Source of the DNA: a virus
Length of the DNA stretch: 40,134 nt
UHGV virus genome: UHGV-0210680
Reading direction: 5' to 3' (one strand)
Part shown: piece after piece, positions 1 to 40,134 of the stretch
How positions within the stretch are numbered: position 1 is the stretch's first letter
Layout of the letters: each line of letters begins with the position of its first letter
Notes under the pieces: generated by a model
Databases searched by the model: none
What the model saw: only the letters and a program-made list of their open reading frames with translations
Told to the model about the DNA's origin: nothing
Made by a program: the position numbers and the translations under genes

Positions 1-24
1 ATCCTAATCAAGCAACCACTCTAC

Positions 25-405
25 ATGGTCATAATTATGAACGACAAGCAAATTGAAAAAGAAATCGCAGCCAATGGTAAGGCGGCTTGCGTTACTCCTG
101 AACACATTGCCAGCATAATCGCCAGCGAACATTACTTTACGGCCGCTGATGGTGCTCGCTTTGCTCATGTGCAGAGAAGCGAAACATACAGCGTAAAAAT
201 CCCAGACCAGCCTGACGAGCTGGAGCTGCTGACATTCTGCGTTCTGGTGCTGAAGAATGGCTTTACGGTCACCGGGGAAAGCGCCTGCGCCAGCCCAGAG
301 AACTTCGATGAAGAAATCGGGCGCAAGATTGCTCGCCAGAATGCTGTAAACAAAATCTGGATGCTCGAAGGTTACTTGCTGAAGCAGAAGCTAAGCGAAC
401 AGTAG
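25..405 (+). CDS. hypothetical phage protein upstream of terminase genes
   Basis: 126-aa ORF in the late-operon orientation, directly after the lysis cassette across the circular junction; a second in-frame ATG at 37 is an alternative start. No family recognised. Confidence 0.5.
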   Translation: MVIIMNDKQIEKEIAANGKAACVTPEHIASIIASEHYFTAADGARFAHVQRSETYSVKIPDQPDELELLTFCVLVLKNGFTVTGESACASPENFDEEIGRKIARQNAVNKIWMLEGYLLKQKLSEQ

Positions 406-508
406 TTATTACAAAAGCCATTCCCTACAGAGTGGCTTTGATAATGGCTTATACCCTACACGGGATAACTTAACTGATATCCCTTTTAACGGATAAACGG
501 AGCCAACA

Positions 509-751
509 ATGGCAGAGATTATTCCCATGACTGAAGAACAGAAATTCCAGTTAGAGATTTACAAACTGGTCATGAACCAGAACGCAGCCGCAGAGGAAGC
601 ATTTCAATTTATTGGCACTGACGAACTGAAGCTTGAGCTATTCAAAATTCACTTCCAGTCAGGCGGCGCTAATTCAGATATCACGATCCGCACATTCGAA
701 GCGGTGCGTAAATCGAAGGAAGCGTTAGACCTGTTCACTACCGGAGCATAA
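509..751 (+). CDS. hypothetical small protein
   Basis: 80-aa ORF, same strand and spacing as the late operon, immediately upstream of the small terminase gene. Confidence 0.4.
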   Translation: MAEIIPMTEEQKFQLEIYKLVMNQNAAAEEAFQFIGTDELKLELFKIHFQSGGANSDITIRTFEAVRKSKEALDLFTTGA

Positions 752-830
752 TCATGGCAACTCAAGGTTTCGACAACCCATCCAAATTCCGCGAAGAGTG
801 GGATAAGCAAACAGAAGGGAAATAATCAAT

Positions 831-1319
831 ATGGCAGCACCAAAGGGCAACCGATTTTGGGAGGCCCGCAGTAGTCATGGGCGAAATCCTAAATTCGAAT
901 CGCCTGAGGCGCTGTGGGCTGCTTGTTGTGAATACTTCGAGTGGGCTGATGATAACCCGCTATGGGAGGGTAAGGTATTTTCATATCAGGGAGAAATAAT
1001 TAAGGCTAATGTCCCTAAGATGCGAGCCATGACTATTTCAGGATTGTGTACCTTCCTTGATATCACCAGGCAAACATGGGGAACCTTCCGGTCAATGGAA
1101 GGTTTTTCTGACGTCACATCACGAGCGGAAGACATCATCTACGACCAGAAATTCTCTGGCGCAGCCGCTGACCTTCTCAACGCTAACATCATCGCCCGTG
1201 ATTTGGGCCTCAAAGAGCAGTCGCAAGTTGAAGACGTGACACCTGATAAGGGAGATCGCGATAAGCGACGCTCTCGTATCAAGGAGCTATTCAACCGTGG
1301 AACTGGACGCGATTCTTGA
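831..1319 (+). CDS. terminase small subunit (P22 gp3-like)
   Basis: 162-aa ORF, same length and position as P22 gp3, overlapping the start of the large terminase gene; basic N-terminus. Confidence 0.8.
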
Positions 1320-2796
1320 TAACCTGAGCGACGAAGAGCAAATAGAATTGCTCGAGCTACTCGAAGAAGAAGAGAACTACCGGAACACACACCTGCTATA
1401 TGAATTTACGCCATACAGCAAACAGCGTGAGTTCATCGACGCCGGGCATGACTATCCAGAGCGCTGTTTTATGGCTGGTAACCAGCTTGGTAAGTCATTT
1501 ACTGGTGCTGCTGAAGTCGCGTTTCACCTTACCGGGCGTTATCCGGGAACAAAAGGCTATCCGGCTGATGGTAAATATGGTGGGGAGTGGAAAGGTAAGC
1601 GTTTCTATGAGCCTGTTGTCTTCTGGATTGGCGGCGAGACAAACGAGACTGTAACCAAAACGACTCAACGCATCCTGTGTGGTCGTATCGAAGAGAATGA
1701 TGAGCCAGGCTACGGTTCCATACCTAAAGAAGACATCATTAGCTGGAAGAAGTCTCCTTTCTTTCCGAACCTTGTTGATCATCTTCTGGTTAAGCATCAC
1801 ACGGCTGATGGCGTTGAAGATGGCATTTCAATCTGCTACTTCAAGCCATACTCGCAAGGCCGTGCTCGCTGGCAGGGTGACACAATCCACGGCGTGTGGT
1901 TTGACGAAGAGCCACCATACAGCATTTATGGCGAAGGTCTTACCCGTACCAACAAATACGGGCAATTCTCAATTCTGACGTTTACCCCGCTGATGGGGAT
2001 GTCTGACGTTGTTACCAAGTTCCTGAAGAATCCTAGCAAGTCTCAGAAAGTGGTCAACATGACCATCTATGACGCTGAGCACTACACCGACGAGCAGAAA
2101 GAGCAAATCATCGCATCCTATCCTGAGCATGAGAGAGAGGCGCGTGCTCGCGGTATTCCTACGATGGGTAGCGGGCGAATATTCCAGATACCGGAAGAGA
2201 CGATTAAGTGTCAGCCGTTCGAGTGTCCTGATCACTTCTACGTAATTGGCGGGATGGATTTCGGATGGGATCACCCACAGGCGCAGGTTCAGCTTTGGTG
2301 GGATAAGGACGCAGACACAATCTACGTTTCACGCGTGTGGAAGGCGAAAGAAAAAACAGCCGTTCAGGCATGGGGAGCTGTTAAATCATGGGCGCATAAA
2401 GTGCCAACAGCATGGCCTCATGACGGAAACCAGCACGAGAAGGGCGGCGGTGAGCAGCTCAAAGGGCAGTATGCAGATGCTGGTTTTATGATGTTGCAGG
2501 AGCATGCGACATGGCCTGATGGCGGTAACGCGGTGGAGCCTGGAATCACTGAATTGCGCGACATGATGCTTGATGGTCGCTTCAAAGTATTCAACACCTG
2601 TGAGCCATTCTTTGAGGAGTTCCGCCTCTATCACCGCGATGAAAACGGGAAAATCGTCAAGCTTAACGACGACGTGCTATCCGCCGTTCGCTATGCATAC
2701 ATGATGCGCCGCTTCGCAAAAATGATGCGCGACATCAAAAAACCCAAAGAGAAAAAGATACCAGCCCCAATCAGGCCCATCGCACGGAGAACTTAA
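1297..2796 (+). CDS. terminase large subunit (P22 gp2-like)
   Basis: 499-aa ORF, the size of P22 gp2, placed between small terminase and portal; stop overlaps the portal start (TAAATG). Confidence 0.9.
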
Positions 2797-4962
2797 ATGG
2801 CCGACGAAAACAGACTCAACTCCATTCTGTGTAAGTTTGACGCGGACTGGATGGCGAGCGATGAAGCCAGAACCGAGGCGACAAATGACCTGTATTTTAG
2901 CCGAGTGTCGCAATGGGATGACTGGCTATCAAACTACACCACCCTGCAATATCGCGGACAATTCGATGTTGTTCGCCCGGTGGTCAGGAAGCTGGTCGCA
3001 GAGATGCGCCGGAACCCTATCGACGTTCTATTCAGACCAAAAGACGGAGCTAATCCTGATGCTGCCGATGTGCTGATGGGGATGTATCGTACTGATATGC
3101 GCCATAACACGGCAAAAATTGCCGTTAACGTTGGCGTTCGTGAGCAGATAGAGTCCGGCGTTGGTGCATGGCGTCTGGTCACGCAGTACGAAGACAACGA
3201 CCCAACAAGCAACAATCAGGTAATCCGACGCCTGCCAATCCATGAAGCTTGCTCACACGTTATATGGGACGCCAACAGCAAGCAGATGGATAAGAGCGAC
3301 GCTAAGCATTGCACGGTGATTAACGCCTTGTCGCGTAATGGCTGGAAAGAGTTCGCAGAGGATTACGGTATTGACCCGGATACCTTGCCATCTTTCCAGA
3401 ATCCTAACGATACATGGCTATTCCCGTGGGTGTCGAATGATGTCGTCTACGTCGCTGAGTATTACGAGGTAGAAGAGAAGAAGGAGAAGGTCTTCATCTA
3501 CCGCGACCCGCTGACAGGTGAGCCGGTCAGCTATTACCAGCAGGATATCAAAGACGTCATCGACGACCTGGCTAATCGTGGATTCATTAAGGTAGCAGAG
3601 CGCAAGGTGAAGCGTCGGCGTGTGTATAAGTCGATCATCACCTGCACGCAGATACTGAAAGACCGCGAGAAGATAGCCGGAGAGCATATTCCAATCGTTC
3701 CAGTGTATGGCGAATGGTCATTCGCTGGTGACAAGGAGTGCTACGAAGGAGTGGTAAGGCTGACGAAAGACGGTCAGCGCCTTCGTAACATGATCATGTC
3801 GTTCAACGCCGATATTGTTGCTCGTTCACCGAAGAAGAAACCTACCTTCTTCCCTGAGCAAATCGAAGGCTACGAATACATGTACGGTGGAAATGATGAC
3901 TATCCGTACTATCTGCAGAACAGGACCGATGAAAACGGTAACGACCTGCCGATTGGTCCAATCTCCTACATGGAAAACCCTGAAGTGCCGCAAGCCAACG
4001 CTTACATGCTTGAGGCTGCCACCAACGCAGTGAAAGAGGTGGCTAGTCTTGGCGTGGATGCGCAGGCGGCAAATGGTCAGGTCGCTTTCGATACCGTCAA
4101 TCAACTGAACATGCGGGCAGACCTTGAGACATACGTGTTTCAGGATAACTTGGCTACCGCAATGCGACGTGATGGCGAGATTTATGCCTCAATGGTCAAC
4201 GATATTTATGACGTTCCTCGTCATGTAACGCTGACACTTGAAGATGGAAGCGAGAAAGACATTCAACTCTATGCGCAAGTTGTAGATTACCAGTCTGGCA
4301 ATGTGGTCACACTCAACGACATTCGCGGTCGCTATGAGTGCTATACAGACGTTGGACCATCCTTCCAGAGTATGAAGGAACAGAACCGCGCAGAGATTCA
4401 GGAGTTACTCACCAAGGTTCCGCAAGGTACTCCAGAGTTCCAGATGCTGATGCTGCAATACTTCACGCTGCTTGACGGTAAAGGCGTCGAGATGATGCGA
4501 GAGTACGCGAACAAGCAACTGGTGATGATGGGGCTGAAGAAACCAGAAACACCTGAAGAGATGGAGATGGTGCAGCAGGCACAACAACAGCCGCAGCAGC
4601 CATCAGCAGAGCAAATTCAGGCGCAGGGCATCCTTCTGCAAGGTCAGGCTGAATTGCTCAAGGCAGAGAACCAACAGGCGCAGATTCAGGTTGAAGCTGC
4701 CAAGGTTGAAGCCCAAAACCAACTCAACGCCGCGAAGATTGCAGAAATCTTCAACAATATGGACCTCGACAAGCAGGCAGAACTGCGTGAGTACCTCAAG
4801 CTCGTAGGTCAATTCCAGCAACAGCGCAGCAAAGATGCTCGTGCTAACGCTGAGCTGCTTCTTAAAGATGCAGACCAGACTCATTCACAACGCATGGATT
4901 TCGCGAATCTTATGCGTCAAGTTCAAATCCCCTCCGGCGGAGTAGCCGAGACACCTCAATAA
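2797..4962 (+). CDS. portal protein (P22 gp1-like)
   Basis: 721-aa ORF with a long Q/A/E-rich C-terminal helical tail typical of P22-family portal barrels; conserved position between terminase and scaffold. Confidence 0.92.
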
Positions 4963-4975
4963 GAGAGAGTTAATC

Positions 4976-5887
4976 ATGGACCAAACCACCGACATTCAGG
5001 CTTCTGAAGAATTAACCCTGCCCGGCAATCATGCAGCGGCATCTGCTGATGGCTTAGTTGTCGATAATGCCAACGACAACGCAGGTCAGGAAGAAGGCTT
5101 CGAGATTGTCCTGAAAGACGATGAGAAACCAAAACAAGACCCGGCAACTAATGCTGAATTTGCCCGTCGCCGCATCGAACGCAAACGCCAGCGTGAGCTT
5201 GAGCAGCAGATGGAAGCGGTTAAGCGGGGAGAGTTGCCGGAGCACCTGCGGGTGAACCCTGAGTTACCAAAACAACCAGACCCTAACGATTATCTTTCCG
5301 AAGACGCACTGGCTAAGTACGACTATGACCAGAGCCGCGCACTGGCTGCCTTCCAGCAGGCAAACAGTGAATGGCAGATCAAGGCTATGGACGCACGAAG
5401 CCAGGCTGTCGCCGAGCAGGGTCGCAAAACTCAGGAGTTCACCCAGCAATCAGCGCAATACGTCGAGGCAGCCCGTAAGCACTACGACGCAGCGGAAAAG
5501 CTCAATATCCCTGACTATCAGGAGAAAGAGGATGCATTCATGCAACTGGTGCCGCCAGCAGTCGGTGCCGACATCATGCGCCTCTTCCCGGAGAAATCCG
5601 CCGCTCTCATGTATCACCTTGGTGCTAATCCTGAGAAAACACGCCAGTTGCTGGCGATGGACGGGCAATCCGCGCTGATTGAACTCACTCGACTGTCAGA
5701 ACGTTTAACTCTCAAGCCTCGAGCCAAGCCTGTTTCAGAAGCCCCGTTACCTGATGAACCCATTCAGGGACACGCTGTTGCTGCAAATATCTCTGCGATT
5801 GAAAAGCAGATGGAAGCGGCAGCAAACAAAGGGGATGTAGAGACGTACCGCAAGCTCAAGGCGCAACTGAATAAAGGAATTCGATAA
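4976..5887 (+). CDS. scaffolding protein (P22 gp8-like)
   Basis: 303-aa acidic, helical ORF immediately upstream of the coat gene; same length as P22 gp8. Confidence 0.8.
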
Positions 5888-7182
5888 TGGCATTAAATGA
5901 AGGTCAACTGGTCACGTATGCTCTGGATGAAATCATCGAAACCGTCCAGAACCTGACGCCAATGGCGTCCAAAGTGACAAAATACACCCCTCCGGCAGAA
6001 TCCATGCAGCGTTCAAGCAACACCGTGTGGATGCCTGTTGAGCAGGAAGCGCCAACTCAGACTGGCTGGGATTTAACTGGCAAAGCAACCGGGATTCTGG
6101 AGCTGTCCGTGAAATGCAACATGGGCGATCCGGATAACGATTTCTTCGAGCTTCGTGCAGATGACCTGCGTGATGAGCGTTCTTACCGTCGCCGCATCCA
6201 GGCATCTGCCAAAAAACTGGCGAATAACATTGAGTCAGCGATTGCCAAACAGGCAACTGAAATGGGCTCGCTTGTTGTTCACGATACCCGCGCAATTGGT
6301 CCATCTACTGGCCTGTCTGGCTGGGATTTTGTGTCTGATGCAGAGCGCCTGATGTTCTCCCGTGAGCTAAACCGCGATATGGGCATCAGTTACTTCCTGA
6401 ACCCTGACGATTACCGCAAAGCAGGCCGCAACCTGGTAGATGGTGACATCTTCGGGCGCGTTACTGAAGACGCGTATCACAACGGTACTATTCAGCGTCA
6501 GATTGCTGGCTTTGATGAAATTCTTCGCTCACCGAAACTTCCGGCGGTTACCAAGTCAACCGCTACTGGTGTAACTGTTTCTGGTGCGCAGAAGTTTAAG
6601 CCGCAGGCATACACCCTTGATACCGATGGTAACAAAGAGAACGTCGATAACCGTGTTGCAACGGTGACCGTATCCTCCACCACCGGATTTAAGCGCGGCG
6701 ACAAAATCAGCTTCACTGGTGTGAAATTCCTGTCTCAGATGGCGAAGAACGTGCTGACTGATGATGCGACTTTCTCAATCACCCGTGTGATCGATGGTAC
6801 TCACATCGAAATCACGCCGAAGCCGATTGCGCTGGATGACGCGTCACTGACAAAAGAAGAGAAGGCTTACGCTAACGTAAACACCTCTCTTGCTGATACT
6901 ACTCCGGTAAACGTTCTGAACGTGGCAACAACCACCGCTAACGTGTTCTGGGCTGATGACTCAATCCGCCTGCTGTCTCAGCCTATCCCGGTAACCCATG
7001 AACTGTTTGCTGGCATGAAAACTTCTTCCTTCAGCATTCCGGGTATTGGTGTTAACGGCATCTTCGCAACGCAGGGTGATATCAACACTCTGTCTGGTAA
7101 GTGCCGTATTGCTGTGTGGTATTCAGCATGCGCTGTGCGACCAGAGGCAATTGGTGTTGGTCTGCCTAACCAGACTGCGTGA
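5887..7182 (+). CDS. major capsid (coat) protein (P22 gp5-like)
   Basis: 431-aa ORF whose sequence (MALNEGQ...WMPVEQE...SPKLP...GVKFL.QMAKNVL...TPKP.ALDD...NVFWADD...IGVGLP.QTA) closely matches the P22 coat protein from memory. Confidence 0.95.
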
Positions 7183-7190
7183 TAACCAGA

Positions 7191-7214
7191 GGGAGCTTCG
7201 GCTCCCTTTTTTAT
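7191..7214 (+). terminator. rho-independent terminator after coat gene
   Basis: GGGAGC-TTCG-GCTCCC hairpin followed by TTTTTTAT, 9 nt after the coat stop. Confidence 0.7.
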
Positions 7215-7226
7215 CTGGAGACAAAC

Positions 7227-7458
<232 letters not shown>

Positions 7459-7481
<23 letters not shown>

Positions 7482-7959
7482 TTTAGTCCTTGCAGCATTA
7501 CGTAAGCTCGGTGTGGCATCAAATGCCACGTTAACCGATGTCGAACCGCAGTCTATGGAAGACGGGGTCAACGACCTTGAAATGATGATGGCTGAATGGC
7601 TTGGCGGTGATGCGTCACCTGGGATCGACGTTGGCTACATTTTCGCTGATGCAGATGTCGCTCCAGATCCGGGCGATGAGCACGGTTTATCAAATAACGC
7701 TATCAATGCCGTCATTTTCAACCTTGCCTGCCGCATTGCTCCAGATTATGCGCTGGAAGCCTCTACAAAACTTATAACCACTGCCAGATACGGGAAAGAG
7801 CGACTCGTCAAACTGTCTGCAATGGACAGAGCAAAAGCCGCTAAATGTAAGTCCGGTTATCCAAACCGTATGCCTGTTGGTAGCGGTAATCAGTTGGCGA
7901 AGTGGAACGGTTGGAATTACTTCCAGCGAAAGGAACCTTGCGATAACGGGAGCGAATAA
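7459..7959 (+). CDS. head completion / tail adaptor protein (P22 gp4-like)
   Basis: 166 aa from the internal ATG at 7459 ([33 protein letters not shown]...), matching the P22 gp4 N-terminus and length. The longer ORF from 7366 runs through the repeat region. Confidence 0.85.
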
Positions 7960-9377
7960 TGCCGATTCAGCAACTTCCGCTTATGAAAGGTGTCGGCAAA
8001 GACTTTCGAAACGCCGACTATATCGACTATCTGCCAGTGAATATGCTGGCTACACCCAAAGAAATCCTGAACAGCAGCGGATATCTTCGCTCATTCCCGG
8101 GCATTGCCAAACGTTCCGACGTGAACGGTGTATCTCGCGGCGTCGAGTACAACATGGCGCAGAGTGCCGTTTATCGTGTGTGTGGCGGCAAGCTCTACAA
8201 AGGCGAAAGCGAAGTCGGTGACGTCGCCGGAAGTGGTCGTGTATCAATGGCACATGGTCGGACATCACAGGCGGTAGGCGTTAATGGTCAACTGGTCGAA
8301 TACCGCTATGATGGCACGGTTAAAACCGTCTCAAACTGGCCTACGGACAGCGGATTCACGCAGTATGAGTTAGGTTCGGTCCGTGACATTACGCGTTTAC
8401 GTGGGCGTTATGCGTGGTCAAAAGACGGTACTGATTCATGGTTTATCACTGACCTTGAAGACGAATCGCACCCTGACCGCTACAGCGCACAATATCGTGC
8501 CGAGTCTCAGCCGGACGGCATCATCGGTATCGGGACATGGCGAGACTTCATCGTCTGCTTTGGTTCATCGACTATTGAATATTTCTCCCTTACTGGCGCA
8601 ACCACCGTTGGTGCTGCTTTGTATGTCGCACAGCCATCACTGATGGTGCAAAAAGGCATTGCCGGGACTTACTGCAAAACGCCGTTTGCTGACTCGTATG
8701 CGTTCATCAGCAATCCGGCAACAGGTGCGCCGTCTGTGTATATCATCGGCTCCGGTCAGGTATCACCAATCGCCAGCGCGAGCATTGAGAAAATACTACG
8801 CTCCTACACTGCTAATGAACTGGCTGATGGTGTGATGGAGTCTCTGCGATTTGATGCGCATGAGCTGCTGATTATCCATCTTCCGCGCCATGTTCTCGTG
8901 TACGACGCATCTTCAAGCGCCAATGGTCCGCAATGGTGTGTGCTGAAAACGGGCCTGTATGACGATGTGTACCGCGCTATCGACTTCATTTACGAAGGCA
9001 ATCAGATAACGTGCGGTGATAAGCTGGAGTCCGTGACCGGGAAATTGCAATTCGACATCAGCAGCCAGTACGACAAGCAACAGGAACACCTGCTGTTTAC
9101 TCCACTGTTCAAAGCGGATAACGCCAGAGTGTTCGACCTTGAGGTTGAGTCGTCAACTGGCGTTGCGCAGTATGCTGACCGACTTTTTCTCTCTGCAACC
9201 ACTGACGGCATAAATTACGGTCGTGAGCAGATGATTGAGCAGAATGAACCGTTCGTTTACGACAAACGCGTTTTGTGGAAGCGAGTTGGGCGCATCAGGA
9301 AAAATGTCGGCTTCAAATTGCGCGTTATCACGAAGTCACCAGTCACTCTGTCTGGCTGCCAGATAAGGATTGAGTAA
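7959..9377 (+). CDS. tail hub protein (P22 gp10-like)
   Basis: 472-aa ORF, same length and position as P22 gp10; start overlaps the gp4 stop. Confidence 0.85.
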
Positions 9378-10225
9378 TGGCGGATTCGAATCTCAATGTG
9401 CCGGTAATCATCCAGGCTACGCGGCTCGACACATCAGTCCTTCCACGCAATATCTTCTCGCAGTCATATCTGCTGTACGTTATCGCACAGGGTACTGATG
9501 TTGGTAACGTGGCGAACAAGGCCAACGAGGCCGGACAGGGCGCTTATGACGCACAGGTCAGAAACGATGAGCAGGATGTGATTCTCGCTGACCATGAGCA
9601 GCGAATTTCTGCTGCGGAAGCAACGCTTGTTAATCATGAGGAGCGAATCAGCCAGGCAGAATCAACTCTTCAGGAACATGAAACGCGAATCGCTCAGAAT
9701 GAAAGCGATATTGCGTCGCTTGATACCAGAGTTCAGTCGCTGGAGTCGCAGGTTTCAGACCATGAAACGCGCATCGATGCTCTGGAGTATGCCACTACTC
9801 GCAAGAAGTCAGAGGTTGTTTACTCTGGCGTATCTGTAACCATCCCGACAGCGCCGACCAACCTTGTTAGCCTGCTGAAAACGCTCACTCCGTCATCCGG
9901 CACGTTGGCACCATTCTTCGACACTGTTAACAACAAGATGGTTGTGTTCAACGAGAACAAAACCTTGTTCTTCAAGCTGTCGATCGTCGGGACGTGGCCC
10001 AGCGGAACCGCCAACAGGTCAATGCAGCTAACCTTTTCCGGCTCTGTTCCTGATACGCTGGTCAGCAGTCGTAATGCGGCGACAACAACCGACAACATCC
10101 TGTTAGCTACATTCTTCAGCGTGGATAAAGACGGATTTCTTGCCACAAATGGCAGTACGTTAACCATTCAGTCGAATGGTGCGGCGTTTACTGCCACAAC
10201 CATCAAGATAATCGCGGAGCAGTGA
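9377..10225 (+). CDS. tail needle protein (gp26-like) with C-terminal knob domain
   Basis: N-terminus ([38 protein letters not shown]) matches the P22 gp26 N-terminal domain, followed by heptad-like HE.RI repeats and a beta-rich C-terminal extension of about 120 aa that P22 lacks (Sf6-type needle, 282 aa). Confidence 0.85.
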
Positions 10226-10680
10226 TGATTCAGTTCAAACCAACGCGAAACATCGACCTGATAGAAGCCGTGGGAAATCACCCCGACATTATCGCCGGGA
10301 GCAACAACGGTGATGGATACGACTACAAGCCTGAATGCCGTTACTTCGAGGTGAACGTGCACGGGCAGTTCGGCGGCATTGTTTACTATCAGGAGATTCA
10401 GCCTTTGACCTTTGATTGCCACGCCATGTACCTGCCAGAGGTTCGTGGATTCAGCAAGGAAATCGGGCTGGCGTTCTGGCGATACATTCTTACTAACACC
10501 ACCGTTCAGTGCGTCACATCGTTCGCTGCGCGCAAATTCCGCCACGGTCAGATGTACTGCGCAATGATTGGCCTTAAGCGTGTAGGAACCATCAAGAAAT
10601 ACTTCAAAGGCGTGGATGACGTGACATTTTACAGCGCCACACGCGAAGAACTAATCGACTTCCTGAATCACGGGAGATAG
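10222..10680 (+). CDS. gp14-like virion assembly / ejection-associated protein
   Basis: 152-aa ORF at the position of P22 gene 14, between needle and gp7; assignment by synteny only. Confidence 0.6.
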
Positions 10681-10682
10681 CC

Positions 10683-11375
10683 ATGTTATATGCATTTAAG
10701 CTGGGCAGAAAACTGCGCGGCGAGGAACCTTATTGCCCTGAAAAAGGCGGGAAAGGTGGCAGTTCTGATAAAAGTGCAAAGTATGCCGCAGAAGCTCAGA
10801 AGTATGCCGCAGACCTGCAAAATCAGCAGTGGCAGACGATCATGAAAAACCTTGCTCCGTTCACGCCGCTTGCGGAGCAGTATGTTAACCAGCTTCAGAA
10901 CCTTTCCAGTTTAGAAGGTCAGGGGAAGGCACTTAATCAGTATTACAACTCTCAGCAGTATAAAGACCTTGCAGGTCAGGCTCGCTACCAGAGTCTTGCT
11001 GCTGCGGAGGCGACGGGTGGACTTGGTTCGACAGCCACAAGCAATCAACTGGCTACAATCGCGCCGACTCTCGGTCAGTCTTGGTTATCAAACCAGATGA
11101 GCAATTACAACAATCTGGCAAACGTTGGGCTTGGTGCGCTGCAAGGTCAGGCAAACGCCGGGCAGACGTACGCCAACAACATGAGCAGCATTGCACAGCA
11201 AAGCGCAGCTCTTGCCGCTGCTAATGCCAATAAACCATCAAGTCTTCAGACTGCAATTAGCGGTGGCACGTCTGGTGCGATTGCCGGTGCAGGTCTTGCC
11301 AGCCTTTTGGGAACATCAACACCTTGGGGCGCTGGCATTGGTGCTGGTATCGGATTGCTTGGCTCGTTGTTTTAA
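10683..11375 (+). CDS. ejection (internal) protein gp7-like
   Basis: 230-aa ORF starting MLYAF.LGRKLRGEEP.., with a Q/N/A-rich middle and Gly-rich hydrophobic C-terminus; matches P22 gp7 in length and position. Confidence 0.8.
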   Translation: MLYAFKLGRKLRGEEPYCPEKGGKGGSSDKSAKYAAEAQKYAADLQNQQWQTIMKNLAPFTPLAEQYVNQLQNLSSLEGQGKALNQYYNSQQYKDLAGQARYQSLAAAEATGGLGSTATSNQLATIAPTLGQSWLSNQMSNYNNLANVGLGALQGQANAGQTYANNMSSIAQQSAALAAANANKPSSLQTAISGGTSGAIAGAGLASLLGTSTPWGAGIGAGIGLLGSLF

Positions 11376-11384
11376 GGGGTAATC

Positions 11385-12716
11385 ATGGCTACTTGGCAAG
11401 GAACAAATGGCGGATTGTTGGCTGGTATCGGTGGTGTCAACTCAAACGCTCCGAGCGTAAATGACATCGGCAACACGCTTCAGCTTATCAGGCAGAACAA
11501 TGATATTGAGCGTTCAGGCGCTAACAATGTTGGGCTGACAGCTTTGCAAGGCCTTTCAGGTATTGCAGGGGTGTTTCAGCAGGAAAAGCAGGCTCAGCGG
11601 CAGAAAGAATTTCAGCAGGCATACGCTAATGCTTATGCTTCTGGTGATCGCGGAGCTTTGCGTCAGTTGGCTACTCAATATCCAGACCAGATTGAATCCG
11701 TTCGTAAAGGCATGGGATTCATCGATGAAGAGCAGCGTAATTCTATCGGCACCTTAGCGGCTGGCGCACGCCTTGCGTCATCGTCTCCAGAAGCAATGCA
11801 ATCATGGCTGCAAAACAACGCCGGTGAGTTAGCTCGTGTTGGCGTTAATCCTCATGACGTCGCTCAGATGTACCAACAGAACCCGCGGCAGTTCGGCGAA
11901 TTTGTCGATCACCTGGGGATGAACAGTCTCGGGCCAGAAAAATACTTTGACCTACAGGATAAAATGCAGGGTCGCCAGGTTACCATGCGCGGTCAGGATC
12001 TGGATTCGCAAACCGCCGCTCGGAATCAGGCAATCACAATGCGCGGACAAGATATCCAGGCGAATTTAGGTCAGCAGCGCATTAATCTGGACGCAGAAAC
12101 AAACCGCATTAACAACGAAAATAAGCGCCTTGACCGGATGCTATCAGCAGAAACTAACGACCTGAAGCGCCAGGAAATACAGAGCCGCATAGCAGCCAAC
12201 AACCAGCAGTTGCAGCAGAAGCAGCAAGCGCTAAATGATGGCTACAAAGACGGCATCAACACCCTCACAACCAGCATGTTCACTCTGAACGATATCGTTA
12301 GTTCTCCTTCACTTAAGAGCATTACAGGCTTACGTGGAGTAATCCCCAACGTTCCAGGCTCACAGGCTGCAGACACTCAGGCACGACTTGATACCTTTAA
12401 ATCACAAGCATACCTGACAGCGGTTCAGGCCATGCGAGGCATGGGCGCACTTTCTGATGCCGAGGGCAAAAAGCTCGACCAGGCTGTTGGTTCGCTGCAG
12501 AACTCGCAGAGCGAGGAGTCCTTTCGTCGCAACGCTGGCGTCATCCTGAACACGCTCAACCAGAAGCGTAATGAGGCGGTTGGTAAGTACGTTCAGCAAA
12601 ACGGTATCAAGCGAGTGGAAGCGCCTCAGGCTTCTATAGATTACCTGAAGCAGCACCCCGAGCTGTCAATCGACTTCATTAATCGCTACGGATATCTTCC
12701 ATCTTTGGGGCAGTAA
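11385..12716 (+). CDS. ejection protein gp20-like
   Basis: 443-aa ORF at the position of P22 gene 20 between gp7 and gp16. Confidence 0.75.
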   Translation: MATWQGTNGGLLAGIGGVNSNAPSVNDIGNTLQLIRQNNDIERSGANNVGLTALQGLSGIAGVFQQEKQAQRQKEFQQAYANAYASGDRGALRQLATQYPDQIESVRKGMGFIDEEQRNSIGTLAAGARLASSSPEAMQSWLQNNAGELARVGVNPHDVAQMYQQNPRQFGEFVDHLGMNSLGPEKYFDLQDKMQGRQVTMRGQDLDSQTAARNQAITMRGQDIQANLGQQRINLDAETNRINNENKRLDRMLSAETNDLKRQEIQSRIAANNQQLQQKQQALNDGYKDGINTLTTSMFTLNDIVSSPSLKSITGLRGVIPNVPGSQAADTQARLDTFKSQAYLTAVQAMRGMGALSDAEGKKLDQAVGSLQNSQSEESFRRNAGVILNTLNQKRNEAVGKYVQQNGIKRVEAPQASIDYLKQHPELSIDFINRYGYLPSLGQ

Positions 12717-15110
12717 ATGGCTAATTACCGTGATTTGTTAGAGCAGGCTGGCGCACGTTACGGTGTGCCAGAAGGGTTGATGACTGCACTGGGTGCCAAG
12801 GAGTCTTCTTACAACCCTGCCGCAGTAAGCTCCGCCGGGGCTGTAGGATTGACTCAGGTCATGCCTGGGACATGGCGTGATATGGGTTATACCGATGAGC
12901 AAATGCAAAACCCCGAATATCAGGCTGACGCTGGCGCGCGCTATCTGGCAAAGATGTACCAGCAGTTTGGTAACTGGCGTGACGCTCTTCAGGCTTATCA
13001 CGACGGTCCCGGCAACGTTATGAAGGCAAAGCGTGGTGAATATACGCCAGGACCTGAAGGCCGCGGTTACGTTGATGATCGCTTTGCTCAATGGGCGGGT
13101 GACCCGGTGACAGACTCAACAATCGAACAGCGCGCCACCTCTGCAAAGGTACATCCTCAGCAAGACCCTAACAACCCGTTTGCACAACTGGAAGCACAGT
13201 CATCCGAACAAGTATCGGCATCAGGCGTGCAGTCAGACCCAAATAATCCATTTGCTCAGATTGAGCAGCAGGCAGCCAGTCAGCAGCCACCTCAACCCGT
13301 AAGTTCTGTCGCACCGAAACCTGTTCAGCAGCAAGGCGGAATAATGTCTGACCTTGGTAATGGACTTGCTGAAACCGGGCGCGGCTTACTACAGGCAGGA
13401 ATCAACGTAGCGAACATACCTGCTGAACTCACTGATGCTGTAACAAGCGCGGCGGCTTGGGCTGGCGGTAAACTCGGCATTGGCGATGGTACATATCAAC
13501 CAGCACCACGAGTAACAACGCAGGGATTAGAGCAGGACTTTGGCCTTCAGCAAGGCGCGCTGACTCCACAAACGACAGAGGGGAGGGTATTTGCTGAAGC
13601 ATTTCCTTACCTCACTCCTGCTGGCGTTGAGAGAGCGGCAACACAGGCACCAACACTTGCTGGTCGAATTGCTCAGGGGGCAACTCGCCTTCTCGCAGAA
13701 AACGCAGTTGGATCACTTGCTGCAAACAGTATGAAAGATGATGCGGAAGCACTCGCTACCGATTTAGGCGTTGGTGTGCTGGCTGGCGGTGCTATTAACG
13801 CTGCCGGACGTGGATTAGGTGCTGCTTATCGTGGCGTTCGTGGTGCTATTGCGCCAGAAGCGCAGCAGGCTATCAGATTTGCAGAGCGTGAAGGAGTTCC
13901 TCTGCACACCACAGATCTGTTACAGCCTACTTCCCGCGTCGGGAAAATGGCGCAGACGACAGCGGAAAATATCCCCCTGGCTGGCACAAGCGGAATGAGA
14001 GCAACGCAACAGGAAGCGAGAAGCCAGTTGGTGCAGAGATTTGCTGATAAATTCGGTGAGTATGATCCAACTGTTGTTATTGACAGCCTTAAAGCGAAAA
14101 CATCAGGAATTCGTCGTGCTGCAGGGAACCGTCTTGAGCAGGTTCAGAATGCTATGGCTGGAGTAAACATTCAGCCTGCGCGAGCAATTCAGCAGATTGA
14201 TACTGAGATATCTAACCTGCAGAAGCTTGGTAAGGTTGCTGATAACGAGACTATTTCAAAACTTCAGTCATATCGTGATGAGCTTGTTCGCAATGCTGGC
14301 CCTGATGGTCCGGTTAATCTGGATTTGAAGCAATTAAGCGATCTGCGCAGCCAGTTCAGAATGGACGTGAAGGGGGAGCGACCAGTGTTACCAAACCGTT
14401 CCGATGCTGCCATTCAGCGCGTTTACAAGGCAATGACTGACGATATCAATGGTGCCATTGGTCAGAATCTTGGCAACGATACTCTCCGTAAATATCAGCA
14501 GGCCAATGCCGTCTACGCTGACGAAGCGGCGAAACTAAAGAATACCAGGCTGAAGAATGTTCTCATGAAAGGCGATCTGACGCCGGAAGTTGTCAACAAC
14601 ATGCTATTCAGCAAGAACAAATCGGAAATTAAGACGCTGTATAACTCAGTTGGTCGTGTTGGCAGGGCGCAAATGCGCAATGGCATCATTGGAAAGGCGA
14701 TGGAGAAATCAGGTGGTTCCCCTGACCAGTTCCTTCGACAGCTTAACATCCTGCAAAACCAGACTGGCATCACATTTAAAGGTCAGGAAGCCGCTTATCT
14801 GAAAGGATTGAAAAACTACCTGCAATCCACGCAGCAGGCTGCAAAAGCGGCAGTAACAACACCAACAGGGCAGCAAACCATCCCGTTCATTATCGGATAT
14901 GGGACAGCAATGAACCCTGCGACAACTGGCGCAGCGGTAAGCTACGGACTTCTTACTCGTGCCTATGAGAGCGAGTCATTCAGAAATGCAATGCTCCGAA
15001 TGGCAAACACCCCACGCGGATCAACAGCCTTTGAGAAAGCAATGCAGCAGGCACAAAAGGCAATTAACGCTCTGACGCAGGGGGCTAAGTCTGATGCGTT
15101 GTCAGAATAG
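12717..15110 (+). CDS. ejection protein gp16-like with N-terminal lytic transglycosylase (SLT) domain
   Basis: 797-aa ORF at the gene-16 position; the N-terminal ~110 aa carry SLT-like motifs (E-S-S-Y.P.A.S..GA.GL.QVMPGTW...Y); the rest is A/Q-rich, typical of ejection proteins. Confidence 0.75.
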   Translation: MANYRDLLEQAGARYGVPEGLMTALGAKESSYNPAAVSSAGAVGLTQVMPGTWRDMGYTDEQMQNPEYQADAGARYLAKMYQQFGNWRDALQAYHDGPGNVMKAKRGEYTPGPEGRGYVDDRFAQWAGDPVTDSTIEQRATSAKVHPQQDPNNPFAQLEAQSSEQVSASGVQSDPNNPFAQIEQQAASQQPPQPVSSVAPKPVQQQGGIMSDLGNGLAETGRGLLQAGINVANIPAELTDAVTSAAAWAGGKLGIGDGTYQPAPRVTTQGLEQDFGLQQGALTPQTTEGRVFAEAFPYLTPAGVERAATQAPTLAGRIAQGATRLLAENAVGSLAANSMKDDAEALATDLGVGVLAGGAINAAGRGLGAAYRGVRGAIAPEAQQAIRFAEREGVPLHTTDLLQPTSRVGKMAQTTAENIPLAGTSGMRATQQEARSQLVQRFADKFGEYDPTVVIDSLKAKTSGIRRAAGNRLEQVQNAMAGVNIQPARAIQQIDTEISNLQKLGKVADNETISKLQSYRDELVRNAGPDGPVNLDLKQLSDLRSQFRMDVKGERPVLPNRSDAAIQRVYKAMTDDINGAIGQNLGNDTLRKYQQANAVYADEAAKLKNTRLKNVLMKGDLTPEVVNNMLFSKNKSEIKTLYNSVGRVGRAQMRNGIIGKAMEKSGGSPDQFLRQLNILQNQTGITFKGQEAAYLKGLKNYLQSTQQAAKAAVTTPTGQQTIPFIIGYGTAMNPATTGAAVSYGLLTRAYESESFRNAMLRMANTPRGSTAFEKAMQQAQKAINALTQGAKSDALSE

Positions 15111-15199
15111 CTTTTCAAACACCAGGAACGTGCAAAAACCAAATATGTAGAATGCAATATTCATCATATCTCTGTGCATAAATCCTCCGTAACGGATGG

Positions 15200-15460
15200 T
15201 TATCTGCTGTCTTTTTTATATAGCTCCTTGAGCGTATCAAAGACAATTTTCTTAACCATATCAGATTGTTGTTCTGCCATACGCTCTGCATCGTCAATGT
15301 AAACTGATGCAGAGCTTTGTTTATCCAATGATTCTTCAATCGCTGCAATTATCTCTGAGTTAAGCGACCTGTTATTCATCTTCGCACGCAGCTTAATTTT
15401 CGCGTGAAGTTCATGCGGAAGTCTCAAGTGAAACTGCGCCTCGTCGTATTTGCTGTACAT
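15200..15460 (-). CDS. mnt: Mnt repressor (ribbon-helix-helix)
   Basis: 86 aa from the ATG at 15460 (MYSKYDEAQFHLRLPHELHAKIKLRAKMNNRSLNSE...NDAERMAEQQSDMVKKIVFDTLKELYKK) closely matching P22 Mnt; an alternative ATG lies at 15493. The 252-aa ORF in the track is an antisense extension into the tailspike gene. Confidence 0.85.
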   Translation of the reverse strand: MYSKYDEAQFHLRLPHELHAKIKLRAKMNNRSLNSEIIAAIEESLDKQSSASVYIDDAERMAEQQSDMVKKIVFDTLKELYKKDSR

Positions 15461-15595
15461 CCTTGATGCCTCACCAGTTGGGTGGAATGGCATCGTAAAA
15501 CCTACTGTACAAATCAACAATCGTACCGTTTCGGTATGCAACAAACACCAACCGTAGCCACGCTGCGGCGATTCCTTGTATCTGGAGCAAATTAA

Positions 15596-17734
15596 ATGAC
15601 AGACATTACAGCCAATGTGATCGTATCGATGCCTTCGCAACTTTTCACTATGGCGCGTTCTTTTAAAGCGGTTGCCAATGGCAAAATTTATATCGGTAAA
15701 ATTGACACGGACCCCGTAAATCCAGAAAACCAGATTCAGGTTTATGTGGAGAACGAAGACGGCTCTCACGTTCCTGTTTCGCAACCAATCATCATTAATG
15801 CTGCTGGATATCCGGTATATAACGGACAGATTGCCAAATTCGTAACTGAGCAAGGCCATTCTATGGCTGTTTATGATGCGTATGGTGCACAGCAGTTCAA
15901 ATTCCCAAATGTGCTGAAGTACGACCCTGATCAATTTGAGATTAGGCTTTCTAATCAAGACGGCGCTGGTCTTGTTGGGATTATGCCATATGGCACGGTA
16001 CAGGATGCCATCAAATGGGTTGTCCCCGAGGTATTCCCCGGAAGTAATGCGTCAGAAAAATTACAGGCAGCTGTAAATTATGCGGTTGCAAACAAAACGA
16101 GAGTTGTAGCATCAGGTGTGTACGATGTAACAGCCCCCGTCACCATCCCAGGAGACATCATTATCGATGCTTCTACTGGAGAATTTACCTTCAATGGCAT
16201 TGATTATATTTTCCATCCGCTTGGCGCAAAATCAGTAGAGATTATCGGTGGTAAGTTCACCGCAAATGCATACCACACCCAGCGTCCTCAGGTAATTTTC
16301 AATGATTACCCTGATGGGCTGGCGAATTTACCAACGCGCGTGGTGATAAAAGATATGCAATGCTTTAACTGCGGTGTTGGCTACATCATGGTTAACTGTC
16401 AGGACCCAACCAGCGTACATATTTCAGTTGAAAATAACTATTGTACGACTGATGATAATACAGATTTATATATATCAAATTCAGATATGCATCCAGGAGA
16501 AAGCATATTCCCATATTTAACAATACTTGGTGATACGCTTGATTCTGTAGATTTGGGAACACCAAGAAAATCAATGTTCCATGTAACAGGAAATACATTC
16601 GATGTGTTTATGCAATCAGGTTATAATACAGATATATATAAAATAGGAAGCACAACAGTAGGAGGGGAAACAACAGGAAATAGGTTCATAAATAGGAATG
16701 AAGAATCATCATGTGAAATTGATACGTTCACCGGAGGTCTTGAATGTGTTATTGATAATAACACAATGTGGAATGTTTCTGTAAAAGCCATGACGTTATT
16801 AATAAGTGGCGGTGAACGAGTTGGTCTTGGTGGAAGATCATCTATAAGTAATAACGTTTTTCATTTTGAAAAAAACCCACTTAATGATTTTGGAATATGG
16901 TTAAGAACATCACTGGTAAATGTATGTAACAATGTTATTTATTATGTTGGATCTGATAACCCCTCAGAGCAACGTACATTTAACGGAATTTCAGGGCAAA
17001 AATTAGATAATAATAACAATGGATTTGGTGGTGATTGGTGTGCTGGTAATAACGTATCCAACAACATAATTCAAATTATTACAGGTGAAGTTGACAAATC
17101 TGTTAGAGTGCAATGCATCAATCCTACTGATTTCGCTGGGAGCGTTTTTAATGGAAATTGTCTTTTTGGTGGTAATGGTATGGTGATAGATGCAAGACCT
17201 GAAAGAAATAGAAATGTCTGGAGTGGTAATTATATAAGCTCTGGTCTATTTTCTGCTGAGGATATATGGAGAATGAATTCCGCATTCGTTGGTGGAAGTA
17301 ATTATATTGGAAGTTCTTACGATAACTCTGTTCGTGGCCCATATCTTTTAAGAAAGGAAATACCAGCTCAACAAGATGGGAGTATAATAAGAATTGAATT
17401 GGATTATGCGATAAATAATGGATACGCTTCGGACAGATGTCTTTATCTCTTAATGGTAAAAGTTAATGGTGGGATTAAAAATAACTATCAGACATTTGTT
17501 GTCTCTTCTGGAGCTCACGATGCGCAAGATCTAAAGCCAGCAATAGACGAAAGAATAGACCCAAACACAACTGACAACAATTTAAAACAAATATCATTTA
17601 GAGCTGGTTATACAGGTTCTAGTGGGCTAATTGTTTTGCAGGCAAGGGGTAATTATTATTCATCAGGAAATCCACCGACATCTATAGAATATTCTATTAT
17701 ACCGTTAACAGCAAACTTCCCCATGGCATTTTAA
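15596..17734 (+). CDS. tailspike protein (P22 gp9-like head-binding domain plus divergent receptor-binding domain)
   Basis: The N-terminal ~120 aa (MTDITANV.VS.P...SFKAVANGKIYIG.IDTDPVNP.NQI.VY.ENEDGSHV...NVLKYDPDQ) match the P22 tailspike head-binding domain. The remaining ~590 aa are N/G/S/I-rich and encoded by markedly AT-rich DNA. GGAG RBS upstream. Confidence 0.9.
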   Translation: MTDITANVIVSMPSQLFTMARSFKAVANGKIYIGKIDTDPVNPENQIQVYVENEDGSHVPVSQPIIINAAGYPVYNGQIAKFVTEQGHSMAVYDAYGAQQFKFPNVLKYDPDQFEIRLSNQDGAGLVGIMPYGTVQDAIKWVVPEVFPGSNASEKLQAAVNYAVANKTRVVASGVYDVTAPVTIPGDIIIDASTGEFTFNGIDYIFHPLGAKSVEIIGGKFTANAYHTQRPQVIFNDYPDGLANLPTRVVIKDMQCFNCGVGYIMVNCQDPTSVHISVENNYCTTDDNTDLYISNSDMHPGESIFPYLTILGDTLDSVDLGTPRKSMFHVTGNTFDVFMQSGYNTDIYKIGSTTVGGETTGNRFINRNEESSCEIDTFTGGLECVIDNNTMWNVSVKAMTLLISGGERVGLGGRSSISNNVFHFEKNPLNDFGIWLRTSLVNVCNNVIYYVGSDNPSEQRTFNGISGQKLDNNNNGFGGDWCAGNNVSNNIIQIITGEVDKSVRVQCINPTDFAGSVFNGNCLFGGNGMVIDARPERNRNVWSGNYISSGLFSAEDIWRMNSAFVGGSNYIGSSYDNSVRGPYLLRKEIPAQQDGSIIRIELDYAINNGYASDRCLYLLMVKVNGGIKNNYQTFVVSSGAHDAQDLKPAIDERIDPNTTDNNLKQISFRAGYTGSSGLIVLQARGNYYSSGNPPTSIEYSIIPLTANFPMAF

Positions 17735-17739
17735 TAAAT

Positions 17740-17764
17740 GCCAGCGCATGACAAGTGCGCTGGC
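17740..17764. terminator. bidirectional rho-independent terminator between convergent tailspike and oac genes
   Basis: Perfect 9-bp stem GCCAGCGCA / TGCGCTGGC with a 7-nt loop, flanked by A/T-rich sequence on both sides, between the tailspike stop (17734) and the oac stop (17773). Confidence 0.7.
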
Positions 17765-17772
17765 ATTGCTGG

Positions 17773-18780
17773 TCATATTATCTTATTCAAATACTTTAAT
17801 TTACTAATAATCAAGCTAGCTGCTAAAGAAGATGCAAAAACTACCACTATCATAAAGAGCATGTATACAATAGAGAATGCATTTATTTTTAATAAATGTC
17901 TCAATAAATAAGAGTAAAGCTCAATAAAAATAGGATGTATTAAATACACTCCAAGTGTTAGGCTTGCTAGTTTTTTTGATAATAACGACTCTCCACCATT
18001 GATTGAAGAACATATCGCGAATATTAACACCGATGAAATAAAAACATTTAAGCTTAAATAGTCATAGAAATACACTCGACCAAACTTATAAGCTAAAATA
18101 GCCGTTATTATCAATGAAATTAATGTGAATATAGTACACATGCAAAGTTTTTCTGTTTTCTTTGCCCTAAACACACCACCAATAACGAAGTAGCCTATAT
18201 AATTTAAAAATGTTATCATGAAAAATTGCGGTTTGTTGTTTTCCATGCCAACAACGTTGTTGTATATTAGATTAATCAATGGCAATGCAGAGCATATTAC
18301 AATGAGGATTGTTACTTCATTATCACTTGATTTTGCAATTATTTTTCTTAAAAAAGGCGTTATAATATATAAAAAAGGAATCATATATAAAAACCACATA
18401 TGGTAATATGGTTTACCAGCTAAAAGCTGTTTTATTGATGTTATAACCCCTAGAGTTATATCACCTTTGATGTATGACTTAAATATTGTCCATGCGATAT
18501 ATATCATCGTCCATGCCAATACTGGGATCAATATCCTCGTCATTCTTTTTTTGTAAAAACTAATTGTAGAATCCGTTCCATTTATCAAAAAGTAACCACT
18601 CAACATAACAAAAACAGGAACGCTCCATCTGCTGAATGAATCAAGAATATTTGCAGACCACCAAAGTGTAGATCCATAGAAGCTTGGGTTAGTATCTGCG
18701 AAAGTAACATACCCAGCTGTGACATGTATAACAACAACCATAAAAATGGCAAATACTCTTAAATTATAAGCCCACTGCAT
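17773..18780 (-). CDS. oac: O-antigen O-acetyltransferase (acyltransferase-3 family integral membrane protein)
   Basis: 335-aa, very hydrophobic multi-pass ORF with an N-terminal motif typical of the acyltransferase-3 family (RVFAIFMVVVIHV...W.......FSRWSVP.FVMLSGYFL); very AT-rich; sits between tailspike and int as oac does in Sf6. Confidence 0.8.
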   Translation of the reverse strand: MQWAYNLRVFAIFMVVVIHVTAGYVTFADTNPSFYGSTLWWSANILDSFSRWSVPVFVMLSGYFLINGTDSTISFYKKRMTRILIPVLAWTMIYIAWTIFKSYIKGDITLGVITSIKQLLAGKPYYHMWFLYMIPFLYIITPFLRKIIAKSSDNEVTILIVICSALPLINLIYNNVVGMENNKPQFFMITFLNYIGYFVIGGVFRAKKTEKLCMCTIFTLISLIITAILAYKFGRVYFYDYLSLNVFISSVLIFAICSSINGGESLLSKKLASLTLGVYLIHPIFIELYSYLLRHLLKINAFSIVYMLFMIVVVFASSLAASLIISKLKYLNKII

Positions 18781-18963
18781 TTTTACGCCCTTATATTAAA
18801 ATTATATATGACAATATTAATATTGCTTATTCTAAAATTGGAATAATGAGTGCCATCTCATTTGTTTTTCCGTTTATATTCTAAATCAAACTACAATTAC
18901 AATAAAAATAGTAACACATGTAAATAAAATTTATATCATTTTTCAATGATATATGAGTGATCT

Positions 18964-20112
18964 TTATCTATCAAGCCAGTCCGCCCACCATTGCATCATT
19001 TCTCTGCGTTTATCGAGATACTGAGCATGGTTGTAAATTCCACGCACAGAACCGCCGTTGGCATGTGCCAGTTGCACTTCAATAGCATCAGCAGGCCATT
19101 CGTGCTCGTTCATAATCGTGCTGAATTCATGCCTGAATCCGTGACCGCTTTCCAGACCTTCATAGCCGATTTGTTTGATCACAAGCAGTACCGCGTTCTC
19201 GCAGATTGGCTTCTTCTTATCGTTGCGCCCGGCAAAAACAAACTCTGATACTGGTTTAGTGATGGAGCTTAGCGTAGTGAGAAGTTCAACTACCTGGTCC
19301 GACATCGGAACCACATGAATCTTGCGTCCCTTCATCACACTGGCGTCGATGGTGATAATCCTGTTTTCAAAATCGACGTTCTTCCATTGCATGGAACGAA
19401 GCTCTTTTGTTCTTAGTGCTGTGTAGCGTAAAACTTTGGTCGCAATGAGAGATACGATACTTCCTGAAAATGTTGCAAGTGCTTTGTTGAATGCCGGGAT
19501 CTGGTCGGCAGGTAAAAACGGGAAGTTCTTCTTGCGGTATCCTTTCATGGCGTCTGCAAGGTCAGGTGCCGGGTTATATTTAGCCCTTCCGGTGACAATA
19601 GCGTAACGAAAAACCTCGCCGCATCTTCTGCGGGCTTTGTTGGCTCGCTCCATTGCACCGCGATCTTCAAATCTGCGGATTACTTCCAGCAGTTGCATCG
19701 GCTCAATATCATGAATCTCAAGACCGCCGATGATGGGTAAAATGTCGTCATCAAACATTTTGGCAAGTTCAGTTGCATAGCCTACTGACCAGACTTGCTT
19801 CTTGTGCTCGTACCATTCCTTGTAAATCGCACTAAATGAATTGTTGTTAGACGAAGCCTTTTTCGCCTTTACCGGATCGATGCCAACCGAGATGTCTTTC
19901 CTCGCAGTCCATGCCTTATCCCTTGCTTCCTGCAAAGTCATAAGCGGATATTTTCCGACGGTCAGGATTTTCTCCTTACCGTCAATCTTGTAGCGAAGCT
20001 GCCATACCTTTTTCCCGGATACAGGAACATAAAGGTACAGGCCATTACCATCGAGAAGGCGGTATGGTTTTTCTTTCGGCTTTGCTGCTTCAATCTGCTT
20101 AACGGTGAGCAT
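18964..20112 (-). CDS. int: tyrosine integrase (P4-like family)
   Basis: N-terminus from the ATG at 20112 (MLTVKQIEAAKPKEKPYRLLDGNGLYLYVPVSGKKVWQLRY) matches the P4-type integrase arm-binding domain; the C-terminus has an HGFRH box and a catalytic-Tyr region (GIYNHAQY). The ORF track begins at an upstream GTG (20148). Confidence 0.85.
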   Translation of the reverse strand: MLTVKQIEAAKPKEKPYRLLDGNGLYLYVPVSGKKVWQLRYKIDGKEKILTVGKYPLMTLQEARDKAWTARKDISVGIDPVKAKKASSNNNSFSAIYKEWYEHKKQVWSVGYATELAKMFDDDILPIIGGLEIHDIEPMQLLEVIRRFEDRGAMERANKARRRCGEVFRYAIVTGRAKYNPAPDLADAMKGYRKKNFPFLPADQIPAFNKALATFSGSIVSLIATKVLRYTALRTKELRSMQWKNVDFENRIITIDASVMKGRKIHVVPMSDQVVELLTTLSSITKPVSEFVFAGRNDKKKPICENAVLLVIKQIGYEGLESGHGFRHEFSTIMNEHEWPADAIEVQLAHANGGSVRGIYNHAQYLDKRREMMQWWADWLDR

Positions 20113-20361
20113 GGGTAAAAATCCGGTGGGTAAAATTATTTTATCCACTTTTTACCCGTCATGGAGTGCGGCTGTCAACGATCTGACGCGAACCATGACG
20201 AACCGTGAATATACGGAAGGCTTGATATTCAGGGGATTTTGCGGACTGGTACGGATGGGAGCGAACTGATAAATGGTGTCCCCTGCAGACATCTACTTGA
20301 GGCAGCAGGGGATTGATTAGAATGGTATTTTTTAGATGTGAGAAATATTTTACCCGCTAAT

Positions 20362-20562
20362 TTACCCATTAGCGCGGCTTAAGAGCTTATTTTTGAATTC
20401 ACAATGGTCACGATATAACCATCTTGCTCGCCCGTGGATAACTTTGGCTTTTGGCAGGTCGCCGGACTTAATCCGGTCATAGATGAAGGTTTTACCGAAG
20501 CCAGTATCAGCCATGATGAATTTCAAATCAACCAGGGAATCAGGCTGTAGTTCGTGTTGCAT
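20362..20562 (-). CDS. xis: excisionase / AlpA-family DNA-binding protein
   Basis: 66-aa ORF adjacent to int on the same strand, with an AlpA/Xis-like winged-helix pattern (..ADTGFGKTFIYDRIKSGDLPKAKVIHGRARW...). Confidence 0.7.
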   Translation of the reverse strand: MQHELQPDSLVDLKFIMADTGFGKTFIYDRIKSGDLPKAKVIHGRARWLYRDHCEFKNKLLSRANG

Positions 20563-20685
20563 GAGTGCTATCTCCGAATAGGGAATCGAACCTGCAAATC
20601 AGGTAATAAAAAAACCGCATTGATGCGGCGATGGTAGGTCTGGATATCTTGATAAATGAAAATGCCTCATCGAGTGTGAGGCGGG

Positions 20686-21030
20686 TTAGTCCTTGCGTAG
20701 CTCGCTGATTCTTCTGTAAGTCTCTGGTGCTTTGTTTCCGTGTATCTTCATTTCAGACTTCAACAGAGCAACGAGAGAATCCCATTCGTTGAGGATTCCT
20801 TTGAATGCCGGAGCGCGCTTTGCAACCTTGTCGAATGAATCTCTGATTTCTGGAATCTGCTCGACAAGTGCAACGCATCGCCGGAAGTCTGCTGCGTCAT
20901 GTGGAGCGCCGAAGTAATGACCATAGATATTCTTTTTCAGTCCACATGCGATCGAGGCAAGAGTTGCGCTACTGATGCCGACATCGCCAGTCGATTGCCA
21001 TTTCAAAATCTTCATAGCCAAATCTGACAT
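20686..21030 (-). CDS. hypothetical early-accessory protein
   Basis: 114-aa ORF in the int-proximal accessory region; followed on its strand by hairpin plus U-run structures (about 20605..20680). Confidence 0.45.
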   Translation of the reverse strand: MSDLAMKILKWQSTGDVGISSATLASIACGLKKNIYGHYFGAPHDAADFRRCVALVEQIPEIRDSFDKVAKRAPAFKGILNEWDSLVALLKSEMKIHGNKAPETYRRISELRKD

Positions 21031-21087
21031 TTCTTGTCTCCATAAAACAAAACCCGCCGTAGCGAGTTCAGATAAAAGAAATCCGCA

Positions 21088-21888
21088 TTAAGCGGCGTCG
21101 GTGAATTCAAATAAAAAACCGGCTTGCGCCGGCTCTCTCATCTTTCTGTCTACCCATGCTGATATCGATGGCGGGTGCACCTTTTCAATAGCAGCGCGAA
21201 GTACAGCTGTACGTGCCAGTTTGTCGGTAATCTCAGGAAATCGCTTCTCTGTCTTCGGTACGTTAACAGCAACATTAGTAGAATCCGCACTGGCGAACGG
21301 ATACATACCAAGAACTCTCACGTCGAGCATTCGAAGACCATGAATTTTCACTTTCAAATTACGATTGATATAAAGCTCAGTGAAAACTTCATCCATTCTC
21401 TGTTCCCACCATTTAGAGCGTATGTGCCTGTGTGGGCCGCAGCATCCAATCGCCACCCATTCAAATTTGCCAGAAAGGCGTAAAAGACGTTCAATTGATT
21501 CGTCGGTATGCCAGACAGGAACCGCTTTTGATTTTAGCCAATCAGGAACCAACTCAATCTGCTCGTCGTTTTCTGCCTCTGTCCCTTCGATAACGTCAGG
21601 TATAAGAAACCATTCAATTCTGCTGAACCACTTCCCAACAAAGTCGTAGAATTTTGCTCGTCTCTTACTCCAGTCTACCGGGGTGCCTTTCTTTAATGCT
21701 TTCATCCAGTCGCTAAAAGCACCGTTATCAAGGCGTATATCACAAGGGAACATGGCAATCTTTTTCATCTGCTCTGGTCTGGCAAATGAAACAAAAGCCC
21801 CACCATCACGGTAAAGGGCTTTAATCAGCATATCTGTAGGGGCATGCTCATCCCCCCATATTGGGCTGCCGTGAAAGTGGATGGTCAT
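21088..21888 (-). CDS. hypothetical protein (largest ORF of the early-accessory region)
   Basis: 266-aa ORF with no family recognised by eye; contains a conserved-looking His/Cys segment (AIGCCGPHRH). Confidence 0.5.
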   Translation of the reverse strand: MTIHFHGSPIWGDEHAPTDMLIKALYRDGGAFVSFARPEQMKKIAMFPCDIRLDNGAFSDWMKALKKGTPVDWSKRRAKFYDFVGKWFSRIEWFLIPDVIEGTEAENDEQIELVPDWLKSKAVPVWHTDESIERLLRLSGKFEWVAIGCCGPHRHIRSKWWEQRMDEVFTELYINRNLKVKIHGLRMLDVRVLGMYPFASADSTNVAVNVPKTEKRFPEITDKLARTAVLRAAIEKVHPPSISAWVDRKMREPAQAGFLFEFTDAA

Positions 21889-22016
21889 ATTATCCCCATA
21901 TAAAAGAAATCCCCGCGAGTGCGAGGATTGTTATTGTCTTTTCTTCGTGCATTTGTCGCACTTTCGGCACCATCCAGATAGGCACATCCGTCCGCAATTA
22001 ACACATATAGGCCACA

Positions 22017-22298
22017 TCATTTTTCCTCTTTTGGTTTATGAATCTGAATGGTCATGCCGCTTTGAGTGGTGACTACAATGACAGAACCTGGCTGAAGACT
22101 GTTAAGATTGAATGCTTCGTAAAACGAATCCAATGCCAGTGCTTTTTTATTCTTTCGGTTCCACCAACGCCATCCCTTGCTACAGGCTACACTGACAATC
22201 CACTGTCCACTCCTGTAAGCCATATAAAACCAGATGAGCAAAACCTGAAGGAATGCTATCCAGTCAATGATCGTATATTTCGCGAAGGAGTCCATCAC
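22017..22298 (-). CDS. hypothetical small membrane protein
   Basis: 93-aa ORF with a hydrophobic N-terminal segment (IIDWIAFLQVLLIWFYMAY); start overlaps the upstream gene's stop. Confidence 0.4.
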   Translation of the reverse strand: MMDSFAKYTIIDWIAFLQVLLIWFYMAYRSGQWIVSVACSKGWRWWNRKNKKALALDSFYEAFNLNSLQPGSVIVVTTQSGMTIQIHKPKEEK

Positions 22299-22591
22299 TT
22301 CACCTCCTGCGGAGTAGCCTTTACAAGCACTGGTGTAAATCCATCTTCATTAAGGTTATGAATATAGACTTCTGTTCTCCTGCGCTCTTCAACGTTTAAT
22401 ATGGTTTCTGGATCATAAACCCATACTTTCATTCGACTATTCCATGAAGAAATCGCTTCAGATTTAGTTCGTTTTTCTGGTCCTTGGGCACCACATGTGC
22501 ATGACACATAGCGCATTTTCCCTCTGATACTGAATGAGTATCCGATGTTAAGCACAGTGGAACCACAGAATGGGCAGCGATAGAGATTCAT
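22295..22591 (-). CDS. Lar-family restriction alleviation protein (zinc ribbon)
   Basis: N-terminus MNLYRCPFCG...(22 aa)...CTCGAQGP....TKSEAISSWNSR has the Lar/RalR-family signature of two Cys pairs plus the EAI..WN.R motif; C-terminal ~40 aa extension. Confidence 0.6.
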   Translation of the reverse strand: MNLYRCPFCGSTVLNIGYSFSIRGKMRYVSCTCGAQGPEKRTKSEAISSWNSRMKVWVYDPETILNVEERRRTEVYIHNLNEDGFTPVLVKATPQEVK

Positions 22592-23067
22592 AAATCATCC
22601 ACCTTAGGCGCAGCTGAGACAGCAACATTCCAGAACTCAGAAAACATATTGTATGCACCAGATAGATTGGAAGTGGCATACCCTCCAAGCTCACTTCTAA
22701 TCTGAACGGCTCTCATCATTTCCGGCGTTAACTCCTTCGGCACCATAACCCAACCATCCGGAGTTACCGGCACTGGCTTGGCGGTATAAAGCGGTGTTAT
22801 ATCTGCCCGAAAATTACATGCTTTATGCAGCCGCCCCCACCGTTCGACTTCTGCTTTGTCAGAATACATACCAGTGAACGTGTTATATTCACGGTCAATT
22901 TGCGTGAAAGTTATCTTCCACGCCACCGTCTCTGCTTCCAACGATGCCAGTGCAATCCGTGCCAGTTCTTCCGCTTCTTCTGCTGGCAGTACAACGTTGC
23001 TACCAGGTCCGTATGTTTCGCGCCACTGCTGGATTGTCAGTAGGCGTTCTTTGGTAATAGTGATCAT
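22588..23067 (-). CDS. hypothetical protein
   Basis: 159-aa ORF translationally coupled (4-nt overlaps) to its neighbours in the leftward early operon. Confidence 0.45.
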   Translation of the reverse strand: MITITKERLLTIQQWRETYGPGSNVVLPAEEAEELARIALASLEAETVAWKITFTQIDREYNTFTGMYSDKAEVERWGRLHKACNFRADITPLYTAKPVPVTPDGWVMVPKELTPEMMRAVQIRSELGGYATSNLSGAYNMFSEFWNVAVSAAPKVDDL

Positions 23068-23579
23068 GCTGCGTTTCCTTCTTTCTTATTAACAATTACA
23101 CCGTCATATATTTCATTAAGGTGCCCTCTCAACTCCATGCGCCTTAATGCAGATAACATGTAATCGCATTCAACCTGCTTATTTCCAGTAAATGGCTTAT
23201 CGTCAGGATTACTCCAACAGCAATTACCCTTGGGCCACCCATGTACTTTCCGTACTCTTCCGTTAACAACGTGAAGTAATCCCCAGCCAGGTGGTAAATC
23301 CTCAATTGAAATAATTCCCGGCTCACTAATAAAGAATCGCCAGTCGCCCATTCCAAGAGACGGATTTTTACGAAAACGCTTTTTTCTATCTGCCAACAAG
23401 TCAGCACGAGAACACTTCGCCTCTATCAGGCATGATGCTGAATTTCTGAATCCCATAGCATCTGGCTGTTCTCCGGTACTGGTTACAGCTATAAAGCGGT
23501 CATGAAAACAAACCTTGAACCCGTTGCGCTTAAGGAACTTGTACGCAATCTGACAGAGTTCGCAGTGTGTTAACGCCAT
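23064..23579 (-). CDS. hypothetical protein, possible PD-(D/E)xK-type nuclease
   Basis: 171 aa from the ATG at 23579 (MALTHCELCQ...); contains a D...(17 aa)...E-A-K arrangement (FHD...CLIEAK) reminiscent of a PD-(D/E)xK core. Weak, motif-level only. Confidence 0.4.
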   Translation of the reverse strand: MALTHCELCQIAYKFLKRNGFKVCFHDRFIAVTSTGEQPDAMGFRNSASCLIEAKCSRADLLADRKKRFRKNPSLGMGDWRFFISEPGIISIEDLPPGWGLLHVVNGRVRKVHGWPKGNCCWSNPDDKPFTGNKQVECDYMLSALRRMELRGHLNEIYDGVIVNKKEGNAA

Positions 23580-23580
23580 A

Positions 23581-24015
23581 TCACTCTCCTTTGATGCGAA
23601 TGCCAGTAGCGCGGATTGCATCGATGACTTCAGAAACTTTGTATGCCATTACCGTTTGGTAATCATCGTGAAAATCTGTTCGATGAAGCATGCTGCTACG
23701 TTCCGGGAGCAGTATTTCCCGCACCTCCAGTTCTGCTATGCGCTTTTTTGCTGTTTCCAGCTCGCCCAGCAGCGCTAAGACGGTAGCCGGATTGGCTGCA
23801 GCGATGAATTCAGCATTGGCCTGCTGTTCCATTTGGAAATCTTCATCGAAACCGCTTTCAGGATGCGCTCCTTCAATTCTGCAAATGGGAATATATCCAA
23901 CAACGTCACGATGAATTAGCGCATCATCACAATCAAATCTCTCCTCTCCATATTCGAGCGACCACACCCCCCCACGTTTCTTTTTCTGCCTTTTCACGCA
24001 GTGCCTGATAGTCAA
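23581..24015 (-). CDS. Ead/Ea22-like early protein
   Basis: 144-aa ORF with the NAEFIAAANPATVLALLGELE motif that I associate with the Ead/Ea22-like prophage family; a related motif recurs in ORF 27996..28292. Confidence 0.5.
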   Translation of the reverse strand: MTIRHCVKRQKKKRGGVWSLEYGEERFDCDDALIHRDVVGYIPICRIEGAHPESGFDEDFQMEQQANAEFIAAANPATVLALLGELETAKKRIAELEVREILLPERSSMLHRTDFHDDYQTVMAYKVSEVIDAIRATGIRIKGE

Positions 24016-24026
24016 TCTTGCTCATA

Positions 24027-24347
24027 TCACATCACCCTGAATCCGTTGCATTTACGTAAGAAATCGCAGATGTAGCCCTTCATTTTTTCATGCCAATCTC
24101 GATCATTCCCATTGCACCAACCATCAGGTGGAGTCCAGTTTTCTATCAGAGCAGCCATTTTCTTTGCTTTCGCCGGAGTAGCTGTTGCGGTATCGCAGTA
24201 ATGACGAGTGTCAACCAACGCATCCATACCATCGATATCAAGTACGCAAAACCATGTGTGATTCGGAATTCCTACAGGTGGTATTTGTTGCCCACGTCGA
24301 CGTTTATCAATAAGATATACACTCACTGCTTGCCTCCTTTGCGCCAC
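24027..24347 (-). CDS. hypothetical protein
   Basis: 106-aa ORF in the leftward early operon; the start is uncertain. Confidence 0.4.
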
Positions 24348-24508
24348 ATCGCATTCAGATATTTGTTTTGATTTACTGATGGAAAAGAATTTCTCTTAAG
24401 CAATTCCTCTCTCGATGGCATTGGCTTTACGCGTTGGCGAATAATCATTTCTGCCGGAAGAATGCCTGGATTGTATGCAAGTCCTCTCATGGTAAATTCC
24501 TCAGTCAT
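24323..24508 (-). CDS. hypothetical small protein
   Basis: An internal ATG ([15 protein letters not shown]...) of ORF 24323..24643 gives a 61-aa product with minimal overlap with the upstream gene; the longer N-terminal extension overlaps ORF 24501..24797 heavily. Confidence 0.3.
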
Positions 24509-24797
24509 TACTGATAGCGCCATAGCGTGAGCGGTAATTACGCAGGCGCGGGTCGATATATTCAGGGAAGTGGGTATATGTGGCTTTGCGGAATGGTCGG
24601 ATTGATGTCTGGTAAATTCGCTCGCGCTCTTCTTTCTCTGCAAGCCATATACAATGGCGAAATTCCTTTTCCTCTTTCGTTTCCTGCGGTAGAGACATTA
24701 TTCGATCGTAGTTTTTTCTGAATTTATCCAGCACTTCCGATACGGAATTGCCGGAACAGCGGCGTGGGTCATCCGCACCATACAGAGGCGCTGGCAT
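24501..24797 (-). CDS. hypothetical protein
   Basis: 98-aa ORF immediately downstream of the SSB-like gene in the same operon. Confidence 0.45.
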
Positions 24798-24820
24798 AAT
24801 GGAATCCTTATGTTGCTACT

Positions 24821-25204
24821 TTAGAAGGGAATTGAATCGTCGTATTCAGGATGATTTTGATGATTGCTACTTTGCTGCTGTTGGCTGTTTCCTGAAGTTG
24901 CAAATCCAATCTTTGCATTCAGTAATTCAAGAGTGATTGATTGACCATTTTGCCCCTGATAAACATCAACCCTGATGTTTTCTCCGGTAATTTCTACAAT
25001 GCCACCTTCAACAAGAACACTACGGTAGTAATCCGCTTGCGCTCCCGGCTTGGCAAATACAACGGCGCTGTAGTTTGTCCATTCTTTCTTTTTTGTCTGG
25101 CGATCGTAATACTGAACGCCAGCACGGATGTTGAATCCGATATTTTCCCCGGCCTGAAACTCTCTTGCGGGCTTGTTTAGTCTTACAGTAATCGAATGTG
25201 CCAT
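24821..25204 (-). CDS. single-stranded DNA-binding protein (phage SSB-like)
   Basis: 127 aa from the ATG at 25204 (overlaps the erf stop as TAATG); beta-rich OB-fold-like core, a Q/S-rich linker and a C-terminal acidic tip ...EYDDSIPF resembling the SSB DDDIPF tail. Confidence 0.65.
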   Translation of the reverse strand: MAHSITVRLNKPAREFQAGENIGFNIRAGVQYYDRQTKKKEWTNYSAVVFAKPGAQADYYRSVLVEGGIVEITGENIRVDVYQGQNGQSITLELLNAKIGFATSGNSQQQQSSNHQNHPEYDDSIPF

Positions 25205-25809
25205 TAAGCAGCCGCTCCTTCTAATTCGTCTCGTCTGATGTTGTAAACGTCCTGCGCTTTGTGCTGCTCCGGTGTGCCTTCGAGCATCTTCCACGCTTTG
25301 GCGAACGCCTGTTTAAGCTCTTCCACGGTGTTTTTCTGCATTGCTGCGTCAGTGAATGCTTTTAGAACCTGTTCAGGTGTAGGTGATGGTTTTGATTGCT
25401 TTGCTGCTGCGTTCTGCTGATGTTTATGCTCGTCTGTATCTGCATCTTTCGCATCATCAATGCCGAATAAACCATTGAGGCAATACTTGCGTGCATAAGA
25501 GCTTGTAGCTCCCGTAACTTGTGCAGAATCCATTCCTTTCTTGCTTTCTTCCTCTCGTGCAAGAGCGGTTGCCGTATGACTGTTTTCGCCATCGGTAATA
25601 GTTGCCGTGGCTTTCACGTAATACCGATCACCAATCAACACAACTTCATCGCTGATTGATAAAAACAGGCCATTCAGTAACGGCTTAACGCCTTCAAGAA
25701 TGTCTTCGCAGCTTCTGTATTTATATTTGCCGAATGAGTTGTACTGATTCTTTGGCGCGTTCAGATTCTCCTGAATAGCTGCCAGTCTTGCGTAAAATTC
25801 TTTGCTCAT
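25204..25809 (-). CDS. erf: Erf single-strand annealing recombinase
   Basis: From the ATG at 25809: MSKEFYARLAAIQENLNAPKNQYNSFGKYKYRSCEDILEGVKPLL.GLFLSISDE.VLIGDRYYVKATATITDGENSH... is near-identical to P22 Erf as recalled. Confidence 0.9.
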   Translation of the reverse strand: MSKEFYARLAAIQENLNAPKNQYNSFGKYKYRSCEDILEGVKPLLNGLFLSISDEVVLIGDRYYVKATATITDGENSHTATALAREEESKKGMDSAQVTGATSSYARKYCLNGLFGIDDAKDADTDEHKHQQNAAAKQSKPSPTPEQVLKAFTDAAMQKNTVEELKQAFAKAWKMLEGTPEQHKAQDVYNIRRDELEGAAA

Positions 25810-25910
25810 ATGATTGTTCTCAGAATGGACACGGCCCAAGGAAATAACGCTGATTTAATACTTCGACTCGTGACAAATTAAGGCATACCCGCATTCCTTC
25901 GCGGTCACCA

Positions 25911-26069
25911 TTATGGCGATACCAGAGAGCTTTCTGCGTGTACATGCGTCTCTGTAACTTGCTCTCCTTCACTGTGGTTGCAAGTGACATGAATATCTCC
26001 TTCGTTACCGATTAAATCTTTCATCTGACGAATGAATTCTTCGTCTGACCAGTTATCTGTAAAACTCAT
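25911..26069 (-). CDS. Arf-like small protein (position of P22 arf)
   Basis: 52-aa ORF (MSFTDNWSDEEFIRQMKDLIGNEGDIH...) found by manual translation between erf and kil; its start overlaps the kil stop (ATGA). Below the ORF-track size cutoff. Confidence 0.45.
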   Translation of the reverse strand: MSFTDNWSDEEFIRQMKDLIGNEGDIHVTCNHSEGEQVTETHVHAESSLVSP

Positions 26070-26188
26070 TTCCTGCGATACCACGGAAGGTTGATAGCTG
26101 ATTTCATCGCTTTATTTGCTTCAAGCCACATTTTTGAATCACCAATAAATCTGGCTATTACTGCTTTGTTTTGTGCTGCACGAAGCAT
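26066..26188 (-). CDS. kil: Kil-like host-killing (FtsZ-inhibiting) small protein
   Basis: 40-aa ORF MLRAAQNKAVIARFIGDSKMWLEANKAMKSAINLPWYRRK, found by manual translation; the FIGD.KM..EA segment resembles lambda Kil; sits immediately downstream of cIII as in lambda. Confidence 0.55.
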   Translation of the reverse strand: MLRAAQNKAVIARFIGDSKMWLEANKAMKSAINLPWYRRK

Positions 26189-26202
26189 CTGGTGATTGAT
26201 GG

Positions 26203-26334
26203 CTATTTCATTGCGCATAATAAGACCTCAACTCTTTTCCATCCGTCACGTAATTTACGGGTGATTCGTTCAAGTAAAGATTCATTTAATTGGAAGGCAC
26301 CCATGCGAGCGCCTCCCGCGATTGCGTAAATCAT
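26203..26334 (-). CDS. cIII: CIII protease-inhibitor (lysogeny-promoting) protein
   Basis: 43-aa ORF MIYAIAGGARMGAFQLNESLLERITRKLRDGWKRVEVLLCAMK; the core ESLLERITRKLRDGWKR is identical to lambda CIII as recalled. Confidence 0.85.
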   Translation of the reverse strand: MIYAIAGGARMGAFQLNESLLERITRKLRDGWKRVEVLLCAMK

Positions 26335-26358
26335 GGGTGGTTCCTTATGTTGGTTTTA

Positions 26359-27327
26359 TTAGTAGGTTATTTTTGTTGCGAATACTTCGCCTTTTACGAT
26401 GGCTGTTATGATATTTTTAGCAACATCTTCTGATGCACCAACCTTGATAAGGTCAGCAAGTATTTTGTTATTTACTTCTTTCCGGTGAGCTTTATCCTTT
26501 GCTCTACGCTCTTCTTCTTCCTTGATTCTTTTTTCTTCTGCTATTCTGGCTTGCTCTTTTGCTTCAGCCTCGCGCCGGATTCGTTCAGCCTCCTCCTGTG
26601 CTTTTCGGCGTTCTGCTTCAATTGCCGCCTGCTTTTCTCTTTCAGCTCGTTCTGCTGCCTCTTTTGCTTCGCGCTGTGCTCGTTTCTCGGCTTCAATGCG
26701 TTCACGCTCTGCACGTTCCGCTGCGGCCTTAGCTTCTGCTTCTCGCCTTGCTGCTGCTTCAATTTCGGCTTTTGCCTTTGCTTCTGCTTCTGCTCTGGCT
26801 CTCTCTTCAGCTTCTCTTTTTAAGCGTTCTTCATGCTCTCGCTTTTCCCGCTCCGCTTTGAGTCTTGCCTCTTCTCTTTGGCGGTCAAATTCGCGATCCA
26901 TCAAAATCGCTATTTCATGGTCAGACTCAATTTGCTTTGCGAGAGCTTCAGCTGCTGCCTTAGCTTCTTCTTCGGATTTAATCCGCGCCTGTTCTTCCTC
27001 ATAATCAGTAAGAGGCTGGCGCGCCTTGGCTTTCAGTTCATCAAGGCGATCGCGCACTGTCTTGCGGTTGGCATCAATTAGCTTTGGAATTTCCTTCAGT
27101 TCAGCAACAAGGTCTTTGCCAAGACCATCGAGATATGTTTTCGTCTGCGCAACTTTATACGCCAGAGAAGCGATCTCCTTTCTGCCCTTTGCCGTTGTGA
27201 TATCAGGCACAAAGGACATAACTTCACGTTCAACCTTTTGAAGGATTTCTTCAATCTGGTCGGCAGACTGAAATACAGTCATTGCATTTGCTTTTTCAAT
27301 AACAACTAAATCTGTTACTTCACTCAT
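26359..27327 (-). CDS. hypothetical protein with long E/R/K/A-rich helical (coiled-coil or single alpha-helix) region
   Basis: 322-aa ORF: a globular N-terminal ~110 aa, then ~170 aa made almost only of E, A, R, K (EAERRA/AEAKA-type repeats), then a ~40-aa C-terminal domain. Lies in the pL operon where lambda carries ea10. Confidence 0.6.
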   Translation of the reverse strand: MSEVTDLVVIEKANAMTVFQSADQIEEILQKVEREVMSFVPDITTAKGRKEIASLAYKVAQTKTYLDGLGKDLVAELKEIPKLIDANRKTVRDRLDELKAKARQPLTDYEEEQARIKSEEEAKAAAEALAKQIESDHEIAILMDREFDRQREEARLKAEREKREHEERLKREAEERARAEAEAKAKAEIEAAARREAEAKAAAERAERERIEAEKRAQREAKEAAERAEREKQAAIEAERRKAQEEAERIRREAEAKEQARIAEEKRIKEEEERRAKDKAHRKEVNNKILADLIKVGASEDVAKNIITAIVKGEVFATKITY

Positions 27328-27362
27328 ATATCCTCCTTAATTTGTATGCGTCAAATCCGCGC

Positions 27363-27674
27363 TCAGGCTGCTGAGGTTTCTTCTTTCAGGCTTTCGATAT
27401 ATTTACGTGGGTCGTCGTAACATTGGCATTCGCTGTACCAATCTACCCAGCGATCCGTAAGCTCCATCTCTGATAAATCTTCATCAGTAAGGCTCTCATC
27501 CCACATCTCAAGGCCGTTAGCATTGCAGTAGTCAGGCTTGATGTTGTTGTCATACTGAAAGGCATCATAATCAGCCAGTGCATCCATCAGGCGAACACCC
27601 TCTTCAACACTTGCCACTTCTACAATGAACGGCTTCATAGGTACTTGCGGGATATGCCAGACACGTAATTTCAT
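27363..27674 (-). CDS. hypothetical acidic protein
   Basis: 103-aa ORF in the pL operon with a good coding appearance; no family recognised. Confidence 0.45.
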   Translation of the reverse strand: MKLRVWHIPQVPMKPFIVEVASVEEGVRLMDALADYDAFQYDNNIKPDYCNANGLEMWDESLTDEDLSEMELTDRWVDWYSECQCYDDPRKYIESLKEETSAA

Positions 27675-27807
27675 ATATCCTCCGTCAAAAAAATGCCCTC
27701 ACACTGGAGGGCAAAGAAGATTTCCAATAATCAGAACAAGTCGGCTCCTGTTTAGTTACGAGCGACATTGCTCCGTGTATTCACTCGTTGGAATGAATAC
27801 ACAGTGC

Positions 27808-27996
27808 TTATTCGTCATGCATTTCAGGTAATTCTTCGTATTCGACTCCCCATACGAGTTTACACCAAGTGACTCGCTCATATCTTTTACAAAAATCAGA
27901 CCACATAACTTGTGTTCCATCATGGTTTGTTATTACTTCTGTAATATCACCAACACTAACAAAACTGGTATTAGAAGCAGTTATTTTTACTTTCAT
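27808..27996 (-). CDS. hypothetical small protein
   Basis: 62-aa ORF; its stop abuts the start of ORF 27996..28292. Confidence 0.35.
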   Translation of the reverse strand: MKVKITASNTSFVSVGDITEVITNHDGTQVMWSDFCKRYERVTWCKLVWGVEYEELPEMHDE

Positions 27997-28292
27997 TACT
28001 TATCACCAAGAGCTTTTCTGATTGCTGCGATACCTTTATTAACAGCTCCATACCATTCTGGATATGTTGTCGTTGTTCTATTTTTGGTTTGCTTAAGTAA
28101 TAACTGAAGTGCTTCGAGAAGGTCAGGCGCTGCCGCTATTAGATTGGCATCTTCAATGCATTGAACTTCCTCACAGATTGCAATATACGAACGCCAGCCA
28201 GTGCCATTTTCAAGAGAGTCTGCCTGGATGATTTTAATCTCATCGCCATCCATCATTATTTCCCACTTACCTTCAGTACCTTTAAATTCCAT
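27996..28292 (-). CDS. hypothetical protein with Ead/Ea22-like motif
   Basis: 98-aa ORF; the DANLIAAAPDLLEALQLLL segment resembles the IAAA.P..L..L motif of ORF 23581..24015. Confidence 0.4.
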   Translation of the reverse strand: MEFKGTEGKWEIMMDGDEIKIIQADSLENGTGWRSYIAICEEVQCIEDANLIAAAPDLLEALQLLLKQTKNRTTTTYPEWYGAVNKGIAAIRKALGDK

Positions 28293-28331
28293 GTTAGCCT
28301 CTGTTGTTTATGCCAAAAATAAAGGCCACCA

Positions 28332-28532
28332 TCAGGCAGCCTTGTTATTCTGTTTACCAAGTTCTCTGGCAATCATTGCCGTCGTTCGTATTGCCCATTT
28401 ATCGACATATTTCCCATCCTCCATTACAGGAAACATTTCTTCAGGCTTAACCATGCATTCCGATTGCAGCTTGCATCCATTGCATCGTTTGAATTGTCCA
28501 CACCATTGATTCTTATCAATAGTCGTAGTCAT
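28332..28532 (-). CDS. ral: Ral restriction-alleviation protein
   Basis: 66-aa Cys-containing ORF (MTTTIDKNQWCGQFKRCNGCKLQSEC...) next to N in the pL operon, matching the size and position of lambda ral; sequence identity recalled but not verified. Confidence 0.65.
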   Translation of the reverse strand: MTTTIDKNQWCGQFKRCNGCKLQSECMVKPEEMFPVMEDGKYVDKWAIRTTAMIARELGKQNNKAA

Positions 28533-28610
28533 ATGGATAGTCCTGGTATTGTTCCATCACATCCTGCGGATGCTCTTCGAACTCTTCAAATTCTTCTTCC
28601 ATATCTCACC

Positions 28611-28937
28611 TCAAATAAGTGGTTTGCTGCCTAATTTCATTTTCTGGCGACCAACACAAGTCACACCCATTTCACTGCGTGGCTTGCTGTACCATGTGCG
28701 CTGATTCTTGCGTTCAATACGTTGCAGGTTGCTTTCAATCTGTTCGTGGTATTCAGCCAGCACCGTAAGGTCTATCGGATTCAGTGCGCTTTCTACTCGT
28801 GATTTCGGTTTGCGATTCAGCGAGAGAATAGGGCGGTTAACTGGTTTTGCGCTTACCCCAACCAACAGGGGATTTGCTGCTTTCCATTGAGCCTGTTTCT
28901 CTGCGCGACGTTCGCGGCGGCGTGTTTGTGCATCCAT
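28611..28937 (-). CDS. N: N antitermination protein
   Basis: From the ATG at 28937: MDAQTRRRERRAEKQAQWKAANPLLVGVSAKPVNRPILSLNRKPKSRVESALNPIDLTVLAEYH.QIESNLQRIERKNQRTWYSKP... matches lambda N, including the Arg-rich boxB-binding N-terminus. The track's upstream extension is not used. Confidence 0.92.
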   Translation of the reverse strand: MDAQTRRRERRAEKQAQWKAANPLLVGVSAKPVNRPILSLNRKPKSRVESALNPIDLTVLAEYHEQIESNLQRIERKNQRTWYSKPRSEMGVTCVGRQKMKLGSKPLI

Positions 28938-29047
28938 CTGGATTCTCCTGTCAGTTAGCTTTGAGTAACGCGCCGTGATGCTTATCTCCACGGTTGCTGT
29001 CTTGCAGCTGCATTTCGCGCTACTCAAAGCTTTCTGCTTTGAATGCT

Positions 29048-29080
29048 GCCCTTCTTCAGGGCTTAATTTTTAAGAGCCTC
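29048..29080 (-). promoter_or_regulatory. nutL site (boxB hairpin plus boxA-like element)
   Basis: The plus strand shows GCCCTTCTTCAGGGC at 29048..29062, the reverse complement of boxB GCCCTGAAGAAGGGC, followed by TTAAGAGCC; located between pL and N. Confidence 0.85.
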
Positions 29081-29119
29081 ACCTTCATGGTGGTCAGTGC
29101 GTCCTGCTGATGTGCTTAG

Positions 29120-29180
29120 TATCACCGCCAGTGGTATTTATGTCAACACCGCCAGAGATAATTTATCACCGCAGATGGTT
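29120..29180. promoter_or_regulatory. OL operators (OL1-OL3) overlapping leftward promoter pL
   Basis: Three 17-bp lambda-type operator sequences TATCACCGCCAGTGGTA (29120), CAACACCGCCAGAGATA (29144) and TATCACCGCAGATGGTT (29164); pL -35 and -10 hexamers (TTGACA and GATACT on the minus strand) overlap them. Confidence 0.85.
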
Positions 29181-29345
29181 ATCTGTATGTTTTTTATATA
29201 GATTTATTTTTTGCAGGGTTGTGTGGATTGGGAAGGTGATCGAGAGATCTGAATTGCGATGTTTAGTGAGTTGTATCTATTAATTTCAAAATAAATACAA
29301 TTGGTTATGTGTTCTTGGGTGAGGGGGATCGTGAGGCAAAGAAAA

Positions 29346-29363
29346 CCCGGCTCTGTGGCCGGG
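29346..29363 (-). terminator. rho-independent terminator (tIMM-like) ending the cI-proximal leftward operon
   Basis: CCCGGC-loop-GCCGGG hairpin followed on the minus strand by TTTTCTTTG, 8 nt downstream of the 310-aa ORF stop; positionally equivalent to lambda tIMM. Confidence 0.7.
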
Positions 29364-29370
29364 TGAGATA

Positions 29371-30303
29371 TTAAAGAACCGATTTAACAAGATGGTTTTT
29401 ACGGTACAGACCTATGCGATCATTGTGAATCTCAGTAGTCTCCACTAAAAGAGAAACAATCTGTCCGACCTTGTGTTTTTTTTGTATTAAATCTAGCATT
29501 TCAATCGGATAGGAAGCCTTTAAATGTTCACCACCAACATCAAGCTCCAGCTTCCCATATTTGGATAGAACGACCAGTTCGCCTGTAACCGTTTCAGTAA
29601 TGGGAGGGGATGAAATGGTTGATGTAAGTCTACTCACCAAGTACTTAATTTTATTGGAGTCAATAGTTGCCACCTTGGTGCCATTACTAAATGGACCGGT
29701 CCAACTTGCATCAAATGTTAAGTTGTGTTTATCGCATTCCTCTACGATTCTCTTAAGGCTTACAGTGGAATTGTATCCAATTTCAGCGACGTGATTCATG
29801 AAGTTGTTGTCGTCATCGCTTAACAACAAATCGAATATGCCTTTTACAGCCTTGCTGGGTACTGTTTCTACTAATTCTGCTATTCCTGTAGAGAAGGTGA
29901 CGCCCAATTTTGTAGACCCAGGGGATAAATCAGCCAGCCTGAGGTTTAAGGAGCTTTTCACGTCGTAGGGAACTTTTTTTGAGTCCTTGCCTGAGGCAAT
30001 TTTGTGTGTTGCTCTTTGTATTAGCGCTGCAAGATTTGTTGAAATAGCCCCAAGCAGCTCTAAAGGAATAGAGCCAAAGTCAACCTCAGAGCCTTTCAGC
30101 CGCAGCTCAAAAAAATCGATAAGTGGGTGCCGACTATCTTGCTTTAATTTTTCGGCCTTCAAATCGCTCAGATGAGAATCCATGGAGCGATAAAGAAGCA
30201 TGTCAGCAAAGGACCTGGTTTTGTTTTGCTTCATTGCATCGACTTCTTTTTGAATGAAATCAATGCGTTTATCGCAATTTTTAAACATTGATTTATCATT
30301 CAT
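29371..30303 (-). CDS. hypothetical 310-aa protein, second gene of the rexAB-slot cassette
   Basis: Soluble-looking K/S/L-rich ORF with no recognisable motif; its start overlaps the stop of the upstream nucleotidyltransferase-fold gene by 4 nt (ATGA); AT-rich relative to the lambda-like flanks. Confidence 0.6.
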   Translation of the reverse strand: MNDKSMFKNCDKRIDFIQKEVDAMKQNKTRSFADMLLYRSMDSHLSDLKAEKLKQDSRHPLIDFFELRLKGSEVDFGSIPLELLGAISTNLAALIQRATHKIASGKDSKKVPYDVKSSLNLRLADLSPGSTKLGVTFSTGIAELVETVPSKAVKGIFDLLLSDDDNNFMNHVAEIGYNSTVSLKRIVEECDKHNLTFDASWTGPFSNGTKVATIDSNKIKYLVSRLTSTISSPPITETVTGELVVLSKYGKLELDVGGEHLKASYPIEMLDLIQKKHKVGQIVSLLVETTEIHNDRIGLYRKNHLVKSVL

Positions 30304-30779
30304 AAAAAAATCCTCACTAACCCTTTCGGGTTTTCACTGCGATCAAAACCAAACCAACCGCGCCAGTAGCTACGCCAGTACTCATAATCATAGTTAGGGT
30401 CATCTAAATTCTTCATGAGTAGTAGGACATCAATTTTGTAGTTTTGTTTGATGTAGTTTCGGTCAAGCAAATTATCGACGCGGCCCCGAAGCATGACAGG
30501 TATTGAGTTTATATTGCTATAGTCACATACCAACAAAATATCAATATCATCAGGCTCTGGTTTAGACGTGGTGTATGAACCATCAACCCATATTTCTGTA
30601 AAACAGCCATATTGAGCAGATAATTCTCGAATAGATTCGAGTAGCTGTATAAAATTACAGTATAGCATGCCTCGCCTGGATGATGAAGGAAAGCAATCGA
30701 CACAATACGATTTTAATCCAGCTTCATCCATGTCATGGAACCCTGGCTCAAACAGGGGTGGGTAATTAATTTTATCCAT
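30300..30779 (-). CDS. small nucleotidyltransferase-fold (Pol-beta superfamily / MNT-like) protein, first gene of the rexAB-slot cassette
   Basis: 159 aa from the ATG at 30779 (AAGG RBS upstream); contains the h-G-S...D-x-D signature (IWVDGSYTTSKPEPDDIDILLV) and a later acidic residue (KIDVLLL) typical of minimal nucleotidyltransferases. The ORF track starts further upstream (30827), at a codon that is not ATG by my reading. Confidence 0.55.
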   Translation of the reverse strand: MDKINYPPLFEPGFHDMDEAGLKSYCVDCFPSSSRRGMLYCNFIQLLESIRELSAQYGCFTEIWVDGSYTTSKPEPDDIDILLVCDYSNINSIPVMLRGRVDNLLDRNYIKQNYKIDVLLLMKNLDDPNYDYEYWRSYWRGWFGFDRSENPKGLVRIFL

Positions 30780-30929
30780 AAAAAACCTTGCTATACATTT
30801 GTTTTTTTTTATTAAAAATCTAACCACCGAAATGGTGACGGCAAGATGTTACATGGGGTTACAATCAGCCAATACACCGCATTAAATAATTTTTTCACCA
30901 GCTATGCGCCGACCAGAACACCTTGCCGA

Positions 30930-31646
<717 letters not shown>

Positions 31647-31654
31647 TTAAATCT

Positions 31655-31718
31655 ATCACCGCGAGGGATAAATATCTAACACCGTGCGTGTTGACTATTT
31701 TACCTCTAGCGGTGATAA
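31655..31718. promoter_or_regulatory. OR operators (OR3, OR2, OR1) with divergent promoters pRM and pR
   Basis: TATCACCGCGAGGGATA (31655), TAACACCGTGCGTGTTG (31678) and TACCTCTAGCGGTGATA (31702) are lambda-type 17-bp operators; pR -35 TTGACT (31692) and -10 GATAAT (31714) precede cro, whose RBS is AGGAGG. Confidence 0.9.
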
Positions 31719-31734
31719 TGGTTGCATGTACTAA

Positions 31735-31944
<210 letters not shown>

Positions 31945-31951
31945 ATAACCC

Positions 31952-31983
31952 CGCTCTTACACATTCCAGCCCTGAAAAAGGGC
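31952..31983 (+). promoter_or_regulatory. nutR site (boxA CGCTCTTA plus boxB hairpin)
   Basis: CGCTCTTA at 31952 followed by GCCCTGAAAAAGGGC at 31969..31983, just downstream of cro. Confidence 0.85.
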
Positions 31984-32062
31984 ATCAAATTAAACCACAC
32001 CTATGGTGTATGCATTTATTTGCATACATTCAATCAATTGTTATCTAAGGAAATACTTACAT

Positions 32063-32341
32063 ATGCAACTTACAAGTACTCGCAAGAAAGCGAATGCAAT
32101 TACAAGCAACATCCTGAATCGAATTGCTGTACGTGGCCAGCGAAAGGTTGCCGACGCGTTAGGGATTAATGAATCGCAAATTTCGCGATGGAAAGACAGC
32201 TTCATCCCAAAAATGGGAATGCTTCTGGCTGTTCTTGAATGGGGTGTTGAAGATGAGGAGTTGGCGGAACTGGCTAAGAAAGTAGCCAGAATGCTGACAA
32301 AAGAAAAAGCCCCGAAGAACGGCGAATTCTTCGAGGCCTGA
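32063..32341 (+). CDS. cII: CII-like transcriptional activator (non-lambda allele)
   Basis: 92 aa from the ATG at 32063 (AAGGA RBS); shares the SQISRWK...IPK...MLLAVLEWGV core with lambda CII but differs elsewhere. Confidence 0.8.
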   Translation: MQLTSTRKKANAITSNILNRIAVRGQRKVADALGINESQISRWKDSFIPKMGMLLAVLEWGVEDEELAELAKKVARMLTKEKAPKNGEFFEA

Positions 32342-32375
32342 TGTAGAAAGACTGGATCAATCCACAGGAGTAATT

Positions 32376-32537
32376 ATGACAAAACGTCGTAAGAAATACC
32401 AGGAAAAAGAAGAGATTCGACACCCTGATTCACCTGAGGGATTAGTGGTAGCCGCAGCAAATAACAGGGCGTTCGCAGAGCGCCTTGTTGGTGTTTACAG
32501 ACTAGCCAAAGCAGGAGTGAAACATGGGCGTCGTTAA
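32376..32537 (+). CDS. hypothetical small basic protein
   Basis: 53-aa ORF (MTKRRKKYQEKEEIRHPDSPEGL...) with a GGAG RBS, between cII and the O-like gene; below the ORF-track cutoff and found manually. Confidence 0.3.
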   Translation: MTKRRKKYQEKEEIRHPDSPEGLVVAAANNRAFAERLVGVYRLAKAGVKHGRR

Positions 32538-33414
32538 GTTAGCTGATTACAGGCATAACCCTGTACAACATCAGGAGGCATCCAGTATGGGGTATGTCTC
32601 TATACACCGCCAGTTTATGGACAGCAGGCTCTATAAGGACTCTCAGGCAGTACATCTTTGGCTTCACTTAATCCTCAAGGCTAATCACGAATCTACTGTC
32701 GTCAATACGGATATCGGGCCGATAACTGTTGATCGCGGTCAGATGATAACTGGACGCCCGTCGCTGGTCAGAGAAACATTCATCCCCGACAACAAAGTTC
32801 GGAGCTTATTACGGACTTTTGAGTCGAAAGGGATGCTTAATATTTGCTCGATGGGGAAGAAATTTAGCCTGTTTACAATCGTTAAATATGACGATTTTCA
32901 GGCAAAAAATTGTCCAACGGTTGTCCAACGGTTGTCCAACGCAAACACCAGTAATGGCGCGGCTCTCAGCGGAGATTGTCCAACGCTTGTCCAACGGTTG
33001 TCCATAAACAATAATATAAATAATATCTCTAATACTGACGTATTAGAGAGTGCCACAGCAGACAAAAAGTCTGACAAGAAAAAACCTTCCGTCAGCTGTC
33101 AGGATGTTGTCGATGCTTACCACGAAATCCTTCCTGAAGCGCCAAGAATCCGCGCACTGAATGACAAGCGTAAAAACCAGATCCGAACGTTCTGGCGCAA
33201 AGCCGGAGTGATAACCCGCCAGCTTGACGGGCATGGGTTCACGATGCAGGACTGGAGAAATTATTTGAGCTACGTAGGCGAAAATTGCCGATGGATGTTC
33301 GAAGAACGCCCAAACCATCAACGCGGAACCGTCTGGCACAAAAAGGGATTTGATTTCCTGCTTAACGACAATACCTACCTGAAAGTTCGTGAGGGTGAAC
33401 ACGATGACCGATAA
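32524..33414 (+). CDS. replication initiator (O-like) with internal origin iterons
   Basis: 296-aa ORF at the O position after cII; its central part is encoded by an array of TTGTCCAACG iterons followed by an AT-rich stretch, the organisation of lambdoid ori inside gene O. Confidence 0.8.
   Translation: MGVVKLADYRHNPVQHQEASSMGYVSIHRQFMDSRLYKDSQAVHLWLHLILKANHESTVVNTDIGPITVDRGQMITGRPSLVRETFIPDNKVRSLLRTFESKGMLNICSMGKKFSLFTIVKYDDFQAKNCPTVVQRLSNANTSNGAALSGDCPTLVQRLSINNNINNISNTDVLESATADKKSDKKKPSVSCQDVVDAYHEILPEAPRIRALNDKRKNQIRTFWRKAGVITRQLDGHGFTMQDWRNYLSYVGENCRWMFEERPNHQRGTVWHKKGFDFLLNDNTYLKVREGEHDDR
32910..33008. repeat. origin iterons: direct repeats of TTGTCCAACG(G/C)
   Basis: Three contiguous copies at 32910..32942 and three more at 32976..33008 (the last degenerate, TTGTCCATAAA), followed by an AT-rich segment (33005..33050). 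Confidence 0.85.
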
Positions 33415-34840
33415 TTTTTATGCGCCGCCCCATAGCATCGAGGCAGAGCAGGCGGTGATTGGTGGATTGCTTCTGGATGATGACAGCAGTGAGCGCGTCC
33501 AGAAAGTTCTGGCGATGCTGAAGCCTGACTCATTTTACAGCCGGCCACACAAAATCCTTTTCGAAGAAATAACCAGAATGCACCGGGAGCAAAAGCCAGT
33601 AGATGGCCTGACGCTTTTCGATGAACTGGAGCGTAAATCGTTAACGGCGTCTGTTGGCGGTTTTGCTTATATCGCTGAGATCGCAAAGAACACGCCAAGC
33701 GCAGCAAACATCGTTGCCTATGCAATGCAGGTTCGTGAAACCGCAATGGAACGCTACGCCATCAACCGCATGACTGAAGCGACGGAATTGCTCTATTCCC
33801 GCAACGGAATGACTGCAACGCAGAAGTACGAAGCTATTCAGGCGATTTTCACGCAACTGACAGACCATGCAAAAACCGGATCGCGTCGCGGCCTTCGCTC
33901 ATTTGGTGAGGTCATGGAAGACTGGGTTAGCGACCTTGAGAAGCGATTTGACCCGTCAGGTGAACAACGAGGAATGAGCACAGGGATCCCATCGCTGGAC
34001 AGGATGCTGTCACCGAAAGGTCTGGTGAAAGGCTCTCTGTTTGTCATTGGCGCTCGCCCTAAGATGGGGAAAACGACGCTATACAGCCAGATGGCAATCA
34101 ACTGCGCAGTGCATGAGAAAAAGCCCGCTCTGATGTTCAGCCTTGAAATGCCCGGTGACCAGATACTGGAAAAACTGGTAGGGCAAAAGTCAGGTGTTAA
34201 CCCCAATATTTTTTACCTTCCGGCGACAAATGACGCTGATGACGGCTATCAGGGTGATTACGATGGTGACTTCAACAGGGCGATCGAAACAGCCAATCGC
34301 TTGAGTGAAATCGACATGCTTTACATCGACGACACGCCGGGATTATCTCTGGCTCAAATCGTCAGCGAAAGCCGTCGAATCAAGCGAGAAAAAGGATGTG
34401 TTGGCATGATTCTGGTCGATTACCTGACACTAATGACCGCTGAAAAGGCCGATCGCAACGACCTTGCTTACGGCATGATCACCAAAGGACTGAAGAACCT
34501 TGCCAAAGAGCTTGATTGCGTTGTTGTGCTTCTGACACAGCTTAACCGCGCACTGGAAAGCCGAACCAATAAACGCCCATTACCAAGTGACTCACGAGAT
34601 ACAGGGCAGATTGAACAGGATTGCGATTATTGGGTGGGGATCCATCGTGAAGGTGCTTTTGATGACAGCGTTCCTCCTGGTGAAACCGAACTAATCCTTC
34701 GCCTCAATCGTCATGGCAATACCGGCACGGTGTATTGCATTCAGGCAAATGGCGCTATTTATGACACAGACCAACAGTCTGCTGAAATGCGCCGCCGTGA
34801 ACGCGAGGAACCGCAGTCCAAGAAGAAAGGAGGATTCTGA
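33404..34840 (+). CDS. replicative DNA helicase (DnaB-like, P22 gene 12-type)
   Basis: N-terminus PHSIEAEQAVIGGLLLD is the canonical DnaB N-terminal motif; Walker A GARPKMGKTT; Walker B-like ILVDYLTLM; start overlaps the O-like stop. Confidence 0.85.
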   Translation: MTDNFYAPPHSIEAEQAVIGGLLLDDDSSERVQKVLAMLKPDSFYSRPHKILFEEITRMHREQKPVDGLTLFDELERKSLTASVGGFAYIAEIAKNTPSAANIVAYAMQVRETAMERYAINRMTEATELLYSRNGMTATQKYEAIQAIFTQLTDHAKTGSRRGLRSFGEVMEDWVSDLEKRFDPSGEQRGMSTGIPSLDRMLSPKGLVKGSLFVIGARPKMGKTTLYSQMAINCAVHEKKPALMFSLEMPGDQILEKLVGQKSGVNPNIFYLPATNDADDGYQGDYDGDFNRAIETANRLSEIDMLYIDDTPGLSLAQIVSESRRIKREKGCVGMILVDYLTLMTAEKADRNDLAYGMITKGLKNLAKELDCVVVLLTQLNRALESRTNKRPLPSDSRDTGQIEQDCDYWVGIHREGAFDDSVPPGETELILRLNRHGNTGTVYCIQANGAIYDTDQQSAEMRRREREEPQSKKKGGF

Positions 34841-34916
34841 TGACCATCTACATCACTGAGCTTGTAACAGGCCTGCTGGTAATCGCAGGCTTTTTTATTT
34901 GGGGGAGAGGGAAGTC

Positions 34917-35357
34917 ATGAAAAAACTAACCTTTGAAATTCGATCTCCAGCACATCAGCAAAACGCTATTCACGCAGTACAGCAAATCCTTCCAGACCCA
35001 ACCAAACCAATCGTAGTAACCATTCAGGAACGCAACCGCAGCTTAGACCAGAATCGAAAGCTTTGGGCTTGCCTTGGTGACGTCTCTCGTCAGGTTGAAT
35101 GGCATGGTCGCTGGCTGGATGCAGAAAGCTGGAAGTGTGTGTTTACCGCAGCCTTAAAGCAGCAGGACGTTGTTCCTAACCTTGCCGGGAATGGCTTTGT
35201 GGTAATAGGCCAGTCAACCAGCAGGATGCGTGTAAGCGAATTTGCGGAGCTATTAGAGCTTATACAGGCATTCGGTACAGAGCATGGCGTTAAGTGGTCA
35301 GACGAAGCGCGACTGGCTCTCGAATGGAAATCGCGATGGGGAGACAGGGCGGCATGA
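34917..35357 (+). CDS. ninB: NinB (Orf-family recombination mediator)
   Basis: 146 aa from the ATG at 34917: [73 protein letters not shown]... matches lambda NinB as recalled. Confidence 0.9.
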
Positions 35358-35536
35358 GACGACAGCGACGAAATATCACCGACATCATCTGCGAAAACTG
35401 CAAATACCTTCCAACGAAACGCTCAAGAAATAAACGCAAGCCAATCCCAAAAGAATCTGACGTAAAAACCTTCAATTACACGGCTCACCTGTGGGATATC
35501 CGGTGGCTTAGAGAACGTGCGAGGAAAACAAGGTGA
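35354..35536 (+). CDS. ninD: NinD-like small zinc-finger protein
   Basis: 60 aa from the ATG at 35354 ([30 protein letters not shown]...); start overlaps the ninB stop; lambda nin-region position. Confidence 0.7.
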
Positions 35537-35702
35537 TTGACCAAAATCGAAGTTACGAACAAGGAAGTGTCGAGCGAGCTTTAACGTGCGCTAATTGCGG
35601 TCAGAAGCTGCATGTGCTGGAAGTTCACGTGTGTGAGCACTGCTGCGCAGAACTGATGAGCGATCCGAATAGCTCAATGTACGAGGAAGAAGACGATGAA
35701 TG
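35532..35702 (+). CDS. ninE: NinE-like small protein
   Basis: 56-aa ORF from a GTG at 35532, Cys-rich ([20 protein letters not shown]) with an acidic tail; coupled to its neighbours by overlaps; assigned by position in the nin region. Confidence 0.5.
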
Positions 35703-36418
35703 AGTTAATAAATGGCAATGCCATCAAAATGACAAGCATTGAAATCGCTGAGTTGGTGGGTAAGCGTCATGACAATGTGAAACGTACCATCGAAACGCTG
35801 GCTAAAAATGGTGTTATCCGGCTTCCTCAAATTGAGGATTGTGGAAGAATCAATGGGTTAGGCTTAAATCAAAGTTTTTGTGTGTATGTATTCGAAGGCG
35901 AACAAGGAAAGCGAGACAGTATTGTCGTTGTAGCCCAGTTGTCGCCGGAATTCACCGCTCGCCTTGTTGACCGTTGGCGAGAGCTTGAAGAATCTGCGGT
36001 TAATATCCCAAAAACACTACCGGAAGCGTTGCGCCTTGCTGCTGATCTTGCTGAGCAGAAAATTCAACTGGAAAACCAGCTCGCAATTGCCGCACCTAAA
36101 GTTGAGTTTGCCGATCGCGTTGGCGAGGCCAGCGGAATTTTGATTGGAAACTTTGCAAAGGTTGTCGGTATTGGTCCGAACAAACTGTTTGCGTGGATGC
36201 GTGATCACAAAATCCTTATTGCTTCAGGTTCCCGGCGAAATGTGCCAATGCAGGAATATATGGATCGCGGCTATTTCACCGTAAAAGAAACAGCGGTCAA
36301 CACAAATCACGGAATACAGATATCGTTTACCACAAAAATCACCGGGCGTGGTCAACAGTGGCTGACCAGAAAGCTTCTCGATAACGGAGTGCTGAAAGTA
36401 ACAGGGGAGGCTGCTTAA
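35696..36418 (+). CDS. Rha-family regulatory protein / KilA-C (antirepressor-like) domain protein
   Basis: 240-aa ORF; N-terminus ([33 protein letters not shown]) resembles the Rha phage regulatory domain; C-terminal half resembles ANT/KilA-C antirepressor domains. Confidence 0.6.
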   Translation: MNELINGNAIKMTSIEIAELVGKRHDNVKRTIETLAKNGVIRLPQIEDCGRINGLGLNQSFCVYVFEGEQGKRDSIVVVAQLSPEFTARLVDRWRELEESAVNIPKTLPEALRLAADLAEQKIQLENQLAIAAPKVEFADRVGEASGILIGNFAKVVGIGPNKLFAWMRDHKILIASGSRRNVPMQEYMDRGYFTVKETAVNTNHGIQISFTTKITGRGQQWLTRKLLDNGVLKVTGEAA

Positions 36419-36708
36419 TGGCTAACCTACGCAAAGAAGCACGCGGCAGAGAATGCCAGGTACGTATTTACGGCGTATGCAATGGCAACCCTGAAACTAC
36501 AGTTCTGGCACATTACCGGATGGCTGGAATTTGCGGAACGGGAATGAAACCTGACGACCTGATCGGCGCATGGGCTTGTAGCGCGTGTCACGATGAAATC
36601 GACCGACGCACCCATAACCTCGACAACAAAGACGCCAGACTTTACCACCTGGAAGGCGTGATCAGGACGCAGGCGATACTGCTGAAGGAGGGGAAGATTA
36701 AGCCATGA
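36418..36708 (+). CDS. YbcO-like (DUF1364-type) Cys/His-rich putative nuclease
   Basis: 96-aa ORF MANLRKEARGRECQVRIYGVCNGNPETTVLAH......WACSACHDEIDRR with a Cys/His metal-binding pattern; precedes rusA as ybcO does in DLP12-type nin regions. Confidence 0.6.
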   Translation: MANLRKEARGRECQVRIYGVCNGNPETTVLAHYRMAGICGTGMKPDDLIGAWACSACHDEIDRRTHNLDNKDARLYHLEGVIRTQAILLKEGKIKP

Positions 36709-37067
36709 ACGAATATCAGTTTGTGCTTCCATACCCGCCGTCGGTGAACACCTACTGGCGAAGACGGGGAAGCCAATACTACATCAGCGATAAAGGCCAG
36801 AAATACCGAAAAGACGTTCAGCAAATCATCCGCCAACTCAAGTTAGACATTTTCACCAAATCACGACTCCGCATCAAAGTCATCGCAGACGTTCCAGACT
36901 CCCGCCGCCGCGACCTCGATAACATCCTGAAAGGTTTACTCGATTCCCTTATCCACGCCGGATTTGCGGAAGACGACGAGCAATTCGATGACATTCGCGT
37001 AATTCGTGGTGTGAAAGTACCAGGCGGACGGCTTGGAATAAAAATCACCGAACTGGAGAACGCATGA
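36705..37067 (+). CDS. rusA: RusA Holliday-junction resolvase
   Basis: 120-aa ORF with the RusA-family pattern (...LPYPPSVN.YWRRRG.....S..GQ.YR.........PDSRRRDLDNILKGLLDSL..AGF..DD.Q......V.....GGRL.I.ITE). Confidence 0.85.
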   Translation: MNEYQFVLPYPPSVNTYWRRRGSQYYISDKGQKYRKDVQQIIRQLKLDIFTKSRLRIKVIADVPDSRRRDLDNILKGLLDSLIHAGFAEDDEQFDDIRVIRGVKVPGGRLGIKITELENA

Positions 37068-37252
37068 ACGCCACAATTCAAACGATACCAGAGCTTCTTA
37101 TCCAGACACGAGGAAATCAGACCGAAGTGGCGAGGATGCTTTCCTGCGCAAGAGGAACAGTGCTCAAGTACAACCGAGACAGCAAAGGTGAGCGTCATGT
37201 AATAGTTAACGGCGTCCTGATGGTCAAACAGGGCAAGAGGGGAAGACGATGA
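37064..37252 (+). CDS. ninH: NinH-like small DNA-binding protein
   Basis: 62-aa ORF with an HTH-like core GNQTEVARMLSCARGTVLKY resembling lambda NinH; immediately upstream of Q. Confidence 0.6.
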   Translation: MNATIQTIPELLIQTRGNQTEVARMLSCARGTVLKYNRDSKGERHVIVNGVLMVKQGKRGRR

Positions 37253-37872
37253 GACTAGAAAGTGTAGCTAAATTTCATTCGCCAAAAAGCCCGATGATGA
37301 GCGACTCACCACGGGCTACGGCTTCTGACTCTCTTTCCGGTACTGATGTGATGGCTGCTATGGGGATGGCGCAATCACAAGCCGGATTTGGAATGGCTGC
37401 ATTCTGCGGTAAGCATGAACTCAGCCAGAACGACAAACAAAAGGCTATCAACTATCTGATGCAATTTGCACACAAGGTATCGGGGAAATACCGTGGCGTG
37501 GCAAAGCTTGAAGGAAATACTAAGGCAAAGGTACTGCAAGTGCTCGCAACATTCGCTTATGCGGATTATTGCCGTAGTGCCGCGACGCCTGGCGCAAGAT
37601 GCAGAGATTGCCACGGTACAGGCCGTGCGGTTGATATATCAAAAACAGAGCTGTGGGGGAGAGTTGTTGAGAAAGAATGCGGAAGATGCAAAGGTGTCGG
37701 CTATTCAAGAATGCCAGCAAGCGCCGCATATCGCGCTGTAACGATGCTAATCCCAAACCTTACCCAACCCACCTGGTCACGAACTGTTAAGCCGCTGTAT
37801 GACGCTCTGGTGGTGCAATGCCACAAGGAAGAGTCAATCGCAGACAACATTTTGAACGCGGTCACACGTTAG
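37249..37872 (+). CDS. Q: late-gene antiterminator Q (lambda-type)
   Basis: 207-aa ORF MRLESVAKFHSPKSPMMSDSPRATASDSLSGTDVMAAMGMAQSQAGFGMAAFCGKHELSQ...CRDCHGTGRAVD...CGRCKGVGYSRMPAS, essentially identical to lambda Q as recalled. Confidence 0.95.
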   Translation: MRLESVAKFHSPKSPMMSDSPRATASDSLSGTDVMAAMGMAQSQAGFGMAAFCGKHELSQNDKQKAINYLMQFAHKVSGKYRGVAKLEGNTKAKVLQVLATFAYADYCRSAATPGARCRDCHGTGRAVDISKTELWGRVVEKECGRCKGVGYSRMPASAAYRAVTMLIPNLTQPTWSRTVKPLYDALVVQCHKEESIADNILNAVTR

Positions 37873-37914
37873 CAGCATGATTGCCACGGATGGCAACATA
37901 TTAACGGCATGATA

Positions 37915-37943
37915 TTGACTTTTTGAATAAAGTTGGGTAAATT
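37915..37943 (+). promoter_or_regulatory. late promoter pR' (with overlapping qut region)
   Basis: -35 TTGACT (37915..37920) and -10 TAAATT (37938..37943) with 17-bp spacing, immediately downstream of Q; the flanking sequence matches the lambda pR'/6S region as recalled. Confidence 0.8.
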
Positions 37944-38083
37944 TGACCCAACGATGGGTTAATTCGCTCGTTGTGGTAGTGAGATAAAAAGAGGCGGCGC
38001 TTACTACCGATTCCGCCTAGTTGGTCACTTCGACGTATCGTCTGGAACTCCAACCATCGCAGGCTGAGAGGTCTGTAAAATGC

Positions 38084-38146
38084 AATCCCGAAACAGTTCG
38101 CAGGTAATAGTTAGAGCCTGCATAACGGTTTCGGGATTTTTTATTT
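38084..38146 (+). terminator. tR' terminator (3' end of the 6S-like short late transcript)
   Basis: Long interrupted hairpin AATCCCGAAAC...GTTTCGGGATT followed by TTTTTTATTT; lambda-like sequence. Confidence 0.8.
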
Positions 38147-38221
38147 GGGTCAGTCGTATAAAGGTCATTACGGAAGGCTGTTAACCTTCTTATCGTGGTT
38201 CGAGTCCACGCTGTCCCGCCA
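38147..38221 (+). tRNA. tRNA-Asn (anticodon GTT), phage-encoded
   Basis: 75 nt folded by hand: 7-bp acceptor stem with one U-U mismatch, anticodon stem GAAGG/CCTTC with loop CTGTTAA (U33, GTT, A37), T-arm CGTGG-TTCGAGT-CCACG, discriminator G and encoded CCA. The anticodon loop and T-loop match E. coli tRNA-Asn; the D-stem is only 3 bp. Confidence 0.6.
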
Positions 38222-38226
38222 AATAT

Positions 38227-38302
38227 GCTGGTTTAGCTCCAATGGTAGAGCAGTCGCCTTGTAAGCGAATGGGTAGCGGTTCAAGTCCGTTAACCAGCAC
38301 CA
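38227..38302 (+). tRNA. tRNA-Thr (anticodon TGT), phage-encoded
   Basis: 76 nt folded by hand: perfect 7-bp acceptor stem GCTGGTT/AACCAGC, D-arm GCTC-CAATGGTA-GAGC, anticodon loop CTTGTAA (TGT), T-arm AGCGG-TTCAAGT-CCGTT, discriminator A and encoded CCA. Confidence 0.75.
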
Positions 38303-38544
38303 TAACTGAGCCGTAGCCACTGGCTATCCTGAACTCATCAGTGATAGTTACGCTGCGGCCTTCTACACATGATCTTCGTGAAAGCGGGTGGCAGGAGGCT
38401 GCGCTAACAACCTCCTGCCGTTTTGCCCGTGCATATCGGTCACGAACAAATCTGATTACTAAACACAGTAGCCTGGATTTGTTCTATCAGTAATCGACCT
38501 TATTCCTAATTAAATAGAGCAAATCCCCTTATTGGGGGTAAGAC

Positions 38545-38868
38545 ATGAAGATGCCAGAAAAACATGACCTGTTAGCCGCCATTCTCGCGGCAAAGGAACA
38601 AGGCATCGGGGCAATCCTTGCGTTTGCAATGGCGTACCTTCGCGGCAGATATAATGGCGGTGCGTTTACAAAAACAGTAATCGACGCAACGATGTGCGCC
38701 ATTATCGCCTGGTTCATTCGTGACCTTCTCGACTTCGCCGGACTAAGTAGCAATCTCGCTTATATAACGAGCGTGTTCATCGGCTACATCGGTACTGACT
38801 CGATTGGTTCGCTTATCAAACGCTTCGCTGCTAAAAAAGCCGGAGTAGAAGATGGTGGAAATCAATAA
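38545..38868 (+). CDS. S: holin / antiholin S (dual-start motif MKM)
   Basis: 107-aa [65 protein letters not shown]..., matching lambda S107/S105 as recalled. Confidence 0.95.
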
Positions 38869-39328
38869 TCAACGTAAGGCGTTCCTCGATATGCTGGCGT
38901 GGTCAGAGGGAACTGATAACGGACGTCAAAAAACCAGAAATCATGGTTATGACGTCATTGTTGGCGGAGAGCTATTCACTGATTACTCCGATCACCCTCG
39001 CAAACTTGTCACGCTAAACCCCAAACTCAAATCAACAGCCGCAGGACGTTACCAGCTTCTTTCCCGTTGGTGGGATGCCTACCGCAAGCAGCTTGGCCTG
39101 AAAGACTTCTCTCCGAAAAGTCAGGACGCTGTGGCATTGCAGCAGATTAAGGAGCGTGGCGCTTTGCCGATGATTGATCGCGGTGATATCCGTCAGGCAA
39201 TCGACCGTTGCAGCAATATCTGGGCTTCACTGCCGGGTGCTGGTTATGGCCAGTTCGAGCATAAGGCTGACAGCCTGATTGCAAAATTCAAAGAAGCAGG
39301 CGGAACGGTCAGAGAGGTTGAGGTATGA
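38852..39328 (+). CDS. R: endolysin R (lambda-type lytic transglycosylase)
   Basis: 158-aa [56 protein letters not shown]..., matching lambda R as recalled; overlaps the 3' end of S. Confidence 0.95.
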
Positions 39329-39792
39329 GCAGAGTCACCGCGATTATTTCCGCTCTGGTTATCTGCATCATCGTCTGCCTGTCATGGGCTGTTAATCATT
39401 ACCGTGATAACGCCATGGCCTACAAAGAACAGCGAGATAAAAAAGTCAGTGAGCTGAAGCAGGCGACCGCCACCATTACTGACATGCAGCAGCGCCAGCG
39501 TTCTGCTGATGCACTCGATGCTAAATACACGAAGGAGTTAGCTGATGCGAAAGCTGAAAATGATGCTCTTCGGCGCAAGCTTGATAATGGTGGTCGGGTG
39601 TTCGTCAAAGGAAAATGCCCTGTGCCATCCTCAGCCGAAACCTCCAGCGCCTCCGGCATGGGCAATGATGCCACCGTCGAACTCTCTCCAGTTGCTGGAC
39701 GAAACGTTCTCGGTATCCGGGACGGAATTATCCGCGACCAAACAGCACTGAGAACGCTTCAGGAATACATCAGGACGCAATGCCTTCGATGA
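39325..39792 (+). CDS. Rz: spanin inner-membrane subunit Rz
   Basis: 155-aa ORF with an N-terminal TM segment ([23 protein letters not shown]) and a coiled-coil periplasmic domain; lambda Rz-like. Confidence 0.9.
39545..39751 (+). CDS. Rz1: spanin outer-membrane lipoprotein Rz1 (embedded in Rz, +1 frame)
   Basis: 68-aa ORF wholly inside Rz in another frame: signal peptide plus lipobox (LIMVVGC) followed by a Pro-rich segment ([11 protein letters not shown]), as in lambda Rz1. Confidence 0.8.
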
Positions 39793-40134
39793 TAGCGATA
39801 ATTTTACTCATCATCCTTCACATCTGGCTCTGTAGACAGGGTGGTGATCACTTCTGGAGTGAATCCAGATTAAACATCTCATTGCTGATGCTTGATATTG
39901 AGCATCTGGCGCGCGGTAAGGGGCTGCGTTGAGATAAGAGCCGGTTCATTACAAAGCCTATCTACGGGTGGGCTTGATAATGAAACCGGAATTTATTCTG
40001 GGCAACCAGTTACGGGAGTACCGCGAAACAACCCAAGCCAGTAAGTGGGGAAATAACACTGGCAGCCACTGAAAGATGAACCTCCTGCCTTATGGCAAAA
40101 AAGATTCTTTGTGGTGGCGGACTGATGGAAAGAC

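Follow-up and report, generated by a model that had tools for sequence, protein, structure and literature searches.

The DNA examined lies in a window of 40,134 nucleotides (UHGV virus genome UHGV-0210680, the whole stretch that was analysed), to which all positions refer. BLASTN comparison with phage lambda showed that homology ends at position 29364 and is picked up again at 30899, with rexA–rexB swapped exactly for a foreign segment of 1,534 bp at 29365–30898 (1,370 bp in lambda). The flank carrying cI, OR, and cro (30899–32000) is 99.1% identical to lambda, and the flank with nutL, PL, and OL, which reaches the rexB stop and tIMM (29025–29364), is 91% identical. The insert of about 1.5 kb between a lambda-like cI and tIMM/OL–pL, which had been recognized from the letters alone in a preliminary description, is therefore a precise replacement of rexA–rexB. 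It had also been called more AT-rich than its flanks; the GC content is indeed lower (39.6% versus 47.0% for the window), but the difference is modest, corresponding to the 7th percentile among windows of the same length.

Two ORFs, here termed A and B, fill most of the segment (Table 1). Both are encoded on the minus strand and are joined by an ATGA overlap at 30300–30303, as first described, and a GAGGA Shine–Dalgarno sequence is found within A, 9 nt upstream of the ATG of B. The terminator at the tIMM position begins 7 nt past the B stop codon and consists of a 7-bp GC-rich stem (hairpin 29364–29345) followed by UUUUCUUUG (-13.6 kcal/mol, z = -3.4); farther on, a promoter-like site, TTGACA-17-GATACT, can be read at 29146–29118.

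Table 1. Positions of the cassette, its genes, and neighbouring lambda-like features in the window
Feature	Position	Strand	Description
OL operators and PL promoter	29118–29190	-	Downstream of terminator; lambda OL/PL sequence directly readable
Intrinsic terminator, lambda tIMM position	29336–29364	-	Inside lambda-homologous block 29025–29364
Foreign cassette	29365–30898	-	Genes A and B, preceded by 119 nt of leader specific to the cassette
Gene B	29371–30303	-	310 aa, ATG start; PDC-M63B
OB-fold domain of B, about residues 231–310	29374–29613	-	Predicted; resembles ssDNA-binding proteins
Gly129–Ser130 of B	29914–29919	-	Highest conservation in the family; loop predicted to be flexible
Gene A	30300–30779	-	159 aa; DUF6932/PDC-M63A minimal nucleotidyltransferase (predicted)
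Family-specific C-terminal motif of A, R136-S-Y-W-R-G-W-F-G-F145	30345–30374	-	From conservation
NTase catalytic core of A, residues 62–121	30417–30596	-	G67-S68, D78-x-D80, D117
Spacer, cI stop to A start	30780–30929	-	150 nt; first 31 nt lambda-like, remainder cassette-specific
cI repressor	30930–31643	-	236/237 identical to lambda cI; first gene of presumed cI–A–B transcription unit

Start of gene A and expression of the cassette

Gene A had been drawn from a GTG at 30827 (175 aa), leaving a gap of 100 bp to cI. The most likely start, as judged from sequence, is instead the ATG at 30779 (159 aa), because profile matches to the longer ORF start only at its residue 17, homologues are 148–159 aa long, and both the mEpX1 and RefSeq annotations give 480 nt. 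It follows that the spacer to cI is 150 nt rather than 100. On the coding strand of this spacer, no sigma-70-like site with at least 9 of 12 matches was found; the hairpin at 30842–30823 is weak (z = -0.6) and no better than shuffled sequence, and a comparison of 7 divergent cassette spacers yielded no conserved promoter-like block, with only the Shine–Dalgarno region in common. Genes in the slot next to the repressor of lambdoid prophages are expressed in lysogens. By analogy with lambda cI–rexA–rexB, the lysogen would most likely express A and B from transcripts that start at PRM/PRE, run through cI, and end at tIMM.

Gene A is a predicted minimal nucleotidyltransferase

Profile scans matched A to PADLOC PDLC04744 (PDC-M63A) with an E value of 2.4e-41, aligning residues 17–174 of the 175-aa ORF with positions 1–148 of 152, and also to Pfam DUF6932 and PHROG 9194. 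The protein contains both WVDGSYTTSKPEPDDIDILLV and, later, KIDVLLL, and conforms to the Pol-β superfamily pattern, in which hG[GS] precedes [DE]h[DE]h and a later strand supplies the third carboxylate. No substitution of G67, S68, D78, or D80 occurs across 40 homologues, with identity down to 35%, and D117 is retained in at least 90% of them; this bears out the nucleotidyltransferase (NTase) signature reported for this ORF. In the structural model (pLDDT 95.9), the catalytic residues are placed on strands 60–66, 79–86, and 116–123 of an NTase α/β fold, the Pol-β-type fold being predicted confidently. What had been taken for an N-terminal extension of ~60 aa shrinks to about 33 aa, as helix 34–57 is the first helix of that fold.

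Structure searches with the model returned MNT antitoxins, putative minimal NTases, and aminoglycoside NTases as the nearest solved structures, enzymes that move one NMP onto a hydroxyl group. The MNT antitoxin structures 8xeh, 7ae2, 7bxo, and 5yep rank among the best of these matches; weak ones include CD-NTases (CdnB, CdnC, CdnD, and DncV) and poly(A) polymerases. A search of the A profile against sequences of solved structures gave nothing significant, with Pol β and CD-NTase as the best entries at E values of 0.4–0.5. From the conserved catalytic residues, the confidence of the model, and the single-NMP transferases that surround it structurally, A is probably a catalytically active minimal NTase.

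The C-terminal motif is conserved to a similar degree in the 40 homologues (R136–G141 and F143 invariant; W142, G144, and F145 at least 90%), and its arginine and aromatic residues could bind nucleic acid. This feature would suit an arrangement in which A is itself the toxin, an NTase acting as AbiEii or MenT do (e.g. by modifying tRNA), and B is the antitoxin. NTase-fold toxins are established in abortive-infection and toxin–antitoxin systems, and AbiE (AbiEi/AbiEii) and MenAT resemble the cassette as two-gene modules of this type with an NTase-fold protein, but DUF1814 is absent here, the gene order is opposite, and B is not a wHTH antitoxin. We regard this arrangement as improbable.

Gene B encodes a soluble partner with an invariant Gly–Ser loop

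B was matched to PADLOC PDLC04749 (PDC-M63B) with an E value of 7.5e-45 (residues 23–304; profile positions 20–300 of 309), to five other M63B models of PADLOC, and to phrog_6603 with an E value of 3e-147. Profile scans assigned it no Pfam or NCBIfam family, and neither A nor B had any match in NCBIfam; PHROGs 9194 and 6603 are both families of unknown function. The same PADLOC scan gave a weak match to PDC-M32A (E = 3e-5), and the one paper found to mention PDC-M32 gives no function. A search of the B profile against sequences of solved structures found no significant match, and a profile of its core (residues 57–150), used to seek other architectures in a database of 5.8 billion proteins, recovered five fragments of the same family only. 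Profile and structure searches revealed no confident relationship of B to housekeeping or virion proteins, which would have spoken against the preliminary reading, and neither the Pfam scan nor the structure search showed a recognizable toxic or effector domain.

In the AlphaFold2 model of B (pLDDT 82), the chain opens with a helical hairpin, continues into a conserved central α/β region, and ends in an OB fold. No hydrophobic or transmembrane segment was detected (maximum KD19 1.38). In an alignment of 139 sequences, comprising B and diverse family representatives, G129 is 99% and S130 100% conserved, and residues 123–129 have pLDDT values below 50. The enterobacterial B proteins, including this one, are without the family-majority residues D142, G145, and W212. 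The Gly-Ser...Asp core was also considered as a degenerate NTase akin to A and rejected (hhalign probability 0.1%). The OB domain is less conserved than the rest of B and, with a pI of 6.9, is not basic, so that nucleic-acid binding is not implied.

The pairing of an NTase with an OB-fold protein recalls signalling defences such as CBASS, Hailong (HalB/HalA), and Clover (CloB/CloA), which are likewise two-gene operons built around a Pol-β-superfamily NTase with an acidic catalytic triad. By this account, A would make a nucleotide or short oligonucleotide whose level shifts on infection, and B, perhaps through its OB fold, would be switched on or kept off by it. Membership of A in the superfamily with invariant catalytic residues, the CD-NTases and poly(A) polymerases among its weak structural matches, and the likeness of the OB fold to ssDNA-binding proteins all agree with such a scheme, and two-gene NTase–effector defences with inhibitory signals are known in Hailong and Clover (PMC13276650, PMC12265719). 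Nevertheless, A has only 159 aa, far fewer than CD-NTases, and does not carry the additional domains found in those enzymes and in polymerases; its best structural neighbours transfer single NMPs; none of the PADLOC models for CBASS or other signalling systems was matched at E values up to 1; and B has no known effector domain or membrane segment, unlike the HalA channel, and is not a channel, dNTPase, or known CBASS effector. Given also that the OB fold is the less conserved, non-basic part of B, a signalling role is quite unlikely.

An organizational parallel is found in HEPN–MNT pairs (HepT–MntA, type VII toxin–antitoxin), where the leading gene likewise encodes a small minimal NTase and translational coupling links it to a larger partner. 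B differs in not being an HEPN-domain RNase of the kind marked by the Rx4–6H motif.

The pair belongs to PDC-M63 and is conserved across phyla

With an M63A protein and an M63B protein encoded side by side on the same strand, the A–B pair is, by sequence, a member of the catalogued PADLOC candidate system PDC-M63. The suggestion that it might be of an undescribed type is not upheld, because both proteins match the PDC-M63A/B models of PADLOC-DB v2 as well as DUF6932 and PHROGs 9194/6603; both models are covered near full length, and no difference from PDC-M63 was seen at the sequence level.

To gauge the spread of the pair, the C-terminal motif of A was used as a search pattern in a collection holding one genome each for 100,044 species, from which 72 loci were recovered. 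In 65 of these, from many phyla, B lies directly downstream of A on the same strand, the gene order and adjacency of the present cassette, so that the two genes co-occur as a conserved pair. Identity matrices of A and B are correlated (r = 0.83), a value reached in 0 of 999 Mantel permutations. At three loci (L018, L022, and L038), A is intact and B is frameshifted; A without functional B thus seems to be tolerated there. Six loci hold A only. Two of them, from Emticicia, have housekeeping genes on either side and form a divergent solo subfamily; in the other four, A is truncated or divergent and no B gene is present. These say little about A of the paired type.

Among enterobacteria, the pair sits just downstream of a repressor in every phage or prophage examined, and at least 10 different repressors occupy that position. 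The order repressor–A–B is seen behind lambda cI here and in E. coli R18, in phages mEpX1, PhiR30_1, and Erwinia phage vB_EhrS_59, in the prophages of E. coli G3/10 and L6-21, and at four other loci (L009–L012). Both proteins of mEpX1 are 100% identical to A and B, and 18 complete E. coli genomes carry the cassette DNA at 99% identity or more. The cassette segment is 99.4–99.6% identical in mEpX1 and E. coli G3/10, where it stands behind different repressors.

The neighbours of A–B loci are varied and include a type I restriction–modification system with YoeB/YefM, resolvases, and prophage genes. Such heterogeneity is expected for a mobile module, and, with no uniformity among the 148 nearest neighbours, a conserved third gene could be ruled out; in a raw tally, PADLOC matches were sparse among these 148. 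Methylase and anti-restriction genes accompany some A–B copies within mobile-element regions. Non-enterobacterial copies often have housekeeping neighbours, and some adjoin an ImuB–DnaE2 cassette.

Evidence on function and proposed mechanism

The "PDC" entries of PADLOC are no more than candidates put forward by computation, and PDC-M63 as an anti-phage system is unproven. Deletion of PDC-M63AB in its native host, E. coli NILS69, left sensitivity to 10 virulent dsDNA phages unchanged (bioRxiv 10.1101/2024.12.20.629700). A literature search on PDC-M63, DUF6932/PF22014, and mEpX1 returned no functional study beyond this negative test. The result would fit a module with no part in defence, either a selfish stabilization module or one providing some other service to prophage or host (induction, DNA or RNA metabolism), that uses the slot for its expression in the lysogen. 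The candidate status of PDC entries and the many non-enterobacterial copies amid housekeeping genes or beside ImuB–DnaE2 point the same way. Against this stand the exclusion genes rexAB carried in the repressor-proximal slot of lambda, the copies that adjoin a type I restriction–modification system and toxin–antitoxin pair or lie with methylases and anti-restriction genes in mobile regions, and the sparse, patchy spread of the pair (72 loci among 100,044 species, in many phyla), which is typical of defence genes. A non-defence role is accordingly judged unlikely.

The reading preferred here, to which we give a probability of roughly 0.5, is that the cassette is a self-contained mobile moron of the PDC-M63 type in the rexAB slot, acting as a lysogen-expressed exclusion or toxin–antitoxin-like module in which A controls B enzymatically. 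It would be a horizontally mobile two-gene unit kept next to the repressor in enterobacterial temperate phages, and B is a soluble protein whose central core is conserved and whose OB-fold C terminus varies. Control of B by A is modelled on MNT antitoxins, which nucleotidylylate and silence HEPN toxins; Ser130, invariant and situated in the flexible loop, is proposed as the candidate nucleotidylylation acceptor because of its conservation and the predicted disorder of the loop. B may then serve as effector or sensor, freed when infection perturbs A, the NTP supply, or the modification.

A bolder form of the preferred reading, which we consider doubtful, would make PDC-M63 a mechanistically new phage-exclusion system and the natural functional replacement of RexAB in wild lambda-immunity phages. 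A would restrain B, an OB-fold effector or sensor, through nucleotidylylation of Ser130 or through a ligand that A makes, and the published negative test would have missed the activity because the targets are phages outside its panel, such as temperate phages or specific mutants. If the system is active, OB-fold proteins bearing an invariant Gly–Ser loop would become a new class of partner in NTase-controlled immune and toxin–antitoxin modules; if inactive, it would warn against calling every moron in the rex slot or every PADLOC "PDC" match defence.

Comparison with RexA–RexB

RexAB is the oldest known exclusion system and is still poorly understood. The cassette shares with lambda rexA–rexB the identical slot between cI and tIMM/OL–PL and, like it, is a moron of two AT-rich genes whose transcription in lysogens presumably continues from cI. 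The proteins themselves differ: BLASTP of A and B against RexA, the one Rex protein compared, gave E values of 0.9 or worse and hence no sequence similarity, and the Rex family was absent from the Pfam, PHROGs, and PADLOC scans of both. RexB is a polytopic membrane protein, whereas A and B are without a membrane segment. The immunity region is otherwise lambda-identical, and the locus presents a natural allelic swap in which another two-gene module stands in for rexAB; the lambda-immunity background (E. coli K-12 lysogens, phage mEpX1) offers a clean and genetically tractable setting for a catalogued but unvalidated candidate.

Sequence and organization of the cassette

BLASTN comparison with lambda gave 99.1% identity over 30899–32000 and 91% over 29025–29364, the latter block stopping exactly where the stop codon of lambda rexB would be. 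From these limits (29364 and 30899), the 1,534 bp at 29365–30898 replace the 1,370 bp of lambda that contain rexA–rexB, and the preliminary description of a two-gene insert in this slot, with lambda homology on both sides, was accurate. The cassette is AT-richer than the window, as also described (39.6% versus 47.0% GC), but at the 7th percentile among equal-length windows it is not extreme.

On the minus strand, cI is followed by a 150-nt spacer, gene A, gene B, a hairpin terminator, OL/PL, and N. The end of A and the start of B share an ATGA, and a GAGGA Shine–Dalgarno sequence for B lies inside A. The hairpin (29364–29345 plus UUUUCUUUG) is in the tIMM position, within the lambda-homologous block and 7 nt past the B stop codon; its folding energy is −13.6 kcal/mol (z = −3.4 versus shuffles). 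As a two-gene module, the cassette is real and conserved.

Features of the cassette region, parts of the gene B product, and repressors preceding A–B
Feature	Location	Strand	Remarks
cI	30930–31643	−	236/237 identical to lambda cI
Gene A	ATG start 30779	−	159 aa; overlaps B by ATGA at 30300–30303
Gene B	29371–30303	−	ORF, 310 aa
N	28611–29027	−	beyond OL/PL
B, N-terminal helical hairpin	residues about 10–56		AlphaFold2 model
B, central alpha/beta region	between N-terminal hairpin and C-terminal barrel		AlphaFold2 model
B, C-terminal five-stranded barrel (OB domain), helix inserted	residues about 231–310		pLDDT 88–94
A–B behind lambda cI	window and E. coli R18
A–B behind 212-aa cI	phage mEpX1		Nun/N downstream
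A–B behind repressor	phage PhiR30_1
A–B behind repressor	Erwinia phage vB_EhrS_59
A–B behind two further S24-type repressors	E. coli G3/10 and L6-21 prophages
A–B behind 127–235-aa repressors	four genome loci		uncultured Enterobacteriaceae genome, Silvania, Citrobacter, Proteus

Gene A encodes a predicted nucleotidyltransferase

The longest open reading frame of A begins at GTG 30827 and encodes 175 aa, which had been taken as the gene. Because every profile match starts at its residue 17, homologues are 148–159 aa long, and the gene is annotated at 480 nt in both mEpX1 and RefSeq, A was reassigned to ATG 30779, and the gap to cI grows from the ~100 bp first described to 150 nt. An N-terminal extension of ~60 aa had also been proposed; in the model, residues 34–57 form the first helix of the nucleotidyltransferase (NTase) fold, and the family-specific part is only about 33 residues long.

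The A product matched Pfam DUF6932 (86.9 bits, cutoff 27) and PADLOC PDC-M63A (E 2.4e-41) and was assigned to phrog_9194. Across 40 homologues, with identity down to 35%, W64, G67, S68, T71, K73, P76, D78, D80, and E149 were invariant, and D117 was conserved in at least 90%. The C-terminal block R136-S-Y-W-R-G-W-F-G-F is invariant at R136–G141 and F143, its remaining three residues being at least 90% conserved. The AlphaFold2 model, built on the homologue alignment, reached a pLDDT of 95.9. Together, the conserved catalytic residues and the model confidence indicate that the predicted NTase fold is real, and the NTase signature seen initially does not appear to be a chance match.

A is probably an active, minimal NTase. 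No solved relatives were detected by sequence search, and A is a distant, self-contained NTase branch. Such an enzyme might also be a signalling NTase whose product is bound by B, which we consider unlikely; in structure, A comes closest to MNT antitoxins and to aminoglycoside and lincosamide NTases, which attach one NMP to a hydroxyl group.

Gene B has a single architecture with a conserved core

The B product matched PADLOC PDC-M63B (E 7.5e-45; six M63B models match) and phrog_6603, and no family in Pfam or NCBIfam. When 1.84 billion cluster representatives were scanned in full with HMMER, only 269 relatives were returned; nearly all full-length matches are 300–330 aa long, indicating a single architecture. 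The AlphaFold2 model (pLDDT 82) has three parts. In an alignment of 139 sequences (B and diverse family representatives), the conserved core comprises residues 57–150, the OB domain and N-terminal helices being far more variable. G129 (99%) and S130 (100%) lie in a loop left disordered by the model (residues 123–129, pLDDT below 50), and S130 is the sole universally conserved polar residue. Neither A nor B contains hydrophobic segments.

Relationships of the B core to A and of B to RexA were considered and rejected. Enterobacterial B sequences, including that of the window, carry Ala142, Val145, and Ala212 in place of the Asp, Gly, and Trp present in 87–94% of the wider family, and this branch may work somewhat differently. 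Residues 62–146 (window 29866–30120) weakly matched the N terminus of the PADLOC candidate PDC-M32A (376 aa; E 3e-5), which hints at a domain common to candidate systems; a follow-up profile search on this link found nothing further.

A and B are conserved as a pair

Conserved peptides of A were searched in one genome per species (100,044 species), yielding 72 loci from Enterobacterales, other Proteobacteria, Desulfobacterota, Bacteroidota, Nitrospirota, Firmicutes, Parcubacteria, Verrucomicrobiota, Planctomycetota, Chloroflexota, and Acidobacteriota. An iterated B profile found B at 66 of the 72, and in 65 of these B follows A immediately and shares its strand, so the two are conserved as a pair; this adjacency is an independent check because position played no part in the search. 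The layout was unchanged in three copies looked up in metagenomes. Across 56 loci, pairwise identities of A correlated with those of B (r = 0.83; 0/999 permutations as high), with B the faster-evolving (mean identity 23% versus 34% for A).

No third gene was common to the 148 nearest neighbours; many of these are housekeeping genes, and others encode Cro/cI-type HTH proteins, resolvases, RecE, a terminase, and a few proteins listed in PADLOC. Of three individual copies, one adjoins a type I restriction-modification system and YoeB/YefM, the second shares a mobile-element region with a methylase, Lar, and RadC, and the third follows an ImuB–DnaE2 cassette. The distribution is sparse, patchy, and context-independent, as for a mobile accessory module. 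Such a pattern agrees with defence, without being proof of it, and a non-defence role for the pair has a low but appreciable probability.

In three survey loci, A is intact and B frameshifted (L018 and L022, about 10.4–11.4 kb; L038, 9.4–10.4 kb). This fits A being harmless alone. The reverse arrangement, in which A would be an NTase toxin resembling AbiEii/MenT and B its antitoxin, seems quite improbable. Sequencing error may lie behind the frameshifts; one of the three is a metagenome-assembled genome. In E. coli KL53 (NZ_CP030919.1; locus L086, 3430–4970), an IS4-like ISVsa5 in the 5' part of A leaves a 111-aa remnant and an intact, identical B; this copy is uninformative because the insertion also severs B from upstream transcription. 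Two Emticicia loci (about 9923–10432) hold a divergent solo DUF6932 subfamily with GS/DxD intact, a distinct C-terminal motif (AYWANWFGY), and no B gene, its position between K+ transporter and epimerase genes being kept. An A-like ORF (32% identity) also occurs in the Gram-positive Streptococcus phage MissE1 (OL774874.1, 38826–39209), in which record no B homologue was detected.

A–B occupies the rex slot behind different repressors

All enterobacterial phages and prophages examined have A–B immediately downstream of the repressor, divergent from cro. Copies of the cassette preceded by different repressors share at least 99% DNA identity, and homology continues past the cassette for only about 25–55 nt towards cI and, at the opposite end, for about 30 nt into tIMM. 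Given such short homology, the junctions look like shared linkers at which recombination swaps the module in the rex slot, as in other module exchanges among lambdoid phages. The segments 30899–30954 (roughly the final 25 nt of cI and the next 31 nt) and 29335–29364 (the tIMM hairpin) are common to phages with otherwise different repressors. The cassette is rare: 18 of 5,426 complete E. coli genomes carry it, and a set of 50,697 phage records contained it in 3 distinct phages.

In lambda, cI–rexA–rexB form one PRM/PRE transcript that ends at tIMM; by analogy, lysogens should express A and B. The cI–A spacer contained no promoter consensus, convincing terminator, or conserved block. In the predicted RNA fold, the lambda-derived end of the spacer pairs with cassette sequence through a 12-bp inverted repeat (30917–30928/30839–30850; CGGCAAGGTGTT/AACATCTTGCCG); the whole-spacer fold is not significant (z −1.4).

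Proposed action of A on B

A phage sequenced in 2012 encodes A and B proteins with 100% identity to those described here, and the pair corresponds to PDC-M63, a candidate already in PADLOC-DB, so the possibly undescribed type suggested in the preliminary description is not supported. The cassette is not a new kind of object but a catalogued, uncharacterised candidate. PDC-M63 has been described as never verified experimentally, and deletion of PDC-M63AB from its native host E. coli NILS69 had no effect on 10 virulent dsDNA phages (bioRxiv 10.1101/2024.12.20.629700). The literature search found no further papers mentioning PDC-M63 and no mention of DUF6932 or the A/B protein accessions.

A conserved NTase is obligatorily paired and translationally coupled with a soluble partner of conserved core and variable OB domain. 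A small NTase followed by a larger partner resembles MntA–HepT, and this layout, the single-NMP-transfer relatives of A, and the flexible-loop serine of B favour a model in which A acts on B. A would nucleotidylylate B, or act on it enzymatically in another way, and so keep B, as effector or sensor, silent until infection. We place the probability of this whole package at about 0.5; that A specifically modifies Ser130 is perhaps the case, but doubtful. Action of A on B gives testable predictions for A D78/D80, B S130, and the OB domain as a putative variable sensing part. Of lasting value is the clean natural replacement of rexAB within a lambda-identical immunity region.

Remainder of the phage genome

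The backbone (1–25000 and 32524–34840) is of the P22/Sf6/IME10-like podovirus type in its portal, terminase, tailspike, and Erf; it also has an O-like initiator and a DnaB-like helicase and is joined to the lambda immunity region. The phage is a mosaic, with "lambda-immunity" but not itself related to lambda. Further accessory genes in its PL operon (minus strand) encode a Ral restriction-alleviation homologue (28332–28532), a 322-aa protein with no assigned function (26359–27327; phrog_1376/21365), and a 103-aa protein of phrog_1510, "superinfection exclusion" (27363–27674).

Follow-up and report, generated by a model that had tools for sequence, protein, structure and literature searches.

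Why does a lambdoid phage carry two tRNA genes at the point where its late transcript leaves the terminator tR', ahead of the holin gene? We addressed this question in the window, meaning the whole 40,134-bp stretch of DNA that was analysed. The reading we prefer, at a probability of roughly 0.8, is that the pair forms a mobile lambdoid cassette, transcribed late, which sustains decoding of AAC/AAU and ACA codons, and whose Thr member has been shown, on an identical sequence, to act as an escape tRNA against the P2 Old nuclease.

Two complete tRNA genes between tR' and the holin gene

The first-pass annotation, made from the letters alone, had proposed two tRNA-like genes, Asn-GTT and Thr-TGT, between tR' and the holin gene and had named tRNA-detection software as the check. 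ARAGORN and Rfam agree on both genes. The sole tRNAs that ARAGORN calls in the 40,134 bp are tRNA-Asn(gtt) at 38147-38221 and tRNA-Thr(tgt) at 38227-38302, both on the + strand. The Rfam model RF00005 matches the former with 55.3 bits (E = 2e-9) and the latter with 61.5 bits (E = 4e-11), well above the gathering score of 29. Both matches run end to end (model positions 1-71 of 71, untruncated), and an Rfam search of the whole window returned nothing beyond these two genes. The features of the region are as follows.

37249..37872, + strand: late antiterminator Q, lambda-type, 207 aa (ORF; counterparts annotated in HK446 and mEp506)
37915..37943, + strand: late promoter pR', TTGACT-17-TAAATT (promoter scan; inside the lambda-aligned stretch)
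38084..38146, + strand: intrinsic terminator tR', a long hairpin and then the T-tract TTTTTTATTT at 38137-38146 (lambda alignment and fold)
38147..38221, + strand: tRNA-Asn(GUU), 75 nt, with encoded CCA, G73 discriminator and conserved U4·U69 and U13·U22
38222..38226, + strand: inter-tRNA spacer AATAT, 5 nt (sequence)
38227..38302, + strand: tRNA-Thr(UGU), 76 nt, with encoded CCA, G1-C72, C2-G71 and G27·A43
38304..38544, + strand: lambda-like leader upstream of S (lambda alignment; also common to Sf6)
38545..38868, + strand: holin S, 107 aa, first protein gene of the late operon (ORF; HK446 and mEp506 annotations)
38852-39328, + strand: endolysin (ORF; HK446 and mEp506 annotations)
39325-39792, + strand: Rz (ORF; HK446 and mEp506 annotations)

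Both tRNAs have a complete cloverleaf, with a 7-bp acceptor stem, D arm, anticodon arm, T arm (TTCRA), discriminator and CCA. The 5-nt separation of the genes and the encoded CCA that closes each of them (38219-38221 in tRNA-Asn and 38300-38302 in tRNA-Thr), both pointed out earlier, can be read directly from the sequence. The anticodon arm consists of a 5-bp stem and a 7-nt loop with U33 and a purine at position 37, from which tRNA-Thr deviates at G27·A43. In tRNA-Asn, the U-U acceptor mismatch and short D-stem described by the first-pass annotation are found as U4·U69 and a 3-bp D-stem with U13·U22, together with a 4-nt variable loop. The oddities of tRNA-Thr, absent from that description, are the G27·A43 mismatch, which cuts the anticodon stem to 4 bp, and C14. 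The deviations of both tRNAs are kept across variants.

The E. coli AsnRS identity set comprises G34, U35, U36 and the discriminator G73, and that of ThrRS comprises G1-C72, C2-G71, G35 and U36. The window tRNA-Asn has the anticodon loop CUGUUAA and G73 before its CCA, and all four ThrRS elements are there in tRNA-Thr. With these identity elements present, AsnRS and ThrRS should charge the cassette tRNAs. The rescue experiments discussed below, carried out with a tRNA of identical sequence, imply that tRNA-Thr decodes ACA.

On the opposite strand, an ORF at 38168-38320 (50 aa) overlaps both tRNAs and is probably spurious. RNA-seq of Kapi1 gave a clear antisense signal opposite the two tRNAs (PMC12922286); a consensus scan of 37400-38900 found no sigma-70-like minus-strand promoter to account for a signal of this type.

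Predicted position at the head of the late transcript

The anatomy upstream of the cassette is that of a lambda-type late control region. The Q counterparts in HK446 and mEp506, within a region of 99.9% identity, are annotated as late gene regulator Q or antitermination protein, and the HK446 record labels the same pR' site 'similar to coliphage lambda PR''. The terminator aligns with lambda tR' as far as 38144, and the RNA of 38070-38146 folds with -28 kcal/mol; its long loop put it beyond the reach of a simple terminator scan. The first base of tRNA-Asn (38147) directly abuts the tR' T-tract, and a lambda-like leader of ~240 nt separates the cassette from holin S. Between the tRNAs and S, at 38390-38425 (+), there is also a GC-rich hairpin of 9 bp, GGCAGGAGG...CCTCCTGCC, with GTTTTG behind it. 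It is nearly the same in lambda and Sf6, except that the two final bases of its 5' arm are changed, and it resembles a weak terminator, which the terminator scan did not flag.

When aligned, the window and lambda are nearly identical as far as 38144, and the near-identity returns at 38304. The first-pass annotation had described lambda-like sequence interrupted by about 160 bp and resuming before S, and that part stands. Its description of the segment as an insertion does not, since ~159 bp of the window (38145-38303) stand where lambda has ~163 bp of unrelated sequence (its positions 44782-44944), that is, a substitution of near-equal length. Such an exchange for a lambda segment of almost the same length, exactly at the end of the leader, might indicate that the cloverleafs serve mainly to process or stabilise late mRNA, for example by letting RNase P split a 6S-like leader from the S mRNA, and are not decoders. 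However, lambda works without the cassette, the anticodon loops, identity elements and encoded CCA are conserved, and rescue in the experiments cited below depends on the anticodon. A role confined to RNA structure or processing is unlikely, and that the tRNAs act mainly in this way strikes us as highly improbable.

No sigma-70-like promoter of the cassette's own was found on either strand of 37400-38900, where the consensus scan finds pR' alone, and therefore the tRNAs should be made by read-through of tR', mainly with Q present. Promoter scan, ORFs and lambda alignment agree with the earlier placement of the pair within the Q-antiterminated late transcription unit, with pR' and tR' upstream and S downstream. 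On this anatomy, transcription would begin at pR' and ordinarily end at tR'. Q-modified RNA polymerase would pass tR', making the tRNAs the first products of the late transcript, before S-R-Rz and the structural genes, and we infer from this arrangement that the tRNAs originate in the Q-dependent late transcript. General tRNA biology suggests that they would then be freed by RNase P together with trimming of the 3' end back to the encoded CCA, and the cassette tRNAs would keep AAC/AAU and ACA decoding running through late protein synthesis.

A mosaic module common to lambdoid phages

The Asn-Thr pair is a well-known, common and already annotated lambdoid cassette located behind the late-leader terminator tR'. 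The Q-S interval of the window (711 bp) shows 99.9% identity to HK446 and mEp506 and 98.7% to Kapi1. Both tRNAs are base-identical among the window, HK446, mEp506, phage 21 and Sf6, which also share their order, the 5-nt spacer length and the position right after tR'. The pair is annotated in the records of mEp506, Kapi1, Sf6, SfI, S107, SPN9CC and others; the Sf6 GenBank record marks both tRNAs as 'similar to phage 21', and the tRNA-Asn/tRNA-Thr pair of SfI was described in a 2013 paper. In the HK446 GenBank record the pair is present in the sequence and its annotation is missing.

In a blastn search, 410 of 5426 complete E. coli genomes contain at least 80% of the cassette length, and a scan that used the Asn anticodon arm as its anchor located the cassette in at least 120 IMG/VR contigs. 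Among the IMG/VR matches listed, the tRNA sets are Asn+Thr (99), Asn+Gly (7) and Asn alone (4); at other loci among them the set is extended by Phe, Arg or Gly, and 3 gave no tRNA call.

The sequence upstream of the cassette is of two kinds. In HK446, mEp506, Kapi1 and the window, the cassette stands behind a lambda-type Q/pR'/tR' module, whereas in phage 21 and Sf6 it stands behind an unrelated 21-type module. Among the IMG/VR matches listed, ~90% have a phage-21-type terminator and ~10% a lambda-type one as in the window. The spacer reads AACAT in phage 21 and Sf6 and AATAT in the window, and both forms are common among the IMG/VR matches listed. Homology between the lambda-type and 21-type contexts begins within a common T-tract, TTTTTTAT, and the cassette is therefore a mosaic module joined at the same point to two unrelated Q/qut/tR' modules.

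The cassette tRNAs resemble their host isoacceptors only distantly: tRNA-Asn is 63% identical to asnT and tRNA-Thr 72% identical to thrU, with anticodon stems that are wholly remodelled. A host-derived origin was considered and rejected, since blastn of the complete E. coli genomes matched prophage and plasmid copies only and no host asn or thr genes.

Outside this cassette, Asn(GUU)+Thr(UGU) is the common core of small tRNA sets in P1, N4, an SSU5-like phage-plasmid, the Klebsiella phage Mulock and JLK-2012. In P1, N4, SSU5-like phage-plasmids and Mulock, as in the window, the Asn and Thr genes are adjacent and close-set, with the same anticodons and with Asn first, but they lie in other genomic contexts and are accompanied by extra tRNAs (Ile, Ser, Pro, Phe, Arg). 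Their Thr tRNAs are 82-92% identical to that of the window. The tRNA-Asn of Mulock is 91% identical to that of the window, whereas those of P1, N4 and the plasmid are only 59-65% identical and therefore probably of separate origin.

Plunkett and colleagues are said to have described, in 1999, ileZ-argN-argO tRNA genes downstream of Q in the Stx phage 933W. Going by that account, 933W resembles the window in having tRNA genes in a lambdoid late leader, between Q/pR' and the late genes, and differs from it in the tRNA species (Ile, Arg), which are decoders of rare codons. A related report on ileX is cited in PMC3636060.

Integration site

Could the tRNAs offset a host tRNA gene broken when the prophage integrates? 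The discussion of 10.64898/2026.07.10.737580 raises this idea for HK446, and lambdoid phages often integrate in tRNA genes. The window contains an att core of 17 bp, AATGGTGTCCCCTGCAG, as an exact copy at 20272-20288 (+), beside int at 18964-20112 (-) and 18 kb from the cassette. The same att core in Kapi1 and Sf6 is the 3' end of argW, a tRNA-Arg gene, and integration leaves argW intact (PMC8787464), which predicts that the window phage would also integrate at argW. The gene at the predicted site is thus one for tRNA-Arg, is left intact, and is targeted by an att core far from the cassette. HK446 and SfI use thrW, which encodes tRNA-Thr(CGU), not UGU. Moreover, the same cassette occurs with different integrases, and its tRNAs are full-length and just 63-72% identical to host genes. 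Compensation is contradicted both by the attP site and by the tRNA species concerned, and we attach very little probability to it.

Conservation of tRNA-Asn and decay of tRNA-Thr

The mismatches of tRNA-Asn had led to the earlier suggestion that it could be a degenerate copy. U4·U69, the D-stem of three pairs with U13·U22 and the 4-nt variable loop would all suit a decaying pseudo-tRNA that travels with a functional Thr gene. The Rfam score of 55.3 bits against a gathering score of 29 speaks against decay, and so does conservation: phages of Escherichia, Shigella and Salmonella (phage L) share the identical tRNA-Asn, and 90 of the 118 IMG/VR copies among the matches listed are identical to that of the window. 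Across 11 distinct Asn variants, six stem pairs are changed on both sides with pairing kept, a number reached by none of 500 shuffles, and slid registers give 0-2. All 11 variants leave U13·U22 unpaired, 9 do so for U4·U69, and the AsnRS identity set G34-U35-U36 plus G73 is retained. The U·U mismatches of tRNA-Asn are conserved features, not decay. The suggestion of a degenerate copy accordingly finds no support; conservation and covariation largely refute the pseudogene idea, to which we give very little probability. tRNA-Thr has compensatory changes of its own relative to Mulock, from UA to CG at both 3-70 and 6-67.

The lineages in which one partner is damaged also argue against an Asn pseudogene, since the P22-like Salmonella and JLK-2012 lineages damage Thr and leave Asn intact. 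In the P22-like Salmonella phage L, the second tRNA (L006:1088-1159) has lost 4 nt from its anticodon arm, bears the annotation tRNA-Leu(TAA) and is not called by ARAGORN; the neighbouring tRNA-Asn is 100% identical to that of the window. In JLK-2012, the second tRNA (L013:1588-1663) is a chimera whose 5' part is phage tRNA-Thr and whose anticodon arm and 3' part are thrU-like. It is 88% identical to thrU, has a mispaired anticodon stem and receives no ARAGORN call. The same chimera occurs at 8 IMG/VR loci among the matches listed, and its composition suggests recombination between phage and host Thr(UGU) genes.

Codon demand of the late genes

To what extent does the codon usage of the phage account for the pair? 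The phage sample comprised 18 late genes with 5968 codons in all, and the host reference was limited to 34 ordinary K-12 genes with 9558 codons. ACA occurs 16.9 times per 1000 codons in the late genes and 7.0 times in the K-12 sample; at 2.4-fold, its ratio is exceeded only by those of AGG and AGA. Asn codons occur 57.1 and 36.6 times per 1000, respectively, a 1.56-fold difference. By absolute excess among all codons in the late genes, AAC ranks second and ACA sixth. The tailspike gene (15596-17734, +) has 95.5 Asn codons per 1000, and ACA makes up 52% of its Thr codons. The codon comparison that the first-pass annotation had put forward as a check is positive for both tRNAs (ACA 2.4-fold, Asn 1.6-fold), and codon supply by both is plausible.

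Tailspike codon usage is very atypical in other respects as well, with ATA at 32 per 1000 and AGA as 58% of Arg codons, which is consistent with a module from a lower-GC source. As a separate observation on the window's proteins, the longest ATG-started ORF at 7366-7959 (+), whose start codon is putative, opens with a Ser-Gln repeat, MLQ(SQ)6KK....

Do the two tRNAs then do nothing more than boost the decoders of ACA and AAC/AAU, with no tie to host defence? The 2.4-fold ACA and 1.56-fold Asn excess over the K-12 sample and the extreme values of the tailspike would be expected if so, and SfI shows a similar ACA usage (17.3 versus 7.1 in the host; PMC3636060). Furthermore, the host makes tRNA-Thr(UGU) from one gene, thrU, which is the sole UGU tRNA in MG1655 (PMC12445682). 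However, AGA, AGG and ATA are enriched 2.4-3.4-fold in the late genes, as much as ACA or more, and the window has no tRNA for them. Since these equally enriched codons lack a matching tRNA, codon supply alone fails to predict the Asn+Thr pair. The pair also recurs in unrelated phages, namely P1, N4, an SSU5-like phage-plasmid and T5, whose codon usage differs, and its identity to host isoacceptors of only 63% (Asn) and 72% (Thr), with remodelled anticodon stems, is not what plain supplementation would require. Finally, added host tRNA-Thr(UGU) protected little or not at all against OLD, whereas the phage versions did protect, so the divergent sequence matters and not the dose alone. We consider supplementation unlikely as the whole explanation, with an appreciable chance left to it. 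As part of the preferred reading, plain supplementation probably contributes alongside defence evasion, because the late genes demand ACA and Asn decoders more than host genes do.

The SfI paper (PMC3636060) states that there is 'no bias for Asn' on the basis of the codon 'CAA', which is the wrong codon for the anticodon GUU. This negative result is invalid because CAA encodes Gln.

tRNA-Thr and escape from P2 Old

Classic P2-lambda interference has P2 Old as its effector, and Old kills by cleaving the tRNA-Thr(UGU) of the host (Govande et al.; PMC12445682). In that study, the cut sites are paired CNG motifs (nt 28-30 and 40-42) in the anticodon stem, phage variants of tRNA-Thr(UGU) rescue cells from Old, and the tRNA of phage 21 ('tRNA-Thr21') is both protective against P2-OLD and refractory to cleavage in vitro. 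In a second study, HK97, HK542 and Bas34, all sensitive to OLD, regained plating with the Thr(UGU) of HK446; viral tRNA-Thr alone rescued neither lambda nor OLD toxicity in recB cells (10.64898/2026.07.10.737580). The authors of that study are sceptical of a mainly anti-OLD role for the HK446 tRNA, as HK446 also has Oad2.

The features that define OLD resistance in PMC12445682 are a UGU anticodon, altered paired CNG motifs (28-30, 40-42) and a shortened anticodon stem. All of them are found in the window tRNA-Thr, which has UCG/CGA where host thrU has CUG/CAG and a 4-bp stem resulting from G27·A43. Its sequence is the same as those of the tested tRNA-Thr21 and HK446 Thr(UGU), which were expressed from plasmids and not from the window phage. 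Escape from OLD by this Thr tRNA is experimentally established elsewhere, and the identity of sequence suggests that it would extend to the window phage. In the proposed course of events, P2 Old would kill lambda-type infections through an anticodon-stem cut in host tRNA-Thr(UGU), and the cassette tRNA-Thr would resist this Toprim nuclease and replace the destroyed host tRNA, as shown on the identical sequence. Q-dependent expression of the tRNA may be late relative to OLD activation.

An HK446-type recombination locus is present in the window at 25914-26069 (-) with 24504-25809 (-), and its products match those of HK446 at 100% (Erf), 99% (gp31) and 97% (Abc2). The same locus encodes a homolog of Gp33 with 86.5% identity over 52 aa. 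In the 2026 preprint, Gp33 triggers P2 Old (10.64898/2026.07.10.737580). HK446 has the inhibitor Oad2, whereas the window phage does without it: a homolog of this HK446 anti-Old protein (gp27) was found nowhere in the window. The OLD preprint credits HK446 with a single tRNA; HK446 in fact has the Asn+Thr pair, unannotated in GenBank.

tRNA-Asn as a possible nuclease-escape tRNA

If the Thr member is an escape variant, is the same true of its partner? We put this forward as a tentative proposal, nearer to doubtful than to probable: tRNA-Asn(GUU), like tRNA-Thr, may be a nuclease-escape variant. The two OLD papers (PMC12445682; 10.64898/2026.07.10.737580) overlooked the Asn gene, and we found no publication that links lambdoid tRNA-Asn with defence evasion.

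The PARIS nuclease AriB offers a point of comparison. AriB cuts between nt 40 and 41, beside a U36-A-A-U39 motif, and changing U39 to A in tRNA-Lys abolishes cleavage (Belukhina et al.; PMC12409363, PMC11464382). In the same work, T5 variants of tRNA-Lys, Thr and Asn jointly neutralise PARIS (PMC12409363, PMC11464382). At positions 36-41, the window tRNA-Asn reads UAACCU versus UAAUCC in the host, and the window tRNA-Thr reads UAAGCG versus UAAUCA. Both tRNAs have lost U39 and are changed near the 40|41 cut site, a match that is unspecific because their stems diverge from the host throughout. The window tRNA-Asn also lacks the paired CNG motifs of the host (AAG/CUU versus CGG/CCG), and the published cleavage determinants are absent from both window tRNAs. 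T5 is like the window in having Thr(UGU) and Asn(GUU) with U39 lost and position 41 changed. Unlike the window, it has tRNA-Lys(UUU), the prime AriB target, which is required for rescue; ARAGORN finds no tRNA-Lys(UUU) in the window, which therefore does not hold the full AriB-resistant set. The window tRNAs are only 62-66% identical to those of T5.

Loss of U39 and of CNG was considered as proof of selection for escape and rejected, since the entire anticodon stems differ from the host. A random stem is without CNG ~94% of the time, and a Mulock-type Asn variant bears CNG on both strands. A counter-defence reading of the whole cassette fits the sequences without being proved by them. If tRNA-Asn is an escape tRNA, this would explain why Asn(GUU)+Thr(UGU) recurs as a core in the 21/Sf6 type, P1, N4, SSU5-like phage-plasmids and Mulock, and why the Asn gene is kept where Thr decays. 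The cassette may then also be the main anti-OLD measure in the window phage, in which a Gp33-type trigger is present and Oad2 is absent.

Implications

The cassette is real, ordinary and previously known, and the anti-Old role of its Thr member was published in 2025-2026. Two published statements need correction in the light of the present analysis, namely 'no bias for Asn' in SfI and a 'single tRNA' in HK446. tRNA-Asn may likewise resist Old or AriB, and Asn and Thr together may protect lambdoid phages from tRNases borne by P2 and P4. Read correctly, the locus is an example of temperate phages opening their late transcript with tRNAs for defence evasion or supply.
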